Positions 1-64,000 of a DNA stretch of 64,000 nt are shown one piece after another. Within the stretch, counting starts at the first letter, position 1; each line of letters starts with the position of its first letter. The notes beneath the pieces are model-generated. The model was not told the DNA's origin. It ran no database searches and saw only the letters and a program-made list of their open reading frames with translations. The stretch is from the NCBI GenBank assembly GCA_051532055.1, contig JAOPTX010000007.1, positions 128,001-192,000 of the forward strand, in the 5' to 3' direction. The translations under genes were made by a program, and so were the position numbers. Origin of the DNA: Fibrobacterales bacterium (GTDB lineage: Bacteria; Fibrobacterota; Fibrobacteria; Fibrobacterales; JAOPTW01).

Positions 1-1326
1 ACCAAAAAAAGTAAGAGCCTTAACGGAATAAATCGACGCCGGGATCATACCTTCCGGATTCTTCGGCATGAAAAAGTTAAACCCAATGGTTTCAGCATAA
101 AAATTAGGCATACACTCATCTTGAGGACCCGACAAATGGCAACCTGGGCACGCTGAACCACCCCCAAAATTATGCCCTGCAATATTTACCGCTGTTTGAC
201 CAGGAATATCTATGGCGTGAAAACTCCCGCCCATATCGCTCGGCGATACTTCTGCACGACACCACTCCGGCTGCATTACACGACCAGACTCGATTACAAT
301 ACCACTTGCATCAAAATTACACACATTGAGCCCACCCATCTGACGTGAACTCATATCGAGAGCATTGAGCGCATCCATACCCTCCGAGCCAGTAAAACCT
401 CCCTGAGCCACACCCACATAGGTTAATTTATAGGAATCATTTTTCATGATTTCCATTAAAAAACTCATTACCGACAACATGAGAAAGTTTTTATCATGCT
501 CAGACTCATTACGATAATTAAAGGTGTAATTCAGACCTGTTTCAAAAGCACCTCCCTCCGGAACGGTAATCATATTCGAGCCACCACCAACGGTAAATTG
601 ATCGCCATGATATGCAGTCACACCACCAAAGAGCTCCACTAAATAAATATACGCCAACTGCTCTTGAGTAATAAAAACATAACCCTTTTCAACGAGAGCC
701 GCGCCGCCTTGAATATCAATCCACGGAAGCTCCCCCTGGGCATAGCCTTTAAAAGGACTCCCCGCAGCAAGATTGCGCGCCCAATCATTTAACGCATCTA
801 TTTCAGCATCACTCCAAGAGAACCCTTCCGGAAATGCATAAAACCCCTCATTCAGAACTCTATGAAAATCCACCTCCTGAGGGTCAATAGATATCGTCAC
901 TTTTTTAGGCTCAGGGTAGATAAAAAACATCCCCGGCTCCACGGTACTCTCTAAATAAACTGAAGATGAACTCTGCCCTGAACTTATACTCTCTCCACTT
1001 GAATGCAACACCGTAGACGATCCCGCACTTACCGAACTTTCGTTTTTACTATCCGAGCTCCCAATCAACGAATCACCTGAAGAACTGTACTGGGTATCCT
1101 TAAGCGATGAACTGCGCTGCCCTTCTGAACTGACAGATTCTGATTGGGACAACTCAGAGTCATCACTCAACTGAGTCTCACTCGACTCAAAGACTTCAGA
1201 CGATACACCTTCATCACTACTCTGTGATCTACTCTCAATCCGACCAACATCTTGACTACATGATATCATGAAAAAAACTAAGCAAAAAGCTAAAACACAA
1301 TAGTTGACGCTAACGAGATACTTCAT
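1..1326 (-). CDS. Lipoprotein with long Ser-rich linker and a CxxCH motif (3' end runs off the window)
   Basis: Absent from the ORF track. Manual translation from the ATG at 1326 (GAGGGGG RBS upstream) is open to base 1: MKYLVSVNYCVLAFCLVFFMIS-C lipobox, about 100-aa Ser-rich segment, globular region with CPGCH at 136-150. Confidence 0.8.
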   Translation of the reverse strand, partial: MKYLVSVNYCVLAFCLVFFMISCSQDVGRIESRSQSSDEGVSSEVFESSETQLSDDSELSQSESVSSEGQRSSSLKDTQYSSSGDSLIGSSDSKNESSVSAGSSTVLHSSGESISSGQSSSSVYLESTVEPGMFFIYPEPKKVTISIDPQEVDFHRVLNEGFYAFPEGFSWSDAEIDALNDWARNLAAGSPFKGYAQGELPWIDIQGGAALVEKGYVFITQEQLAYIYLVELFGGVTAYHGDQFTVGGGSNMITVPEGGAFETGLNYTFNYRNESEHDKNFLMLSVMSFLMEIMKNDSYKLTYVGVAQGGFTGSEGMDALNALDMSSRQMGGLNVCNFDASGIVIESGRVMQPEWCRAEVSPSDMGGSFHAIDIPGQTAVNIAGHNFGGGSACPGCHLSGPQDECMPNFYAETIGFNFFMPKNPEGMIPASIYSVKALTFFG

Positions 1327-1445
1327 TTACCCCCCTCATGGTATGTAGGTAATATATACTAATTTCTCATAATGTACAATTAACATAATGTATAATCAAT
1401 CAACAAAAACCATCAAAAACAGCTCCAAACCCCCTAAGAGAGCAC

Positions 1446-4400
1446 TTATGCCACAATACTACACCCTGGGCCATCCAGCACACTTTTCCCACCTTCAATT
1501 GAAGTGACAACGATTTGAGTTTCTATACGCGCTTTGAGTGCTGGAACATGAGATATTACCCCAATGAGCTTCCCCTCTTCATGCAACCCTGACAATGCAT
1601 TCAAGGCAACCTCAAGAGAGTCTTCATCAAGTGTGCCAAAACCCTCATCCAAGAAAAGAGAATCAATGCGCACTCGTTTACTCGCCATCTTTGAAAGCCC
1701 TAAGGCAAGAGCTAAGCTTACAATAAAACTCTCTCCTCCAGAGAGGTTTTTTGTGGAGCGTTCAACACACCCTTGATGCGCATCGATAACATTAAGCTCA
1801 AGTGGCTTTTCTGCATCACGAACCAACAAATAACGATCACTCATGTTTTGAAGTTGCGTATTAGCATGACCTATCATAACTTCAAAAGTGAGTCCCTGTG
1901 CAAAATCACGATACTTTTTTCCATCATTTGATCCAATATACAAATGCAATGTATTCCAACGATCACACTCTCTCTTTTGGGCAGCGATTGCATCAGCACC
2001 ACCAGCAAGCAACGCCTTCTGCTCTTCATTCACTGAGAGTTTATTCTGCGCTTCACCCACTTGTTTCTGTAGTGCCGCAATACTTTCTGCTCGCTGCGCC
2101 CTCTCCCCTGTCAACATCTCAAGTGTCATTTCTGAGTTACAACGCGCTTGTTTGTTTTTTATGGAAGCCTCAAGTTCTTCAATAACCGAATGAATACGAA
2201 CTCGTTCATCATTCAAAGCCTTCCCCTGACTTTTTAATTCTCGCAATGTATCAGGCGCAATCCGTATGGATACAAACTGCTCTTCTGAATCAATCCCCAA
2301 CAGCTGTATAGCCTGTATCAGCTGTTCACTCTGTTGAGCTATCAACAACTGATGCTCTGATATTAATTGAGCATTACTATTTAACCGCACCTCAACTTCA
2401 TTACTCAATCTGGCAGCTCCATCCCTTTTTTGACGCGCCTGTTCAAGTAACAAATCTAGTTTCTTCTCTTCTGTTCTTAATAGCCTTTCTTCTTCTAGAC
2501 ACACCTTCGAACCAAAGATCTCTACACGCTGACTTTGAACCTCTTGAAGGCCTACTGTAGCAGCTTCGACAAGCATCTCTTTATCTACGCACCCTTGAGC
2601 CAACTGAGCAGCCTGAGTATCACACCCTTGTAAATCGGCATTGAGTTGTACCAATCTATTTTGCACTTGCCGTTCTTTCACCTGACCCGCATCCCAAAAC
2701 CGCCGACGATCCATCAGTTCTTTCTTGATCTCATCTATACTGGAAACATCAATGTCGCTATACCCATATTTATCTATTAGGACCCCCAACTCACGACACC
2801 CTTTATCTTGAATCCCTACTAATTCATCTACCTCGTCACTCATCCCTTTAAGAGATTCTTGATGATTTTTAATGGTCATCTCAAATTGACTGAGCTCCGA
2901 CTGACACTTTTGTACTTCAAGAATCAAACGTGATTCACTAACCTTCAATTCCTGCTCTTTAGTATTCAACTGCTGTATCACCGTCATCCGCTCTTGAACT
3001 GAAGTAATCATCACTTCAGTTACACTCGGTTCCGGCACATTCCCTAATGCCCATGGGTGCTCTTGAGCACCACACAACGGGCACTCTTTTCCATCTTCAA
3101 GCTTTCTCCGTTCATCCTCAAGATGAACCACTTGCAACTGAAATTGTTTCAGTTCACTTAAATGTTGTAATTCACGCCCATACTCTTCAAGCTCTTTACC
3201 TGCAAGCTGCCGCACCCTCTGCTCTATCACATAGCCGACCTGATCTCCACACTCAGACACCTTATTTTCAGCCCTATTTAAACTCTGATTCAACTGCTCA
3301 TGATACTCAGCCTGCTGCTCTGTATTTCGTTCTTGTGACGCTAATCGTTCTTTTTGTGCCGCAATCTTTTGCGATCCTTCTCTCATTCTATTCATCAGTA
3401 AGTCTATGACTGCTAGTTCAGAGCTTAATACCCCATCATCAGGATGTTCAGCCAAATATATCTGAACTTTCTCAAGCTCCTCAACTTGGAGCCTTCGTTC
3501 CTGCTGAACCTCTTTTTGTCGAACCATTTGCTCAGCCTGCTTCTTCTGATGTTGTTGCAACTCATTGTCACGACTCTTTACAGCCTCCGTGCGTTCATGC
3601 AGTAATCGATCAAGAGCTGTCACCTCCACAATAAGACCTCTCATGTCCTTTGCCTTGGCTACAAACACACTCTGAGCATGTTGAGCCTCAGCGAACGCCA
3701 ATTCACTCTGAGCACCCTGTTCTTTAAGATTCGGCAGATCAAGCTCCAACCGAACTTTTTCTTTTTCATCACGCTGTAACTGTATCCTGCGCGCCTGAAG
3801 AGTACTATAAAGCCCTTCATACTCTTGAGCCTTTTCAGCTCGTTCAATCTTTTTCTCTTGAGATGAAAACCGCTCAGTTTCAACACTATTCTTTTCTCGT
3901 AGCCCCTTTTGCTCTTCAAAATTTTTAAGTAGTTGAGCTACCTCTGTACACCTCTGTATCTCTTCTATAACTTCTTGCTCACGTATTTTTTCTTTATCAG
4001 CTAACTCTTGCGCATTCTTACACTGAGCCTGTAACTCACTCTCTGCTTCAGTACTCAAAATAGAAATGTGTTTTGTATTCGACTCAAGATCTTCAAGGGA
4101 AGACCGCTCTACAGACCGTCGACGATGCACCTCTTTTGAAATATCCGAATAAAGGTCTGTACCAGTAATTTGCTCTAATATAACCGAGCGATCATCAGAG
4201 GTCGATTTTAAAAATGCAGCAAAATCACCTTGAGCCAACAATATAGAACGAGTAAATCGTTTAAAATCAAGTCCCGTACATTGCTCAATATACGCCGCAA
4301 CATTTTTTTTCTTGTCTTCTAAAATCGTGCCTTCACCATCAGAAACAGTATGAGTATAATCCTGAAGCTTACCTGCAGCATTCCCCCTTGAGCGACGCTG

Positions 4401-4694
4401 TTTCCATGACGCCCTATACAAACCCTCTTGTGTTTCAAAAAGAACCTCTGCACCACATTCTGCTGTATGCCGAGAAAGAATTTCATTTCCACCCGTTTTA
4501 TTAACCGTTTCAAGACGAGGTGTACGTCCATAGAGTGCCAAAGATAAGGCATCTAAAATAGTTGATTTACCAGCCCCTGTCGGCCCTGTTATTGCAAATA
4601 TTCCATGCACCAAAAATTCAGGATCTTGAAAGTCAATAACCCAATCACCATAAAGAGAATTTAAATTTTTAAAACGCAGTTCATGAATCTTCAT
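1446..4694 (-). CDS. sbcC: SbcC/Rad50-like SMC ATPase (exonuclease subunit C)
   Basis: Walker A GPTGAGKS, long coiled coil with CPLC zinc hook, LSGGE signature, LFLDEGFGTLD Walker B, ISH motif; adjacent to sbcD. Confidence 0.97.
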   Translation of the reverse strand: MKIHELRFKNLNSLYGDWVIDFQDPEFLVHGIFAITGPTGAGKSTILDALSLALYGRTPRLETVNKTGGNEILSRHTAECGAEVLFETQEGLYRASWKQRRSRGNAAGKLQDYTHTVSDGEGTILEDKKKNVAAYIEQCTGLDFKRFTRSILLAQGDFAAFLKSTSDDRSVILEQITGTDLYSDISKEVHRRRSVERSSLEDLESNTKHISILSTEAESELQAQCKNAQELADKEKIREQEVIEEIQRCTEVAQLLKNFEEQKGLREKNSVETERFSSQEKKIERAEKAQEYEGLYSTLQARRIQLQRDEKEKVRLELDLPNLKEQGAQSELAFAEAQHAQSVFVAKAKDMRGLIVEVTALDRLLHERTEAVKSRDNELQQHQKKQAEQMVRQKEVQQERRLQVEELEKVQIYLAEHPDDGVLSSELAVIDLLMNRMREGSQKIAAQKERLASQERNTEQQAEYHEQLNQSLNRAENKVSECGDQVGYVIEQRVRQLAGKELEEYGRELQHLSELKQFQLQVVHLEDERRKLEDGKECPLCGAQEHPWALGNVPEPSVTEVMITSVQERMTVIQQLNTKEQELKVSESRLILEVQKCQSELSQFEMTIKNHQESLKGMSDEVDELVGIQDKGCRELGVLIDKYGYSDIDVSSIDEIKKELMDRRRFWDAGQVKERQVQNRLVQLNADLQGCDTQAAQLAQGCVDKEMLVEAATVGLQEVQSQRVEIFGSKVCLEEERLLRTEEKKLDLLLEQARQKRDGAARLSNEVEVRLNSNAQLISEHQLLIAQQSEQLIQAIQLLGIDSEEQFVSIRIAPDTLRELKSQGKALNDERVRIHSVIEELEASIKNKQARCNSEMTLEMLTGERAQRAESIAALQKQVGEAQNKLSVNEEQKALLAGGADAIAAQKRECDRWNTLHLYIGSNDGKKYRDFAQGLTFEVMIGHANTQLQNMSDRYLLVRDAEKPLELNVIDAHQGCVERSTKNLSGGESFIVSLALALGLSKMASKRVRIDSLFLDEGFGTLDEDSLEVALNALSGLHEEGKLIGVISHVPALKARIETQIVVTSIEGGKSVLDGPGCSIVA

Positions 4695-4697
4695 ATA

Positions 4698-5927
4698 CTA
4701 CTCCGCCCGTATATCTGTTTCGTGAAGTGTTGATACTGCTTCGATATAAGTCGCCAACAATGCCTCATGTTCACTCTGATCCACTTCTTTAATTTCGAGC
4801 AATTTTTTAAACACCTCAATATCACTGAGCTCATCGAGTACTTCTTGTGCAGCAGTTCTGTGAAGCACCGACTCAACTACCCGTCTATTCTTTACTAAGA
4901 GCACTGCTAAACTGCTTTCTACAACACACTCTACTACTTGTTCATTTAAATCTGGCACCGTTGCAGCCCCCGTATACTCAACCTCAATCCACGCAGCACT
5001 CTCTGCCGCTTTTAATCTATCAATAGCTAACTCTATCTCTTCAAGGGTACCCGATATTCGCTCTAGCGCCTGAAACACAGGTACCGATTGTTCTTCAATA
5101 GTTGGACGGCTTCCTTCAAATGATACAACAATAATTTGCTTATCCTGATACGCTTCACCAAACCCCATGGCAAGTGGAGAACCACAATAGCGAAAATGCT
5201 CAACTCCACCTACTTTTTGTGGTACATGTAAATGCCCGAGAGCCAAATAATCGATACAGTCTGGAAATGCCTCCGCACCAATATGTCCTAAATTGCCCAC
5301 ATAGAGATCGCGCACACCATCACCATCAACAGTAGAGCCACCTGCAGCAAAAAGATGCCCCATCCCTATCAGTGGTACCGCCTTTGAATATTGACTCATG
5401 CGTTTCATTGCAACATCGCACACTTCAGCATAATGTCGCTTGACCCCCTCGACCAATTTTCGTTGTTTGTCATCTACCGACTCACCCGCTTCAACCTTTC
5501 GTATATCACGATCACGCAAATAAGGTACAGCACACACTACAGCTTCTACAGTGCCATTCTCAGAATATAATTCAATAATTTCATCTTCTCTATTCTCGGT
5601 CACCGATCCAATAATATGGACATCAAGTAGATAAAGAAGCTCTTTGGGCGCATTAAGAAGTGAAGCCGAATCATGATTCCCTCCAATAATTACCACATGA
5701 CGACATGGAGTCTTCGAGACCTCAACTAAAAAAGTGTAATAAAGCTTTAGAGCACGATTACTCGGCGCAATTGTATCAAACACATCACCTGCAATTAAAA
5801 GAGCATCAATTTCCTGTACAACAATTTGCTGTACAACCCAAGTCAAAAATGCCTGATATTCGTCATAGCGTTTTTTTCTATGGAGTGAATGACCTATATG
5901 CCAATCTGATGTATGGAGAACTCTCAT
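4698..5927 (-). CDS. sbcD: SbcD/Mre11-like nuclease subunit
   Basis: Metallophosphoesterase motifs LHTSDWHIG, IAGDVFD, GNHDS, ALGHLH, YCGSP. Confidence 0.97.
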   Translation of the reverse strand: MRVLHTSDWHIGHSLHRKKRYDEYQAFLTWVVQQIVVQEIDALLIAGDVFDTIAPSNRALKLYYTFLVEVSKTPCRHVVIIGGNHDSASLLNAPKELLYLLDVHIIGSVTENREDEIIELYSENGTVEAVVCAVPYLRDRDIRKVEAGESVDDKQRKLVEGVKRHYAEVCDVAMKRMSQYSKAVPLIGMGHLFAAGGSTVDGDGVRDLYVGNLGHIGAEAFPDCIDYLALGHLHVPQKVGGVEHFRYCGSPLAMGFGEAYQDKQIIVVSFEGSRPTIEEQSVPVFQALERISGTLEEIELAIDRLKAAESAAWIEVEYTGAATVPDLNEQVVECVVESSLAVLLVKNRRVVESVLHRTAAQEVLDELSDIEVFKKLLEIKEVDQSEHEALLATYIEAVSTLHETDIRAE

Positions 5928-6479
5928 GGGCCCCTTTAACTCGTTCTATTTTATAATTATCAAATATAGAAAAGAAGCGAGACAGTTTTTGTCCCTCTAG
6001 AGATTCAATACAACTATCCAGTACTTTGATTCAACCAACTACAATGAAGGTAGACCCGTGCTCACAAAGTGTGAACGATTAATAGGCAACTGACTAATAA
6101 TCCATTTTAAATGAGCTCACCGCAATCTACTTTGTTAATAGAGCTTACAACCAACTAAGAATATGACCGACTCATTTAAAGAGAAACCCCTTGTTGAAAA
6201 CATAAAGCTACAAGCCAGAAAGATTAAAACTTGGGTAATTGAACAATTATTTTACTCTATATAGCCATAGAGCCCTGTGACAATGATCACTTTGAGTACG
6301 CTTTTGGAACGTTCAATTGTAATATTTAAAGTAACAGTATTGAATTCTTCCGGTGAAAATTTATCATTGAGATATCCGGTTTGGGGAGGGAATTATTTTA
6401 CACCTAAGAATCGGATGATTTTTGGTAGGGCATAAGCCGTTGAACTCTGAACGCTCTATTTAAAAATCATAAATACTTG

Positions 6480-6506
6480 AAAAGCGGAATACTATTCCGC
6501 TTTTTT
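6480..6506. terminator. Intrinsic terminator-like hairpin (probably bidirectional)
   Basis: AAAAGCGGAAT-act-ATTCCGCTTTTTT perfect inverted repeat with A/T tails. Confidence 0.7.
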
Positions 6507-6514
6507 ATTTCCAT

Positions 6515-6546
6515 AAAAAAAGCCCATCCAACAATAGGACGGGCTT
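6515..6546 (-). terminator. Intrinsic terminator of the SulP gene
   Basis: Minus strand AAGCCCGTCC-tattgtt-GGATGGGCTTTTTTT (one G-U pair), about 30 nt after the SulP stop. Confidence 0.8.
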
Positions 6547-6574
6547 CTTATAAGCTTTTCATTAACTTCTTTAC

Positions 6575-8110
6575 TTATTGACCAAGATCATCACTCAATA
6601 CTTTGTATGTCGGATCTTCTTTCACATTCACTTCAATAAGCGCTTCTGCATTTTTAAGGAGTTTACGACAATCAGTACTGAGATGCTTTATATGTACTGT
6701 TTTACCCACTTTAAGATAGCGCTCAGTCAATTTATTCAGCGCCTCAATTGCGGACATATCAACAATACGACTCTCTTCAAAATCAATCTCAACATCTTGT
6801 GGATCATTGAGAATATCAAATTTCTCATTAAATGCGGTGATTGAACCAAAGAACAGAGGGCCATAAATCTCGTAATGCTTAACCCCTTTTTCATCAACAT
6901 ATTTTCGTGCACGAATACGTACTGCACTATCCCACGCAAAAACGAGAGCCGAAATAATGACCCCAACAATTACTGCAAGAGCCAAATTGTGTAGGAAGAC
7001 TGTTACGAGAGTCACCATGATCATTACAAAAATATCAGAGTTTGGCATTCTCTTAAAGGTTTTAAGACTCGCCCATTCAAAGGTTCCCACCGAAACCATA
7101 ATCATAAGTCCAGTCAATGCCGCCATAGGAAGCTGCTCTATGAGTGACGCCCCAAACATAATAAACATAAGAAGAAGTACTGCAGCAACTACTCCAGAAA
7201 CTCTCGAGCGAGCGCCGTTAGAGACATTGATCAAACTCTGGCCAATCATTGCACATCCACCCATTCCAGAAAACACTCCTGAAAGAATATTTGCCGCACC
7301 TTGCGCCACAGCCTCTTTGTTACCACGACCACGAGTCTCTGTAATTTCATCAACAATATTTAACGTCAATAGACTCTCAATAAGACCAACACCTGCCACT
7401 ATTGAAGCATATGGAAAAATAATGGTCAAGGTTTCCCAAGTAAAGGGAATTGCCGGAATATGAAACGGAGGGAACCCACCTTTAATAGAGGCAAGGTCAC
7501 CCACCGTTTTTGTATCAATATCGAAAATAACTACCACTCCGAAGACAAAAAGTATTGCAGTAAGTGCAGAAGGAATTGATTTATTCAATTTAGGAAGCCC
7601 CCAAATAATCAATATCGCAACGCCAACCAAACCAAGCATGACAGCAAGCGGGCCGCCAGTTAACCACGAACCAGATCCATCTTTAAATTGATCGAGTTGT
7701 GACATAAAAATTATTATCGCAAGACCATTCACAAAACCAAAGATCACCGAATGAGGAACTAATCGCATCAGCTTACCGAGCCGCAAGCCACCAGCGAGCA
7801 CTTGAAATATCCCCGCAAGCACCACTGCCGCAAAGACATACTCAACACCATGATCTTTTACCAAAGAAACAATAACAACAGCAATTGCCCCTGTAGCCCC
7901 AGAAATCATCCCTGGACGCCCACCAAAAATAGAGGTCACCAAACCAAGAACAAACGCAGCATAGAGACCAGTGAGTGGAGATAGGCCGGCAATCATTGCA
8001 AATGCAACTGCTTCAGGAACCAATGCAAGCGCAACAGTCAACCCCGACAGCACTTCGGTCCTATAATTAATCTCTTTTGAAAACTTAAAAAGGTTTAAGT
8101 ACTTTTCCAT
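6575..8110 (-). CDS. SulP/SLC26 family inorganic anion transporter with STAS domain
   Basis: EVLSGLTVALALVPEAVAFA, GGRPGMISGATGA, many TM segments, C-terminal STAS (GPLFFGS...D.SAIEAL). Confidence 0.95.
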   Translation of the reverse strand: MEKYLNLFKFSKEINYRTEVLSGLTVALALVPEAVAFAMIAGLSPLTGLYAAFVLGLVTSIFGGRPGMISGATGAIAVVIVSLVKDHGVEYVFAAVVLAGIFQVLAGGLRLGKLMRLVPHSVIFGFVNGLAIIIFMSQLDQFKDGSGSWLTGGPLAVMLGLVGVAILIIWGLPKLNKSIPSALTAILFVFGVVVIFDIDTKTVGDLASIKGGFPPFHIPAIPFTWETLTIIFPYASIVAGVGLIESLLTLNIVDEITETRGRGNKEAVAQGAANILSGVFSGMGGCAMIGQSLINVSNGARSRVSGVVAAVLLLMFIMFGASLIEQLPMAALTGLMIMVSVGTFEWASLKTFKRMPNSDIFVMIMVTLVTVFLHNLALAVIVGVIISALVFAWDSAVRIRARKYVDEKGVKHYEIYGPLFFGSITAFNEKFDILNDPQDVEIDFEESRIVDMSAIEALNKLTERYLKVGKTVHIKHLSTDCRKLLKNAEALIEVNVKEDPTYKVLSDDLGQ

Positions 8111-8184
8111 TATTCCCCCTGACTCAATGACAATTCAGGTAGTAGCTGAACTGCATTGCATGTGAATGTTTGGTGATTTCTCAT
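8110..8184 (-). CDS. Putative 24-aa leader peptide (uORF) whose stop overlaps the SulP start
   Basis: MRNHQTFTCNAVQLLPELSLSQGE*, with a TAATG overlap; begins 8 nt after a TATCTTTG motif and spans a hairpin at 8125-8158. Confidence 0.3.
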   Translation of the reverse strand: MRNHQTFTCNAVQLLPELSLSQGE

Positions 8185-8346
8185 CTGAGCGCAAAGATAG
8201 TTTATTCCATAACTATCTCAATAGAGACCCCTGATTAATCAAAACTCTTTACACCCTCAAAACCGTCCAAATTTATGACGTCCACCATTGTAAACTCAGA
8301 CAACCATTTATACCTTATACTTGATTCATTTGAGATCTACACTACT

Positions 8347-8769
8347 ATGCACACCATTATCACCGCTCAACCTCTTCATATGCCAGATATTGAAGTACTC
8401 CTCAACAATGGAAACCTTCCTATTCAAGACATTAACGACCCATCAATTACCTTTAAAATCGACAAAAACATCAACGGAGTCATTGGATATCAAAAATTTA
8501 CAAACAGCGCTCTCTTACGCTCACTTATGGTAAAAACAGAAGCCCAAAATAGAGGCATCGCCCAAAAACTTATCAATAGCGCCCTTAATGAGCTTAAATC
8601 TCTAAATATTGCATATGTGTACCTTTTAACCACAACAGCCCACACCTACTTTTCTCGTCATGGCTTTTATACAACATCACGTGAAGAGGCCCCTCTTGAA
8701 ATCACTACTACTGCTCAATTTCGTTCTATCTGCCCAGATTCCGCACATTTCATGTCAAAGCCCCTTTAA
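8347..8769 (+). CDS. GNAT acetyltransferase, ArsN2-like
   Basis: LLRSLMV...QNRGIAQKL acetyl-CoA motif, YLLTTTA..YF.RHGF, C-terminal AQFRSICPDSA. Start set to the ATG at 8347 (track start 8275). Confidence 0.8.
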   Translation: MHTIITAQPLHMPDIEVLLNNGNLPIQDINDPSITFKIDKNINGVIGYQKFTNSALLRSLMVKTEAQNRGIAQKLINSALNELKSLNIAYVYLLTTTAHTYFSRHGFYTTSREEAPLEITTTAQFRSICPDSAHFMSKPL

Positions 8770-8884
8770 CACCCGCCCTATCTACCTCGCCTTATTAAAT
8801 GTCGACAAAAGTAGCCTATTCTATATTATCATAGTATAATAGCTAAAGAATACCAGCCGCCTCACAATCCCTTTAAATATATGC

Positions 8885-8892
8885 TATCTTTG
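8885..8892 (+). promoter_or_regulatory. TAnnTTTG (-7-type) promoter element upstream of the DEAD-box helicase
   Basis: TATCTTTG 25 nt before the ATG. The same motif lies upstream of SulP (8192-8199, -), sbcD (5961-5968, -), pyk (29121-29128, -) and cobO (58929-58936, +). Confidence 0.55.
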
Positions 8893-8917
8893 CGTCACCT
8901 TAAAAAAAAGAGAAATA

Positions 8918-10699
8918 ATGAACACATTTGCAGAAAGCGAACTGCGCAGCGAGATCCTCGAAGGAATAGCGGAACTCGGATTTGAAAAGCCAACACCGAT
9001 TCAAGCAGAATCGATCCCCCACGTCCTCCATTCAGACCAGGACCTCATAGCATTTGCACAGACCGGTACTGGTAAAACTGCTGCATTTGGACTCCCTTCA
9101 GTACAGCTTACTGATGTGAAAGACAAACAGACACAGACTATCATTCTCTGCCCCACTCGGGAGCTCTGTAATCAGATCACAAAAGATTTAAAAAACTTCT
9201 GTAAATATATTCGCGGCCTCAATGTGGTTGCAGTATACGGCGGAGCGAGTATTGAAACACAAATTAAAGAGATTAAACGAGGTGCACAAATTGTAGTGGG
9301 CACCCCAGGAAGAACAAACGACCTATTGCGTCGTAAGGTTCTCAAGCTCGGAAGTATCAAAAGACTCATTTTAGATGAAGCTGATGAAATGCTTAACATG
9401 GGCTTTAAAGAAGAACTCGATTCTATCCTCGAGACCATTCCTGATACTCGTCAAACACTCCTCTTCTCTGCAACTATGCCGAAGGGAATTGTTTCAATCA
9501 CAAAAAAATACATGGACAACCCATTAGAGATCTCAGTTGCAGCAAAAAATACTGGTGCGACAAATGTAACGCATCACTACTACATGGTACAAGCGAAAGA
9601 TCGCTATGAAGTACTCAAACGTATTGCAGATAAAAACCCAAATATTTATGGCATAGTTTTTTGTCGTACGCGTCGGGAAACTCAAGAAGTAGCAAGCAAA
9701 CTTATTGGTGACGGCTACAATGCTGATGCACTCCATGGCGACCTCTCACAGGGCATGCGTGATGAGGCAATGGATAAATTCAGAAAAGGTCACCTCCAAC
9801 TTCTTGTCGCTACCGATGTAGCAGCACGTGGTTTGGATGTAAATAGTTTGACTCACGTCATTAACTACAACTTACCTGATGATGCAGAAATCTATACACA
9901 CCGTAGTGGTAGAACTGGACGCGCCGGTAACCATGGTACTTCAATTGTTATTATTCATAGCCGTGAAAAAAGACGTATCCAAGAAATTGAGAAAATGTCA
10001 AAAATTACATTCTCGAAAGAACTCGTTCCTACTGGACAAGAAGTATGTCAAGCACAACTCTATTCACTTATTGATACCGTAAAAAAAGTTGAAGTAAGCA
10101 CCAAACAGATAGAACCATTTCTTGATACCATTTATAATAAACTTGAAAGCCTCAGTCGTGAAGAACTTATTCAACACTTTGTTTCAGCTGAATTCAACCG
10201 CTTTTTAAAATACTATAAAAACGCGCGCGATATCAATGTTGAAGAAAGCTCTCGTAGAGACAAGAACCCACGAGACAAAAAATCAAAAGAAGAAAAGCGC
10301 AGCAACACTGACTTCGCAGCCATTAAAATCAATGTTGGCCGAGAAGAAAAAATCAACCCCGCACAGTTAATGGGCCTCGTAAATGAAGCACTAAACAGTG
10401 GACAAGTTGAAATCGGGCGTATTGCCATTCAAGATAATGCAACACTCTTTGAAGTAGATAAAAAACATCACAGTGAACTTATGAACGTTCTTGGTGAATT
10501 CTATTTCAACGATGAACCTCTCCAAGTACAAGAAATCAGCGAAATGCCTGAAGGGCGTCCTCGTGGTCGTTCTGGTGGTGGCGGTTTCAAAAGTGGCGGA
10601 TCTCGTAGTGGTGGTGGCGGAAGACGTGATGGCGGCCGGAGTGGTGGCGGTGACCGAAGCAGATCTAAAGGCCCTCGTGGCGATAAGAGAAGAAATTAG
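8918..10699 (+). CDS. deaD: DEAD-box RNA helicase, DeaD/CsdA-like, with C-terminal RNA-binding domain and Gly/Arg tail
   Basis: Q motif, AQTGTGKT, PTREL, DEAD, SAT, ARGLD, HRSGRTGRAG; DbpA-like RBD (INVGREEKINP) and RGG-rich tail. Confidence 0.9.
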   Translation: MNTFAESELRSEILEGIAELGFEKPTPIQAESIPHVLHSDQDLIAFAQTGTGKTAAFGLPSVQLTDVKDKQTQTIILCPTRELCNQITKDLKNFCKYIRGLNVVAVYGGASIETQIKEIKRGAQIVVGTPGRTNDLLRRKVLKLGSIKRLILDEADEMLNMGFKEELDSILETIPDTRQTLLFSATMPKGIVSITKKYMDNPLEISVAAKNTGATNVTHHYYMVQAKDRYEVLKRIADKNPNIYGIVFCRTRRETQEVASKLIGDGYNADALHGDLSQGMRDEAMDKFRKGHLQLLVATDVAARGLDVNSLTHVINYNLPDDAEIYTHRSGRTGRAGNHGTSIVIIHSREKRRIQEIEKMSKITFSKELVPTGQEVCQAQLYSLIDTVKKVEVSTKQIEPFLDTIYNKLESLSREELIQHFVSAEFNRFLKYYKNARDINVEESSRRDKNPRDKKSKEEKRSNTDFAAIKINVGREEKINPAQLMGLVNEALNSGQVEIGRIAIQDNATLFEVDKKHHSELMNVLGEFYFNDEPLQVQEISEMPEGRPRGRSGGGGFKSGGSRSGGGGRRDGGRSGGGDRSRSKGPRGDKRRN

Positions 10700-10724
10700 A
10701 CTCTCTGTATAGATTTAAAATATC

Positions 10725-10759
10725 AAAAAAATGCCTCGGACTACTCCGAGGCATTTTTT
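10725..10759. terminator. Bidirectional intrinsic terminator between the convergent helicase and S8 protease genes
   Basis: AAAAAAATGCCTCGGA-ctac-TCCGAGGCATTTTTT; the protease stop codon lies in the loop. Confidence 0.85.
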
Positions 10760-12417
10760 ATTTCTGCCTTAAGCCTCCAACCCTTCCCCTGAACCTCTCC
10801 ATTGGTAACAAACCACAGTAAGGTGTAGTTACTCCAAGAGTTCAACTCTGGAGGAGTCTTAGGTCCACTAAACCGAGCAATCAAATCTCCATTGGTTTTT
10901 TCTCCATTAAAAAAATAGAGCCCATCTGTTTTCGATTCGGTATCAAATTCTAAGAAGGTAAATTTAAATATTTTCCCTGGGGGAGCAATAAATTGCCATC
11001 TACAATCACTCTGCGCATTATAGGAATGCTCATTACTCCCATCTGTAATAATGGTATCAGTCATAATAGTCACAGTATTGCTACAATACAAAGCGCTCGA
11101 ATCAATAGTAGTCGTTGAATATTGAAGCGTAAAGTAATCACTCTTACTTGTTGTCGAAAGGTATCTAATATCAAATTGGTTCCCATGTATCACTAATGGC
11201 TTATCCCATTCATACAACGAAACAGAAAGCTCTTCAATTGGCTTTTTATTCTGATAACTATTAATAGTGAAGCGTATATCAGGTGATCCACTCTCTACCA
11301 TTTGTGGGTAGAGGACAATCCCCGGTACAACCCCCGGAATATCAATAGACCACTCAATCTCGGGCTGATACCCAGGGTTTTTGTGTAACACTCCTTTGCT
11401 ACTTACAAGAGAATATTTTTTATGAGGCTTAGCAACCATTATACCACACTCAACTGCATCTACAGGACTCACCACACCGGTGCCCAACTTCCCAATCAGA
11501 CTTTTATTTTGACTGTCCACACTTTGTGCACTATTTATTAAACAATTATGCTGCTCCATTCTCGTAAAAGTTGGGTGTTTCAATTTAATAAGTGCAGCCA
11601 CGGCAGCAATATATGCAGCAGCCATAGATGTTCCAGAGCGAGAGAGTACCGACGTTGTATCACTACTCCCCGCAGAAAAAATAGAATCGCCTGGTGCCGC
11701 AATATCAACATACGCACCATATGATGCATCCTTTAACTTCTTCCTTTTTTCATCTACAGCAGTCACTGCAACAACACCAGGATAGACTGCAGGATAATAT
11801 TGTTGCTCATCTGAAAAATTTGCTACTGACGCAACGAGGGTTACACCTTGCTGCTGCGCATAAAGCAGTACCTCTTTCTCTGCTTGAGTAGCTTTTGCAA
11901 CACTCCAAGCACAAAGGATAATATCAGCACCTGTTTTTACCGCATATTTTATTCCCTTGAAGCCATGCTTAATGTGAGTCTTGTCTGCATTATCCGAAAG
12001 TGCTTTCACAGGAAGAATTTTGACAACACTTTTACTGGTTTTCAACAATGCTTTATCCAAAACTTGACCTATTACACCAGCTACATGAGTCCCATGGTAC
12101 AACTGCGCTCTCTTTTGCGATGAAGGCTTTACATTATCATCCCAATCAGAAACATCCCAGCCCCAAAGGTCATCTACCGCCCCATTGCCATCATCATCTT
12201 TTCTATTGAATGGAACTTCATTCGTATTTTTCCAGATATACTCTTTTAACAAAGTATGGTTTACATTAAAGCCGTCATCTACAATTGCAATGACAATAGT
12301 ATCACTTTGTGTAACAGGAATATTGAGAGTTGGTATCTGAGCCAACCAATAAGGAATTACTTCAGCAGCCCCAATGTTGGCGCTCCAAAATAGGAATATA
12401 AAGGAAAAATATTTCAT
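10741..12417 (-). CDS. Secreted S8 (subtilisin-like) serine protease with C-terminal CUB domain
   Basis: Signal peptide; catalytic triad IAIVDDG / HGTHVAG / SGTSMAA; DDDGNGAVDD insert; CUB pattern C...Y.AQSDCRW.F.AP.G..F.F.F.EFDTE...D.L..F.G......RFSG...P.......L.F.T.....KGW. Confidence 0.9.
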   Translation of the reverse strand: MKYFSFIFLFWSANIGAAEVIPYWLAQIPTLNIPVTQSDTIVIAIVDDGFNVNHTLLKEYIWKNTNEVPFNRKDDDGNGAVDDLWGWDVSDWDDNVKPSSQKRAQLYHGTHVAGVIGQVLDKALLKTSKSVVKILPVKALSDNADKTHIKHGFKGIKYAVKTGADIILCAWSVAKATQAEKEVLLYAQQQGVTLVASVANFSDEQQYYPAVYPGVVAVTAVDEKRKKLKDASYGAYVDIAAPGDSIFSAGSSDTTSVLSRSGTSMAAAYIAAVAALIKLKHPTFTRMEQHNCLINSAQSVDSQNKSLIGKLGTGVVSPVDAVECGIMVAKPHKKYSLVSSKGVLHKNPGYQPEIEWSIDIPGVVPGIVLYPQMVESGSPDIRFTINSYQNKKPIEELSVSLYEWDKPLVIHGNQFDIRYLSTTSKSDYFTLQYSTTTIDSSALYCSNTVTIMTDTIITDGSNEHSYNAQSDCRWQFIAPPGKIFKFTFLEFDTESKTDGLYFFNGEKTNGDLIARFSGPKTPPELNSWSNYTLLWFVTNGEVQGKGWRLKAEIKNASE

Positions 12418-12428
12418 ATGACTAAATT

Positions 12429-12460
12429 AAAAAAGATCCTGTATTTCTACAGGATCTTTT
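12429..12460 (-). terminator. Intrinsic terminator/attenuator between the collagen-like gene and the protease gene
   Basis: Perfect 13-bp stem AAAAGATCCTGTA-tttc-TACAGGATCTTTT with a U-tract on the minus strand. Confidence 0.8.
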
Positions 12461-12480
12461 CAGGTTTACATTGAATTCTA

Positions 12481-13854
12481 CTATTGAGTAATCAAATTAA
12501 TATTTTCACTACCACCTTTAGCACCTAACTGCCTTCGTGTCAAGCCAGGACCACTACCAGGGTGCACCGCTACACGACCTCTAAGATCAGGAAGTGCAAA
12601 TACCGTTCTACCATCACCACCGTAGGTAGTTCCAAGAAGGGAAAATACGGCGCTATATTGAGAAATTGCCATCAATTGGCCATCACACAATGCCCAACCA
12701 CGTGGTGCAAAGTTCCCTGCAAACATTATTATTTCTGCAAGAAATGGGTCAGAGCTATTTCGAGATGGAAATGTTCCTTGTAACGCAATTATATAGTTTA
12801 CCCCAAGCCATGGTTGCATATTGTCATATGTCGATTGATAGTTTGTAGGTTTTTTAGCAATCCAGTTATCACTCTCCCAGGTAAGAACCTCACCATCTTC
12901 ACTCCCATCAACAACTGTTGTGCCACCTGTACCTGCAGGACCAATATCTCCCTGTGGACCTTGAGGTCCAGCGATTCCGCGCTCGCCTTGGTCACCTTTT
13001 GCACCAGGAAGACCATCAACACCAGCAACGCCACGGTCACCTTTTGCACCAGGAAGGCCATCTACACCACCAACACCACGGTCACCTTTTGCACCAGGAA
13101 GGCCATCAACACCAGCAACTCCACGGTCGCCTTTTGCACCAGGAAGGCCATCAACACCAGCAACTCCACGGTCACCCTTTACACCAGGAAGACCATCAAC
13201 ACCGTCAATTCCAGGGTTACCCTGATCACCTTTGTCACCAGCAGCTCCTGATTGTCCAACAGAGAAAGGCTTAAACACATCATCATCATAAATATATGAT
13301 ATAGCATCAATTGTATGATAAAATGCTTCACCACTATTTGCTATGGCAGGAAAGGCATTAAGATCACCAAGCCAATGAACCACTGATCCTTCCTCTTTAA
13401 AAACTTTCATCTCAAAAAGTGACGAACCCCATTGAGTTGCACGAGTGACACAAACAATACGAATATACTGAGCCAAACCAAACTGCTGTACTATTTCATC
13501 AGTACCCCCATTTGAGTTTGTTGTAGAATAAACCGCACTTCCCCAATTGCTCCCATCGTTCGAAAGATAAATTTCATAGCCTTGGGCAAAGGCAGATTCC
13601 CAATTTAGCTCAATCTTATCAATAGCATACGATTGCTGGAGGTCAACAGTTAACCACTCCCCATCAAGGAATTGTGAAGACCATCGTGTATTGTCAATCC
13701 CATCAAATGCCTTGCTTGCTGATAGGGCCCCTGATTCAATACTTGAAGCTGTTGCCGGCTTATTCAATGAAACAAGTGTATAGTTTTGTGCAAATGAAAG
13801 CGAAGCAGCAATAACCACCCCAACTCCCATACGTTTTATATGTGTAAATAACAT
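12481..13854 (-). CDS. Secreted F5/8 type C (discoidin) - collagen triple helix - phage tail-collar (Mdp-like) protein
   Basis: Signal peptide (SLSFA|Q); F5/8C motifs ATASS..AFDG..TRWSS..EWLTVDL..WE; 37 Gly-X-Y triplets; collar motifs FAGNFAPRGWALCDGQ...LLGTTYGGDG...LPDLRGR. Confidence 0.9.
   Translation of the reverse strand: MLFTHIKRMGVGVVIAASLSFAQNYTLVSLNKPATASSIESGALSASKAFDGIDNTRWSSQFLDGEWLTVDLQQSYAIDKIELNWESAFAQGYEIYLSNDGSNWGSAVYSTTNSNGGTDEIVQQFGLAQYIRIVCVTRATQWGSSLFEMKVFKEEGSVVHWLGDLNAFPAIANSGEAFYHTIDAISYIYDDDVFKPFSVGQSGAAGDKGDQGNPGIDGVDGLPGVKGDRGVAGVDGLPGAKGDRGVAGVDGLPGAKGDRGVGGVDGLPGAKGDRGVAGVDGLPGAKGDQGERGIAGPQGPQGDIGPAGTGGTTVVDGSEDGEVLTWESDNWIAKKPTNYQSTYDNMQPWLGVNYIIALQGTFPSRNSSDPFLAEIIMFAGNFAPRGWALCDGQLMAISQYSAVFSLLGTTYGGDGRTVFALPDLRGRVAVHPGSGPGLTRRQLGAKGGSENINLITQ
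12990..13203. repeat. Coding tandem repeat, 45-bp unit, about 4.7 copies (GDRGVAGVDGLPGAK)
   Basis: Units start at 12991, 13036, 13081, 13126 and 13171 (gtcaccttttgcaccaggaag...), with mostly synonymous differences. Confidence 0.95.
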
Positions 13855-14143
13855 TGTATCCTCCCAATGAACTCATGAGCATCTCTCAAGATTCTCTATT
13901 AAGCTGTTACTGTGATTCACAAAGATAACCCTGTTAAAAATTCACATTTGTAAACTATATGTTAACAAACGCTACCAAGAAGTATTCAATTATAACGTTA
14001 TATGAAATCTAACGAAGACCTATACTATTTCACTCTTAATTACCCAAAAAGAGCGATGAGCACCCCACCTCGAATCAATTCAACTAACCATTTCAAGTTT
14101 GGTATTTCTGAACGTTTTAACCTCTCTTTAGTATAACTATTAG

Positions 14144-14176
14144 AAAACCGCCTTGGATCACTCCGAGGCAGTTTTT
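14144..14176 (-). terminator. Intrinsic terminator-like hairpin after the 14199-15170 gene
   Basis: Minus strand AAAAACTGCCTCGGA-gtga-TCCAAGGCGGTTTT. Confidence 0.7.
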
Positions 14177-14198
14177 AATGATTATACAATGAAGCATG

Positions 14199-15170
14199 TT
14201 ATTGCCCTATACGAATACCAATCTCAAAGCCCGGCCAATGGTGTACATCATCATGATCTTGCGTATATTCATCTGTCCAAGGTGCCGTAAGGGCTCCATT
14301 ACCATGAGTCCACAATCCATTATAAGTAACCCCTCCAAACAATCCGACTTTATTTAAAAGTTGCATACCGATACGAGCTTTAATTTGCCCGAGAGAGTTA
14401 TGACGCCAGTCATTTCTATCCCAGTCATCATCTTTTCGAGTTAATACGGTATGCTTATCCATGATCAAGCTCCCATGCATTTCAACTTCCGTATATACGC
14501 GCCCCATTTCCTTATGATATCCAACACCCATTCCCAATGAGTAGGGGTTCGTTTCACTATCAAAGGTATAGCCAATACTATAAGATGTGAATAGTGTTTT
14601 GCCCGATGCAAATGTCAAGCGATTCATCCCCGATTCGTCAGCGCTATAATCAACATGAAATAGCCCATTATCTGCAATAGTTAACAATGCAAATGAATAA
14701 CCATCAATATGATCAGCTATATTAAGCATACCAATCTGTCCACCCACAATAGTATCTACTACATTTACATTACCAATTTGTATCCCTTCAACATATTGTG
14801 CACTATTAATTGTTCCAAAAATCTGCCCGCCTTCAACTCGTTTAGCATAATTTGCAAAAGCAAAGAGCTGGTATCCTCTAATAGTCCCTCCAACATGGTT
14901 ATACCCCGACGTCAGTTGGAAATCCTCTAAATCGCCTAACGCAATATTTGAAACAAGTGACACCTGTGAACCTGATACATTTTCTGTAGCAACATTACTC
15001 AAAGCAGAAATTTGGGTAGACTGGTTCTTACACTCACTATAAGTATAATACCACGTTTTATCGACGCGCTTTTCGCCACAGGGTGATACTGATTCGGTAT
15101 TTGTTGCAGTTCCAGCTACAGCACATACAGCTGTAATAAGGAGTGTAGTGACTATTGGTAGTATTTTCAT
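14199..15170 (-). CDS. Exported protein with LA_2272-like beta-solenoid repeats and a beta-barrel-like C-terminus
   Basis: Signal peptide; repeats of G.Q(L/I)...N.A..V.G.QIG..N; alternating beta-strand C-terminal region ending GFEIGIRIGQ. Confidence 0.65.
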   Translation of the reverse strand: MKILPIVTTLLITAVCAVAGTATNTESVSPCGEKRVDKTWYYTYSECKNQSTQISALSNVATENVSGSQVSLVSNIALGDLEDFQLTSGYNHVGGTIRGYQLFAFANYAKRVEGGQIFGTINSAQYVEGIQIGNVNVVDTIVGGQIGMLNIADHIDGYSFALLTIADNGLFHVDYSADESGMNRLTFASGKTLFTSYSIGYTFDSETNPYSLGMGVGYHKEMGRVYTEVEMHGSLIMDKHTVLTRKDDDWDRNDWRHNSLGQIKARIGMQLLNKVGLFGGVTYNGLWTHGNGALTAPWTDEYTQDHDDVHHWPGFEIGIRIGQ

Positions 15171-15391
15171 GATTATGTCCTTTTCTTTTTTCTACCCTTT
15201 AGACACTTGGGACTCACCATAGTGTCACTTTATTTAGTTAATATAAAATAGCTCTACAGAATTCATTCTACAAAGTTGAAAAAGCGCCTTCGAAGTTGTA
15301 ATTATCAAATCAAATTTGTGAGTTCACCCTCTAGATCATCTATATTTTCCCCAAACAACAAGGTACAGTCCCTTAAAATAAAGAGGAAATT

Positions 15392-15550
15392 ATGAACGTA
15401 GATCAACATCTTAAAGTAGCACAATGGCACGTAGAACAGGCACGTCTTCACGCATCAACTGAGCACAAATGTGGATGTCCTCTCAGCACTGAGCATGAAA
15501 ATGCAATTAAAGCTGTTGAAGAAGGACTTATTAAGGAAGAGTCTCACTAA
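15392..15550 (+). CDS. Small His/Cys-containing protein (52 aa), possible metal-binding peptide
   Basis: Absent from the ORF track. AAGAGG RBS; MNVDQHLKVAQWHVEQARLHASTEHKCGCPLSTEHENAIKAVEEGLIKEESH*; followed by its own terminator. Confidence 0.75.
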   Translation: MNVDQHLKVAQWHVEQARLHASTEHKCGCPLSTEHENAIKAVEEGLIKEESH

Positions 15551-15577
15551 GAGCTTGCTTAATCTTTATGGCATATT

Positions 15578-15609
15578 AAAAGGCACGTGTTTTTCACGTG
15601 CCTTTTTTT
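15578..15609 (+). terminator. Intrinsic terminator after the small protein gene
   Basis: AAAAGGCACGTG-ttttt-CACGTGCCTTTTTTT. Confidence 0.85.
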
Positions 15610-15664
15610 GTTATTTTGGGTATACTCATTTGAGAACATTGAGAAACGATACTAAGGCATTCCT

Positions 15665-16225
15665 ATGGATTACCATACTAAATCTGGCATAACAGAATAT
15701 ATTGCACTCGCTAAAGGGTATGATGGAACGGAGATTATTGAAGCCCTCTGCCACCATATTCCAGAAACTGCTCAAGTGTTAGAGCTCGGAATGGGTCCAG
15801 GGGTCGATTTTAAAATTCTATCACAATACAATCCTACCACAGGGTCAGATAATTCAAAAGCATTTATAGAGCGATATCAACAAATAGATCCCTATGCAGA
15901 TCTTATAGTTCTCGATGCAGTCGCTATGAATACATCACGTATTTTTGATGCGCTCTACTCCAATAAAGTACTGCATCATTTAAAACAACATGAGCTCATG
16001 AAATCTTTTGACAATCAATCAAAAGTCCTCAATAGTGGCGGAGTAATTTGTCACAGTTTTTGGAAAGGCTCCCATGATGAGCACATGCACGGGCTTTATT
16101 TTAATTATCATACCCCCGAAGAAATAGAAGAACTCCTCTCCAATAAGTACCGTATTCTTGAAGTAACGGCATTTAGTGAAATGGATGACAATGACTCATT
16201 CTTTATCATAGCACAAAAAAAATAG
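15665..16225 (+). CDS. Class I SAM-dependent methyltransferase
   Basis: VLELGMGPG motif I, TGSDNS motif II, FDALYSNKVLHHL. Confidence 0.85.
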   Translation: MDYHTKSGITEYIALAKGYDGTEIIEALCHHIPETAQVLELGMGPGVDFKILSQYNPTTGSDNSKAFIERYQQIDPYADLIVLDAVAMNTSRIFDALYSNKVLHHLKQHELMKSFDNQSKVLNSGGVICHSFWKGSHDEHMHGLYFNYHTPEEIEELLSNKYRILEVTAFSEMDDNDSFFIIAQKK

Positions 16226-16363
16226 ACACACATCACGGCATCACTTTAGTACTGTAGACACTATCTTTTAACCGATAAAACACTATCCCATTTATTTTGC
16301 TGTTTCATTTTACGAGTTTTGATATTTCCTATTGAAGTAACCGCTTAATACTATATTTCCCCC

Positions 16364-19300
16364 ATGCTTCAACATGATAAAACCCTTCAGGGTAATGAAC
16401 TGATGTTAATACATCTGCGTAGTGATGGAAAAATTCACTGGGCTGATGAAAATTTTCTGAGATATATGTCTATTCAAGACATTGACGTTATTGGAGTACA
16501 TAAAGATGTCCTCTATCAGTCTCCCCAGATCAGTATTGCAAATATTATTATTCACACTCCCATTGATATTGATCGCCGCGTAGAAGCTGTTGATGAACAA
16601 GGTGACCTGTTTGAAGTCAAGATTACTTGGAAGAAGAGTGAAGCACACATAGTCATTGAAAATATAGACCGAAAAAAACTCATTAAGAAAGAGACGGTCT
16701 TTGGCAAATTTACCCTTATAGAAAAGATTGGACGAGGTGGCACTGCAGAGGTATGGAAAGCACGTGATGATGACTGGGGCTTAGTCGTTGCTGTTAAAAA
16801 AATGATTGCGGGAACCCATGCCAGCAAAGAGAATATCAAACGGTTTTTAAAAGAAGCCGAGCTAATGAAGCGCCTCAACCACAATAACATTTGTCACATT
16901 CATGAAGTAGGCCAACACGAAGGGGTATACTACATATCAATGGAGTATATTGATGGCATTGATCTCAATGATTTCATTCTTTCAAATACCTTCTTACAGC
17001 TTAAACAGAAATTTAAAATTGTGAAAGATGTACTCTCAGCAGTACAGCACGCTCATGATAACGACATCATTCACCGCGACCTCAAGCCTGCTAATATTAT
17101 GATGCGCAACAATGGTGAGCCGGTGGTTATGGATTTCGGCTTGGCACGAATTATCAATACCGAGCACACTATTACTCTAGATGATCAGGTTGTTGGGACT
17201 GTAGACTGGATGTCTCCTGAACAAGCTCAGGCTTCAAATGACGTCGATGAACGAAGTGATATATTTTCTGTTGGCGCCATCATGTATTATCTGATAACAG
17301 GGCAAAAATGGTTTAACAGTAGTGGCAACATTTTTCGCGATACAAAACTGATCCAGAAAAAAGAATTGGTTCCACCACGGTTACTCCAACCAACCCTCGC
17401 CAAAAGTATTGAAACAATTATTTTAAAAGCAATGGACAAAAGTCCTCGCAGGCGCTATCAATCTGCCATAAACTTTTTGGGAGATATAGTCCGTTTTGAA
17501 AAGAATCAGCGGATTACTGCCCGGAAACCAACAGTCCTTCATCGTTTACATAAAAAATACAAGCACAACCCCGTCTACTTTTGGGCTCTATTTTGTATCG
17601 CTTCCATCCTTATACTTTCATCGGTATTATTGTATGGTCAAAGACTCAAAGAACTCGCTACATGGGACCTCATCTTTTACGAAGATTTTAGTAGCTATGA
17701 CTCCCCAGCTGATGTCAATCAACACTGGATTGGCTATAGTGCTGATAGTTATACCTGGTCTAAAGGAATGATCAAAAGCTTTACCTTCACTGACTCATCA
17801 TTCTGGCACCTCGACTCAGGTGTTTTTACCAGCGACTTATCAAAGAGTAATATTTTCTGTGCAAACCTCACCTATAAAGATCGACTCCCTGGTAATATCC
17901 GCGTAGAGTGGAAGATGAAAGGTTTTGAACACAACCTCAATTATGATGCGTATATCGCTGGTGAAACACGATTTGATGGATACACCTTCCATCTCGGCGG
18001 CTGGGACAATGAGCAGTATTTTGTACTCACCAAAGGCAAAGACGCTCTCATTCTCGATTACTCAATACAAGACACCCCTCTCGAAACCAATCGAGAATAT
18101 GAGTTTGTCATGGAGAAAGAAGATAAACACATACGGCTCTATATGGATGGATCACTTATTTTTGATTATTTTGATTACAATATCTTATCGGGTGAACGTA
18201 ATCAAAGTTTTGGATTTGACAACTGCCTTAAACATACACAACAGGTGTATGATATAAAAGTGTATACCCAAGCTATTGCACAAAAAATATCTCCCATCTC
18301 TATTGGTGACGCTTTTTTTGCTAAAGAGCAGTACCAAAATGCCTATGACCAATACCATCAATTGATGAATGCTTATTCTGGTTCAAACATAGCAAAAGAG
18401 GCCCATTTCAAAAAAGCGCTCTGTCTTGCAAAACTTAAAAGAGACTCTATCGCTTATACCCTCTTTGAGACATTTGAACAAAGGCATCCTAGTCACGAGC
18501 AAGTCCCCTACTCAATTTATGAAAGAGCTCTCATCTTTCAACGAAAAGGTGAACCACAACAAGAAAAACTCCTGTACCAAGAGCTTTCAGTTCGGTTTCC
18601 AGGACACCCCTTATTAAAACCAATATTTTTTAATAAAGGTACCGCTCTCCTAAATGAGTTACATCTACTCAACACAACTAATCACGACTCGATTGTTTCA
18701 ACAATTCTTTCAAAACTAGATCAAGTTAAAATATGGGCACAGCTCTTTGATCTCGACTTTGAAAACAACCCCTTTTCTCAGCCCGTCTTTACACAACTCC
18801 TTAATCTAAAAGAGTATGACATCATCCTTAAACACTTTAACAATCCTCGCTATATACACATATACGACAAATATGCTCAACTCCTTTATAGAATGCAGAC
18901 TTACGACTCTATTAAGAGTGTCGATAATTATACCAAAAAACTTATTGCCTTATCCCACCTCAGACAACGCAACTATAAAGCTCTTAAAAAAAGTATCAGT
19001 ACCTACGCTGGGCACGATGATGTTCTCGCCACACTCTTTGGTATGAATGCCCCTCCTCAACTCTTTACTCACTTCATCGATGAACCACAATTTCAGCCAC
19101 AATATTTCTCCTATTACTACACCAGTGGCCAATCAGCTCACTTAAAAAATTTAGACTCGTTAAGTGACATTCAAACAGCCTATGCACGTACGGCTCTCAC
19201 CGAATTCGATGAAGCCCTTGCACTTCCAGAACACCCAAATGGACTTAAAAAATGGTATCACGCCATGAATACTCGGGTCCCTTTTCCCATCACGGCAACC

Positions 19301-19921
19301 ACTCCACTATTACACTATTCACTCTCTACCGCACAAGACCTTAAATGGGCTACCAATCCACAATTCAGAAACACTCTACCAAGTCTTGATCGACATAATA
19401 AGGCTGATAGTGCTCTCAACTTTGATGATTCTCATTTTATAGACACCCCACAGTATGCTTCACTCCCAAATAGCATAACCATTAGCGCATGGATCAACCC
19501 TTCAACCGTTCCGACCAATAGAACCAGCACAATATTATCTCTCCTTCTCGACAATACAGAAAGTATCACTCTCAACCTTAAAAATATTAAGAGCCACTTT
19601 CATTTTGAGGTTGTAGAGACAAAGGAAGTAGAAACGACCAACTTTAATTCATTTTGCGAATCAACCCTCAGTGCTTGGACTCATCTTACCCTTGTTATTT
19701 CAGAAGAGGATCACCACTATACGTTGTATATAAATGGCATGTTTGATTCATATATTCCAAGAGTACAATCACTCAATAGCTCATCGCTCAGCCGAGTCTA
19801 TATTGGAACCGATGCCCACTCAAAAATCCAGTTTTTCAATGGGTCAATCGATGATGTTTCAATATTTGGGAGTGCGTTAAACCCAAAAGAAGTTCAAGCC
19901 CTCTTTCACTCAGAACAATAA
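16364..19921 (+). CDS. Membrane Hanks-type Ser/Thr kinase with extracytoplasmic lectin-like, TPR-like and LamG-like domains
   Basis: GRGGTAEV, VAVK, HRDLKPAN, DFG, WMSPEQ; TM VYFWALFCIASILILSSVLLY; TPR-like helices; C-terminal TISAWI...WTHL...LYING...IG....FNGSIDDVSIF...L. Confidence 0.9.
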   Translation: MLQHDKTLQGNELMLIHLRSDGKIHWADENFLRYMSIQDIDVIGVHKDVLYQSPQISIANIIIHTPIDIDRRVEAVDEQGDLFEVKITWKKSEAHIVIENIDRKKLIKKETVFGKFTLIEKIGRGGTAEVWKARDDDWGLVVAVKKMIAGTHASKENIKRFLKEAELMKRLNHNNICHIHEVGQHEGVYYISMEYIDGIDLNDFILSNTFLQLKQKFKIVKDVLSAVQHAHDNDIIHRDLKPANIMMRNNGEPVVMDFGLARIINTEHTITLDDQVVGTVDWMSPEQAQASNDVDERSDIFSVGAIMYYLITGQKWFNSSGNIFRDTKLIQKKELVPPRLLQPTLAKSIETIILKAMDKSPRRRYQSAINFLGDIVRFEKNQRITARKPTVLHRLHKKYKHNPVYFWALFCIASILILSSVLLYGQRLKELATWDLIFYEDFSSYDSPADVNQHWIGYSADSYTWSKGMIKSFTFTDSSFWHLDSGVFTSDLSKSNIFCANLTYKDRLPGNIRVEWKMKGFEHNLNYDAYIAGETRFDGYTFHLGGWDNEQYFVLTKGKDALILDYSIQDTPLETNREYEFVMEKEDKHIRLYMDGSLIFDYFDYNILSGERNQSFGFDNCLKHTQQVYDIKVYTQAIAQKISPISIGDAFFAKEQYQNAYDQYHQLMNAYSGSNIAKEAHFKKALCLAKLKRDSIAYTLFETFEQRHPSHEQVPYSIYERALIFQRKGEPQQEKLLYQELSVRFPGHPLLKPIFFNKGTALLNELHLLNTTNHDSIVSTILSKLDQVKIWAQLFDLDFENNPFSQPVFTQLLNLKEYDIILKHFNNPRYIHIYDKYAQLLYRMQTYDSIKSVDNYTKKLIALSHLRQRNYKALKKSISTYAGHDDVLATLFGMNAPPQLFTHFIDEPQFQPQYFSYYYTSGQSAHLKNLDSLSDIQTAYARTALTEFDEALALPEHPNGLKKWYHAMNTRVPFPITATTPLLHYSLSTAQDLKWATNPQFRNTLPSLDRHNKADSALNFDDSHFIDTPQYASLPNSITISAWINPSTVPTNRTSTILSLLLDNTESITLNLKNIKSHFHFEVVETKEVETTNFNSFCESTLSAWTHLTLVISEEDHHYTLYINGMFDSYIPRVQSLNSSSLSRVYIGTDAHSKIQFFNGSIDDVSIFGSALNPKEVQALFHSEQ

Positions 19922-19930
19922 CCAAGATAT

Positions 19931-19960
19931 AAAAAAGGCCAGTATAAAATATACCGACCT
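19931..19960 (-). terminator. Intrinsic terminator downstream of the topoisomerase gene
   Basis: Minus strand AGGTCGGTAT-atttt-ATACTGGCCTTTTTT (G-U pairs). Confidence 0.65.
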
Positions 19961-20009
19961 ACATTGAATAGCTACATTAGAATATGAGGCTCAAATGACG
20001 AGCCATCTA

Positions 20010-22688
20010 TTATGATTTCTTTTTGACTGCTTTCTTAGTTGCTTTTTTAGCGACCTTCTTTTTGGCTACTTTTTTCTTCGCTACTTTCTTCTTTGCAGCT
20101 TTTTTAGTTGCCTTCTTCTTCGCTACTTTTTTCTTCGCCACTTTCTTTTTAACGACCTTCTTCTTAGCCGTAGCCTCTGCTTCAACCTCTTGTGCTACAC
20201 CTTTTGCATCAGCATCACCTTCAGCAGCAGCAGCCTTCTTCCCTTTACGTGGAGGGAACGAGAATTTTATTTTCCCTTTAGCATCGAACTCGAGAAAAGC
20301 ATCAAAGAGACGTTTAGTCTTAGTAGAACGCATCCCTTCAATAACATCAGTCTTTTCACCCGCAAGCATTTTTTGCATATTTTCAAGAGTAATTTCTTTA
20401 CCCAAAATAATGCGATTTATACGAAGACCCGTTTTCTCTTTAGCGATCTGAGACTTTGAAATATAAATGGTATCGGTCTGATAGACTTCTGAATCATCAG
20501 TATGAGATTTGCCCACATAAGTCGCTGCATTAAGATCAATTTGGTCATCATCATCTTCATTATTACCAAAATCAAAAGCAATCTTGTACTCTTCAGAGAG
20601 TTTTATACTTGCTGTAAATGGATTACCTCTTTTTGAACGGAACCCTTCCATTGGACCAATCTGTTTATCATTCATCAGAGTCTCAATCTCTTCAGGAGCC
20701 ATTTGTCGCCCGCCCATCATACGACGCAATTTAATTTCGCCATCTTCTGAGACATACCGAGAGATTGTTTGATACCATTTTTGGCCACCATGATTAATAG
20801 GGACTTCAAACTTAGTCGAGTCCTCATCAAACCCTTTGACTTTCGAGACAATTCCTTCAGCTGACTTCACAATCTCTTTCATGAAATCTTTACGAGTCAA
20901 TTTCCCTTGCTCAATCAATGCAAGTTTATGTTCCCATTCACCGGTTAACTCTGGTGAACGAAGAGCTTCGATCTCCATTGCGCCAATAAGACGTAACAAT
21001 TCAATTGCTTTTACTGTAGGGATAAGTTCACGGTCCTCACGAACCATATACTTATCACTCACCAATTTTTCAATGATAGCAGCACGAGTCGCCGGTGTTC
21101 CCAGACCCCGTTCTTTCATAGCATCGGCAAGTTCATCATCCTCAACAAGTTTACCCGCCCCTTCCATTGCAGAGAGAAGAGTTGACTCTGTAAATCGCGC
21201 AGGTGGTTTCGTTTGATCGTACTCTTTGAGCACCTCTTTAGAGGCAACACTTCCAGGATCAGAAAGAGCCTGTAAAAATTTCTCTCCAGAGCTCTCATTA
21301 TTATAAATCGCACGCCAACCTGGTACTTCAAGTACTTTACCTTCTGTCTTGAAGTTTTCACCTTCGACCACAGATATACGTGTAGTATTTAAAAAGCGAG
21401 CAGGAGGGAAAAAGACACCAAGAAACCGTTGTACCACCATTGTATAAATCTTCTCTTCTTGATCAGAGAGTTTTTTAGGTGATGCTGTTGTTGGAATAAT
21501 AGCATGGTGATCCGATATCTTTGCATTATTAAAAATGCGTTTATCGGGTTTAATAAATCCTTTGCTCAGAGCCTCTTTTGCATACTTTCCAAACTGGCTT
21601 GAGTCACCAAGGTGCTCAAATGTTTGCTCGACCTGAGGAATATAGTCTTCAGGGAGGCACTTAGAATCGGTTCTTGGATAGGTGAGCATTTTATGTTTTT
21701 CGTAGAGAGACTGTACTATTGAAAGGGTTCCTCTCGCAGAGAAACCAAAGCGACTATTTGCTTCACGTTGTAAACTCGTCAAATCATAGAGTGGCGGGCA
21801 CTTAGAAGTTGATGGTTTTGCAGTCTCTGTAACGTCTGCAGGCTTACCACTACATTTATTTTTAATCTCTTCAGCGCTTGCTTCGTCCCAAACTCTATCA
21901 GCACGACCAATAGGATTTGTTTCATCTTTTTTAAAGGTAGGGTCATACCATTTACCTTGATAGAGTCCCTCTTTAGAATCAAAATCAGCAGTAAGAGTCC
22001 AATAATCCGTTGGAACAAACTTATTCCTTGCGCGTTCTCTATCAACAATCATACTCAAGGTTGGTGTCTGAACTCTACCACATGGGGTCAAGTGAAACCC
22101 ACCAAACTTATTATTATACCCTGTTAGCCCTCGTGAACCATTAATACCAATAATCCAATCCGCTTCAGATCGACATTTTGCTGCATCAGCCAGATTAATC
22201 ATCTCTTCATCAGTTCTGAGATTGGCAAATCCACGTTGAATTGCCTCTTTTGTCATAGATTGAAGCCAGAGCCTACTCATTTTTTTGTTGAGTTTACGCT
22301 TCTCTTCTACCTTATCCATTATGTAGCGAAAGATCAATTCACCTTCGCGGCCCGCATCACAAGCATTAATAATATGGGTTACTTCTTTATTCCGGATGAG
22401 TTTCGAAAGAGCATTATATTGAACTTTACTTCGGTCAATAGTCTTAAGCTTATACTCTTTAGGAATAATAGGAAGCCATTTTAGAGCCCAGCTCTTATAC
22501 TGCTCGTCCATTTCACGTGGATCACACAATGTAACAAGGTGACCAACAGCATATGAGACAATATAAGAGTCACTCACATAGTGTGTTTTCTCTTTAGTAA
22601 ATGTCCCTGGTAATACTTTGGTTAAGTCTGCTGCGACACTTGGTTTTTCCGCGATAACAAGAGTCAATTCTTGATTATTTTCGGCCAT
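20010..22688 (-). CDS. topB: DNA topoisomerase III (type IA) with Lys/Ala-rich C-terminal tail
   Basis: IAEKPSVA, NACDAGREGELIF, GRVQTPTL, TYPRTDS active-site Tyr, GLGTPATRAAIIE, C-terminal repeats and KKKVAKKK tail. Confidence 0.9.
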   Translation of the reverse strand: MAENNQELTLVIAEKPSVAADLTKVLPGTFTKEKTHYVSDSYIVSYAVGHLVTLCDPREMDEQYKSWALKWLPIIPKEYKLKTIDRSKVQYNALSKLIRNKEVTHIINACDAGREGELIFRYIMDKVEEKRKLNKKMSRLWLQSMTKEAIQRGFANLRTDEEMINLADAAKCRSEADWIIGINGSRGLTGYNNKFGGFHLTPCGRVQTPTLSMIVDRERARNKFVPTDYWTLTADFDSKEGLYQGKWYDPTFKKDETNPIGRADRVWDEASAEEIKNKCSGKPADVTETAKPSTSKCPPLYDLTSLQREANSRFGFSARGTLSIVQSLYEKHKMLTYPRTDSKCLPEDYIPQVEQTFEHLGDSSQFGKYAKEALSKGFIKPDKRIFNNAKISDHHAIIPTTASPKKLSDQEEKIYTMVVQRFLGVFFPPARFLNTTRISVVEGENFKTEGKVLEVPGWRAIYNNESSGEKFLQALSDPGSVASKEVLKEYDQTKPPARFTESTLLSAMEGAGKLVEDDELADAMKERGLGTPATRAAIIEKLVSDKYMVREDRELIPTVKAIELLRLIGAMEIEALRSPELTGEWEHKLALIEQGKLTRKDFMKEIVKSAEGIVSKVKGFDEDSTKFEVPINHGGQKWYQTISRYVSEDGEIKLRRMMGGRQMAPEEIETLMNDKQIGPMEGFRSKRGNPFTASIKLSEEYKIAFDFGNNEDDDDQIDLNAATYVGKSHTDDSEVYQTDTIYISKSQIAKEKTGLRINRIILGKEITLENMQKMLAGEKTDVIEGMRSTKTKRLFDAFLEFDAKGKIKFSFPPRKGKKAAAAEGDADAKGVAQEVEAEATAKKKVVKKKVAKKKVAKKKATKKAAKKKVAKKKVAKKKVAKKATKKAVKKKS

Positions 22689-22870
22689 AATTTAAAAAAC
22701 TCGTTTTAGGGTATTGTGACTCATTAAACAATAATCAGTCAGTGTATTTACCCGTACATAACAATTTCACCCCTAAAACGTCTTGCTTTAGGGCACCAAT
22801 AAGATACTTCATATTTACTAAATTCAAAGAAAAATAAAGGGATTAATTTAAGCTCCCCCTTAAAAATAGT

Positions 22871-23257
22871 CTACTCTTCCTCAAAAATCTCTGATAATGT
22901 AAGCTTAAAGTCCTCTACAAAATCTTCATTTGCAAATTTAAGGGGTTTTTCAATATACCCCTTAGCACCAAGCTTCATGCATTCAAGCATAGTATTCCCC
23001 TTTAATGCTGAAATTATGAGAACATTCATATCGGGAAACTCAATAGAGAGCTCATTTAAGGTCGTTTTACCATCCTTATTGGGCATCGTAATATCTAAAG
23101 TAAGTAGATCTGGTTGATATTTTCGATAATATTTAACCGCATCATTGCCGTCATTACCAGTAGCAAGGACTTTATAACCCATTTTTTCGGTAAAAAACCA
23201 CACCAACTGCTCAAGCTGGAAATCTGAATCATCAATAAGTACTACTGATTTTGACAT
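22871..23257 (-). CDS. Single-domain CheY-like response regulator
   Basis: LIDDS, LTLDITMP, ISA, IEKP receiver motifs. Confidence 0.92.
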   Translation of the reverse strand: MSKSVVLIDDSDFQLEQLVWFFTEKMGYKVLATGNDGNDAVKYYRKYQPDLLTLDITMPNKDGKTTLNELSIEFPDMNVLIISALKGNTMLECMKLGAKGYIEKPLKFANEDFVEDFKLTLSEIFEEE

Positions 23258-23263
23258 ACTATC

Positions 23264-25846
23264 CTATACTGATAAGCGGGGAGCTCGTATTGTAAATACT
23301 GCACCCTCACCTTTGGCCGAAGAAAGATCAATGGTCCCCCCAAGGCGTTTTACATTCCGTGCGACAACTGACATCCCCACTCCCCTTCCAGAAGTTATGC
23401 TTACCTCTTCTTTTTGGGAAAGGTCCTGGAGGAATATTAAATTTACTTTTTCTTTATCTGAAAGCCTATCTAAATCTTCGGGAACGATCAATTTTTGTTC
23501 AAGAGCTTTTTGAGCTATCTGCTCCGGATCAATGCCGATTCCATTATCCTTAACAATAAACTGTTCTTCATCTATTTGTAAATTATAAACCAACTTTACA
23601 ACAAATGACCCCTCTGTTTTACCTTCACAGCCATGATCAAATGCATTTTTTATTAATTGCACCAGTGCATCATCATACCGACTAAAAGTATCGGGGTGCA
23701 ATTCAATATCAGAAGAAACTACTTCAAGCTTCGCAGGTACTTGGAGTCTGTTATAAAATTTTTCCGCAAGATCATGATATTTTTTGGTTAAAAAGTGAGG
23801 TGATTTATATTGCATAGTAGTACAAAGCTTAAGAAGGTCTTGATAGAGATCTTCATTAAATCCATTTCTCAGGGTCCCTATAGCACCCATAATTCGAGAG
23901 ACTTTCGATTTCGACACATCTATATACTCTTCTTCAGGTTTAAAGAGAAGTCTAAAGAGTTGTTCCAATTTATCCATACTTTCAACAAGCTCTTCTACCC
24001 CTTCGCGAAAATCTGAAACCATATCTTCACGGCTCAGTGAGCCTATCTTAAAAGTGTGAAGAATCTCTTCGGAGGTATGCGCATACAAACTCACATCTAC
24101 AAATCCCAAGCTGCCGGCATTACCCTTAATAGTATGCAGTTCATCCATCCAAACACTAGCCTTATAATCATCTTTAAATTGCGAAAGTTCAGATAATATA
24201 AAACGCACCCGTTTGTGAGAGTCTGTCAGAAAATCATTAATAATACTTCTTGAATTTTTAACGAGGGCGATAATTGTCTGAACTTCCCGCTCATTCTTCT
24301 CGCGCTCTATCTCAATTCTATTTTCAACTTCAATATCTTCACTCACATCGCGAGCAAGTACCATTATTTTATTGAGCACCCCTGTTTTTTGATCAAAAAG
24401 GGGCTGAAAGTTGAGGTCAACATATTTCACCGACTCATCGTCATGCTCTATTTCGACTTCTGTTAGGGAGAGTAGCTTTTGCAGTTTTGACCACCGCATT
24501 TTCCCATGCTTCTCTTTAACCAGTTCAAGCCACGACATGAAGTCTTTCAATTCTTGGTCGGTCAATCTAAATATCTCAGTAAGTGAGGTATTTTGAAACT
24601 GTTCTATCTCAAGAATCTCTGTTGTTTGTTTAGAACACTCTGGGTTTATTGAACCGTCAAGATTAATCGTAAAGAGCCCCTGATAGATATTATCCATGAT
24701 CTCTTTGAGTTGCTGAATCTTTTCTTCAACTAAAAATTCGAGATCATCAGTGTAGTTCTTAAGCTTAGAACGCATAAACTCTACATTTTGAGCAAGATAC
24801 CCGAGTTCATCATTCCCTGTCTTAATGCGCACTTCACTCTTTAAATTTCCATCTGCAATTTGCCGAGTGGCATCAGTAATTTGCTTAATGGGTGTTACCA
24901 GCTTTTTAGTAACAACAAGAGTTATCAATGTAGCGATGATCACAATTGCAATGACAATCAGAATCAATACATTAAGAGCATTATCTACTTCAGCAGTTAT
25001 CTCCTTAAGTGGGACCTGTATAATAATTCCAATGTTTTGCTGGGGCATAATACGACACACTGCAAAATAATCCACTCCATCTTCATTATACCTGAGATAC
25101 TCAGATCCACTTCCGTCAATAATCGCTTTAACGGGTGCACTTGCAATAAATATCTGACGAGCTAAGGAGTCTTTTCTTAAGTGTTGAATTTTTCTTTTAT
25201 CTGGATGAGATACCAAAACCCCTTCGCGAGTCACTATATAAGCAAAGCCACTTTGGCCAATTTTTCTAGAGTCCGCAACACTCCAAAGGCGACGTAGCGA
25301 GATATCTGCTACAACAAACCCAGGTGCATTATAACCTTGAAAGTATTGAACGATCGAGGTATGCGGGAGATCATACTTCCACATTATGTTATTAGCATAA
25401 TACACTGATGTCCACCTATCCGTATAGGAATTAAGTGTTAGTTCATTTTTTCGATTTTTTAGAGTGGTGCTCAATCTGTTTGTTACGAGCTCTTGCCCTG
25501 AAGAGTCAAGTACTGCCAATTTTTCAGTAATTGAGAAAAAGAGGTTCATCTCATCTCGTTTAATCTCTGCAATCATTTTTGATTGATCCAAAGTACGGAT
25601 GGTACTGATAGAAGAAACAATCGCAACACTTTGTTCAATAGGTTCAAACTGAGATTCGATCTGTGAAACTAATTGATCAGCGCTATTAATAGTGCTCTCT
25701 TCCACCCGTTGAATCAATGAACGCTCAAAGTCTTGTAGAATTACAAAGCTTACCAACAGCACTGAAATAATCGAAACTCCAAGCGTAAGTGCTAGAAGCT
25801 TTCCATGTATACCATTAAAACGTAAGAAAGTTTTTTGTATCCCCAT
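23264..25846 (-). CDS. Membrane sensor kinase: dCache-HAMP-(PAS-like)-Hpt-CheA-type HATPase
   Basis: Two TM segments around a Cache-like region (GFAYIVTREGVLVSHPD); HAMP (PIKQI...GNL....DELGYLA); Hpt LHTIKGNAGSLG; CheA-like IKNAFDHG, DNGIGID, SGRGVGM; no CheW domain. Confidence 0.88.
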   Translation of the reverse strand: MGIQKTFLRFNGIHGKLLALTLGVSIISVLLVSFVILQDFERSLIQRVEESTINSADQLVSQIESQFEPIEQSVAIVSSISTIRTLDQSKMIAEIKRDEMNLFFSITEKLAVLDSSGQELVTNRLSTTLKNRKNELTLNSYTDRWTSVYYANNIMWKYDLPHTSIVQYFQGYNAPGFVVADISLRRLWSVADSRKIGQSGFAYIVTREGVLVSHPDKRKIQHLRKDSLARQIFIASAPVKAIIDGSGSEYLRYNEDGVDYFAVCRIMPQQNIGIIIQVPLKEITAEVDNALNVLILIVIAIVIIATLITLVVTKKLVTPIKQITDATRQIADGNLKSEVRIKTGNDELGYLAQNVEFMRSKLKNYTDDLEFLVEEKIQQLKEIMDNIYQGLFTINLDGSINPECSKQTTEILEIEQFQNTSLTEIFRLTDQELKDFMSWLELVKEKHGKMRWSKLQKLLSLTEVEIEHDDESVKYVDLNFQPLFDQKTGVLNKIMVLARDVSEDIEVENRIEIEREKNEREVQTIIALVKNSRSIINDFLTDSHKRVRFILSELSQFKDDYKASVWMDELHTIKGNAGSLGFVDVSLYAHTSEEILHTFKIGSLSREDMVSDFREGVEELVESMDKLEQLFRLLFKPEEEYIDVSKSKVSRIMGAIGTLRNGFNEDLYQDLLKLCTTMQYKSPHFLTKKYHDLAEKFYNRLQVPAKLEVVSSDIELHPDTFSRYDDALVQLIKNAFDHGCEGKTEGSFVVKLVYNLQIDEEQFIVKDNGIGIDPEQIAQKALEQKLIVPEDLDRLSDKEKVNLIFLQDLSQKEEVSITSGRGVGMSVVARNVKRLGGTIDLSSAKGEGAVFTIRAPRLSV

Positions 25847-26007
25847 CCAGACCTAGTACGAAGTAAAATGCGGCACAATAGTGTGCATACAACTCATCTA
25901 CCCTATATAGCAGATTGAGCTAACACAAAATAATCAAAATATTTATGCCACTTTGGTTATATTTAAATAATATATTAAAATACAGATACTCTGTATCAAT
26001 TTCGGCA

Positions 26008-27519
26008 ATGACACGTCTAATTAGTTGCATCACTTTTTTTGTCCTCTTTTGTATTGCTTCATTACATGCAAAACCAGTGACACTCAAAATGTGGATCATG
26101 AATAATGGTTCTCGTGCAGTATGGCAGCTTCAACAGACAACTGATGCCTTTAAAAAACAAAACCCCCATATTAAGCTTGATATCCAATTAGTAAACTGGG
26201 GTGAAGCCTGGACAAAGCTTAAAATGCTATCACAAACCCATACTGGTCCCGATATTGTTCAAGTAGGCTCGACCTGGGTTCCACACTTTGCCGAAACTGA
26301 CCTCTTACTTAACTTGAAGCCTTACCTCTCTCATTTTGGCGGTAAAAGTAGCTTTTTCGCTTCTGCCTGGAACTCTTCATTTAGTGATAATCAACCTGAA
26401 ATGATTGCAGCGGTTCCCTGGTTTTTGGATAACAAAATTTTAATGCTCAACCAAGAGATGTTCAATGTTTTTGGTTTTACTAATCGAGATTTTAAAGACT
26501 GGAAGTCTACTAAAAATTCACTCATGCGGATTAAAGAAGCACAATTGACAACTCCAACAGGTGACCAAATTTGGCCCTTTGCCTTTCCTGGTTTTGGCAC
26601 TTATAATGTAGTACACAATCTCACTCCTTGGCTCTGGTCAAGCGGTGGTTCCTTTTTAAAAAAGGGTGGAGCCCATTGGCACAGTAACCTGAGTGATACA
26701 AACTCTATTGAAGCCATTAAATATTACATATCTCTGATGCGGGATAGTATTGTGAACGCAAGTGATCTCGACCAAAGTAACACCTATGTCGACAACCTTT
26801 TTGTGGAAGGAAAAGTATTTCTCTACCTTACCGGTACCGGCCAACTCGTCAGTGATGCACGGGGTGACAAGAGTCCCTACTCCTTCTCAACCACTTACCT
26901 CCCTACTCCACGGTCCACTCGAGGCACCAAACAACAATTTAGTTTTCTTGGAGGGAGCAATTTAGCAATCACCCGGTTTAGTAAACACAAAGAAGAAGCC
27001 ATATCCCTTATCACCTTTTTAATGAGAGACAAGATCAATGCTGAATATAGTACTGCAATTGGCGCTATAAGTAGTAAAAAACAGTTTAAACAGTACCTTC
27101 CCCATGTGGATTCTGCAGCGATTCACCTTCTTGAAACCAGTGTTACACAAGGTCGTTCATACCCTAATATTCCTCAATGGGGTGATTTAGTTCTCCCCAT
27201 TAAAGATGGACTCGTATCACTCTTCCTTCTTGCAGGAGGTGCCTATGGTGAATATGGAGATAAAGATATTTTAGAACAGACCCTTTCTATTGATCGAATA
27301 ATAAATAAGAGGCTCGGGCTATCCATTGAAACTCAAGACTCTCTCGCTACCGCCTACCAACAGACCTTTATTCAAAAACAGCGTAATCGCACTACTCCCT
27401 TTGCACAGACTTTTTCTCAAAAGCCACAAGAACGATGGTTTGAAGCCACACTTCTCATTATCTGCATATTACTTTTAGGGTCCATCGTTGCACTCAAACG
27501 AATTGGCCAAGACCGTTAA
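26008..27519 (+). CDS. Extracellular sugar-type solute-binding protein with C-terminal membrane anchor
   Basis: Signal peptide from the ATG at 26008 (track start 25945); F...NP.I.L......W, PDIVQVGSTWV, AVPWFLD, FLGGSNLAI; C-terminal hydrophobic helix WFEATLLIICILLLGSIVALKR. Confidence 0.82.
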   Translation: MTRLISCITFFVLFCIASLHAKPVTLKMWIMNNGSRAVWQLQQTTDAFKKQNPHIKLDIQLVNWGEAWTKLKMLSQTHTGPDIVQVGSTWVPHFAETDLLLNLKPYLSHFGGKSSFFASAWNSSFSDNQPEMIAAVPWFLDNKILMLNQEMFNVFGFTNRDFKDWKSTKNSLMRIKEAQLTTPTGDQIWPFAFPGFGTYNVVHNLTPWLWSSGGSFLKKGGAHWHSNLSDTNSIEAIKYYISLMRDSIVNASDLDQSNTYVDNLFVEGKVFLYLTGTGQLVSDARGDKSPYSFSTTYLPTPRSTRGTKQQFSFLGGSNLAITRFSKHKEEAISLITFLMRDKINAEYSTAIGAISSKKQFKQYLPHVDSAAIHLLETSVTQGRSYPNIPQWGDLVLPIKDGLVSLFLLAGGAYGEYGDKDILEQTLSIDRIINKRLGLSIETQDSLATAYQQTFIQKQRNRTTPFAQTFSQKPQERWFEATLLIICILLLGSIVALKRIGQDR

Positions 27520-27619
27520 CAAGGCTATCTTAAAAGCAGTGCTCATCACCATATAACTACTCTTTTTTATTGAGTACTCAGATTATCAAATGTATTCGCC
27601 CACGTTTATACTAGGACAT

Positions 27620-27652
27620 AAAAAAAGCCGATGTCGTAATGACATCGGCTTT
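27620..27652 (-). terminator. Intrinsic terminator of pyk
   Basis: AAAGCCGATGTC-gtaat-GACATCGGCTTT with a U7 tail on the minus strand. Confidence 0.9.
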
Positions 27653-27672
27653 AGAAGTTCTTCGAGAAGACC

Positions 27673-29082
27673 TTATTTTACACAGTTACCCGCAACATTA
27701 ATCTCCATGTTGTTAGTGTTTCCACCTGGAGCATTGAGAGTAGAAATGATCATTGTAATCAAGTCATCATTGGCAAGTTTACCATCTTTGATAAGAGCAG
27801 ATACTGCATTCTGTCTGATGCCACCTTCGCGAGTAATTGGGAAAGCCTCGACACCGTAAGAAAGTGCAAGAATTTTTTGACCTTTACCATCGATACACGC
27901 TGCATACACAGGAGCTTTTGAGCGGTAAGAAGCAACATCACGAGCAGTTTTACCTGTTGCAGTTGGAACAACAAGTGCTTTAACATCTAGGTTTTGAGCA
28001 GCTTTAACTGCTGCTTTACCAACATACCGTTTGATATCGATGTGTTTAACATCCATTGCAGCAGGGTTAAGCTCATCACGTGTAGACTCAACTTCTTTAG
28101 AGATACGAGTCATAAGAGAAACTGCTTCAACTGGATAATCACCATATGCTGTTTCACCAGAAAGCATGATTGCATCAGTACCATCAAGTACTGCATTTGC
28201 AACATCTGAGATCTCTGCACGAGTAGCACGTGGGTTTTTGATCATTGATTCAAGCATTTGCGTTGCAGTAATTACTGGCTTGCCCGCTTGGATACACTTG
28301 TTAATGATCATTTTTTGAATTTGTGGAACTTTTTCACCAGGAACTTCGATACCCATATCGCCACGAGCAACCATGATACCGTAAGACTCTTCGATGATCT
28401 CATCAATATTATCAACACCCTCTTGGTTTTCGATTTTAGAGATGATTTTTACATCTTTACCAGACTCATCGATGATCGCTTGAACATCTTTAACATCTTG
28501 TGCATGACGTACAAATGAGTGAGCGATAAAATCAAGGTCATGGTCACATGCAAATTTAATGAAGTTTTTATCTTTCTCAGTAAGAGAAGGAAGTTTGATA
28601 GCAACACCAGGAACATTTACTGATTTAAAACGTTTGAACTCACCATCATTCATGATAGTACATTCTAGTTTTTCATCAGTTTTTGAATCTACGCGAAGCT
28701 CAAGGTATCCATCATCAATAAGGATTTGAGTTCCAACTGGAACGTCTTTAGCAAAACTAGGATAGTTAACTTGTAACACTTCTTTAGTAGTTTTAACACC
28801 GTCTAAAGCTTTACATTCAACAGTTACTTTATCACCTGTTTTAACATCAATAGCATCATCTAATTCACCAGTACGTACTTCTGGTCCTTTAGTATCTACA
28901 AGGATTGCAATATTTCCGTCAACGGCATAAATATTTTCTAATACACTTACAGTAGTTTCAGGAAGTTGGTGAGCTGTATTAATACGAACAACATTCATTC
29001 CCGAAGCATAGAGCTCTGTGAGGAAAGGAACGTCACATTTTCTGTCTGAGATGGTACAAACTATCTTGGTCTTTTTTTGCAT
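27673..29082 (-). CDS. pyk: Pyruvate kinase
   Basis: KTKIVCTI, DTKGPEVRTG, KIENQEG, MVARGDMG, ATQMLESM, DAIMLSGETA.G.YP. Confidence 0.98.
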   Translation of the reverse strand: MQKKTKIVCTISDRKCDVPFLTELYASGMNVVRINTAHQLPETTVSVLENIYAVDGNIAILVDTKGPEVRTGELDDAIDVKTGDKVTVECKALDGVKTTKEVLQVNYPSFAKDVPVGTQILIDDGYLELRVDSKTDEKLECTIMNDGEFKRFKSVNVPGVAIKLPSLTEKDKNFIKFACDHDLDFIAHSFVRHAQDVKDVQAIIDESGKDVKIISKIENQEGVDNIDEIIEESYGIMVARGDMGIEVPGEKVPQIQKMIINKCIQAGKPVITATQMLESMIKNPRATRAEISDVANAVLDGTDAIMLSGETAYGDYPVEAVSLMTRISKEVESTRDELNPAAMDVKHIDIKRYVGKAAVKAAQNLDVKALVVPTATGKTARDVASYRSKAPVYAACIDGKGQKILALSYGVEAFPITREGGIRQNAVSALIKDGKLANDDLITMIISTLNAPGGNTNNMEINVAGNCVK

Positions 29083-29240
29083 ATCTATTTTCCAGTTTTG
29101 TTTTAATTTTCAGTTTGGGTCAAATGTAATATTTTTTGCCTTGAATTTAACGGGATTTGCATTATAATTTGCTACTTTGCTTTTAAAAAGCTGTTTCCCT
29201 TACTTCCCAAACCAAAGTTCTTCAAAGCCAGGCCCCATAT

Positions 29241-31598
29241 ATGACAAAAGCGTCGAATCTATCTGACAATTCAGACATTTTAGTTGAAATTCCTCAAAAA
29301 CTCCCCGTAATACCCATCAGGGATTCAGTCATCTATCCAGGGTCGATTCACCCTCTTCTTCTTGGAAGAGAGGCCTCTATTCAAGCTGCAGACTATGCGC
29401 AAAATCGCTCAGAAGGGCTTATTTTTCTTGCACTCCAGCATGAACCTGAAATTGATGAAGTGGTTCCTGATCAACTCCATCGCACTGGTGTTATAGCACG
29501 GATCACCTCACAGGTAACCCTGCCCAATAATTTGAGTAAAGTACTGGTTGAAGGCTTGGTTATTGCCCGAGTTGACGATTGGTTTGCGGGAGCCCCGCTC
29601 ATGATGGCTCAAGTAACACCACATGTTCTTAAAGCCCCTCGAAAAAAGGCTTTTGCCACCATTATGAGAGATATTGCTTCTAAATTCAAGCAATATGCTC
29701 AAACAACACCTGATGTACCTAACGAAATACTTCAAACATTTGATGCACCAGAACTCCCCCCTGAGATCCTCTTTACCATTGCCCCCTTTGTTAAAGCTGA
29801 ACTCGGATTAAAGCAGCTTCTCCTTGAACAACCGGGTTTTGAACAATTTGCAGCGCTGATAGGCGAAATTATCGATTCAAGTCGCTCCGTCCTCCTCCTC
29901 AATAGAAAAATTGAACGGGAAGTACGTGACCGCATTCAACAATCTCAAAAAGAGTACGTTCTCAACGAGCAGCTGCGACTTATCCATGAAGAACTGGGCC
30001 ACATGCCCGAACAGAATAGCAATCCTGAGTTTCAACTCCTCCTTAAGCAACTCAAAGAGAAGGAGCTTTCGGAAGAAGTATATGAGAAAGTCTACGATGA
30101 ACTGAAGCGACTAGCTCTTCTCCCCCAGTCTTCACCAGAGTATTCTGTAGTACGCAATTACATTGATTGGTTTCTATCCCTTCCTTTTGGGGTCGTTACA
30201 GAAGACAACCTCAGTCTCCCTTCGGTTAAACGTCATCTAAATAAAGAACACTACGGTCTCTCTTCTATAAAAGAGCGTGTTCTTGAGCATGTTGCAGTAC
30301 TCAAACTTACCGAAGAGAAGTACACCCCAATACTTTGCCTTGTAGGACCCCCTGGTGTAGGCAAGACAACCCTTGGACGTTCAATTGCCCATGCATTAGG
30401 GCGTGAGTTTATTCGTATCTCTATGGGCGGTATTCGCGACGAAGCAGAAGTACGTGGTCACCGCAGAACTTATGTTGGGGCTATGCCGGGTAAAATCATT
30501 CAAGGTATTAAACGCGCCAAGGTCATGAACCCAGTGATCCTCCTCGATGAAATTGATAAGATGGCAAGTGACTTTAGAGGTGACCCTGCTAGTGCACTCC
30601 TCGAACTGCTTGACCCAGAGCAGAACAAAGATTTTACAGATAACTTTCTTGAAATTGGTATTGACCTGAGCAAAGCGCTCTTTATCACCACTGCCAATAT
30701 TGAGATGAGCATCCCTGAACCCCTTCGGGATCGGCTTGAAATATTACGACTCGCAGGCTATCACAGCCATGAGAAACTTGCCATTGCCCAAAAGCATTTG
30801 ATCCCCAAACGTCGATTATCAAATGGCCTTACAGAAGAACAGCTCACCCTTAAAGATGATGCTGTTTACCGAATCATTCACGACTATACCCGTGAAGCCG
30901 GTGTTCGTGGACTTGAAAAAGAAATTGATAAGGTTATGCGTAAAAGGGCTGTTGAAGTGGTCTCTAAAAAACGCACCTCCAATAGTGTCAATGACAAGAA
31001 ACTCCAACAATACCTCGGAGTCCCTCGCTTTAGCAGGTCTCAGCTCGTTAAAAAAGGTGAACCGGGACTTGTGACAGGGCTTGCATGGACCTCTGTTGGT
31101 GGTGAGATATTACAAATTGAGTGCGCGCTCATGGCAGGCAAAGGCAAACTGAGCCTTACAGGAACCCTCGGTGATGTGATGAAAGAGTCAGCACAAATTG
31201 CCCTAACCCTTACTAAAAAACGCGTAGAAAGCTTTGGTATTGACCCTAAAATATTCAATGAAACCGATATTCATATACACCTTCCCGAAGGCGCAATCCC
31301 AAAAGATGGTCCTTCTGCAGGTATTGGTCTCACACTGTCACTCCTCTCTGCCTTTACCAAAAAGACTATCGATCCAACAATTGCCTTTACGGGCGAAGTT
31401 TCGCTCAGTGGTAAAGTACATGCCATTGGTGGGCTTCCTGAAAAGTCAATTGCAGCCCTCGAAGCAGGCGTCAAAACTATCATGCTCCCCAAAGAGAATG
31501 ATAAAGATGTCACTGAGCTCCCAGCACAGGTTAAGAAGGGTGTGAAGATTCAAAAGTTTAATACCATTGATGAAATAATTAAGAAGCTGTTTAAGTAA
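29241..31598 (+). CDS. lon: ATP-dependent Lon protease
   Basis: Lon N-domain, GPPGVGKT, GHRRTYVGAMPG, LLDEIDK, PKDGPSAG catalytic Ser, GGLPEK catalytic Lys. Confidence 0.98.
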   Translation: MTKASNLSDNSDILVEIPQKLPVIPIRDSVIYPGSIHPLLLGREASIQAADYAQNRSEGLIFLALQHEPEIDEVVPDQLHRTGVIARITSQVTLPNNLSKVLVEGLVIARVDDWFAGAPLMMAQVTPHVLKAPRKKAFATIMRDIASKFKQYAQTTPDVPNEILQTFDAPELPPEILFTIAPFVKAELGLKQLLLEQPGFEQFAALIGEIIDSSRSVLLLNRKIEREVRDRIQQSQKEYVLNEQLRLIHEELGHMPEQNSNPEFQLLLKQLKEKELSEEVYEKVYDELKRLALLPQSSPEYSVVRNYIDWFLSLPFGVVTEDNLSLPSVKRHLNKEHYGLSSIKERVLEHVAVLKLTEEKYTPILCLVGPPGVGKTTLGRSIAHALGREFIRISMGGIRDEAEVRGHRRTYVGAMPGKIIQGIKRAKVMNPVILLDEIDKMASDFRGDPASALLELLDPEQNKDFTDNFLEIGIDLSKALFITTANIEMSIPEPLRDRLEILRLAGYHSHEKLAIAQKHLIPKRRLSNGLTEEQLTLKDDAVYRIIHDYTREAGVRGLEKEIDKVMRKRAVEVVSKKRTSNSVNDKKLQQYLGVPRFSRSQLVKKGEPGLVTGLAWTSVGGEILQIECALMAGKGKLSLTGTLGDVMKESAQIALTLTKKRVESFGIDPKIFNETDIHIHLPEGAIPKDGPSAGIGLTLSLLSAFTKKTIDPTIAFTGEVSLSGKVHAIGGLPEKSIAALEAGVKTIMLPKENDKDVTELPAQVKKGVKIQKFNTIDEIIKKLFK

Positions 31599-31604
31599 AT
31601 AGAC

Positions 31605-31772
31605 TTACGTGAGCGGATGTCTATTCCGCCACGACTCAGCATAGTGCTTAATCCATATCTCTGCAGCAATGTTTTGGTTGATCTCTAGACCTACGACATC
31701 TTCAAGGTGATGACAGAATTTGAGTATCTCTTGGATTTGGTCATCGTTGTCTGATGGATATTTTGAGCTCAT
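31605..31772 (-). CDS. Small hypothetical protein (55 aa)
   Basis: Absent from the ORF track. Strong RBS (AGGAGTGGAGG); MSSKYPSDNDDQIQEILKFCHHLEDVVGLEINQNIAAEIWIKHYAESWRNRHPLT*. Confidence 0.7.
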   Translation of the reverse strand: MSSKYPSDNDDQIQEILKFCHHLEDVVGLEINQNIAAEIWIKHYAESWRNRHPLT

Positions 31773-32102
31773 ACTTCCTCCACTCCTACTATATAGATCG
31801 TCATTAACCCCCCAAAGTATTACCCTTTAGTCTCATTTAATGGGCAAACCTTTCATTTTGTAGTTTATTTAGCAAATACAGTAATAACTAAGCAAACTAA
31901 CGCCCTCATAAAAATTTCACCTTTTGAGTATCGCTTTTTGCCCTTTAAATCACATCAAGTAATTCGACAAAACAAAGGCCTCCCATAGGGGGGCCAAGCT
32001 ATCTTAATTTTCAATTGTTGGCGTATTCAGACGAGGTTTGACAATTGAAGACGTACTTTTGTATGTCGATTGAGTTATAACGAAATATGAAGTGATTAAA
32101 AT

Positions 32103-32735
32103 CTACAAATTCTCGGTGATGAAGGTGTCGATCGACGATCTAAGCCAATCAAAAGAGTCACTGTTATAGGTAATAAACAGGCTCCCTGAAACCGTATCAT
32201 TATCCAGTGAAAACTGTGCCTCTGCAATGATTACTTCAGCATCCTCAGGAAAGACTTCATCAGTAAAGCCATCAACTTTATCAAGTAAAATATGAGGTGC
32301 TGAGAAAGTATTCTCTTCTTTGAAAATTCCTGAAATTTTATTGATACATGAATTAATAAGGAGCGAACTTACCTGGGCAAAAACCATGGTACGCTCTTCA
32401 TCACTCAATTCCTCAGCTGAGCGCTTCTCTTCATCAAATCCCATAATATTAAGCATTTCTGCAACAAGCTCTGAAGGAATTGCCAAATAAGCTGTTCCAT
32501 TCCAATTACCCCAAAATCCCTGCTCTACAATAGAGACTTCTTGATTTGAGGAAACATTTTTATTCGCAAAATCTGTGATTTCATCGCCAGTCCCCATGAA
32601 AACTTTCGGAACGGAAATGGTAATAAAAGAGTTTAATGCATCTGCTAGTTCTGCACAAGCCGCACCAAAACCCATATTCATAATCTCTATGAGTATTTCG
32701 GTATCATCTTTATTAAATTGACTTGCATCAGACAT
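32103..32735 (-). CDS. CheC-like phosphatase family protein
   Basis: EIMNMGFGAACAELADAL..FI.ISVPKV CheC motif; overlaps the upstream response regulator. Confidence 0.8.
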   Translation of the reverse strand: MSDASQFNKDDTEILIEIMNMGFGAACAELADALNSFITISVPKVFMGTGDEITDFANKNVSSNQEVSIVEQGFWGNWNGTAYLAIPSELVAEMLNIMGFDEEKRSAEELSDEERTMVFAQVSSLLINSCINKISGIFKEENTFSAPHILLDKVDGFTDEVFPEDAEVIIAEAQFSLDNDTVSGSLFITYNSDSFDWLRSSIDTFITENL

Positions 32736-33099
32736 TATCTTCTATCCAGCTCAGTAATTGTACCATACTATCTTCAGAGGGTGGTTTATCTTGTACTTTA
32801 AGTGCACCGAGAGCAAGCACTCTCTCTTTAGCCTCTTTTTGTGCATCTGCGCTATTAATGACCACTTTTGCGTTTTCATCAAATTTCATAAGTACTTCAA
32901 GACACTGAAATCCATCCATTTCGGGCATGGTTAAATCAAGAAAGACGAGATCTGGTTTATCTTTCTGATACAATTCCAAGCCATCTTTTGCACTACCTGC
33001 TTCGATAAACTCATATTCATCCTTATTAGGAATAACCCGCATAAGCATTTTTCGGGCTACCGGAGAGTCATCAATTACAAGAATTTTCTTAATATCCAT
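32728..33099 (-). CDS. Single-domain CheY-like response regulator
   Basis: LVIDDS, VFLDLTMP, SAD, DKP. Confidence 0.92.
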   Translation of the reverse strand: MDIKKILVIDDSPVARKMLMRVIPNKDEYEFIEAGSAKDGLELYQKDKPDLVFLDLTMPEMDGFQCLEVLMKFDENAKVVINSADAQKEAKERVLALGALKVQDKPPSEDSMVQLLSWIEDNV

Positions 33100-33214
33100 T
33101 ATTAACCAGAAATTAAAAGTAACGTTAGTTCATAGTACCACGATAATTTTCCAATTTCAAGAATTATTCTATCTTTTCTTTAAAATGCTCAAATCACTCC
33201 AAAGGGGGAATTTC

Positions 33215-33913
33215 ATGAGAAATGAGGACTTTTTAGCTAAAAATTTCGCAGAAATTGATGCACGTATCACTCAAGCTGCTCAAAAAGCTAATCGATCTCC
33301 AAGTGAGATCACCCTTATCTGGGTATCGAAGCGAAAAGAGGCTGCTATGGTTCAAGCTGCAGCTCAAGCTGGGGCCATACATTTTGGAGAAAACCGCATT
33401 CAAGAAGCCATTGACAAATTTACAACACCACCTGAAGGGACGCTACTCCATATTATCGGTCCTGTTCAAAAGAATAAAATGAGAAAAGCCGTCGCTGTTG
33501 GAGACTGGATACACACATTATCCTCTCTCGAAGACCTCGATCGTCTTAATAGAATATGTATTGAAGAACAAAAAACCATCAATGTCTTAATACAGGTTAA
33601 TACATCTGAGGAAGAGAGCAAAAGTGGTGTACCGCACCAGAAGGCTGAAAGCTTTTTAAATTCTCTCCCCATTCACTCTAATTTGTTATATTGTGGACTA
33701 ATGACCATTGGCAAAAACAGTGGAATTCCCGAAGATAGTCGTTCAGAATTCAAGTTTTTGCGAACACTGCGAGACACATTTAACAATCGCGATGAGCGAT
33801 TCAGATTCTTCACAGAACTCTCTATGGGTATGACTAATGATATGCATATTGCCATTGAAGAGGGAGCGACAATGATTCGGATCGGAACAGCACTATTTGG
33901 TGCACGAGACTAA
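33215..33913 (+). CDS. yggS: PLP homeostasis protein YggS/PROSC
   Basis: VSK, FGENRIQE, HIIGPVQKNK, GLMTI, LSMGMTND...AIEEGATMIRIGTALFG. Start at 33215 has an AAGGGGG RBS. Confidence 0.95.
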   Translation: MRNEDFLAKNFAEIDARITQAAQKANRSPSEITLIWVSKRKEAAMVQAAAQAGAIHFGENRIQEAIDKFTTPPEGTLLHIIGPVQKNKMRKAVAVGDWIHTLSSLEDLDRLNRICIEEQKTINVLIQVNTSEEESKSGVPHQKAESFLNSLPIHSNLLYCGLMTIGKNSGIPEDSRSEFKFLRTLRDTFNNRDERFRFFTELSMGMTNDMHIAIEEGATMIRIGTALFGARD

Positions 33914-33922
33914 AGGACCCTT

Positions 33923-34177
33923 ATGATTACATGGATATTAGTAAATGGCATACAACTCCTTTCAATTGGATTTTTTGCTCTTGGATTTGTTAACCTTATT
34001 CCTTCACTTAAAAATTCAAGTCTTGTTCATAAAACTGAACCCTATACTGAACCACTTCTCAAAGCAGTGCGCAGTTATATGCCCGAAGGAAGTTTTGACT
34101 TTTCTTACTGGGTTGTATCGGGAGTACTCATGCTCCTCTCATTTGTTGTAAGTTTTGCTTTTGGCATTCTGTTTTAA
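33923..34177 (+). CDS. yggT: YggT-family membrane protein
   Basis: TEPLLKAVR..MP...FDFS motif, two TM segments, position between yggS and divIVA. Confidence 0.75.
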   Translation: MITWILVNGIQLLSIGFFALGFVNLIPSLKNSSLVHKTEPYTEPLLKAVRSYMPEGSFDFSYWVVSGVLMLLSFVVSFAFGILF

Positions 34178-34188
34178 TAGGAGCTCCC

Positions 34189-34695
34189 ATGGAAATTACC
34201 CCACTCGACATTCGAAACCAAGCTTTTAAAAAGAAAAAAATCGGTGGCTATGACCCAGAAGAAGTTGACTCATTTTTGACTCAAATCGCAAGTGATTTGG
34301 AAATCAGAAACAAAGAGTACAATCAATTCAAAGAAAAACTTAAACTTGCCGATGATAGAGTCCGCCAGTTTCAACAGATCGAAGCAACCCTTCAAGACTC
34401 TGTTGTTACTATGCAGAAAAATATCGATGAGACCCGCCGTAATGCCCATAAAGAAGCAGAGCTTATTATTGGTGAAGCAAAAGCGAGAGCTGAGAAAGAT
34501 ACAGCTACTATACGAAAAGAAGCCGATGATCTCAGAGAAGAAATTTCAATTTTAAAAACTCAGCGCAAGCATCTGTTTATTAGAATGCACAATGTTATCA
34601 ACTCTCAAAGAGAACTTCTTGAAGCACTCGAGCGTGAAGATAACTTTGTCGAAGAGATTGACCCCGGTGTAATCACCAGTGAAAATTTCCGTTAA
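34189..34695 (+). CDS. divIVA: DivIVA domain protein
   Basis: ITPLDIRNQAF.K...GYDPEEVDSFL followed by a coiled coil. Confidence 0.9.
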   Translation: MEITPLDIRNQAFKKKKIGGYDPEEVDSFLTQIASDLEIRNKEYNQFKEKLKLADDRVRQFQQIEATLQDSVVTMQKNIDETRRNAHKEAELIIGEAKARAEKDTATIRKEADDLREEISILKTQRKHLFIRMHNVINSQRELLEALEREDNFVEEIDPGVITSENFR

Positions 34696-34903
34696 AGCAC
34701 AAACTAAATCAAAAAGAAATGAGGTTGTGGGCCCCGATGAGTCAGGGCTCTACACCGTTCATGTCAACACCCCACCAGTAGACGGCAAAGCAAATACTGC
34801 TCTATGCGCGCTTCTTGCCAAACACTTCAAGGTTTCAAAAAGTTCTGTTTCGGTACTCAAAGGCCTGACATCAAAACAAAAAATAATAGAGATAGAGATT
34901 TAA
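34679..34903 (+). CDS. DUF167 (YggU-like) protein
   Basis: GTG start; PPVDGKANTAL..LLAKHF.V.KS.V....G.TSK.K. Confidence 0.9.
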   Translation: MKISVKAQTKSKRNEVVGPDESGLYTVHVNTPPVDGKANTALCALLAKHFKVSKSSVSVLKGLTSKQKIIEIEI

Positions 34904-34906
34904 ATC

Positions 34907-35581
34907 ATGCATACCTTTTTTATACTGATCCTCCTTAGTGTCATTTCACTCAATGCCTTTACTCGGAATATCAAGCCTGGTGGCCTCTCCTACTCTGCAT
35001 CACTGAACGTTGGGTGGCAAGATAGCGAGATACACTTTAATGGCACTGACTCCATTGACTTTTACTCCCACAATCCAGAGACTACAACTGACTCTCTCAC
35101 AGGGCGTGCACCTACCCTCAACTTTTATTCTGGCCCAATCTACAATTTGCGCCTCGCAGCCCACATAGGAGCTCAAGAGCTTAAAATATCTCTTGCCTTG
35201 ATAGATCATACTCTTTCATACCCCAAACAGAATGTGACATCACTTTTTTATCGACTGACTTTTGCCTATCAATACACCTTTTTACAAGACTGGATAGTAT
35301 CCCCCTTTATTTCCCCAGGTATAGGGTTTCATAGAATTACTGTAGACAAAGGCTTTCATGATGTAATGGGTGAAAAAAGAAACTTCACCCTTACTGGAAA
35401 ACATTATCAAATTGAAACCGGTATAGAGTATCCCCTCTTTATCCATCTAAGCCTCACAAGTAGTGCCTTGTACCGCTGGACAAACTATCAAAACTTTGGA
35501 GTTGGAACAAAGACCAGTTATGAACTCAATATATGGGGTCGAGAATTAAGTGGCATGATTGGGGTCAAAATTCACTTCTAA
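34907..35581 (+). CDS. Outer-membrane beta-barrel protein
   Basis: Signal peptide, amphipathic strands (SPFISPGIGF), terminal GVKIHF. Confidence 0.7.
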   Translation: MHTFFILILLSVISLNAFTRNIKPGGLSYSASLNVGWQDSEIHFNGTDSIDFYSHNPETTTDSLTGRAPTLNFYSGPIYNLRLAAHIGAQELKISLALIDHTLSYPKQNVTSLFYRLTFAYQYTFLQDWIVSPFISPGIGFHRITVDKGFHDVMGEKRNFTLTGKHYQIETGIEYPLFIHLSLTSSALYRWTNYQNFGVGTKTSYELNIWGRELSGMIGVKIHF

Positions 35582-35639
35582 TCTATCTAAAGCTGATGCA
35601 AAGGGAGTAGTATCACTTACTCCTCCCTATAGATAATAA

Positions 35640-36362
35640 CTATAGATCGAAGTGAAATCCCATCTCTTGAAGCTTATTATATTTCCGTTTATCAAAACGA
35701 TAATAACGAGCAGCGCGGTGAGAAACACCTGTTTGACGCTCATTTAATGCAACGAGGAAATCCATTTTAAGAATCTTTTTACGGAAGTTCCGCTTATCAA
35801 GTTCTAATCCAAGGATTTCTTCATACAATTTTTGAAGTTCAGTCAACGTAAATTTACGAGGAAGAAGTTCAAAACCGATTGGTTCATAGCGAACTTTTGA
35901 TTTAAGGCGTCTATGTGCCACCTCAAGTATTTCACCATGATCAAAAGGCATCGTTGGTGCCTCTGATACTTTATTCCAACTAACCTTACGCACGTTGTTA
36001 CCAGCTTGCAAGTTGTAATCTTCAGGATTAATCAGTGCATAATAAGCAACAGTTATTACACGCTTAAGAGGATACCGCTCTACTTCACCAAAAGTAAACA
36101 GTTGCTCAAGAAAAATATCCCGTACACCGGTTAAATCACCGAGAATTCGCTCCGAAGCATTTTCAAGACTCTCACTCACATGGACCAATCCACCTGGAAG
36201 TGCAAGTTGCCCTGCACATGGCTCAACATCCATTTCTAGAGTAATGAAGTGGAGAGCATTATCCACAACGCCAAATATGACGTAGTCCACTGAGAGATGT
36301 TCCAGATACTCATTCTGGTCACGATACGGAGAGGTTTCGGCGTCTTTTGTATTAATTGGCAT
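35640..36362 (-). CDS. nrtR: NrtR-family Nudix-related transcriptional regulator
   Basis: SVD.VIFG, ALPGG with a degenerate Nudix box, LEQLFTFG...R.P..RVITVAYYAL, FDH..I, FTL.ELQ.LYE.ILG..LDKRNFRKK winged helix. Confidence 0.9.
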   Translation of the reverse strand: MPINTKDAETSPYRDQNEYLEHLSVDYVIFGVVDNALHFITLEMDVEPCAGQLALPGGLVHVSESLENASERILGDLTGVRDIFLEQLFTFGEVERYPLKRVITVAYYALINPEDYNLQAGNNVRKVSWNKVSEAPTMPFDHGEILEVAHRRLKSKVRYEPIGFELLPRKFTLTELQKLYEEILGLELDKRNFRKKILKMDFLVALNERQTGVSHRAARYYRFDKRKYNKLQEMGFHFDL

Positions 36363-36476
36363 GTGCTATCTCGAGGGTTTTAATCGTAAGTGAAAAATAA
36401 CATAAAAACGCCCGCTATTCAAAGAGTAACGTACCCATATGAAGGAAAAAAGTTCGTTTTTTTACCTATTACACAA

Positions 36477-37820
36477 TTATATGTCAACTTCAACAACGGC
36501 ACCTGACTTTACCTCATCTGCAAGCGAAATCGAGCTGTTATATCGTCCCTCTTTTGGGCCATTTTCGAGGTTAAGCACTCCACGAGGGCACGCAAGAGAA
36601 CACATTCCACAGCCAACACAACTAGCCCTCACAATATTTTCACCCTTTTGTGCATACTCTCGTACATCAATCCCCATTTCACAGTACGTTGTACAATTAC
36701 CACACGAAACACATTGCGCACCATTGGTCGTTATCCTAAATCGTGAATTAACCCGTTGTAATATTCCCAATATCCCCGCCATTGGACAACCAAATCGACA
36801 CCAAATTCGAGTCCCGAGTAAAGGATATAACCCTACTCCAATGACTCCAGAAAATACAGAGCCAATGAAGAAACCATAAAACTGGGCAAGCCCTTTTGAG
36901 AAGCCAGTAACCCATCCTGTTGCAAACGAGAACCAGAGTGCCCCAGTTGCCAATACAATAAGTCCCAATACTGAATAGATTGAAATTTTCTCAATTGACC
37001 AAGCGCGCTTTGTTGAATTCGAAAGGTGGCGCCAGGTATCACCAGCAGTATTAGCAAGTCCACCACAACCACATACCCACGAACAATACCACCGTTTACC
37101 ATAGAAATAAGTCAAAATAGGAGTGAGTACAAAGGTAAATGCAACGCCCCACACCAACAATACGAGTGAAAGCTTAGCGGGGTTATTCATGAGCCCAATA
37201 AAATTTGCAGGAAAGAAGTCGCTGTAACTTAAAGGCCAAGAGTAGTTGAGATATTTTTCTGGTTGTTTAAAATAGACAAGGAGAGAGGGTATTAAAAAGG
37301 CAAGGAAAAACTGCGCAGCCATTACCACAGCAGTACGCGCAATCTGATAGCGACTATGACGATAACGAATTAACGCACGTGTCCCCATCACAACCACCGC
37401 AATAGTATAGAATAGGCCATAAAAATACCACTGATCAGAAGGTTTGTCCCGCAATAACTGACTCATAGGGTCACTCATTCTATAAAGGTGCTCCATCGTA
37501 TGTGGCCACCAGTACCACAGCACATAAAAGAGGGTTATTACCATCCCTAACGCCCATGCAGGAACCCCTCTGTTTGTAGTGCCACTGAACATTGTACCGT
37601 TGTTCATCACACCTTTATGGCGAGTGAGATACGTTACGGCACTATGCCCAATAGTACCGATCACCAAAGGCACCACCGCAAGGAGTAGCATAAGAAGAGA
37701 ATGAGATGAACCATATCCCACAAGAGAGAGAAGCAGAGCAATCAACCCCATATATATTATGCCAATAGCAGCAATCTGGGCGCTACTCCGTTTTTTAACA
37801 TAACTCGTTACATAACTCAT
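36477..37820 (-). CDS. Polytopic membrane 4Fe-4S binding protein (NapH/YccM-like)
   Basis: WYCSWVCGCG and WCRFGCP motifs; two C-terminal CxxCxxCxxxC ferredoxin motifs. Confidence 0.88.
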   Translation of the reverse strand: MSYVTSYVKKRSSAQIAAIGIIYMGLIALLLSLVGYGSSHSLLMLLLAVVPLVIGTIGHSAVTYLTRHKGVMNNGTMFSGTTNRGVPAWALGMVITLFYVLWYWWPHTMEHLYRMSDPMSQLLRDKPSDQWYFYGLFYTIAVVVMGTRALIRYRHSRYQIARTAVVMAAQFFLAFLIPSLLVYFKQPEKYLNYSWPLSYSDFFPANFIGLMNNPAKLSLVLLVWGVAFTFVLTPILTYFYGKRWYCSWVCGCGGLANTAGDTWRHLSNSTKRAWSIEKISIYSVLGLIVLATGALWFSFATGWVTGFSKGLAQFYGFFIGSVFSGVIGVGLYPLLGTRIWCRFGCPMAGILGILQRVNSRFRITTNGAQCVSCGNCTTYCEMGIDVREYAQKGENIVRASCVGCGMCSLACPRGVLNLENGPKEGRYNSSISLADEVKSGAVVEVDI

Positions 37821-39178
37821 ACTGCATGCCCCTTTTTACTCCAGATCCTCTTCCACAATGGTGTCCGTAACCCTTTAGATGTTATTAAGGTAACCGGAGC
37901 AAATGACTGATTAAAACGCTGAATAACTGACTCTTCAAACCGAGCAAAAAATTCCGGATCAAAATTAAGTGCCCCTAAATGCTCCATTACATAGGTTATG
38001 GTTCGCGCTTCAGCAATCCATTTCTCACAAATTTCATGTCGAGCTCTAATGCCAAAAAAGTTGAATCCTGTAACTGCCTGACCTTCCTTTTTGAAAGTAA
38101 CCCGCATGAGGCGATGCTCTTTTGAATCCTCCCACACAAAGGTCTCTTCATCATTGGGGCTTTTAGGAAGTACCATGCCATAGGTCTGATATTCAATGTC
38201 AAAAAACTTTGCTGAGTTGAACCAAATTCCTGGGGTATATTTGCTGTCCTCTCCTCCAAGAATTGCACCAAGTGTTTCACCATGTGCCTTTGCTGTGTAC
38301 CATACTTGTTCCACAGGCCGCCTTCCTGGAAGGGGCTCTCTAAACTGAGCACAATCACCAACTGCATAGACATGTGGTTGAGATGTTTTAAACTGATGGT
38401 CAATAAGAATCCCTCTATCACACTCTAATGAGGTCTCTTTGACAAAATCAATATTCGGGTGTACTCCAACAGTAATGCCCACAAACTGACAGTCAATCTC
38501 TTCACCTTTTGTGGTAATAATTTTTTCAACACGTCCTGACTCGTCCTTAACAATCTCCTGAAGTTCTGATACCAGTCGTAAATCAACATGATGTTCTTGT
38601 ATATGCCGGCCAATCATCTCTGACTCTTCTGAGGGGAGTACCGCGCTCCAAAATAATTCTTCACGAACTAAAAAAGTAACCGGTATATTGCGAGAGAGAA
38701 GCATTTCTGCAACCTCAACTCCAATCAATCCACCACCCACAACAACTGCTCGTTGAATACCTTTTGTGGATGTTTCCATTTTTTTAAGGTCATCCATGGA
38801 ATAAAATCCCTGAACCCCAGTAGCATCTTGACCCGGCCACCCAAAAAAATTAGATGCAGATCCTGTTGCAAGTACTAACTCGGTATATTCAATGACAGAT
38901 CCATCCTGTAATTTCAACTGTTGCTCAGTATAGTCAACAGTAGTCACCTCATTTTGAATAAGAGATATATTCTGCTCCTTCCAAAATGCCGACTCATAGG
39001 GTTGTGTCTGCTCGACCGTCATATGCCCCATATAGATATACATTAGAGCTGGGCGAGAAAAAAAGTAAGGGCTCTCCTTAGAGATTATGGTTATAGAACC
39101 ACTACTCTGCTTTGCCCGGAGCGATACTGCAGTAGAAATACCCGCCGCTCCATTTCCAATAATAACAACATGACTCAT
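37817..39178 (-). CDS. FAD/NAD(P)-dependent oxidoreductase (pyridine nucleotide-disulfide family)
   Basis: IIGNGAAG, LATGS, VVGGGLIGVE, YAVGDCA. Start set to MSHVV at 39178. Confidence 0.9.
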   Translation of the reverse strand: MSHVVIIGNGAAGISTAVSLRAKQSSGSITIISKESPYFFSRPALMYIYMGHMTVEQTQPYESAFWKEQNISLIQNEVTTVDYTEQQLKLQDGSVIEYTELVLATGSASNFFGWPGQDATGVQGFYSMDDLKKMETSTKGIQRAVVVGGGLIGVEVAEMLLSRNIPVTFLVREELFWSAVLPSEESEMIGRHIQEHHVDLRLVSELQEIVKDESGRVEKIITTKGEEIDCQFVGITVGVHPNIDFVKETSLECDRGILIDHQFKTSQPHVYAVGDCAQFREPLPGRRPVEQVWYTAKAHGETLGAILGGEDSKYTPGIWFNSAKFFDIEYQTYGMVLPKSPNDEETFVWEDSKEHRLMRVTFKKEGQAVTGFNFFGIRARHEICEKWIAEARTITYVMEHLGALNFDPEFFARFEESVIQRFNQSFAPVTLITSKGLRTPLWKRIWSKKGHAV

Positions 39179-39265
39179 AACGGATCCAATCAAATGATTT
39201 CTCTTTAGTGAAAGGTATCACACTTTCCTTACAGAATGAGAATAATTATTTAATAAAGTGAGTTA

Positions 39266-39562
39266 TCAGGGTAGAAGTACCCGGTTATCCTTTGCGGCAC
39301 TATTTATGAGCGTTACGACAACATCACGGTCCATTCTCGTTGGGGCATCGCCAAAGTCAAATGATTTCCGTTCCCATGTACCATCTTCTTTTAGAACTCC
39401 GCCCCATATAATATCATCATACTCATAGCCTGAAGCCTGTTGTAAAAAAAGGTGGCGTGTGAGCTCTTTTGCAAAAAAGACACTATTGTCGAAAGTGACA
39501 ATATAGGTGATTTTGGGAACATTGCCATTGCGTACTGGAAGCTCTCTAATTTTAAACTGCAT
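39266..39562 (-). CDS. Hypothetical protein (98 aa)
   Basis: ORF with GAGGA RBS, co-oriented between hemH and the oxidoreductase; no family recognised. Confidence 0.65.
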   Translation of the reverse strand: MQFKIRELPVRNGNVPKITYIVTFDNSVFFAKELTRHLFLQQASGYEYDDIIWGGVLKEDGTWERKSFDFGDAPTRMDRDVVVTLINSAAKDNRVLLP

Positions 39563-39598
39563 GATATTTCATCCTCAGGAGGTTTGCCCTAATATATT

Positions 39599-40573
39599 CT
39601 ACTCTTTCGTTAACTCAAAGACTTTTTCTTTCACAAGGGTAGCAAACCCTTTAATCCAATCTGGTTCGCTATTTAAAGAAGGAATCACCAGACACGAATC
39701 ACCACCGAGCTCAAGAAAAAGGTCGCGATACTCCATTCCGATTTCTTCAAGAGTTTCCAAGTTATCAGCAACAAATGAGGGGCTTGAGATGGCAATACGT
39801 CTTACTCCCTGCTCCCTGAGACTGCGAATGATGTCATCAGTTGCAGGCGAGAGCCACTCCCCTGGCCCAAACTTTGATTGAAAACAAGGTATAATATCTT
39901 CAGAACCCAATGAAAGCTCTTTTTTAAGGAGCTCTGCAGTAGCGAGACAATGGGTATAATAAGGGTCACCAACGTTAATTTTACTCATAGGATACCCATG
40001 AAAAGAGAGGAGTAATTTTTCTACAGGCTCTCTACTCAACAGCCTCGTATGAACCTCTCCAAGGGACTGTATATAATAAGATGAATCGTAAAATGAGCTT
40101 ACAAAGTTTACTCTCGGTTTCCACCGAAGTGACTTTAAACCTTTTAATAAGGCGTCTTCAGCAGATGTTGTCATCGCTTCAGCAAATTGTGGATAGAGTG
40201 GAACCGCCATAAGAGCATCAACCCCACACTCTTTGAGTTCCTGTAGCGCTGTTTTAACAAGAGGCTGCATGCCATGAACATACGCATGTCGTACTTCATA
40301 AGCATCACTCAGTATTCGAGCTACTCCTTCAGTAAATTGTTCAGTATAATAATGGAGTGGGAGTTGCTCCTCTACCAATATTGATCGATATTTCTTGGCA
40401 ACTTTTGGCACTCTTTTAGGTAGAATTACTGCTCGTAGTAGTATTTTCCAAAAAAGCGACTGTTTTACCAGCCGTGGGTCACTTAAAAAGCTTTTTAGAT
40501 AGGCATGTACATCAGTTTCTGAGCCAGAAGCTGGAGATCCTAGTTGAATGAGTAAAAGACCCTGTTTTTTCAC
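39599..40573 (-). CDS. hemH: Ferrochelatase
   Basis: LLLIQLGSP, FLSDPR, VPLYPQF, LSFHG, FQSKFGP.EWL.P, FVADNLETLEEI. Confidence 0.95.
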   Translation of the reverse strand: MKKQGLLLIQLGSPASGSETDVHAYLKSFLSDPRLVKQSLFWKILLRAVILPKRVPKVAKKYRSILVEEQLPLHYYTEQFTEGVARILSDAYEVRHAYVHGMQPLVKTALQELKECGVDALMAVPLYPQFAEAMTTSAEDALLKGLKSLRWKPRVNFVSSFYDSSYYIQSLGEVHTRLLSREPVEKLLLSFHGYPMSKINVGDPYYTHCLATAELLKKELSLGSEDIIPCFQSKFGPGEWLSPATDDIIRSLREQGVRRIAISSPSFVADNLETLEEIGMEYRDLFLELGGDSCLVIPSLNSEPDWIKGFATLVKEKVFELTKE

Positions 40574-40686
40574 AACAAATACCTAAATTTGGCCAACCTT
40601 TTTAACAACATACAAATAAACAGTAAATATCTCACCTCGAAATTCCTATAAAGATAAGAGAGATAGACAATTTACAGGGTAGAAAC

Positions 40687-40884
40687 ATGTTTGATTCAAA
40701 TACCGCACTCCATTCACTCGATACATTTTATGCCGAGATTGAAAAGACTTTCGAACAAATAGACCACTCTACCCGCAAGCCTCAAAAGGCTCTTATATCC
40801 ACAATAGATCATATTAAACAAGAGACGGGTCTTGACTTTTGGGAGACTCAACAACGTATTGAGTCAAATACCGAGGGATACTAG
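40687..40884 (+). CDS. Small hypothetical protein (65 aa)
   Basis: Fills the gap between hemH and lnt; AGGG RBS-like sequence; stop abuts the lnt stop. Confidence 0.5.
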   Translation: MFDSNTALHSLDTFYAEIEKTFEQIDHSTRKPQKALISTIDHIKQETGLDFWETQQRIESNTEGY

Positions 40885-42513
40885 TTATCCTAGTCTCTTC
40901 TTAATTCCTCTCACAAACTCATAACCCTGCCAAAAAAGAATGATGAGAAAGAGGGCAAAAAAGATATTCTCAACACCATCTCCCATTAAACTATAGAGCG
41001 TTGTTCTATTTTTTAATGGAACCTTATGGCGCATAGCCTTTCTTTCAAATAACTCAGCCCGCTCTAACTCTGTCCCATAACTATCATAGAGAACCGAAAT
41101 ACCAGTATTGGCACTTTGTACTATGGGAATACCATTTTCAATAGCGCGAAACCTGATAAGATTTGCATGCTGGTACGGTTGCGTTGAACGCTTAAACCAG
41201 GCATCATTAGTAATCACTACTATAATTTTTGCCCCACCTTTTATAGCGTTACGAATAAAATAGGGATACACAACTTCATAGCATATTTGTGGAGAAAACT
41301 TAATAGCATCCCAAGCTGGCGATTCAGTCCCTGCAGTAAAATCCCCTTCACCCATATTAAGGTGTTGAATAGCAGGAATAACATCCTCCCAAGGGAGTCG
41401 TTCACTAAAAGGGACTAATCGATTTTTATTGTACTTCCGACGAGCGACAGAAGAATCTTTGGAAAAGAGAAAACCTGAGTTATACACCTTATATTTTCTA
41501 ATAGATCCTTCAACTGATCGTTCATAATCCAAGGCCCCAATAAGGATACTTGAATGTTTATCATAGGCAAGTTTTTGAATACGATCAGAGAGTTTACTTA
41601 CCTTTCTTAAATATTCGGGAATTGCCGTCTCGGGGAAAATAATAAGATCGGCACTATCTGAATCAATGAGATCTGCAGTGGCTAGCGTGTGACCAATAAC
41701 TTCATCAAACTGCTTTCGAACCCACTTCTCTTTCTGCTCAATTGCAGGCTGAACAACTACAATATCTGCAGTATCAGGACTGTCAGATCGGCCTGACAAG
41801 ATAACGAAACCTACAATAGCCATCAGTATAATAGGTACGAGCCCATAACCAACATAGCGATATTTTTTTTCTGTCCACGCTCGAAACAAATAGAGATTTG
41901 ATATAATAATAAGTGCGCTATACCCAAATATTCCGATGTATGCAAGTCCCTGAAGAAGAGTTTGCGATCCACCAAGAGTATATCCTATGTGCCCCCACGG
42001 AAGAGATATTTCACCTTTTGTTTTTACTAGCTCAATGCCAACCCAAATAATTGGATACAGCATTAGCAGAGATCTATTATAGAGAAACTTAAAGGAAAGC
42101 CCAAGAAACGCAACATAAAGGGCAAGGTAACTCACTAACAGAACCATTCCAAGAGCAATAACAACACTGAGATCCTGCCCTGAATCCATAACGTAGGCAA
42201 GCCAATAAAACATGCAAACATTATGTACAAAGCCACCAATAAAGGAGATGAGAGCAACTTCACGATAAGGCCGCCCTTTTATCACTATAAAAAAAGGAGC
42301 CAGAAGTACAAAAGACAGAACTCCCTGAAATGCGAGGGGAAAATCAAATGAAAAAATCGTATACGGAGGAAACGTAGCTGCTAGTGCAATCCAACAGAAA
42401 ATTGACACTCCAAGAGCTTTTAAAAAGGAGATATCGCGAAAAATTTTTATAACCATAACCGGTATACCCAACAACTTCTGTATACCTTTCAAAATATTTG
42501 AAACCATGATCAC
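40885..42513 (-). CDS. lnt: Apolipoprotein N-acyltransferase
   Basis: Multiple TM segments, PWGHIGY, VVQPAI, FPETA, YNK.RLVPFSE, ICYE, ITNDAWF, RAIENG, SANTGIS. Confidence 0.95.
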   Translation of the reverse strand: MIMVSNILKGIQKLLGIPVMVIKIFRDISFLKALGVSIFCWIALAATFPPYTIFSFDFPLAFQGVLSFVLLAPFFIVIKGRPYREVALISFIGGFVHNVCMFYWLAYVMDSGQDLSVVIALGMVLLVSYLALYVAFLGLSFKFLYNRSLLMLYPIIWVGIELVKTKGEISLPWGHIGYTLGGSQTLLQGLAYIGIFGYSALIIISNLYLFRAWTEKKYRYVGYGLVPIILMAIVGFVILSGRSDSPDTADIVVVQPAIEQKEKWVRKQFDEVIGHTLATADLIDSDSADLIIFPETAIPEYLRKVSKLSDRIQKLAYDKHSSILIGALDYERSVEGSIRKYKVYNSGFLFSKDSSVARRKYNKNRLVPFSERLPWEDVIPAIQHLNMGEGDFTAGTESPAWDAIKFSPQICYEVVYPYFIRNAIKGGAKIIVVITNDAWFKRSTQPYQHANLIRFRAIENGIPIVQSANTGISVLYDSYGTELERAELFERKAMRHKVPLKNRTTLYSLMGDGVENIFFALFLIILFWQGYEFVRGIKKRLG

Positions 42514-43196
42514 CCTTTATTTTGTGGATGAAAAAAGAGGACAAACTCACCCTTAGGAGTTCGTTCTTTATAGTGAGCCAGCATCTCTTTAGGTGTGCCA
42601 TGGAGTGTCTCTTCAAATTTTTTGGTAAGCTCACGTGAGAGAGAAAGAGTAATGTCACCATACACAGTGTCAATCTCACCGAGGAACTTTACCACCTGAT
42701 ACGGAGAAACATAAAAACAGACCGTATAAGCGTGCTCTTTGAGCGATTCGAGATACTTTAAACGTCGCGCACTTTTTTTAGGGGCAAATCCTTCAAAAGA
42801 GAAGGCGTCACTCGGCATACCTGATACTACAAGCCCACTCAAAAGAGCTGATGCACCTGGAATCGCCACTACTGGAATGTCGTGTTGTATTGCTTCACGT
42901 ACTATATAAAAGCCGGGATCGGCAACACACGGAGTGCCCGCATCAGAAATAAGAGCAATGCTCCCTTCGTGCTTGAGGTGCTCTATATATTGACCGGTTT
43001 TTTTCTCTTTATTAAAATCGTGATAACTCTTCATATGCGTCGTTATCTCATAATGTTTGAGAAGCTTTGCACTGTTTCTTGTGTCTTCTGCTAATACCAG
43101 TGAGGCCTCTTGGAGGATTCTCACTGCACGAAAGGTCATATCTTCTAAGTTCCCTATTGGTGTGCTCACCAAATAGAGTGTATGCTGGTTGCTCAT
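42510..43196 (-). CDS. rsmI: 16S rRNA C1402 2'-O-methyltransferase
   Basis: LYLVSTPIGNLEDMTFRA, AEDTR, ISDAGTP..ADPG, RELTKKFEE, KGEFV. Confidence 0.96.
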   Translation of the reverse strand: MSNQHTLYLVSTPIGNLEDMTFRAVRILQEASLVLAEDTRNSAKLLKHYEITTHMKSYHDFNKEKKTGQYIEHLKHEGSIALISDAGTPCVADPGFYIVREAIQHDIPVVAIPGASALLSGLVVSGMPSDAFSFEGFAPKKSARRLKYLESLKEHAYTVCFYVSPYQVVKFLGEIDTVYGDITLSLSRELTKKFEETLHGTPKEMLAHYKERTPKGEFVLFFHPQNKG

Positions 43197-43204
43197 TATT
43201 CCTA

Positions 43205-45142
43205 CTATTTCACCCGATACATTTCGATACGTCTATTTTTCTGACGTCCGCTTGCTGTTCTATTGGTGGCTATGGGGTTTTTAGGGCCATATCCTTTTGA
43301 ACGAAGCTGTTTTTTGGGTACTCCAACGGAGCGTAAATATTTTACTACTGAACGCGCACGGCGTTTTGAAAGTTTTAAATTGGTACTTTTAGAACCTTTA
43401 TTGTCAGAATATCCTCTGATTTCAATGACCGCACCTAAATTCTCTTTCAATGTTTCAGCCACTTCATCGAGCTTTTCATGAGAGTCTTCAGTTAATTCCG
43501 TTGATCCTGTTCTAAAATTAACGCCATGGAGAACAATCTGAGTCCGTCTCTCAATCATCGGTTTAGGCTTACGGTCGGGGCAGCCATCAGCATCCTCGAA
43601 GCCATTCATTACTTCAGCGGCATCTGGACATCGATCCTGTTTATCCTCTATTCCATCTCTATCATTATCATTATCGGGGCACCCATCATCATCTTCAAAA
43701 CCATCACGATCCTCTTTCTTCTTCGGACACTGGTCTCCCACATCATTCACGCCATCCTTATCAGAGTCTTCTGAACCATCAGGACACCCATCATCATCTT
43801 CAAAACCATTGAGATCTTCTGCCTCATCAGGACAAGAATCCTTAGCATCTAAGTAGCCATCTTTATCATTATCAGATTCAGGGCAGCCATCAGCATCTTC
43901 AAATCCATCCATATCTTCAGGCTCCCCTGGACAGTTATCTTTTACATCCAAAATACCATCGAGGTCATTATCCGCTTCTGGGCAACCATCATGGTCTTCA
44001 TAGGCATCAAAATCTTCAGCTTCATCTGGGCAGACATCCTCACGATTTATCAAACCATCAAGGTCATCATCTTGCGGAAGTAAAAATCCATTCCATGATA
44101 ATTGTGCAGAAAAACCCCACTTCACCGTTGGCTGCACATAATAGTGCAATTGTTCTGTTGGGTCATCATCGCTATCGGCAATGAGTTCCTGAAGGGTACT
44201 CGGATCCTGATTAATGTTTGAAAGACCACCATAATCAAGCGCCATGGAGATTGAAACCCCCTGCTCTGATTTAACAGCAAAACCAGGTGAAAGGATCAGT
44301 GGATCTCTCTCGAGGTCAAACCCTTCTGCCCATTGAGAAAGGCGAGTCTGACCAGAGAAGTCACAAAAAATGGAAAAGTAACGATGAGGATTGTAGGCGA
44401 CCGACGCATTGAGTAAAAATGAGTTGTCGTGATTATCTGAATGAGTAAAAAGCATGCCATAGTTCACATTAAACTCAAGAGGGACAGGGTCCCACATTTC
44501 ATTTAAATCAAGAGTCCAGAGCATCATAACGGTATAGGTTGGATCCCATGCAGTATAAAACCCTCCTTCAACTCCTGCCTCTTTAGGGGCGTAATAACTC
44601 TCTTTAGGTATAAATCCCTTTTTCTCACTTCCTGTAGGAAAAGTCAACGCACCAAGAAAAGCCATGTCAAAAACATGAGAGTGCTTATAAGGTGGGTACT
44701 GAAATTTACCACGAAGCTCAAGGTCACCCTGCCCCCATCCAGTCATATGACTCACATCAGAGGGTTCAATACCATCCGTCGTTAAGAGATCGAGATACAA
44801 AGGCATAGATAGGTTAAAATCAAAATAATCAGAGATACCAATACTGATAAATGCGCGGGTAGACACGTCGGCAATTTCACGAATACCATCAATGGTATCC
44901 ACTGGGTTCGTCGCAGATTCATCATCGTGAAGCCACATACGTTGACGGTATAATTTATTTTTATCTAAAGAGAGATCGCCACTTACACCAGCAGATAATT
45001 TTCCATTCCCAAGAGTTTTTGCTGAAAAGGTCCGAATATGACCGTAGAGACCATATATGTTAGGTGCACTGACCACTTCATTTTTAGCGCCAAAAGTTGT
45101 AGAATAGAGCAAAATTAGTGCTACTGCAATCAATTTTTTCAT
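43205..45142 (-). CDS. OmpA-family outer-membrane protein with thrombospondin type 3 repeats
   Basis: Signal peptide, N-terminal beta-barrel-like region, Asp-rich D.D.DG..D..D.CP...ED.DG..D.DGCP repeats, OmpA C-terminal domain (N.KLS.RRA.SV..YL...G...NRRIE). Confidence 0.93.
   Translation of the reverse strand: MKKLIAVALILLYSTTFGAKNEVVSAPNIYGLYGHIRTFSAKTLGNGKLSAGVSGDLSLDKNKLYRQRMWLHDDESATNPVDTIDGIREIADVSTRAFISIGISDYFDFNLSMPLYLDLLTTDGIEPSDVSHMTGWGQGDLELRGKFQYPPYKHSHVFDMAFLGALTFPTGSEKKGFIPKESYYAPKEAGVEGGFYTAWDPTYTVMMLWTLDLNEMWDPVPLEFNVNYGMLFTHSDNHDNSFLLNASVAYNPHRYFSIFCDFSGQTRLSQWAEGFDLERDPLILSPGFAVKSEQGVSISMALDYGGLSNINQDPSTLQELIADSDDDPTEQLHYYVQPTVKWGFSAQLSWNGFLLPQDDDLDGLINREDVCPDEAEDFDAYEDHDGCPEADNDLDGILDVKDNCPGEPEDMDGFEDADGCPESDNDKDGYLDAKDSCPDEAEDLNGFEDDDGCPDGSEDSDKDGVNDVGDQCPKKKEDRDGFEDDDGCPDNDNDRDGIEDKQDRCPDAAEVMNGFEDADGCPDRKPKPMIERRTQIVLHGVNFRTGSTELTEDSHEKLDEVAETLKENLGAVIEIRGYSDNKGSKSTNLKLSKRRARSVVKYLRSVGVPKKQLRSKGYGPKNPIATNRTASGRQKNRRIEMYRVK
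43575..44072 (-). repeat. Five ~33-aa TSP3-type Ca-binding repeat units (10 Cys-Pro motifs), coding
   Basis: Read directly from the OmpA translation. Confidence 0.88.
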
Positions 45143-45321
45143 ATCTTTAGTCCGTAGGTTGAGCTCGCAGGATCTTTGTGTTCCAAGTACGATAATGACC
45201 TTAAGATAGCTATTTTGACTTTAATGACAGCAAGATTTACCTGAAATGATCAGAAAATCTGCTTTTTAATCAACACTACTCATGTCAATATAGAGCAAAA
45301 AAAAACAATTACAGGAACCTG

Positions 45322-46236
45322 ATGGATCATAACCCCTCTCTTTTTGGAATTACGCAAAAATCTGGCAACTCAGATCGTTTGTGTGGAAATCTTATAGCCT
45401 ATGCGCTCATTGAAGACTATGAACAAAGTGAGCAAGACACACCGCTCGACGATCTCGTCCAAAATAACATAATTGCCGTTACCGGTGATTACCAAACAGA
45501 GCGAAGCCTCAAAGACTTCCTCAATAAGGAGTTTGGGAAAGATGCCGACAAAGGATTCGACGAACTCATCGATCAACTAAAAAAAATGGAGGATAAAGAT
45601 CTTGAAAGTGATGAAAACCTTCAAAAAAAGTTTGAGTCCTTCAGCAACATGGAGATCATTCCGGTACCTGCTCGAATTATCTTTTTTGATTCCGAAGAGG
45701 AAATCCTCAACTCTGCCGGAGATATTTTTTGCCTAGGCTCATTTAAGTCTCTTCAAAATGCACACCTGAGTGTAACCTCTTTTCCCATTCTCTATCAAGG
45801 AATATACCGAGAACAACAGTCAAAACATTCGACAGCTGAGATTAGTGAGCTCCTTACTCAAATAGAGACTACAGTCCACACCCATACATTAGTGTCTGAA
45901 AGCTGGGCCCTTGCCCAATCAAATATATCAAAACATAGTGAAGACCTACAAGACCTATTACTCAACGAAGCACTTCCTAAAATGATCTACCACCTGAATA
46001 ACCCAGAAGAGTACAACGGATTAGTGACGAGTTTCAAACTCTTTATGAAGCCCTACTCTCTCCCTTCAGATGTCGAAAAGATGCTCTCTTTTTTAGAAGA
46101 GTTAAAAAATGGATTACTCGACTCAACTCGTCGCCTTGAACTCATGTGTGAAAAGATTTCAGCGGTACACAATGAAGCATTCGAAAAACTCGAACGAATT
46201 CAAAATGAACTCCGTGCCCTTGGAGTAGAAGAGTAG
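45322..46236 (+). CDS. Hypothetical acidic protein with possible C-terminal UVR (UvrB/C) motif
   Basis: 304-aa ORF with AGGA RBS; ends AVHNEAFEKLERIQNELRAL, resembling the A...E.FE.AA..RD.I pattern. Confidence 0.65.
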   Translation: MDHNPSLFGITQKSGNSDRLCGNLIAYALIEDYEQSEQDTPLDDLVQNNIIAVTGDYQTERSLKDFLNKEFGKDADKGFDELIDQLKKMEDKDLESDENLQKKFESFSNMEIIPVPARIIFFDSEEEILNSAGDIFCLGSFKSLQNAHLSVTSFPILYQGIYREQQSKHSTAEISELLTQIETTVHTHTLVSESWALAQSNISKHSEDLQDLLLNEALPKMIYHLNNPEEYNGLVTSFKLFMKPYSLPSDVEKMLSFLEELKNGLLDSTRRLELMCEKISAVHNEAFEKLERIQNELRALGVEE

Positions 46237-46257
46237 ATCTCCCCACAGAGTCGCCCT

Positions 46258-48081
46258 CTAGAGCGGCAACTCTTTCATAAGCTGATCAACATTGTTTGTA
46301 ACTCTCAAATCTTCAATGAGAGGTGGTGCATGGTGAGGCTTTACTCGTGCATCAATAATCAACGACCCTTTGCATCCCCAATGTTTATTCTCTACAAAGC
46401 TCTTTACCCCATGAATATCATGAGATGGATTTGAGCGCGTAAAAGTGACCCACAAGAAGTTCTCAATACTTTTTGCAATAAAGTGTGCGTCATCAACAAC
46501 AACAATCAATGGAATCCCCTCTAAATTTTCTTCTCGGGTAAGCACCTCAGTGAGTTGATGTATATCACGGAACGAATTGTCAGAGTCTTTAAACTCCGGC
46601 CCTTCAATTGCCATAACCCCCGAAAAAATCATCTCAGGATTTTTAAAACCAAAAGGAAGCGTCATCCCTTCTGGTATATGGCTCCAAAGTGATCGAATAG
46701 GAGTTCCCGCAGCGGCCACAACAACTTTTGACCCTTTATTTAAGCCAGAGCCCGTATAATCGAGGGTGTCAATAGTTGTCTCCGTCTGAAAATGAAGGTC
46801 ACGGCGCCAATCAACCCGCGCAAGAAGATGCTTAAAAAAGAGCCCCACTGAATGTGTTGACAGAGATGGGTCATCTTCTTCTGCTATGATAAAAAGATAT
46901 TTTGCGAGGGAGAGTTGGCCAGTCCCCAAGATAAGGTTTGATAACGTAAGAAGCTCTTGAGGACGCTTCTGCTCCATATAAGGCACATACCGCTCCGTAC
47001 CAATTGCCAACAACAAGGGATGAACTCCTGCCTCATCAACAGCATGCACCTCTTTTACTCCCGGAATTTCTGCGGGGATTGCACTTTGAGTTAACTTATG
47101 GATAAAAGCACCAAATTGAGTGTCTTCCTGGGGAGGTCGACCCACCACGGTAAATGGCCACACTGCATTTTTTCTATGGTATACTGCTTCAACCTTCATT
47201 ACAGGCATTTCATGCACTAAACTATAGTACCCAAGGTGATCACCAAAAGGACCCTCAGGCTTTACAGCACCATGAGGAATAGTACCCACAATACAGAAAT
47301 CGGCATCTGCTGAAATGGTATGACCATTTTTGATGGTATACCGAAAACGCCTACCCGCGAGAAGACCACCAAATGTTACTTCTGGCACACCTTCAGGAAG
47401 CGGCATAACTGCAGCAACAGTATGTGCAGGGGGGCCACCAACAAAAATACTTACCTTAAGGTCTTCACCTTTTTTAATTGCCGCTTTGTGGTGTACTGCT
47501 ATCCCACGATGCAGCTGGTAGTGCAATCCAATTTCTTTGTTTTCATCATACTCACCCCCATCAAGCTGTACTCGATACATACCCAAATTTGAGTTCATCG
47601 GCCCTGGTTGATCGGGATCTTCACTATAAACGAGTGGTAACGTTATATAACGCCCACCATCTTCAGGCCATGAAACAAGTCCGGGAAGCTCAGAAATATC
47701 AGTAGTACCCCACAATACTGGCGCCTGAGAGTGAGAAACTTTTTTGGGAAGTGCATGCAATCCGTGCCGAGCGAGGAGTAAGCTTTTAAAGGGATGTGAC
47801 AATGCTGCAGATGGGTTTACCTTAAGGTCAATCATCTCCTTAGTTCTCTGCTCAGTTTCACGAAAAATATAACCGACCCGTTCCTCAGTCCCATACAGAT
47901 TTGAAACAGCCTGAAAAGGTGAACCTTTCACTTTTTCAAAAAGAATTGCTGGGCCACCATTGGCATAGACCCGTCGTTGAATCGCTGCCATTTCTAAATG
48001 AGGGTCAACCTCATGAGATATACGGAGCAATTCACCCCGTTTTTCGAGGTCTTTAATAACATCAGCAGTTTTAAGATACAT
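46258..48081 (-). CDS. UbiD-family (prFMN-dependent) decarboxylase
   Basis: DPHLEMAAI, NLYGT..R, WPEDGG.YITLP, NLGMYR.Q, EGPFGDHLGYYS, TVVGRPPQED, TIDTLDY. Start set to MYLKT at 48081. Confidence 0.92.
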   Translation of the reverse strand: MYLKTADVIKDLEKRGELLRISHEVDPHLEMAAIQRRVYANGGPAILFEKVKGSPFQAVSNLYGTEERVGYIFRETEQRTKEMIDLKVNPSAALSHPFKSLLLARHGLHALPKKVSHSQAPVLWGTTDISELPGLVSWPEDGGRYITLPLVYSEDPDQPGPMNSNLGMYRVQLDGGEYDENKEIGLHYQLHRGIAVHHKAAIKKGEDLKVSIFVGGPPAHTVAAVMPLPEGVPEVTFGGLLAGRRFRYTIKNGHTISADADFCIVGTIPHGAVKPEGPFGDHLGYYSLVHEMPVMKVEAVYHRKNAVWPFTVVGRPPQEDTQFGAFIHKLTQSAIPAEIPGVKEVHAVDEAGVHPLLLAIGTERYVPYMEQKRPQELLTLSNLILGTGQLSLAKYLFIIAEEDDPSLSTHSVGLFFKHLLARVDWRRDLHFQTETTIDTLDYTGSGLNKGSKVVVAAAGTPIRSLWSHIPEGMTLPFGFKNPEMIFSGVMAIEGPEFKDSDNSFRDIHQLTEVLTREENLEGIPLIVVVDDAHFIAKSIENFLWVTFTRSNPSHDIHGVKSFVENKHWGCKGSLIIDARVKPHHAPPLIEDLRVTNNVDQLMKELPL

Positions 48082-48221
48082 AGCCAGCTCACAAACATTG
48101 TTTCTATGCAAATTTATGTAATATGTTTCATTTATTTAATCAAATGAGTGAAAATCATCCAAAACTTTGGTAGAATATACAATCATTGTAAGTAGACACA
48201 GAAGTATCTCACGAGAGTTAG

Positions 48222-49577
48222 ATGAACGGAACAGACCCGGTACGTATTTTAGTTGTTGATGACAACACCGCTATACATGAAGATTTCAGATCAATCCTTT
48301 CTGATAGTGAAAATGATAGCACTGCTCAAAACTTAAAAAAATATGAAGATGCACTCTTTGCGAAACCAGCTGAAAAGCCCGTCATACAAACCACCTACAC
48401 CAACTACCGTATTGATCACGCCTACAATGCACAAGAGGCAATTAATATGGTTCATGTGTCTGAAAAAGAATCTGACCCTTACGCCCTTATTTTTATGGAT
48501 GTACGCATGCCCCCAGGCATGGATGGAATACAGGCGATTCAAAATATTTGGGATGACTATCCAGAGATAGAAATGGTGATATGCACTGCTCACTCTGATT
48601 ATAACTGGGATCAAATTATTGAAAAGCTTGGTTTAACCGACCATCTACTCATTTTAAAAAAACCATTTGATAGTGTTGCAGTCAAACAGTTTGCTCTCAC
48701 ACAATCCACCAAATGGAAGCTTCAAAAAAGCAACAAACTGTATACTGCCTCTCTTGAAGAAAAAGTTGTAGAGCGAACCTCTGAACTACAATTCTCCCTC
48801 GACCAACTTAAAAGCGCTCAAACCCAACTCATTCAGTCAGAAAAAATGGCATCCCTAGGAGAACTTGTTGCTGGGGTCGCCCACGAAATCAACACCCCTA
48901 TAGGTGTCGGCATTACCGCGGCATCATTCATTGATGATAACACTCATGAGCTTAAAAAACGGTACGAAGACAAAAAAATATCCAATCAGTTTATGCAAGA
49001 GTACATCAACACTGTTACCACGAGTAGTAAAATGCTCATGACAAACCTCAATCGTGCTGCAGAACTTATTGCCGGCTTTAAACAGGTTGCCGTAGATCAA
49101 ACTACTGACCTAAAACGCACTTTTAAAATTTCAGAACTCATTCACAATGTAACCTTTAGCCTAAATCCAAGACTTAAACAGGCAGGAGTTACCATAAATA
49201 TTAATTGTGACGAAGACCTTTCGTTCAATAGCTACCCTGGTTCATTTTCACAAGTGATGACCAATATGATCATGAACTCTATTATCCATGGTTTCGAAGA
49301 ACAACTCAATGGCGTTATCGATGTCACTGTAACCACAGATACCCAACTCGTAACCATTCTATATCAAGATAACGGTAGAGGAATTGGCCCTGATCAAATT
49401 AAAAAAGTATTTGATCCTTTTTATACTACTAAAAGAGGGCAAGGGGGTACTGGTCTTGGCATGCACATTATTTACAATATTATTTCTCAAAACTTTAAAG
49501 GAAACATTGTCTGTGAAAGTGAGCAAAGCTCTTACACTCGCTTTACGATAACCATCCCTTTTAGTCAACTCCAATAA
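48222..49577 (+). CDS. Cytoplasmic hybrid receiver-histidine kinase (NtrB-like kinase)
   Basis: VVDDN...FMDVRMPPGMDG...KKPF receiver; GVAHEINTP H-box; DNGRG, FDPFYTTK, GGTGLG. Confidence 0.93.
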   Translation: MNGTDPVRILVVDDNTAIHEDFRSILSDSENDSTAQNLKKYEDALFAKPAEKPVIQTTYTNYRIDHAYNAQEAINMVHVSEKESDPYALIFMDVRMPPGMDGIQAIQNIWDDYPEIEMVICTAHSDYNWDQIIEKLGLTDHLLILKKPFDSVAVKQFALTQSTKWKLQKSNKLYTASLEEKVVERTSELQFSLDQLKSAQTQLIQSEKMASLGELVAGVAHEINTPIGVGITAASFIDDNTHELKKRYEDKKISNQFMQEYINTVTTSSKMLMTNLNRAAELIAGFKQVAVDQTTDLKRTFKISELIHNVTFSLNPRLKQAGVTININCDEDLSFNSYPGSFSQVMTNMIMNSIIHGFEEQLNGVIDVTVTTDTQLVTILYQDNGRGIGPDQIKKVFDPFYTTKRGQGGTGLGMHIIYNIISQNFKGNIVCESEQSSYTRFTITIPFSQLQ

Positions 49578-49584
49578 GGCGCCT

Positions 49585-51735
49585 ATGAGTACTCAAAAAC
49601 GAATTTTAATTGTTGATGACACTCAATCTATACATGACGATTTTCGCCATACTCTCACTCGGCTCACTCATCACACTTCAGCGGCATTAGAGCTTGAAAA
49701 AGAACTCTTTGACGAACCAAGCCTTGATGAACAATTTCAAGACTTTAACTACACTATCGAAAGCGCCTATCAAGGACTAGAAGCCATTACCATGGTACAC
49801 GAAGCTGAAAAGGAGGGCAACCCTTACTGCTTGATCTTTATGGATGTACGCATGCCCCCAGGAATAGATGGTATCGAAACCATATACCGCATTTGGGAAG
49901 AGTTTCCTCATATCGAAATGGCTATTTGCTCAGCCTATTCAGACTATTCATGGACTGCAATTAAAGAACGACTGCAACAGACAGACAAACTTGTTTTCCT
50001 AAAAAAGCCATTTACCAAAGATACGATAATTCAGACGACCTATCTTTTGGCTAAAAAATGGGATACCCAGCATTCAAGTCACGATCAGATTGCCTTACTC
50101 CAGCAAGAAGTACTTGAACGAAAAAAACAGATCGCATCTATAAAAATTGAACTTGATACCATTACTCAGCATTATAAAACAACCACCTTTTTGAAAAACA
50201 ACTATATGGCTTCTGTAAGCCAGGAAATCATATCACCCCTGAATGGCATTCTAGCAGTAACCGACCTCTTACTCGATACCTCACTCGATGAAGAACAAAA
50301 GGGACTTGCCCAAAGCATTCAAAACTCGAGTCACTCGGCATATGAAAAAGTATCTAACTTACTTGAATACCAACTCCTTGACACGTCTCACAACACGAGT
50401 GAACCTGTTGAATTTAATATCCGAGCCCTGATTGAAAACATACTTGAGCTTGTGCAAGTAACCTCAGAAGACAAACAGATTACACTCACATCGTCTCTTC
50501 ATTCATCAATACCAAGAAATTGCAAAGGGGAACCGGTAAAAATCAAGCAAATGCTTATCCAGCTGTTACTGAATGCTATTGAAAGGACTGAACAAGGTCG
50601 CATTGATATCACCATTAATAGAAACTTCACACAAGACAGCATAACAACTACGCACCTTCTTTTTACAGTGAGCGATACCGGAACAGTCCCCAGCAATGAA
50701 GAGCGCGCCCAATTTGAGAGCAATGATATACCAGAAATAGGAGCGCATGGATATCGCATCTACCTCTTTAAGAAGATACTTAAAACCATTGAAGGCAATA
50801 CTCCTCCAAAACAGCAGCTCGAATCGGGAACCGCATACTCCTTCTCAATACCTATTACGCTATTAGATAATGAAAACCTTATTGCGCACTCAACTTCGAC
50901 TCAGGATACCATTCAAAATTTATCATGCTTGATTATTGGCGATAACTCAACCAACAGAAAAATCCTTTCGCTTCATCTGAAACACTGGGGCGCAAAGAGT
51001 ACTGAAGTCTCTTCTATAGAGGCTGGTCTTGAGAAAATAGCCGTACTGAGAAACAGTAGTGAAGGGTATTCCATGATTTTACTCGACTTTAAAGATCCGA
51101 GTACCGCACCCTATTTAGACTTTGCCCAACTATTACAACAACTCAACAGCCCCACTAACCCTTATAAACTCATCGCCATAATTCCTCAGGGACATAAAGG
51201 GGATCTCATCAAATTTAGAGAGGCTGGATACAGCGCATACCTCTCAAAGCCAATTAAGCAAAAACAACTTTTTAACTGCCTGATGCTCTTAAAGCTCAGC
51301 ATGTTCAATCAACTTAAATTACCCAATATTATCACTAAATATATCCTTGATGAGTATTCAATGGAGCGCTTTTCTATGCTCATTGTCGAAAGTGACATCG
51401 TTTCACAGCGTCTTCTCCTCTATATTTTTGCTGAAATGAGGATCATTTGCGATATTGCTACTACTTCTGAAGAAGCTATTGAAGCTTTACAGAAAAAACA
51501 GTATGATCTAGTGGCTTGTACTAATATTTCACCTTCAATTAGTGGGGTTAAAATATTTGAACAAACGATTCAGAGCAGGAAAAACAACCAGTGTCGATTC
51601 ATTGGTATAACATCACATGCAGAGAAACTGTGGGGAATATTTACAGAAGGAACCAAAGTGGAAGGTATTATCCAAAAACCATTTGATAAGGCAACTATTA
51701 CTTCAATGATGAAAAAGATAATGTCTCGGGAATAA
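49585..51735 (+). CDS. Receiver - degenerate histidine kinase - two further receiver(-like) domains (probable pseudokinase)
   Basis: Intact first receiver; H-box reads SVSQEIISPLNGI (no His); G2 box lost; last receiver lacks the phospho-Asp. Confidence 0.85.
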   Translation: MSTQKRILIVDDTQSIHDDFRHTLTRLTHHTSAALELEKELFDEPSLDEQFQDFNYTIESAYQGLEAITMVHEAEKEGNPYCLIFMDVRMPPGIDGIETIYRIWEEFPHIEMAICSAYSDYSWTAIKERLQQTDKLVFLKKPFTKDTIIQTTYLLAKKWDTQHSSHDQIALLQQEVLERKKQIASIKIELDTITQHYKTTTFLKNNYMASVSQEIISPLNGILAVTDLLLDTSLDEEQKGLAQSIQNSSHSAYEKVSNLLEYQLLDTSHNTSEPVEFNIRALIENILELVQVTSEDKQITLTSSLHSSIPRNCKGEPVKIKQMLIQLLLNAIERTEQGRIDITINRNFTQDSITTTHLLFTVSDTGTVPSNEERAQFESNDIPEIGAHGYRIYLFKKILKTIEGNTPPKQQLESGTAYSFSIPITLLDNENLIAHSTSTQDTIQNLSCLIIGDNSTNRKILSLHLKHWGAKSTEVSSIEAGLEKIAVLRNSSEGYSMILLDFKDPSTAPYLDFAQLLQQLNSPTNPYKLIAIIPQGHKGDLIKFREAGYSAYLSKPIKQKQLFNCLMLLKLSMFNQLKLPNIITKYILDEYSMERFSMLIVESDIVSQRLLLYIFAEMRIICDIATTSEEAIEALQKKQYDLVACTNISPSISGVKIFEQTIQSRKNNQCRFIGITSHAEKLWGIFTEGTKVEGIIQKPFDKATITSMMKKIMSRE

Positions 51736-51755
51736 ATAGGTACTATTATAACAAT

Positions 51756-53066
51756 ATGGAACGATTAACCAGTCGAATACTTGTAGTTGATGATAACGCC
51801 TCAATACATGATGATTTTAAAAACATCATTACTGAGACGAATAAGTCAAAAAATAAAAAAACCGCCCAGCTAGAAGGCGAGCTTTTTGGCATTGCATCAA
51901 CGACAAATGAAATTGTTGATACCTATGAGTACCAGATCGATGATGCCTATCAAGGTGAAGAAGCGGTTCAAATGGTTGATACTGCCGAAAAAGAGGGTAG
52001 ACCTTACTCTCTGATCTTCATGGATGTTCGAATGCCCCCAGGAATAGACGGCATCAAAGCAATACAATTAATATGGGACCAATACCCCCATATTGAAATG
52101 GTTATCTGTACCGCACACTCAGATTATAAGTGGAATCAAATAGTCGACATGTTTGGGCAAACTGACAAACTTATCTTTATGAAAAAGCCGTTTGATAGTG
52201 TTTCAGTAAAACAAATGGCTATGACCCTCTGTACTAAATGGCAACTTGCACGTACCAATGCAGAGCATGTACACAATCTCGAGGAAGCCCTTTTAGAACG
52301 TAAAAAAGCTGCACAAGAACTCAAGCTCGCCAAAGAGCGTGCTGAATCAGCCAATATTGCCAAATCAGAATTCCTTGCCAACATGAGTCATGAACTCAGA
52401 ACCCCAATGCATGGGATCCTGAGTTATTCACAATTTGGCATCAAAAAATATAATAATGAAAACAAAGAAAAAGTTCTCGACTATTTTAAAAACATCAATA
52501 GCTGTGGTAAACGGCTTATGGACCTTCTCAATGACCTTCTAGACCTCTCAAAACTTGAGGCTGGAAAAATGGACTACAATTTTGAGCAGAGTGATCTCCT
52601 CTATGAACTCCGTTTAGTCCTCTCTGAATTCCATGCTCTGATTCAAGAGAAAGGAGTGTTAATCGATGTTATTGACCCCCTCTGTTCTGTATCAGTACCG
52701 ATTGATAAAATGAAAATTAATCAGGTATTTCGAAATCTCATTTCTAATGCCATCAAATACTCATCCGAGGGGAAGACTATTCAAATAACCTTCAACGAAT
52801 CGAGCAATGACAACAAAGAACTACTCAACTGTTCCATTATCGACGAAGGGGTTGGGATTCCCAATAATGAATTAGAACGAGTCTTTGACAAATTTATACA
52901 ATCGAGCACCACAAAAGATGGCTCAGGTGGCACCGGACTTGGACTTGCCATTTGTCGTGAAATCATTTCCGCTCACCAAGGAACTATCTGGGCAGAACAC
53001 AATCCTTTAGGCCAAGGCTCACAATTTATTTTTACCGTCCCAAAAGAACAAAAGCCATCCGAATAA
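51756..53066 (+). CDS. Cytoplasmic hybrid receiver-histidine kinase
   Basis: Receiver FMDVRMPPGIDG; ANMSHELRTP; NLISNAIKY, DEGVGI, GGTGLGL. Confidence 0.95.
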   Translation: MERLTSRILVVDDNASIHDDFKNIITETNKSKNKKTAQLEGELFGIASTTNEIVDTYEYQIDDAYQGEEAVQMVDTAEKEGRPYSLIFMDVRMPPGIDGIKAIQLIWDQYPHIEMVICTAHSDYKWNQIVDMFGQTDKLIFMKKPFDSVSVKQMAMTLCTKWQLARTNAEHVHNLEEALLERKKAAQELKLAKERAESANIAKSEFLANMSHELRTPMHGILSYSQFGIKKYNNENKEKVLDYFKNINSCGKRLMDLLNDLLDLSKLEAGKMDYNFEQSDLLYELRLVLSEFHALIQEKGVLIDVIDPLCSVSVPIDKMKINQVFRNLISNAIKYSSEGKTIQITFNESSNDNKELLNCSIIDEGVGIPNNELERVFDKFIQSSTTKDGSGGTGLGLAICREIISAHQGTIWAEHNPLGQGSQFIFTVPKEQKPSE

Positions 53067-53135
53067 TATCAATTCTCTATTGCCCCCACCCCAGAACTAT
53101 GATATACTCAAGCATACTTCCCACCTGAGAATGGT

Positions 53136-54413
53136 ATGAGAAAAACACGCATCCTCTATGTTGATGACGAGCAACAGAATTGCATTGTTTTTAAAGCAAC
53201 GTTTAAAAATAAATACATAATAACCACCTGTACCTCTGCAAAAGAGGCGTTAGAGCTTATTAAAACTGAAACCTATCCTCTTATTATTTCAGACTATAAA
53301 ATGCCCGACATTAACGGTGTCGATTTCTTTCAACAATCACTCAATTACTCCCCCACCTCAATTCGCGTATTAGTAACAGCCTACAGTGATATTGATACTA
53401 TTGTCAGTGCAGTCAACAGAGGTTATATCTATCAGTTTATTTCTAAACCCTGGAACGACCAGGAACTGGGTGTCGTTATTGAAAATGGACTTAACAAGTA
53501 CTACTTGGAACAAGAAAACAAAGAACTCTTTAATCAAATTTCTCTTTATTCTAAAGACCTTGAATCACTACTAAAAAATAAAATACGGGATCTTAAAGAA
53601 AGTAATACTCTTCTCAACAAAGAAGTCACCGCCCACAAGGAGACCATCGACAAACTCGAAGGCGCGATTGAAAAGTCAGAAGAGGCCAATGAGGTGAAAA
53701 GCTCTTTTTTAGCAAATATGAGTCACGAACTGCGCACCCCAATGCATGGAATCCTCAGCTTCGCACAGTTGGGTATCTCTAAAGCAGAAACGGCACCTAT
53801 TTCAAAGCTGGTAGCCTACTTCCAGCATATTAATGATAGTGGGCAACGCCTACTCACTCTATTAAACAATATTCTCGACTTGGCAAAACTCGAATCTAAA
53901 TCCATTGATTATTATTTTACAGAAAACAATGTACTTCGAGAAGTCGACGCGTCTATACATGAGTTTATGGTACTACTCGATTCAAATAACATTGAGATCA
54001 AGCTTATGGACAATCTTGATGACTCCCGTTTTACTTTTGATCAAATCCGTGTGGGACAAGTACTGAGAAATCTTATTCTCAATGCAATAAAATTTTCACC
54101 AGCCAATAGCACTATTACACTATCACTTAACGAAACGACCACTACAGTAGATTCTCACCCAATCCCCGCAGTACAATGCACACTTCTCGATCAAGGTGTC
54201 GGCATACCTGATGGAGAACTCGAGAATGTATTTGATAAATTTATTCAAAGCAGTAAAACAAACAATGGAGCTGGAGGCACGGGTCTTGGTCTCTCGATTT
54301 GTAAAGAGATAATAGAAGCTCATGGTGGTACTATTTGGGCTCAAAATAGAGACGATCAAGCGGGAGCTGCCTTTACTTTTATTCTCCCACGAAGCCAAGA
54401 GATTAAACCCTAA
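53136..54413 (+). CDS. Cytoplasmic hybrid receiver-histidine kinase
   Basis: YVDDE..IISDYKMP..SKPW receiver; ANMSHELRTP; NAIKF, DQGVGI, GGTGLGL. Confidence 0.95.
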   Translation: MRKTRILYVDDEQQNCIVFKATFKNKYIITTCTSAKEALELIKTETYPLIISDYKMPDINGVDFFQQSLNYSPTSIRVLVTAYSDIDTIVSAVNRGYIYQFISKPWNDQELGVVIENGLNKYYLEQENKELFNQISLYSKDLESLLKNKIRDLKESNTLLNKEVTAHKETIDKLEGAIEKSEEANEVKSSFLANMSHELRTPMHGILSFAQLGISKAETAPISKLVAYFQHINDSGQRLLTLLNNILDLAKLESKSIDYYFTENNVLREVDASIHEFMVLLDSNNIEIKLMDNLDDSRFTFDQIRVGQVLRNLILNAIKFSPANSTITLSLNETTTTVDSHPIPAVQCTLLDQGVGIPDGELENVFDKFIQSSKTNNGAGGTGLGLSICKEIIEAHGGTIWAQNRDDQAGAAFTFILPRSQEIKP

Positions 54414-54496
54414 TCACTCGCCTTCTAAAACGAAATCTATAAATTACCCCATAGTTATTTCTATATTAGATGCCTATTCTACAACCTGGTTTCTCA

Positions 54497-55561
54497 ATGT
54501 CTACCCCATCACTTAGCACTTTTGTGAGTACAATTGCCCCCCTTTCCGAGAAACTGAAAGCTACAGCACAGCATAAAATTAATTTCAAAACCAAGCCACT
54601 CGGTTCCCTTGGTACTCTTGAAGATATCGCTGTACAAATGGCCACTATTCAAAAAACACTTGACCCTACCATTACCCATAAAGCGATGTTTACCTTTGCC
54701 GCTGACCACGGCATTGCAGAGGAAGGCGTTTCGGCATTCCCTCAAGAAGTAACCCAACAAATGGTACTCAATTTTTTGAACAATGGAGCAGCAATTAATG
54801 TACTCTGTAAACACAATGACATCAAACTTTCTGTCATTGACGTAGGGGTTAAAGGGCAAGCAATTTCTCATCCGAATCTTATTTCAAAACCTATTGCTTC
54901 GGGAACAACAAATTTTTCAAAAGAACAAGCCATGAGCAAGGATCAGGCAATTGCAGCACTGACTATTGGCCGCGAACACTTTATTGCTGAACATGCTAAA
55001 AAACCACTCTCCATTATTGGTCTTGGTGAAATGGGCATTGGCAACACCACTACAGCTACTGCAATAATTTCTGCAATCAGCGACAAACCAGTTAAAGAGT
55101 GTACCGGCTCCGGTACAGGAGTCACTGAAGAGACGTTACTTCATAAAATTTCGATAATCGAAAATGCACTCGCCCTCCACAAACCAAATACAAACGACGC
55201 ACTTGACGTTCTTTGTAAAGTAGGTGGTTTTGAAATTGCCGCCATGGCAGGCGCAGCACTTGCCGCAGCAGAACACGGATGTGCGGTAGTACTTGATGGA
55301 CTCATTTCTACTGCTGCAGGCCTTATAGCATTTTCATTTAACCCAATAGTTGCAGAATACTGTATCGCTGGTCATAAGTCTGTCGAAAGAGGGCACATAT
55401 ATGCTCTAGAAACTATGGGTCTCACTCCCATACTTGACCTAAACTTTAGACTTGGTGAAGGGACAGGAGCAGCCCTTGCAATAAATATTGTTGATGCAGC
55501 CTGTGCTATCATGAGAGAAATGGCATCATTTGAATCTGCCGGCGTCTCAAATGTTGAGTAA
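54497..55561 (+). CDS. cobT: Nicotinate-nucleotide-dimethylbenzimidazole phosphoribosyltransferase
   Basis: KTKPLGSLG.LE, FAADHG, GEMGIGNTT, GGFEI, LDG.I, RLGEGTGA. Confidence 0.96.
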   Translation: MSTPSLSTFVSTIAPLSEKLKATAQHKINFKTKPLGSLGTLEDIAVQMATIQKTLDPTITHKAMFTFAADHGIAEEGVSAFPQEVTQQMVLNFLNNGAAINVLCKHNDIKLSVIDVGVKGQAISHPNLISKPIASGTTNFSKEQAMSKDQAIAALTIGREHFIAEHAKKPLSIIGLGEMGIGNTTTATAIISAISDKPVKECTGSGTGVTEETLLHKISIIENALALHKPNTNDALDVLCKVGGFEIAAMAGAALAAAEHGCAVVLDGLISTAAGLIAFSFNPIVAEYCIAGHKSVERGHIYALETMGLTPILDLNFRLGEGTGAALAINIVDAACAIMREMASFESAGVSNVE

Positions 55562-55565
55562 TTCT

Positions 55566-56084
55566 ATGATGACTCATGCAACTGTCCATTTTATCACCGG
55601 TGGGCAGCGCTCAGGTAAAAGTAGCTTTGCTCACGCTCAAGCTGAGACTCTCTCTTCAGCCCCCCACTACCTGGCAACTGCCCGATTATGGGATGACGAT
55701 TTTAAGGATCGCGTTAAAAGACATAAATCAGATAGAGGTTCTCACTGGACAACTATTGAAGAAGAGATCAATCTCGACACTCTTGAACTCACTGGAAAAG
55801 TAGTGGTCGTTGATTGCATCACCCTTTGGTTGACCAATCTATTTCATGATGCATCATACACTGTGGACACTGCACTCACTCAAGGCAAAAACATTTGGGA
55901 CCGACTTCTTCAGCAAAAGTGTACGCTACTCGTAGTCAGCAATGAAATAGGAATGTCTATTCATGCCGAGCATGAAAGTGCCCGGAAATTCACCGACCTT
56001 CAAGGTTGGATGAATCAATACATTGCCCACCGAGCTCAAAAGGTCAGTCTTATTGTTTCGGGAATCGAACTCAAGGTAAAATAA
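55566..56084 (+). CDS. cobU: Adenosylcobinamide kinase/guanylyltransferase
   Basis: ITGGQRSGKS, YLATA, R...H...R...W.T.EE, DCITLWLTN, VSNEIG. Confidence 0.95.
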   Translation: MMTHATVHFITGGQRSGKSSFAHAQAETLSSAPHYLATARLWDDDFKDRVKRHKSDRGSHWTTIEEEINLDTLELTGKVVVVDCITLWLTNLFHDASYTVDTALTQGKNIWDRLLQQKCTLLVVSNEIGMSIHAEHESARKFTDLQGWMNQYIAHRAQKVSLIVSGIELKVK

Positions 56085-56086
56085 CC

Positions 56087-56845
56087 ATGCTTTCAGAGAT
56101 TAAATCACTTCTCCACTGTTTACGCTTTTTCACTCGAATCCCCGTTCCCCAGTGGGTCGGCTATAGTGATGACCACCAATTTAGGTCTACAAAATATTTC
56201 CCTTTCATTGGATATATTGTTGGCGGGACATCTGCTCTCACTTTTTATTTCTGTGCCTCATCTCTCTCTACCATTCTCTCAATTATTATCAGTACCATAG
56301 TTTCAATCATTCTTACGGGTGCCTTTCACGAAGATGGCTTGGCAGACTTCTGTGACGGCTTTGGAGGAGGATACGGTAAAGAAAAAATACTCACTATAAT
56401 GAAAGATAGTCGTATTGGCACCTATGGTTCTGTTGGTCTCATTTCCATTTTAAGTATAAAAGCAAGTACTCTTGTAGAATTTCCTAATCATAAGCTCCCG
56501 GTTATCATTGTCGCCGGACATTGTTTCAGTCGATTTATCCCCCTATTGCTCATGCGTACAACATCATATGTAAGCATACACGGTAAGTCACATCACCTTC
56601 AAAAGAGTATTCCTTCACTCTACCTACTATTTGGATTACTTACTCTTGTACCTCTTCTTTTATGGTTCCCCTGGCAAGTTCTTCTTATCAACCTTGGGGT
56701 GAGCGCAATTACCCTCACCTTATTTCGATATTATATAATAAAACACATTGGTGGCTACACCGGTGATATCCTCGGAACAGTACAACAAGTAAGTGAAGTC
56801 TTCTTCTATTTAGGGGTTCTTACTATGGGGGCACAATTCACATGA
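56087..56845 (+). CDS. cobS: Adenosylcobinamide-GDP ribazoletransferase (cobalamin synthase)
   Basis: FFTRIP, TGAFHEDGLADFCDG, IMKDSRIG.YG, GGYTGDILG. Confidence 0.96.
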   Translation: MLSEIKSLLHCLRFFTRIPVPQWVGYSDDHQFRSTKYFPFIGYIVGGTSALTFYFCASSLSTILSIIISTIVSIILTGAFHEDGLADFCDGFGGGYGKEKILTIMKDSRIGTYGSVGLISILSIKASTLVEFPNHKLPVIIVAGHCFSRFIPLLLMRTTSYVSIHGKSHHLQKSIPSLYLLFGLLTLVPLLLWFPWQVLLINLGVSAITLTLFRYYIIKHIGGYTGDILGTVQQVSEVFFYLGVLTMGAQFT

Positions 56846-57390
56846 TACTCACCCTTATTAGGCATACTGCAGTTGCCACCCCTAAAGGGATATGTTATGG
56901 CATGTCCGATGTCGCTCTTCACGACACCTTTTCAACAGAAGTTGATGCTATTAAAAAAAAGGTCGACTCAACAACTTTTGACACAATTATAAGTAGTCCA
57001 CTCACTCGATGCACTACCCTTGCTCACACTCTTTTTCCCACATCAGTCATTAAAACCGATACACGCATAGCCGAAATGCATTTTGGTGACTGGGAGATGG
57101 AGTCATGGAATGCCATCTACGATTCAAGCTATGGAAAAAAATGGTTTAAGGATTACATAAATATCAATTGTCCCAATGGTGAATCATTCTCCACACTGAT
57201 GAAACGCACCACTGCCTGTATAGAATCATTACCCGAAAAATCATCTATTGTTATCATTACACACGCAGGCGTTATCCGTGCACTTCTTGCCACCTATACC
57301 TCTCTCACACCTATAGAGACTTTTGATAAAACTATTGAGTATGGAGATATTATCACTCTTGAAATCCCATTAACACCGGAGGCTTTATGA
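56842..57390 (+). CDS. cobC: Alpha-ribazole phosphatase (histidine phosphatase family)
   Basis: LIRH, SSPL.RC, E.HFGDWE, PNGES, THAGVIR; located within the cob operon. Confidence 0.9.
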   Translation: MILTLIRHTAVATPKGICYGMSDVALHDTFSTEVDAIKKKVDSTTFDTIISSPLTRCTTLAHTLFPTSVIKTDTRIAEMHFGDWEMESWNAIYDSSYGKKWFKDYININCPNGESFSTLMKRTTACIESLPEKSSIVIITHAGVIRALLATYTSLTPIETFDKTIEYGDIITLEIPLTPEAL

Positions 57391-58868
57391 GCTCAACTCT
57401 TTTGAAACCAATAATGTTTGTCGGAACGGGATCTGATGTAGGCAAGAGCGTTATCAATGCTGCCTTTTGTCGAATTTTTAAACAAGATGGACATACACCT
57501 GCACCATTTAAAGCACAAAACATGTCTCTCAACAGTTATGCCACTCCAGAAGGTCACGAAATAGGACGCGCCCAAGCCATGCAAGCAGAAGCAGCCAGGA
57601 TTCCTTGTTCTGTTTCTATGAACCCAGTATTATTAAAACCCAATTCGAACATGGAAGCTCAAATTGTACTTAATGGTAAGCCATGGGCTAACAAAACAGC
57701 TCTTGATTATTTTAATGGCACCGATAGAGACTTTCTCTTTGCTGAAGCGATGAAAGGGTTCGATGATCTCGCATCACGATTTTGCCCTGTTGTGGTCGAA
57801 GGTGCCGGAAGTATTTCAGAAGTAAATCTTCGTGATAGAGATATTACTAATATGCGTGTTGCTGTAGAGCGAAATGCCGACGTCTACCTTATTACCGACA
57901 TTGATAAAGGTGGAGTTTTTGGCTCTGTATATGGTACACTCGAACTTCTACCCGTTAATGAACGAGCCCTGATTAAGGGAATTATTATCAATAAATTTAG
58001 AGGTGATAGTGCACTTTTTGAAGATGGTCGGATTCAACTTGAAGAGCTTACTGGTGTCCCAGTGGTTGGTGTAATCCCTTATTTCAGAGACATTATACTT
58101 GATGATGAAGATTCAGTAATTCTCGATCTTAAAAGTGGACAGACTCCTCAAGTAAAACAACTCTCTATCGTTATTGTTCTCCTCAAGCAAATGTCAAATT
58201 TTACAGATTTTGCAGCCCTCGAGCGCATCAATTCTATATCTGTTCAATACAGCGCCAATCCTCAAACCGTCGTTGACGCTGATATTGTCATTATCCCTGG
58301 TTCTAAAAACTCAATCAGCGATTTAAACCATCTCAGAGAATCTGGCCTCGCAACAGCGATACTCAACGCATATGACGCAGGCAAATCTATTTACGGTATA
58401 TGTGGCGGCTTTCAAATGATGGGAAAAGAAATTCACGATCCCCACGGTATAGAAGGTACTTTTACAACTATGCCAGGACTTGGCATACTCCCTGTATCTA
58501 CTACTCTCACTACAGATAAAATAACTGAACAGTGCACTTTTCAGTTTAGAAACTCTTCAGAACCCTGCAAAGGATATGAAATTCATATGGGTGAAACCAC
58601 AAGTGAGCATCATTCACCACTTTGTACTATACAGGGCATATCTGATGGGCACTACCTCAATGAAAGGGTATGGGGAAGTTATATCCATGGTATGTTTGAC
58701 AATCACGAGATAGTTAATTCAATATTAAAGGCTGCTGGGCATCAAGAGACGATAGAGCCTTTTAGTATATCAGCATTTAAAGAGACCCAATACAACAAAC
58801 TTGCTGATGTTGTCAGAGATTATTGTGACCTTGAATACATATATTCCCAGCTCTCAAAAAACAAATAA
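57387..58868 (+). CDS. cobQ: Cobyric acid synthase
   Basis: GTGSDVGKS, PFKAQNMSLNS, MNPVLLKP, EGAGS, INKFRGD, SNFTDF, GICGGFQM, GYEIH, YIHG. Confidence 0.97.
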   Translation: MSSTLLKPIMFVGTGSDVGKSVINAAFCRIFKQDGHTPAPFKAQNMSLNSYATPEGHEIGRAQAMQAEAARIPCSVSMNPVLLKPNSNMEAQIVLNGKPWANKTALDYFNGTDRDFLFAEAMKGFDDLASRFCPVVVEGAGSISEVNLRDRDITNMRVAVERNADVYLITDIDKGGVFGSVYGTLELLPVNERALIKGIIINKFRGDSALFEDGRIQLEELTGVPVVGVIPYFRDIILDDEDSVILDLKSGQTPQVKQLSIVIVLLKQMSNFTDFAALERINSISVQYSANPQTVVDADIVIIPGSKNSISDLNHLRESGLATAILNAYDAGKSIYGICGGFQMMGKEIHDPHGIEGTFTTMPGLGILPVSTTLTTDKITEQCTFQFRNSSEPCKGYEIHMGETTSEHHSPLCTIQGISDGHYLNERVWGSYIHGMFDNHEIVNSILKAAGHQETIEPFSISAFKETQYNKLADVVRDYCDLEYIYSQLSKNK

Positions 58869-58961
58869 TTACTTTGAAACTTCTATGATGGGTACACTAT
58901 TAGGCATTCATTTTTAACCTACTATTCCTATCTTTGTACAAGGTACCTGAGGAGTATATTA

Positions 58962-59483
58962 ATGGAAAAGAAAGGTCTCATTCTCATAAACACCGGAGAA
59001 GGAAAAGGGAAATCAACTGCTGGATTTGGTACTGTCGTACGTAGTCTTGGGCTCGGTAAAAAATGTGCAGTAGTGCAGTTTATTAAAAGTCCAAAATCAA
59101 CCTGTGAATCTAGTTTTTTTGAATCAATTTCTGATGTTGCATTTCATTCTATGGGTAAAGGATTTACCTGGAATAGCAAAGACCTTGAAATTGATAAACA
59201 AGCTGCAAAAGAGGCTCTTGACCAAGCCATCATCTACCTTAATGATCCTGACTATTGGACGGTAATGATGGATGAAATTACTTATGCCGTCAATTACAAC
59301 TTTATTGACCTCCAGACGGTGCTTGATGCCCTTGATAATCGCACCCCTGAAACAAATGTAATTCTTACGGGTCGTGACTGCCCCCAAGGACTTATTGATG
59401 TTGCTGATTGCGTATCAGAAATGAAAAAAATAAAACACCAATTTGACAACAATATTTCTGCGCGCAAAGGAATTGACTTTTAA
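58962..59483 (+). CDS. cobO: Cob(I)yrinic acid a,c-diamide adenosyltransferase (BtuR/CobO)
   Basis: TGEGKGKSTAGFG, VQFIK, GFTW, MDEI, ILTGR, KH.F......ARKGIDF. Confidence 0.95.
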   Translation: MEKKGLILINTGEGKGKSTAGFGTVVRSLGLGKKCAVVQFIKSPKSTCESSFFESISDVAFHSMGKGFTWNSKDLEIDKQAAKEALDQAIIYLNDPDYWTVMMDEITYAVNYNFIDLQTVLDALDNRTPETNVILTGRDCPQGLIDVADCVSEMKKIKHQFDNNISARKGIDF

Positions 59484-60400
59484 TGTGGAAAATTTTTCTC
59501 AATGTGGTTCTCATCACAGCACTTAACACTCCAGGAACAGAAACGACCTATCCATTTTCTATTCTTATTAATAGTGAAACAGTTACGCTCCCTAAAGAGC
59601 CTCAACGTATTATATCCATGGCACCCAACATGACTGAAACCCTGTTTGCACTGGGTGCCGGTTCAAAAGTTGTTGGACGCTCTTTCTATTGTGATTTTCC
59701 AGCAGCTGTAAAAAATATTCCAAATGTTGGCCATCTATACGCCCCTAACCTAGAGAAAATATTAACTCTAAAACCTGACCTTATTATTGCCGCAACCCAC
59801 TACTCAGAGCGTTCACTTACTGTACTGAGACAAGCAGGGATTCCCGTTGTTTCTCAACCAACACCAACCTCAATTGCAGAAATTTATTCGTATATACAAC
59901 GTGTAGGGAGTATTATTAATCACACCGATCAAGCCCACACTCTTGTGACTGACCTAAAAAATAAAATGAATTCCATTGCTCGACTTACCGATACTCTCTC
60001 TCATAAACCATCAGTATATTATGCCGTTGGTGCAGGTCGTGGAGGAGACTATACCCCTGGAGGCGATACCTATTTATCAGATTTTATCACTCTATGTGGT
60101 GGTAAAAATATTGCTCAAAACCTAAAGGGGTGGCGCTATAATATTGAAAACCTCCTTATAAATGACCCTCAAATTATCATTGGTGACTCATTGACCTACA
60201 AAACAATGACTAATCAGTCAAATTACAAGAATCTTACGGTAATAAAGTCTAAAAATTATATAATTATTGAAAAAGAACTCTTCACTCGTATGGGGCCACG
60301 TCTCATACAAAATGGTGCTGACACTCTTTTAAAAATATTTCATCCAACGGTGTATAAAGATTCGAGATATGGTCAGTCAATCAAAACAGTTTCACACTAA
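59483..60400 (+). CDS. btuF: Cobalamin/Fe-chelate ABC transporter substrate-binding protein (BtuF-like)
   Basis: PQRIISMAPNMTETLFALG, YCDFP, PNLEKIL.LKPDL, R.GPRL; cob cluster context. Confidence 0.85.
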   Translation: MWKIFLNVVLITALNTPGTETTYPFSILINSETVTLPKEPQRIISMAPNMTETLFALGAGSKVVGRSFYCDFPAAVKNIPNVGHLYAPNLEKILTLKPDLIIAATHYSERSLTVLRQAGIPVVSQPTPTSIAEIYSYIQRVGSIINHTDQAHTLVTDLKNKMNSIARLTDTLSHKPSVYYAVGAGRGGDYTPGGDTYLSDFITLCGGKNIAQNLKGWRYNIENLLINDPQIIIGDSLTYKTMTNQSNYKNLTVIKSKNYIIIEKELFTRMGPRLIQNGADTLLKIFHPTVYKDSRYGQSIKTVSH

Positions 60401-61418
60401 GAGTCTTATATCACTAATTCTCCTCTACATTTTCTTAATCCCCCTTCTTACTACCTTTGGATCCGTCGATATAAGTTTTGGCAATGTTATTACCGTTATC
60501 ACTCATAAACTGGGCCTAACTTTTCAGTCATTTGATTACTCAATAATTGGAACAGTCAAAGAGCAAATCATTATTGATATCCGACTACCCCGTGTCATTC
60601 TTGCAGGAATTGTCGGCATGATACTTGCACTAGTAGGAGCATCATTTCAGGCAGTATTTAAAAACCCTCTTGCAGATCCTTTTGTAATGGGCACCTCATC
60701 AGGTGCGGCACTTGGAATTACTCTCGGTATTTTATTTGGCATGAGTGGTGAACTATTAGGCATTAGCGCTACAACTATTCTCGCATTTATCTGTGCCATA
60801 CTAACTACGCTCCTTGTCTACCAGCTTGCCAAAGTAGGTGAGAAAGTATCAACGACTTCAATACTCCTCGCAGGTATTGTCACCAGCTCAATTATTACAG
60901 CTCTTATATCACTCATTATGATCTTCAAACAAGATCAGATTTCAGACATTATTCTTATGACTATGGGCAGCTTCAATAGTGCCACATGGAATCAAGTAAT
61001 TATTATCGGCCCTCTTTTTATTATTGCATCAAGTATACTCCTCTTTAAAGCACAAGAGATGAATGCACTGGTTATGGGAGATATGGATGCTCATAGTATT
61101 GGGGTAAACGCCAATAAAAATAAGATTATTATTCTCATCTCTTCGGCTCTACTCGTAGCCCTCGCGGTATCTGCTAGCGGTATTATCGGTTTTGTTGGGA
61201 TCATCATTCCGCACCTACTTCGCCTGCTCTTTGGGCCTAACCATAGAACTCTCTTGCCTCTCTCAGCTATCAGTGGTGCAATTTTTTTATTAGTGTGCGA
61301 CTCATTTTCACGCACTTTTCTCGAAAACACTGAAATCCCCATTGGGATAATTACCGCCCTTTGTGGTGGCCCATTCTTTCTTATGTTGTTAAAACGCCAC
61401 AAAAACAGACTCATTTAG
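60369..61418 (+). CDS. btuC: FecCD/BtuC-family ABC permease
   Basis: IRLPRV, Q..FKNPLADP..G.SSGA, GIIGFVG.IIPH, P.G.IT...GGPFF. Confidence 0.9.
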   Translation: MVSQSKQFHTKSLISLILLYIFLIPLLTTFGSVDISFGNVITVITHKLGLTFQSFDYSIIGTVKEQIIIDIRLPRVILAGIVGMILALVGASFQAVFKNPLADPFVMGTSSGAALGITLGILFGMSGELLGISATTILAFICAILTTLLVYQLAKVGEKVSTTSILLAGIVTSSIITALISLIMIFKQDQISDIILMTMGSFNSATWNQVIIIGPLFIIASSILLFKAQEMNALVMGDMDAHSIGVNANKNKIIILISSALLVALAVSASGIIGFVGIIIPHLLRLLFGPNHRTLLPLSAISGAIFLLVCDSFSRTFLENTEIPIGIITALCGGPFFLMLLKRHKNRLI

Positions 61419-61425
61419 AGGTAGT

Positions 61426-62199
61426 ATGTCTTCACTATTAAAAGCAAAAAGCCTCAACTTTAATTATGTGACTTCACATATACTAAAGAACATACATCTC
61501 GACATTGAGCCCGGCACCTTTACCTCTATTCTCGGCCCCAATGGGTCAGGAAAAACAACACTACTTAAAAATTTGTGTGGAGTATTAAAACCTCAATATG
61601 GTGAGATTACCCTCCATGACAAACCAATTGAGCTCTATTCAACAGTAGAGCTTGCCCAAAACATGGCTGTAATCCATCAATCTTCTGATGTGCACTTTGA
61701 CTTTTCAATTTATGATATTGTAATGATGGGCCGATATTCCCATATGAATTTTTTGCAAAGTGCAACAGATCTCGATTACCATATTGTCCAAACAGCTATG
61801 CTCGAAACCGATACGTGGAATATTAAAGACAAATCGATTTATGAGATTTCGGGAGGAGAAAAACAACGCGTTATCATTGCGCGATCACTCGCTCAACAGT
61901 CAGGTATTTTACTGTTAGATGAACCGATAAACCATCTTGATCTTAAACATCAAATTTCGATTCTCTCACTTATCAAAACCCTCTCCAAAGAAAAAAACCT
62001 TGCGGTACTCACTACGCTCCACGATATCAATATGGCTGCACGATTTAGTGATTCTATAGTTTTATTAAATAATGGTAAAGTCGTTACCAAAGGATCCCCT
62101 CAACGTGTTCTTACAAAAGAACATATTGAAAGGATTTATGACATTGAGGTTACCATCTCTGAAGATCACAATGGCAACCCCTATATAATTCCTAATTAG
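61426..62199 (+). CDS. btuD: ABC transporter ATPase (BtuD/FecE-like)
   Basis: GPNGSGKT, SGGEKQR, LLLDEP.NHLD, LHDIN.A. Confidence 0.9.
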   Translation: MSSLLKAKSLNFNYVTSHILKNIHLDIEPGTFTSILGPNGSGKTTLLKNLCGVLKPQYGEITLHDKPIELYSTVELAQNMAVIHQSSDVHFDFSIYDIVMMGRYSHMNFLQSATDLDYHIVQTAMLETDTWNIKDKSIYEISGGEKQRVIIARSLAQQSGILLLDEPINHLDLKHQISILSLIKTLSKEKNLAVLTTLHDINMAARFSDSIVLLNNGKVVTKGSPQRVLTKEHIERIYDIEVTISEDHNGNPYIIPN

Positions 62200-62208
62200 A
62201 AAGATATA

Positions 62209-63453
62209 CTAAGGAAATACTACTGTAATAGCATTTGGAGAAGGAATTGTTGAGCCAACGGGTCCTGCAAGTAATGTGTCTGCTTCATAAATTACCAATC
62301 CAGATGCGGTAGATTTTTGTTCACCAAAAAGTAACACATCAGTTCCTGCGTGATAATACACCCCTCCACCTATTTCTGTTTCAGTACCATATGTTTTAAC
62401 TATTGCCTGTGTTGTGAGGTCAAATAATTTCACACTGGTCAAAGGCCATCCACCGCTAATAGTAATAAAGAGTTCTGTTGCATTTTTTTGAACAAGCGCC
62501 GATCCTGAATTTGAAGGATCACCACCCAACGCCTCATTATTAATGAGAATCGTCGACACTTGAGTTGTTAGGTCGATATGCTCGAGTCCCCCTTCTCCTA
62601 AACCATATTTCCCTGAAGATGCAACATAGAGGTCATTACCATCAATAACAGTATTCGCCGGGTTTTTTAGTTGTGGAGTAATTGTATTTACAATTGTGTT
62701 TGTATTAATATCAATCACAGCAATTTTTGCAGTATCAGGGTTCCAATCAGTATCGAATCTCTGCATACTCACATATAATAGATTATCTACCAAATTAAGG
62801 TCAGCAGCATTCGGTGTTGTCATTCCTGGTACTGCATATGCACTCAAATCAATTGAGTCAACAGCAATGCCAGATGTAAGATCCATTTCTACAACATATG
62901 GTAATCCATAATAGACCACATAACCTATAGTATCATTAGCAAAAACTATTTCATATGGATTTCCATTAACCGCTAAACTGTTTTGATACGTAACGCTCGC
63001 TGTAGTTGTATTATATTTTGTGATATTTCCTACCTGGCGCTCAAGAATATAGAGATCGGTACCGCGGGTATAAATCCTTGAATCTTGGTCTATCTCTATT
63101 AAAGACTTCGACAGAATAAAGGTCGAATCAAGAGATACCGATCTCAATTGACCACCTTCTCCATATTCCCCAACAACCATGTAGGATACCCCACTCTTTC
63201 TCTTACTTTCAACAGACTTTTCTCCATTTTGTTGAAGAGTATCCTCTGTAGTTGTATTTGGATTTACAGGAACAGTATCAATTCCTGTTGTATCAGCACC
63301 TACAGGAACAGTATCAATTGCAGTAGTATCGGTATTCACTGGTGTATTATGATCTACAACAACATTCGATCCCGGGTCTTCTGATTCTGTATTAAACAAA
63401 CACGCGCTTAAAAGAAGTAGTAGTGTGAATAGTAACAAGTGTAATAATTTCAT
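62209..63453 (-). CDS. Surface lipoprotein, YncE/BtuG-like beta-propeller with Thr/Asp/Pro linker
   Basis: LSA-C lipobox, low-complexity linker, repeated beta-blade motifs (NPYEI....GYV, LYVS, IAVID, LYVASSG); downstream of a TonB-dependent receptor. Confidence 0.7.
   Translation of the reverse strand: MKLLHLLLFTLLLLLSACLFNTESEDPGSNVVVDHNTPVNTDTTAIDTVPVGADTTGIDTVPVNPNTTTEDTLQQNGEKSVESKRKSGVSYMVVGEYGEGGQLRSVSLDSTFILSKSLIEIDQDSRIYTRGTDLYILERQVGNITKYNTTTASVTYQNSLAVNGNPYEIVFANDTIGYVVYYGLPYVVEMDLTSGIAVDSIDLSAYAVPGMTTPNAADLNLVDNLLYVSMQRFDTDWNPDTAKIAVIDINTNTIVNTITPQLKNPANTVIDGNDLYVASSGKYGLGEGGLEHIDLTTQVSTILINNEALGGDPSNSGSALVQKNATELFITISGGWPLTSVKLFDLTTQAIVKTYGTETEIGGGVYYHAGTDVLLFGEQKSTASGLVIYEADTLLAGPVGSTIPSPNAITVVFP
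63265..63330. repeat. 36-bp coding tandem duplication (DTT(A/G)IDTVPV) in the lipoprotein linker
   Basis: tacaggaacagtatcaatt occurs at 63265 and 63301. Confidence 0.85.
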
Positions 63454-63461
63454 TGTATCCT

Positions 63462-64000
63462 CTATTTATTTATTGTTATGTGAATTTTAAAATTTTGACC
63501 AGGGGATGGATAAGCATCATTAACGCTTTCATTAGCACTATAAGACGACGTAATATCATATACCCCCGCAGTAAGGTTTGCATTTTTTGCCAATTTCATT
63601 TTGAGATACACATCATGTTGTGATCCTGGTTTCGTTTTCCAAGAATTTGATAAATCCCGAAACATACTTGACTGATATCCATAATCATATCCCAGTGTAA
63701 CACTCTTATACGTATACTCAAAAGTATTGTCGAACGTAATGAATGGTACATAGGGAAGTAAATTGTTTCGAGTTGAAGATTTGTTAGACAAAACTTCTGA
63801 CCCTTGTATTGTAAACAAAGAACTAGTAAAGATATTTTTAGATAAAAAAGTTTTTAGTGAAAACTCAATACCATTCGTAAAGGTTTTATCCTCATTAATA
63901 TATTTCATAATACCTGAAGAATATTTACGACCTATCCAATCATTTACCTCTTTCGAAAAATAGGTGATCTCAGTTTGCAACTTTTTTCTTTCAAATCGAA
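63462..64000 (-). CDS. C-terminal part of a TonB-dependent receptor (BtuB-like); 5' end outside the window
   Basis: Frame is open to the window edge; amphipathic barrel strands, LLPYVP, FRD.SN, C-terminal YPSPGQNF.I.I pattern; cobamide-uptake context. Confidence 0.75.
   Translation of the reverse strand, partial: RFERKKLQTEITYFSKEVNDWIGRKYSSGIMKYINEDKTFTNGIEFSLKTFLSKNIFTSSLFTIQGSEVLSNKSSTRNNLLPYVPFITFDNTFEYTYKSVTLGYDYGYQSSMFRDLSNSWKTKPGSQHDVYLKMKLAKNANLTAGVYDITSSYSANESVNDAYPSPGQNFKIHITINK

What the first reader, a model, noticed from the sequence alone, without database searches (positions are those of the whole stretch)
10741..13854. Collectin/MASP-like module: secreted lectin-collagen-collar fibre next to a CUB-bearing serine protease
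Seen: two co-oriented genes, both with signal peptides. One encodes F5/8C + 37 uninterrupted Gly-X-Y triplets (12925-13257, rich in Lys-Gly-Asp) + tail-collar domain. The other encodes an S8 protease with an intact D/H/S triad and a C-terminal CUB domain (about 10760-11085) that keeps the Tyr, Glu (FDTE) and Asp (KTD) of the Ca-binding CUB signature; the last Asp is Asn. Established: in animals, CUB domains of MASP/C1r/C1s dock on Lys residues of the collagen stalks of MBL, ficolins and C1q, and CUB domains of BMP1/PCPE bind procollagen. Inference: this may be a convergent bacterial system in which a trimeric glycan-binding collagen fibre recruits, or is matured by, a CUB protease. Possible roles include targeting proteolysis to glycan surfaces or prey, or building an extracellular matrix. 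I do not recall this pairing being described in bacteria.
Basis: partly seen in the sequence, partly recalled or inferred. Interest (0 to 1): 0.85.

Follow-up and report, generated by a model that had tools for sequence, protein, structure and literature searches.

The report
Fibre tip paired with CUB protease
Bacteria of several unrelated groups carry a fixed gene pair, a secreted fibre ending in a rearranged phage tail-fibre domain and a protease with two animal-like CUB binding domains, which probably grips and trims that fibre end much as animal enzymes trim procollagen; the collagen and sugar-binding parts that drew attention are optional.

Summary
In all 9 loci with a visible upstream gene, the S8-CUB protease follows a fibre ending in a circularly permuted tail-collar (T4 gp12/MdpB) domain; 0 of 77 other S8 loci hold a collar. 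In two genome samples (296 and 400 genomes) all 6 single permuted collars sit beside this protease. Collagen is missing from 4 of 9 partners, F5/8C occurs only here, and none of 200 partner triplets has the X-position Lys that MASP binding needs, so the collectin/MASP reading fails. A collar trimer plus protease model gave weak support (0.42, best control 0.00). Best reading (0.45): a dedicated protease that docks on the trimeric fibre end and cleaves it, working like BMP-1/PCPE-1 on the procollagen C-propeptide. Main rival (0.25): the tip merely displays the protease. No binding or cleavage is shown. Six paper searches found no description of the pair.

The parts
12481..13854 (-). Secreted fibre gene (457 aa): signal peptide - F5/8C (CBM32-like) - linker block - collagen - Trp motif - permuted collar
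13789..13854 (-). Probable signal peptide of the fibre (aa 1-22)
   Evidence: hydrophobic window; by eye, no predictor
13390..13788 (-). F5/8C domain, closest solved relatives are the chitosan-binding CBM32 modules of Paenibacillus chitosanase/glucanase; lineage-specific N-terminal module
   Evidence: (2rv9/4zxe, E 4.5e-29); PMC5651945 passages
13258..13389 (-). Short linker block shared with 4 other F5/8C-collagen proteins of this genome
   Evidence: (E 1e-11 to 1e-5)
12916..13257 (-). 38 uninterrupted Gly-X-Y triplets; 6 Lys at Y, none at X; optional stalk
12853..12894 (-). Conserved Trp motif at the base of the tip (aa 321-334), ending in Lys334 (Lys in 53 of 78 aligned rows): candidate CUB docking lysine
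   Evidence: docking role is inference
12760..12825 (-). 'Return strand' (NMQP...FPSR, aa 344-365), C-terminal in T4 gp12 and canonical MdpB but here placed before the collar: circular permutation
12481..12747 (-). Collar body (aa 370-457), ending before the needle and lacking the HxH metal motif
   Evidence: 1ocy Z 8.0, rmsd 2.0, 83 aligned
12428..12461 (-). Intergenic terminator-like hairpin (14-bp stem, U run) between fibre and protease genes
   Evidence: z -5.0, 0 of 200 shuffles; similar hairpins in 4 other loci; not listed by the scan
10741..12417 (-). Secreted protease gene (558 aa): signal peptide - S8 (no propeptide) - degenerate CUB - CUB
11443..12303 (-). S8 catalytic domain, D47/H108/N200/S264
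11107..11421 (-). Degenerate, cysteine-free first CUB-like domain (aa 333-437)
   Evidence: hhalign 98.1%, E 1.4e-13; control 0.7%; beta sandwich; cubilin tandem CUBs align over 333-558, rmsd 15.3
10750..11085 (-). C-terminal CUB domain (aa 445-556) with Y466, E494, D498, N539 and one disulphide pair C445/C472
   Evidence: (TSG-6 CUB Z 18.0 rmsd 1.5; PCPE-1 Z 17.2 rmsd 1.4)
10726..10759 (-). Terminator-like hairpin closing the unit, facing a convergent DEAD-box helicase gene

Best explanation
A mobile two-gene module. Gene 1 is a secreted homotrimeric fibre with an exchangeable N-terminal module and stalk (here F5/8C plus collagen) and a fixed tip: a Trp motif plus a circularly permuted phage tail collar, which puts the stalk where the needle of gp12/MdpB would be and makes the collar a C-terminal trimer cap. 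Gene 2 is a propeptide-less subtilase with tandem CUB domains dedicated to that tip. Most likely the CUBs bind the tip or its base (candidate Lys334) and the S8 domain cuts the fibre near the variable linker before the return strand, maturing the fibre or releasing the collar trimer, as BMP-1/PCPE-1 do for the procollagen C-propeptide. Shown: domain anatomy, permutation, strict gene pairing, optional collagen and lectin. Inferred: trimer formation, functional partnership (about 0.85), direct binding (about 0.55), cleavage of the fibre (about 0.45), origin of the permutation by fusion of tandem collar genes.
For: Pairing: 9 of 9 loci with visible upstream DNA, spread over at least 5 separate branches of the protease tree; 0 of 77 other S8 loci hold a collar. 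Reverse test: 4 of 4 single permuted collars among 296 genomes of the own phylum and 2 of 2 among 400 scored Gammaproteobacteria lie directly upstream of the protease; none of the other 29 collar-bearing genomes showed a single permuted collar. Triad and oxyanion conserved (D 49, H 50, N 53, S 54 of 56 rows; all misses but one are gaps) and 47 of 49 rows have at most 87 residues before the catalytic Asp, so no propeptide; best NCBIfam likenesses, all below cut-off, are processing proteases (mycosin, PatA/PatG, QhpE). Tandem CUBs as in PCPE-1, whose CUB1-CUB2 grip stalk lysines of the C-propeptide trimer next to the cleavage site (PMC6372009 passages). Terminator-like hairpin between the genes in 5 of 5 loci with a spacer fits a protease made in smaller amount. 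Complex of 3 tips plus protease: weak support, score 0.42 against best control 0.00, runs agreeing in at least 71% of contacts, partner pLDDT at least 75; the mark was reached by 116 of 157 solved complexes and 2 of 215 mismatches, but at 0.60 or under by only 18 of 157 and by both mismatches, and this four-chain job with my own alignments lies outside the calibration.
Against: No cleavage motif is conserved in the linker. 90 of 99 permuted collars in the protein search keep a C-terminal HxH, which suggests a finished metal-closed tip rather than a disposable propeptide (this copy and 5 of the other 8 partners lack it). 4 of 9 partners have no collagen, so the collar is not only a collagen-folding aid, and in these 4 loci the genes abut or overlap, leaving little room for a terminator. 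The CUB ligand site is imperfect: position 539 is Asp in 30, Asn in 18 of 56 rows, E494 is Glu in 42, and the Tyr that stacks on the Lys in PCPE-1 is present in 1 of 56. Two genomes (G280, G286; 91% and 87% complete) have the protease at a contig end and no permuted collar was found in them. The 99 permuted-collar proteins have no gene context, so the reverse rule is untested in Bacteroidota, where the named ones come from.
Confidence: 0.45

Rival explanations
1. Display, not maturation: the collar tip is a docking post that holds the protease through its CUBs at the end of a surface fibre, so proteolysis is aimed at outside substrates (particles, prey, host). The fibre is not cut.
For: Same pairing data and the weak complex pass (0.42 against 0.00), which gave no interface and so cannot tell docking from cleavage. 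HxH kept in 90 of 99 permuted tips. Genes abut in 4 of 9 loci. F5/8C here resembles chitosan-binding modules, which would tether the fibre to a polysaccharide.
Against: No propeptide in 47 of 49 rows, unusual for a broad degradative subtilisin (established knowledge). Terminator-like hairpins in 5 loci suggest less protease than fibre. The genome has 6 other S8 proteins.
Confidence: 0.25
2. Functional link without direct contact, or simple co-transfer: the two genes act on a common outside target, or travel as a cassette, and the proteins do not bind.
For: Patchy spread: not found in the congeneric genome G001 (91% complete); nearest protease relative is from Reichenbachiella, another phylum. 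The complex score is in the range that both known false passes reached.
Against: Adjacency and order are kept while N-terminal modules and stalks were swapped and the proteases diverged to 32-45% identity; neutral hitch-hiking would not be expected to hold that long.
Confidence: 0.15
3. The collar trimer is itself an effector or signal that the protease releases (or a decoy for phage receptors), the fibre being only its carrier.
For: The tip is the only fixed part of the fibre and is very conserved (42-64% identity over 77 rows); it derives from a phage receptor-binding fibre.
Against: No immunity gene, transporter or receptor gene recurs beside the pair in the 9 loci read; the receptor-binding head of gp12 is the part that is missing.
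Confidence: 0.1
4. One reading: CUB docks on collagen lysines of a lectin-collagen fibre, as MASP does on MBL.
For: This copy has 38 triplets with 6 Lys, a lectin-like domain and a CUB with most Ca-site residues; 5 of 9 partners have collagen.
Against: 4 of 9 partners lack collagen; 0 of 200 triplets have X-position Lys, which MASP binding requires; 2 collagen partners have no Lys in their triplets; F5/8C in 1 of 9. Four paralogous F5/8C-collagen proteins exist here without any CUB gene of their own.
Confidence: 0.05

Closest known systems
Procollagen C-propeptide processing by BMP-1 with PCPE-1 (PDB 6FZV/6FZW; PMC6372009)
   Same: Secreted collagen with a C-terminal globular trimer domain; protease activity linked to tandem Ca-site CUB domains; PCPE-1 is among the best sequence and fold matches of the CUB.
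   Different: Protease is a subtilase, not an astacin; the cap is a phage collar, not a COLFI domain (family names recalled); collagen is optional; the Lys-stacking Tyr is absent; binding and cleavage are not shown. Analogy, not homology of the system.
MBL/ficolin/C1q with MASP/C1r/C1s (PMC2856262)
   Same: Collagen stalk, lectin-like domain and a CUB-bearing serine protease.
   Different: No X-position Lys motif, lectin N-terminal and dispensable, S8 rather than S1 protease, no EGF or CCP modules found by Pfam.
T4 gp12 short tail fibre collar (PF07484; PDB 1OCY) and canonical bacterial MdpB-like collar genes (PMC3004832, PMC2938197)
   Same: Collar fold (Z 8.0), return-strand motif, HxH in most relatives; non-phage collar genes beside modifying enzymes have been noted in print.
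   Different: Domain order is permuted, needle/head deleted, secreted with a signal peptide, single gene rather than a triplet, no GNAT, sulfotransferase or dioxygenase next to it; partner is a protease.
E. coli prophage collagen-like fibres EPclA-D with the PfC trimerisation domain (PMC3368898)
   Same: Bacterial/phage collagen capped by a C-terminal phage-fibre domain shown to trimerise and renucleate the helix; same Lys-at-Y, Asp-at-X charge pattern.
   Different: Different cap domain, virion proteins in prophages; the word 'collar' does not occur in that paper's main text; no phage genes among the 34 window ORFs scanned.
Dedicated bacterial processing subtilases (mycosins, PatA/PatG, QhpE, LanP; SphB1 for Bordetella FHA, recalled)
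   Same: S8 encoded beside its presumed substrate; the first three are the best NCBIfam likenesses.
   Different: All scores far below cut-off; none has tandem CUB domains or a collar-tipped substrate as far as I recall.

Membership tests
Collectin/ficolin-MASP type complex | [quoted passage not shown] | tested here: not met
   0 of 38 triplets here and 0 of 200 in 5 partners; requirement from PMC2856262 passages
Collectin/ficolin-MASP type complex | Obligate collagen stalk and lectin domain in the recognition protein | tested here: not met
   collagen in 5 of 9, F5/8C in 1 of 9 partners
Collectin/ficolin-MASP type complex | S1 protease with CUB-EGF-CUB-CCP-CCP | tested here: not met
   Pfam gives S8 and CUB only; MASP architecture recalled
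Ca-binding CUB domain | CUB fold | tested here: met
   PF00431 above cut-off; Z 17-18, rmsd 1.4-1.7 to TSG-6, PCPE-1, neuropilin CUBs
Ca-binding CUB domain | Tyr plus three acidic residues | tested here: inconclusive
   Y466 56/56, D498 56/56, E494 42/56; third acid is Asn here, Asp in 30/56; definition from PMC6372009
Ca-binding CUB domain | Ca-dependent binding of a ligand lysine | not testable with these tools
   needs a binding assay; one search gave no interface
Peptidase S8 (subtilase) | Fold and D/H/S triad with oxyanion Asn | tested here: met
   (Z 35.6, rmsd 2.2, 282 aligned)
Classical secreted subtilisin (S8A with I9 propeptide) | N-terminal propeptide | tested here: not met
   46 residues before the catalytic Asp including the signal peptide; at most 87 in 47 of 49 rows; no I9 hit
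Phage tail collar domain (PF07484) | Collar sequence and fold | tested here: met
Canonical MdpB / gp12-type tip | Order collar - needle with HxH - C-terminal return strand | tested here: not met
   return strand precedes the collar; no HxH
Three-gene bacterial collar cassette (with GNAT) | Tandem collar paralogues | tested here: not met
   one collar in the genome; triplets seen in other genomes
BMP-1/PCPE-1 procollagen processing (works-like claim) | CUB pair binds the base of a C-terminal trimer and the protease cleaves next to it | tested here: inconclusive
   weak support for a complex, 0.42 against best control 0.00; cleavage not testable here
CBM32 chitosan-binding module (Paenibacillus DD1/DD2) | Chitosan binding | not testable with these tools
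   sequence likeness only, E 4.5e-29; CBM32 ligands are diverse (PMC5651945)

The most novel reading that the evidence does not exclude
Bacteria independently built a procollagen-like maturation system: a phage tail collar was circularly permuted into a C-terminal trimerising propeptide for secreted fibres (collagen or other stalks), and a subtilase with tandem CUB domains recognises a lysine at its base and cleaves it off, a convergent counterpart of BMP-1/PCPE-1 that moves between phyla as a two-gene unit.
Probability: 0.3. Interest if true: 0.88.

Novelty: new variant of a known kind. Interest (0 to 1): 0.68.

Why it matters
It gives bacterial CUB domains a specific candidate ligand and gives one branch of the unexplained non-phage tail-collar (MdpB-like) proteins a testable role. 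If cleavage is confirmed it is a convergent bacterial version of animal procollagen processing and a natural trimerise-then-cleave tag for recombinant collagens. It is also a clear natural circular permutation with plausible intermediates still visible: abutting tandem collar genes and fused triple repeats.

Tried and rejected
Viral contigs: 3 scans with the protease or its alignments, no relative. Plasmids: no match to the protease C-terminal half; the two Bacteroidota plasmid collar hits opened were ordinary tandem collar genes (2 of 72 records). Phage records: 388 collar matches, none covering 80% of the permuted tip. The genome-contig scan with one protein gave 1 locus. BLASTP of the middle domain against the CUB gave no alignment; a whole-profile self comparison was uninformative; only the cut profiles showed the repeat. 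A strict regex classing of collars was dropped for HMMs (replaced by 61). Matching contig lengths between protease and fibre hit lists by eye gave no pair that I noticed. No Bacteroidota genome handle could be obtained. ESM Atlas: only sub-0.9 collar clusters. RNA contigs do not cover 11231-12114 of the protease gene, but contig depth cannot rank genes and holes prove nothing. Composition shows no foreign island (GC 0.41-0.42 against 0.36-0.44 across the window). The fold search of the whole protease is filled by S8 rows, so the middle domain was not tested alone. Six weak CUB-only matches in the phylum scan (E 1e-6 to 4e-4) were not followed. The MASP-1/collagen structure paper asked for by DOI was not held. 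The careful tree did not finish; the quick tree was used. Paper searches without a description of the pair: (listings only).
Full report
Observation. The two minus-strand genes are as described: a 457-aa fibre (12481-13854) and a 558-aa protease (10741-12417). Pfam finds F5/8C, collagen and Collar in the first, S8 and CUB in the second. The Gly-X-Y run has 38 triplets at 12916-13257 with 6 Lys-Gly-Asp. The triad, oxyanion Asn and the CUB residues Y466, E494, D498, N539 are present. Signal peptides rest on inspection and a hydrophobicity window. These are the only CUB and the only Collar in the genome. The 34 window ORFs scanned show no phage genes. The DNA is held by a marine metagenome run; RNA contigs of the same sample cover most of the fibre gene (12512-13069, 13144-13904) and two short pieces of the protease gene, but that library may hold DNA and contigs cannot rank genes.

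The collar is circularly permuted. The NMQP...FPSR strand, which ends canonical MdpB-like proteins, lies directly before the collar body, and the protein stops before the needle and its HxH motif. Against T4 gp12 (1ocy) the collar matches chain residues 15-84, while the strand that is N-terminal here aligns, below significance on its own, with residues 183-195 of 198. The model of aa 314-457 (pLDDT 87.9) matches 1ocy at Z 8.0, rmsd 2.0 over 83 residues. In gp12 the HxH pair binds Zn on the trimer axis (PMC3004832 passages). With HMMs for strand and body, 99 of the 120 proteins listed are single permuted collars; 94 carry the Trp motif, 90 keep HxH and only 13 have 10 or more collagen triplets. 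A route to the permutation is visible: canonical collar genes abut with only a stop between one gene's last strand and the next collar, and of 120 fused repeats (119 triple) 101 begin with the return strand and 109 end without it. That origin is inference.

What it missed in the protease. The family has 26 full-length clusters among the 120 listed hits (32-45% identity; candidates were capped at 8000), with names from Reichenbachiella, other Bacteroidota and Arenicella, and about 20 more S8-bearing representatives among the best 150 of the 50% library. In a 56-row alignment (which includes fragments and 3 rows that may not belong) the triad is kept and 47 of 49 rows have no room for a propeptide. 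Residues 333-437 are a second, degenerate CUB: profile match to the C-terminal CUB 98.1%, E 1.4e-13, control 0.7%; beta sandwich in the model (pLDDT 84.2). The C-terminal CUB superposes on TSG-6, PCPE-1 and neuropilin CUBs at Z 17-18. Its ligand site is only partly canonical: D498 and Y466 in 56 of 56, E494 in 42, Asp at 539 in 30 (Asn 18), and the Tyr that stacks on the bound Lys in PCPE-1 in 1.

The pairing. Loci with upstream DNA visible: the window, Cocleimonas flava (L011), L012, L013, L014 (protease cut by the contig end before the CUBs), G275, G282, G290 and G353. All 9 have a permuted-collar fibre gene directly upstream on the same strand; 8 of these proteases fall on at least 5 separate branches of a quick tree. 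In G280 and G286 the gene starts at a contig end and no permuted collar was found elsewhere in those assemblies: inconclusive, and counted against me. Controls: 0 of 77 other S8 loci hold a collar. Among 296 genomes of the own phylum, 6 have the protease and 17 a collar match; the 4 with a single permuted collar all have it beside the protease. Among Gammaproteobacteria, 2 of 401 have the protease and 18 of 400 scored a collar; the 2 single permuted ones are those same loci (matches without a locus were judged by query range and internal stops). The 16 other genomes include G437 and G335, which are unpublished and need their depositors' permission; without them the count is 14 and the conclusion stands. 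No further protease turned up in the orders of G353 (1 of 5) and C. flava (1 of 107), nor in 40 relatives of the host, including a 91% complete congener. Its nearest relative is from Reichenbachiella (support 100): the module looks mobile. The reverse rule was not tested in Bacteroidota.

Why not collectin/MASP. Collagen is present in 5 of 9 partners (38, 27+29, 41, 51, 14 triplets) and absent in 4; F5/8C is in this one only. MASP binding needs Lys at X (PMC2856262 passages); 0 of 200 triplets have it, and two partners have no Lys in their triplets. Lys at Y with Asp at X is the common pattern of phage collagens (PMC3368898 passages). In this genome 4 other proteins use the same F5/8C-linker-collagen chassis with other tips, so the lectin belongs to the host's fibre platform. 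It most resembles chitosan-binding CBM32 modules (E 4.5e-29; PMC5651945 passages), a lead only.

Mechanism. The fixed parts are Trp motif plus permuted collar on one side and S8-CUB-CUB on the other, so any conserved contact must be there. PCPE-1's two CUBs grip lysines in the stalk of the procollagen C-propeptide trimer next to the BMP-1 site (PMC6372009 passages); here a Lys ends the Trp motif in 53 of 78 rows, followed by a variable linker. A C-terminal phage-fibre domain is shown to trimerise a bacterial collagen in EPclA (PMC3368898 passages). All 5 loci with an intergenic spacer have a terminator-like hairpin, fitting a catalytic amount of protease; the other 4 have abutting genes. Three tips plus the protease scored 0.42 against a best control of 0.00: weak support, with no interface given; the mark was reached by 116 of 157 solved and 2 of 215 mismatched pairs, but at 0.60 or under by 18 of 157 and both mismatches. 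I put docking plus cleavage at 0.45, docking for display at 0.25, no contact at 0.15, released-collar effector at 0.10 and MASP-like collagen docking at 0.05. Neither protein showed a recognised outer-membrane export signal in Pfam, so the compartment is open.

Novelty. Searches for the pair or its parts together (listings only, open-licence library) gave no description. The nearest print is a note that non-phage collar and collagen-like proteins occur in operons with dioxygenases and sulfotransferases (PMC2938197 passages); its figure 4 and supplement were not seen and could list related neighbourhoods. All papers cited were read as passages only. Earlier scan notes cover the canonical three-gene collar cassette and another subtilase with CUBs, not this pair. 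All parts are known families, and a fibre with its own processing subtilase is a known kind (recalled), so I file it as a new variant; the permuted collar, the tandem-CUB protease and their strict coupling across phyla make it more than ordinary.

Noticed in passing
G000 C21:39091-41175, C30:32950-34713, C40:47746-50139, C110:27469-29313: Four more F5/8C-linker-collagen proteins with different C-terminal tips; with the window gene they form a swap-tip fibre family. Four further collagen proteins lack F5/8C.
   Followed up: partly
G000 C40:47746-50139: This paralogue has two collagen runs around a repeat region and ends in a cysteine-rich segment that looks like an animal thrombospondin type 1 repeat (recalled, not tested).
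   Followed up: no
G000 C49:73440-85616, C31:1-5576, C125:1-5668, C42:31914-39497: Giant proteins (1,858-4,058 aa) with several F5/8C domains, three of them also with an S8 domain; about 27 ORFs in the genome carry this F5/8C type.
   Followed up: no
P0122-P0241; L153:940-2544: A large family of single-chain triple collar repeats, many with PEP-CTERM (PF07589), mostly in the permuted register: a covalent version of the three-gene cassette.
   Followed up: partly
L145:575-1851: Two canonical collar genes with apparent signal peptides next to a PEP-CTERM-like protein.
   Followed up: no
L106:9282-9776, L108:3897-4811, L082:2953-4047: A small secreted protein with a Gly-rich N-terminal motif precedes several fibres of this class; possibly an anchoring or export partner.
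   Followed up: no
window 14199-15170: Upstream co-oriented secreted 323-aa protein with weak LA_2272/VC2662 repeat hits, followed by its own terminator-like hairpin; covered by an RNA contig. Not seen beside the pair elsewhere.
   Followed up: partly
window 16364-19921: 1,185-aa Ser/Thr kinase with TPR-like and C-terminal LamG domains.
   Followed up: no
window 48222-54413: Four tandem response regulator-histidine kinase hybrids directly before cobalamin synthesis and uptake genes.
   Followed up: no
P0242, P0243: The two best CUB matches in the 50% library are 1,904-2,179-aa proteins with 11-15 CUB-like stretches; origin unknown.
   Followed up: no

Follow-up and report, generated by a model that had tools for sequence, protein, structure and literature searches.

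What is a phage-type tail collar, with its two blocks in swapped order, doing at the end of a collagen-like stalk in a bacterial gene? Few fibre modules are more common than the tail collar, in phages as in the unexplained bacterial 'Mdp' genes. The gene considered here lies in a 64,000-nucleotide stretch of Fibrobacterales DNA, referred to below as the window, and all coordinates are positions in that stretch. We hold with high confidence that the collar is a permuted domain, that it belongs to a recurrent subfamily, and that a protease gene is linked to it. What the collar does for the fibre and for the protease is argued below with less certainty.

Layout of the fibre gene and order of its collar blocks

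The fibre gene (12481..13854, minus strand, with the stop codon at 12481-12483), as called from its open reading frame and Pfam matches, encodes a protein of 457 aa. From the N- to the C-terminus the protein consists of a signal peptide, an F5/8 head, a collagen stalk, a neck and the permuted collar, all encoded on the minus strand. Reading of the sequence suggests a signal peptide of aa 1-23 (13786..13854), MLFTHIKRMGVGVVIAASLSFA, with Q as the next residue. The F5/8 type C (discoidin) lectin-type domain occupies aa 34-146 (13417..13755; Pfam E 3.5e-21), and its PF00754 match of 76.1 bits is above the cut-off of 28.2. A conserved 'WLGxLNxxP...GEAFxH' motif precedes the collagen-like stalk at aa 200-313 (12916..13257; Pfam Collagen, E 1.6e-17), in which 38 Gly-X-Y triplets follow one another without interruption and the DNA carries a 45-nt unit repeated 5.2 times (12990-13221). 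This run of 114 aa corresponds to ~32 nm, so that the length of about 30 nm estimated from 111 residues in the first-pass annotation was right.

Behind the stalk, alignment and models place a neck β-hairpin motif, EVLTWESDNWIA, at aa 322-333 (12856..12891), which corresponds to the family-wide 'GDLLTWDGxNWVA'. Its W14 is almost invariant in an alignment of 35 rows (A1), and its strands are E6-10 and E13-17 in the AF2 monomer model of the C-terminal 140 aa. The C-block, or 'return strand', NMQPWLGVNYIIALQGTFPSRN, follows at aa 345-366 (12757..12822), as located by alignment, blastp and the trimer model. Next comes the tail-collar core, matched by Pfam Collar at aa 374-428 (12571..12735; E 2.1e-28). 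The PF07484 match scores 98.5 bits against a gathering cut-off of 24 and covers profile positions 2-56 of 57. Both FAGNFAPRGW (aa 378-387, nt 12694-12723) and LPDLRGR (aa 421-427) lie inside this core. The C-terminal end of the module (aa 429-457, 12484..12570) is without an HxH tail by sequence and alignment, and the protein terminates in GGSENINLITQ (nt 12484-12516). Between the fibre and protease genes, folding reveals a terminator-like hairpin with a 14-bp stem and a U-run (12430..12461, minus strand), with an energy of -21.9 kcal/mol and a z of -4.4; none of 200 shuffles was as good. Since this hairpin and U-run follow the stop codon, the fibre stop is the true gene end. A hairpin of this strength between the two genes also leaves their co-transcription uncertain in this window.

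In a canonical collar the core comes first and the return strand with its ..N-Y-I-I.. pattern is C-terminal, with a needle or head between them and an HxH after the core. The fibre protein has neither this order nor an HxH at that place. As judged from alignment, its collar is a circularly permuted PF07484/Mdp domain, in which the C-block stands ahead of the core. With single-domain Mdp proteins, blastp returned two HSPs in swapped order in 45 of 75 cases, the pattern in the other 30 having been missed by the coordinate filters. In those 45 the core corresponds to subject residues ~2-88 and the C-block to the final 21-25 residues, with E values of 1e-7 to 1e-10.

The same relation is found with phage fibres. 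The collar aligns to chain residues 15-84 of the solved T4 gp12 fragment (E 3.5e-4), and 'RPWnISLNYIIK' is found at 183-195 of its 198 residues, although this latter stretch is not significant alone. The viral fibres examined have the canonical order of shaft, core, HxH needle or head, and return strand. The HxH of T4 gp12 and gp37 binds metal on the trimer axis. For gp37 the collar is described as residues 811-860 plus 1016-1026 (PMC12724248). The fibre-protein collar shares the core motifs of T4 gp12 (PDB 1OCY/1PDI) and the gp37 tip, combines a core with one additional strand as they do, and is modelled as a trimer. Unlike them, it has the return strand first and a stalk attached at the needle side, and it lacks a head, an HxH and a phage context.

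The swapped block order proposed in the first-pass annotation is therefore borne out against T4 gp12/gp37 and single-domain Mdp proteins, as is the absence of an HxH, which none of the four histidines of the fibre protein (aa 5, 160, 180 and 431) forms. The accompanying idea that the needle had been replaced by collagen stands in part. The stalk does enter via the needle-return strand, which is topologically apt, but the HxH persists C-terminally in relatives and has merely been lost here. In the three-dimensional fold the moved strand would still lie at its canonical place.

Recurrence and probable origin of the permuted unit

The block order is not peculiar to this one gene. A recurrent cellular subfamily has it as its standard arrangement, and it is also the starting phase of the three-repeat fused Mdp proteins. 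The C-block precedes the core in 40 of 269 stored proteins, a count that includes P0001, P0122 (the shorter-start gene call of P0001, 100% identical) and two mis-scored tandem proteins. The 35 rows of A1 are 60-73% identical to the module of the window and share 25 invariant columns. The permuted form is also found in four or more other phyla, in every case following the conserved 'GDLLTWDGxNWVA' neck, and in named genomes single-unit permuted loci account for 10 of 80, from Bacteroidota, Acidobacteriota and Gammaproteobacteria. Cultured carriers include Vibrio and Flavobacterium strains (loci L022 and L077). Members of this family are recognized as exported proteins that end in neck, C-block and core within a single frame, as the fibre protein does. 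One full-length relative, P0123, matches at 57% identity over 99% of the query and carries the same four Pfam families.

Around this constant module much is variable. The fibre C-terminal ends differ across A1, where an HxH is found as a C-terminal tail after the collar in 5 of the 35 rows and a lone terminal His in 14. The stretch from neck to collar varies in length and sequence and is without a conserved cleavage motif. Minimal members, such as P0160 with 198 aa, consist of signal peptide, neck and collar only; capping a stalk cannot then be the sole role of the module. In a search of the ESM Atlas the best score, 0.88, fell below the lead level of 0.9, and the matches were all generic collar clusters.

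The closest sequences are cellular. Like the fibre protein, the single-domain Mdp proteins, which we take to be MdpB/COG4675, are cellular and not viral, with cores up to 87% identical (87% for the canonical cellular Mdp P0165) and C-blocks 70-87% identical; the label 'microcystin-dependent protein' is present in source names. Unlike the fibre protein, they are 165-200 aa long, with an N-terminal core, an HxH, a variable insert and the C-block last, and their genes stand in tandem, usually three together, without an S8-CUB neighbour (0 of 70). No such cassette of three tandem canonical collar paralogues was found in the genome of the window, whose only collar is the permuted one. The three-repeat fused Mdp proteins (L046, L049, L051 and L098) resemble the fibre protein in placing a C-block and then a core after the signal peptide. 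They differ in having three units per chain, each followed by an HxH, and a PEP-CTERM-type anchor (PF07589) at the end, and they have no neck motif, stalk or S8-CUB neighbour.

To judge from these sequences, the permuted unit is most likely a product of the cellular Mdp family: adjacent copies would have fused head to tail, and both ends would then have been lost. At the junction, FPSRN-SS-DPFLAEI, the end of a canonical C-terminus runs into the start of a canonical N-terminus, and at 60 of the 80 genome loci a C-block is carried by one tandem gene and the core that comes next by another. The first-pass annotation had instead looked to a phage fibre base as the source. A cellular Mdp is likelier, given the 87% identity of the core to cellular Mdp and the occurrence of an in-frame permuted unit in none of 78 viral loci. 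The locus itself was also considered as a prophage or phage remnant, which was rejected, the neighbouring genes being those of SbcCD, a sulfate permease, a GNAT protein, a DEAD-box helicase, a methyltransferase, a Ser/Thr kinase and a topoisomerase. In a tree of 158 collar cores (82 columns; 5 of 153 branches starred), the permuted label changes 27 times on the best tree, and the well-supported branches force only 2 of these changes; one or several origins are compatible with it.

The linked S8-CUB protease gene

Immediately downstream of the fibre gene, 63 nt away and on the same strand, lies a gene for a protein of 558 aa (10741..12417, minus strand) in which Pfam and alignment delineate a signal peptide, an S8 subtilase, a middle region and a CUB domain. 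The S8 subtilase spans aa 39-303 (PF00082, E 1.5e-34) and the C-terminal CUB aa 445-549 (PF00431, E 1.1e-13); the middle region gave no Pfam match. The protein has an Asp-His-Ser triad and a CUB with two cysteines, and the catalytic D47/D48, H108 and S264 as well as C445 and C472 of the CUB are invariant in all nine aligned orthologues. It should be noted that this partner had no place in the first-pass interpretation of the locus.

The linkage of the two genes is strict. Among the 80 genome loci, an S8-CUB homologue follows downstream on the same strand at all 10 single-unit permuted loci and at none of the 70 others. The gap between the two genes is 0-11 nt, or they overlap, at six of the eight loci with a complete protease gene. 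From the protease side, a scan of 79 metagenome loci gave 76 with a generic S8 lacking both CUB and collar, an effect of overly broad search patterns, and 3 with a true S8-CUB; both of the S8-CUB loci that have upstream DNA carry a permuted collar there. The 150 S8-CUB representatives from the best hits form at least 79 clusters at 50% identity, and a search of them turned up no protein in which a collar is fused to S8. Some members of the permuted-collar family are collagen-free and still have the S8-CUB neighbour, and the CUB cannot then depend on collagen. A MASP-like mode, in which the CUB would bind a collagen lysine, was rejected as the general mechanism for the same reason.

The fibre-protease cassette is rare and patchy in a Flavobacteriales sample, where a full-length S8-CUB was found in 1 of 301 genomes, that one being the starting genome itself. 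The genome of the window has a single collar domain and a single full-length S8-CUB, and neither turned up in the 40 relatives searched. The 3.35-kb fibre-protease pair is flanked in the window by two copies of a spacer hairpin identified from the sequence. The left copy, GCCTCGGACTACTCCGAGGC with a T-run (10733..10762, plus strand), bounds the gene pair, and the right copy is GCCTTGGATCACTCCGAGGC (14150..14169, plus strand). In another genome of the same genus exactly this 3.35-kb pair is missing, and the flanking genes, a helicase (97%) and a 323-aa gene (88% identical), are adjacent.

CUB domains are rare in bacteria. The closest solved relatives of the CUB in the partner protein are those of cubilin (E 8e-20), PCPE-1 (E 1e-16) and MASP-1/3 (~1e-7). 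The Subtilisin-CUB architecture is listed once, for a Bdellovibrio protein, with a role called unclear (PMC2605481).

The predicted trimer and the proposed role of the collar

When three copies of the C-terminal 140 aa were modelled together, an intertwined homotrimer was obtained with an ipSAE of 0.85, against 0.00 for the best of three controls, a score that may echo the model's memory of solved collar trimers such as T4 gp12 and is thus to be taken as likeness, not proof. Of 30 proteins solved as same-chain pairs, 20 reach the mark set for this score, against 1 of 23 with a single-chain structure. The runs agreed in at least 89% of contacts, with a partner pLDDT of at least 88. Residues 1-16 of the fragment, which form the neck, are at the interface, and aa 348-352 contact aa 424-431 and 443-447 of the adjacent chain. 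The AF2 monomer of aa 318-457 is poor (mean pLDDT 48.1, pTM 0.20), as expected of an obligate oligomer. The model agrees with the trimeric collar anticipated earlier. The companion claim, that the collar serves as a folding nucleus for collagen, fails as a general rule in this genome. At least five collagen paralogues, four of them with an F5/8 head, have other C-terminal domains and no collar, and the collar is therefore dispensable for triple-helix formation in general in this genome. The 'WLGxLNxxP...GEAFxH' motif ahead of the collagen could be the real nucleus.

We propose that the region specifies the C-terminal module of a trimeric lectin-collagen fibre that is exported from the cell. 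Each chain runs from the collagen stalk through the β-hairpin neck and the return strand to the collar core and the stop, so that the strand which normally comes back from the needle to close the collar now lies ahead of the core. Three chains would interlock through neck and collar, with the return strand packed, in the model, against the LRGRVAVH strand of a neighbour. Interlocked in this way, the collar would set the register and cap the C-terminal end of the ~32-nm triple helix, with three discoidin domains at the other end; we hold such a trimerising cap to be more likely than not. Synteny shows that neck and collar are what stays constant in a cassette of two genes, the other gene being that of the CUB-bearing S8 subtilase, and the collar trimer would be the site where the protease recognises the fibre, docking on the fibre base being likelier there and cleavage the alternative. 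The putative direct interaction of collar and protease we judge evenly balanced, and docking as its specific form is a tentative proposal. Taken together, a permuted trimerising cap that partners a dedicated CUB protease is our preferred explanation, with a probability of about 0.55.

The strict gene linkage and the catalytic residues kept in all nine orthologues would also suit a removable folding cap. Such a cap would bring about trimerisation of the fibre and afterwards be cut away by the neighbouring S8-CUB, with the CUB gripping the trimer, in the manner of the procollagen C-propeptide or of the intramolecular chaperones of phage fibres. The CUB resembles those of PCPE-1 and cubilin most closely, and the CUB domains of PCPE-1 are described as binding the trimeric collagen C-propeptide and speeding its removal (PMC6372009); the fibre C-terminal ends, moreover, vary. 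We nevertheless consider removal improbable, because the variable stretch from neck to collar has no conserved cleavage motif and because minimal members would keep almost nothing after cleavage. At 60-87% identity across phyla, the core is also better conserved than a cap meant to be shed would seem to require, even if the cores of canonical Mdp proteins are conserved to the same degree.

The minimal members bear on another possibility, since proteins that are neck and collar only would be expected if the collar were itself a ligand-binding end, either an adhesin tip or a surface anchor, and the protease were co-regulated with the fibre and made no contact with it. The 25 columns invariant across phyla suggest a conserved site, and a small protein with a T9SS sorting domain, directly upstream at four Bacteroidota loci, hints at the cell surface. 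The variable insert between HxH and return strand, presumably the ligand-binding part in phage and Mdp proteins, is however missing here (compare PMC12724248), and linkage to one protease family at 10 of 10 loci against 0 of 70 is hard to explain by co-regulation alone, so that we regard this account as quite unlikely. That the gene is a functionless remnant of a tandem Mdp array, by pseudogene formation or mis-assembly, can practically be dismissed: canonical tandem genes are common, and fusion followed by truncation would give the swapped order, but the frame is open over 457 aa with a terminator hairpin at its end, the architecture and neck motif recur, highly conserved, in many phyla with a fixed gene partner, and P0123 retains the whole architecture.

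Other collagen-like proteins of microbes offer partial parallels to the proposed cap and its protease. In Scl1/Scl2 (V domain), BclA (C-terminal domain) and Lcl, bacterial proteins whose end domain trimerises, a Gly-X-Y stalk stands, as here, between non-collagen domains, but the end domain of the fibre protein is a permuted tail collar. Membership of the Lcl, Scl1 and Scl2 families (NF046116, NF038330 and NF038329) was rejected, with 81.7 against 500, 61.8 against 400 and 54.6 against 325 bits, from the Gly-X-Y region only. The review PMC8968730 mentions neither 'tail fiber' nor 'tail collar'. The virophage OLV protein OLV19 is reported to have collagen-like repeats and a Phage Tail Collar Domain (PMC3671162); by this description it resembles the fibre protein in combining the two in one protein and differs in its viral context.

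In animals, MASP and C1r/C1s are the CUB-domain protease partners of collectins and C1q. By analogy, the procollagen C-propeptide with BMP-1/PCPE-1 and the collectins or C1q with MASP/C1r/C1s would resemble the present pair in that a globular trimeric end and a stalk of collagen go with a protease system relying on CUB domains, and the collectins also in their lectin head. They differ in that the protease here is a subtilase and not of the astacin or chymotrypsin type, and the trimeric domain a tail collar.

New here is the strict S8-CUB linkage of the single-unit permuted collars, and literature searches for circular permutation of the collar domain and for a collar-subtilase pairing found nothing. 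The permuted collar and the S8-CUB protease suggest an unstudied fibre-plus-protease device. A natural circular permutation would turn the tail collar from a mid-fibre collar into a terminal cap, and may offer collagen-like stalks a small, naturally occurring unit for trimerisation at the C-terminus. As the permuted collar and one family of CUB-bearing proteases always occur together, a testable hypothesis is provided for a cassette seen here in five phyla. The pair may be a bacterial parallel to the animal coupling of collagen-stalk proteins with CUB proteases. On the boldest reading, which we put forward by analogy and as a speculation, it would be the counterpart of the collectin/MASP and procollagen C-propeptide/BMP-1-PCPE systems of collagen-stalk recognition molecule and CUB protease, with the permuted collar base as the docking or processing site of its dedicated subtilase, in a two-gene cassette that moves between phyla and whose outward head is exchanged lineage by lineage.

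Block order and modelled trimer of the fibre collar

The fibre gene (12481..13854, minus strand) encodes 457 residues with the permuted collar at its 3' end. The N-terminal sequence resembles a Sec signal peptide, and Pfam assigns an F5/8 type C (discoidin) domain to aa 34-146 (E 3.5e-21), collagen repeats (E 1.6e-17) and a Phage Tail Collar Domain (PF07484) to aa 374-428 (E 2.1e-28, 98.5 bits against a cut-off of 24). A script located an uninterrupted Gly-X-Y run of 38 triplets (aa 200-313), the neck EVLTWESDNWIA (aa 322-333), the C-block NMQPWLGVNYIIALQGTFPSRN (aa 345-366), FAGNFAPRGW of the collar core (aa 378-387), LPDLRGR (aa 421-427) and the C-terminus GGSENINLITQ. The stop codon is followed by a 14-bp hairpin with a U-run (z -4.4, none of 200 shuffles equally good), so that the short C-terminal end is taken as the true gene end. 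It is noted that, inside the collagen stalk, window positions 12990-13221 hold a 45-nt unit (15 aa, GVDGLPGAKGDRGVA-like) repeated 5.2 times with 90% match, which could give rise to variation in stalk length.

The first-pass annotation had claimed that the C-block and the core are exchanged relative to classical collars, and sequence comparison bears this out. In the solved T4 gp12 the fibre core aligns to chain residues 15-84 (E 3.5e-4), whereas the counterpart of the N-Y-I-I strand lies at residues 183-195 of 198, a match that is visible but alone not significant. The collar comprises residues 342-397 in gp12 and residues 811-860 plus 1016-1026 in gp37, according to the accessible text of PMC3004832 and PMC12724248, and gp37 likewise has the opposite order. 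Of 75 single-domain cellular collar proteins (microcystin-dependent proteins, Mdp) with 165-250 aa, 45 give two blastp HSPs that are swapped relative to the fibre, and in the remaining 30 the filters did not pick the pattern up; the core covers about residues 2-88 of the subject and the C-block its last 21-25 residues. The viral fibres fetched are also canonical, for example the 671-aa protein of L241, which ends ...VMNPYMTMNFIIYTGG, and an in-frame C-block-core fusion was found in none of 78 viral loci.

The absence of HxH was also correctly noted: the fibre has no such motif and only four histidines in its whole length. However, the suggestion that collagen replaces HxH does not hold, because relatives carry HxH behind the collar; the motif has been lost from the fibre.

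For the proposed trimeric collar, three copies of aa 318-457 were modelled with a 35-row alignment of the neck-collar module. Near-identical runs scored 0.84, 0.85 and 0.85, and the best of three controls scored 0.00. The score mark was calibrated on two copies and is applied here to three; 20 of 30 same-chain pairs and 1 of 23 single chains with solved structures attain it. At least 89% of contacts agree between runs, with partner pLDDT of at least 88. A trimer is thus likely, although T4 gp12 is a solved trimer and the pass can come from the model's memory. In the model, fragment residues 31-35 (aa 348-352, PWLGV, within the C-block) contact, in a neighbouring chain, fragment residues 107-114 and 126-130 (aa 424-431 and 443-447), and the neck hairpin (fragment residues 1-16) is also at the interface. 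The moved strand would be the three-dimensional equivalent of the canonical return strand. An AF2 monomer of aa 318-457 is poor (pLDDT 48.1), which is consistent with an obligate oligomer.

Recurrence and probable origin of the permuted form

With aa 318-457 as the query, 2092 proteins were found at E <= 0.001, the top scores coming from proteins with three tandem units. Four of these fused three-repeat Mdp proteins (P0002, P0003, P0019, P0028) have a signal peptide followed by C-block and then core, with gaps of only about 20-30 residues from HxH to the next C-block. They end in HxH and a hydrophobic-basic tail of PEP-CTERM type (PF07589 is among the search hits), and a pseudo-trimeric collar may form from one such chain. 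The C-block-first phase is thus widespread. The C-block-then-core order was scored in 40 of 269 stored proteins, 11 of them with collagen in front; the count of 40 takes in the fibre itself (P0001), a gene call for it with a shorter start (P0122, 100% identical) and two tandem proteins scored in error. In all of these single-unit proteins, the C-block is immediately preceded by a GDLLTWDGxNWVAxxP-like motif. Across the 35 rows of the module alignment, 25 columns are invariant and identity to the window's module is 60-73%. Three kinds of C-terminal ends are seen: a stop directly after GG-x-E-x-H (14/35), a few more residues, as in the fibre, and a tail of the type T-x-T-x-x-Q-M-P-x-H-x-H-T-I-x-Y-Q (5/35). 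The complete fibre architecture is present in P0123 (434 aa, 57% identity).

The order is therefore not unique, since the single-unit form recurs at 10 loci in named genomes: Saprospiraceae, Bacteroidales, Pontibacter, Emticicia, Paludibacter, Puia and Flavobacterium, as well as a Vicinamibacterales MAG, Vibrio profundi and an Enterobacteriaceae MAG. Pfam confirmed the collar in all nine of these loci that were scanned (L021 was left out) and collagen in four of the nine (L022, L024, L025, L077). Among the best 80 genome loci, C-block and next core lie in separate tandem genes in 60 and are fused in frame in 14 (10 single-unit fibres and 4 multi-repeat proteins), with neither arrangement in 6. 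The Puia locus L062 (2582-4955) has three permuted-collar genes in tandem (252, 251 and 260 aa) followed by the subtilase, a triplet that echoes the three-gene habit of canonical collars and hints at heterotrimers.

Neck and collar are constant in this family and the N-terminal parts differ; examples are collagen alone, a Bacteroidota domain that matches no Pfam family, or next to nothing. In the home genome, the N-terminal two-thirds of the fibre (F5/8, a 'WLGxLNxxP...GEAFxH' motif and collagen) are shared with a large local family of paralogues, in which the C-terminal module varies (FISUMP/Fib_succ_major, TSP1, Big_2 or an undescribed domain). Head and stalk are thus native to the lineage and the neck-collar module is the special part. 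On contigs C40, C21, C30, C110 and C123 (L014-L018), four paralogues consist of signal peptide, F5/8, the same motif, collagen and a variable end, namely FISUMP/Fib_succ_major in two (one of which additionally has Big_2 and Listeria-Bacteroides repeats), a thrombospondin type-1 repeat, to our knowledge unusual in a bacterial protein, or no known domain. The fifth paralogue combines collagen and FISUMP and lacks F5/8. A similar 'WLG...AFYW...YDG..W' motif stands after the second collagen run of L014 as well as after the collagen run of L015, and may be a collagen-flanking cap.

Fusion of neighbouring copies with loss of both ends is the classical route to circular permutation. The fibre junction FPSRN-SS-DPFLAEI equals a canonical C-terminal end joined to a canonical N-terminal end minus Met, tandem canonical genes are the most frequent arrangement, and the window's core is 87% identical to that of a canonical Mdp; because of these features, we infer that adjacent collar copies fused and both ends were then lost. 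A tree of 158 collar cores (5 of 153 branches starred) is too poorly resolved to tell one origin from several. The phage origin suggested in the first-pass annotation is not supported, the likely source being cellular Mdp genes. The fibre neighbourhood is ordinary chromosome without phage genes (SbcCD, sulfate permease, GNAT, DEAD-box helicase, methyltransferase, Ser/Thr kinase, topoisomerase); the 1185-aa Ser/Thr protein kinase (16364-19921, plus strand) has a C-terminal Laminin_G_3/concanavalin-like lectin domain.

Literature searches, with most subscription journals not covered, yielded no circularly permuted collar domain, nor did titles and abstract openings of the papers listed under microcystin-dependent protein or tail collar indicate the permuted form. 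Collagen-like repeats with a tail collar domain are described for the virophage protein OLV19 in the accessible text of PMC3671162; that of PMC3174227 proved unrelated on this point, and that of a review of prokaryotic collagen-like proteins (PMC8968730) contains neither 'tail fiber' nor 'tail collar'.

The S8-CUB protease and the gene pair

Directly downstream of the fibre gene on the same strand lies a 558-aa S8 subtilase with a C-terminal CUB domain (10741..12417, minus strand). Homologues of this protease were detected by tblastn in 10 of 10 single-unit permuted loci and, within 3 kb either side, in none of 70 other loci. In 8 of the 9 permuted-fibre loci with ORFs listed, an ORF of 563-582 aa is directly downstream, all eight being S8 plus CUB; at L035 the contig ends inside the protease gene. 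In 6 of 8 complete pairs, the fibre and protease genes overlap or have 0-11 nt between them. The orthologues share 30-37% identity over full length, with D47/D48, H108, S264 and both CUB cysteines invariant where aligned. Scanning metagenomes from the protease side gave 79 loci with only 3 true S8-CUB; both of those with upstream DNA have a permuted collar there, and none was seen at the 76 generic S8 loci. Full-length S8-CUB occurs in exactly one copy in each of five carrier genomes. The cassette is rare: S8-CUB was found in 1 of 301 sampled genomes of the Flavobacterium carrier's order and in 1 of 41 around the home genome. A whole-library search, clustered at 50% identity, has at least 79 proteins of the 480-700 aa S8-CUB type among its best 150 representatives, and none is an S8-CUB-collar fusion.

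The window's CUB is akin to those of cubilin (E 8e-20), PCPE-1 (1e-16) and MASP-1/3. HMMER places its FDTE...TD...VTN opposite FDLE...YD...VSD of PCPE-1 CUB2, positions which we take to make up the Ca2+ site in CUBs that bind ligands; across the aligned family the D never varies, and most orthologues have D at the last position. PCPE-1 CUBs bind the trimeric procollagen C-propeptide (PMC6372009, accessible text). The accessible text of a survey lists one Subtilisin-CUB protein, from Bdellovibrio, and terms the CUB role in prokaryotes unclear (PMC2605481).

At four Bacteroidota loci (L020, L023, L040, L077; 4/4), the gene directly upstream of the permuted-collar gene encodes a protein of 156-168 aa that carries a T9SS C-terminal sorting domain (PF18962) and may be a third, phylum-specific member of the cassette. 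Giant ORFs of 1858-4058 aa in the home genome (C31, C49, C125) and the same-genus genome G001 (C26, C91, C104) contain several F5/8 domains together with an S8 domain from the cassette-protease subfamily (E 1e-41 to 1e-46, profile positions ~40-330) and have no CUB.

In G001 (91% complete), 81 nt separate the orthologues of the helicase (97%) and of a 323-aa protein (88%); the window has 10767..14119 (3.35 kb) between these two genes, a stretch that holds just protease and fibre. The collar domain occurs once in the home genome, and among 40 relatives no fibre match extends beyond aa 340. The fibre and protease genes were gained or lost as a pair. The 323-aa protein (14199-15170, minus strand; exported, no Pfam hit, a sub-threshold match to the LA_2272 surface repeat) is placed outside the cassette because it is kept beside the helicase in G001. 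A terminator-like spacer hairpin flanks the pair at 10733-10762 and 14150-14169 and is single in G001 (C6 near 134494-134576); its doubling could be an insertion footprint or a deletion substrate. The last ~8 codons of the protease ORF overlap sequence aligning with the G001 spacer.

Proposed working of the cassette

Domain content, order, recurrence and synteny can be read from the sequence; beyond these facts and the modelled trimer, we infer the following. The neck-collar would form an interlocking trimeric cap that sets the register of the three chains at their C-terminal end, capping a triple helix of ~32 nm (114 residues at the collagen rise of ~0.29 nm per residue). It would also be the element by which the CUB-subtilase recognises the fibre. 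As the protease is retained in members that lack collagen, its CUB is expected to target the constant neck-collar and not collagen. We lean weakly towards stable docking over cleavage, because a conserved cleavage motif is lacking and the collar is extremely conserved.

Several points argue against this reading. Collagen is still present in collar-less paralogues, and a strong hairpin lies between the fibre and protease genes in the window. The smallest family members lack a stalk that could be capped, and no fusion protein supports physical contact. The strict pairing of fibre and CUB-subtilase in what appears to be a small mobile two-gene cassette is an added finding, and it is this pairing that makes the cassette worth bench study.
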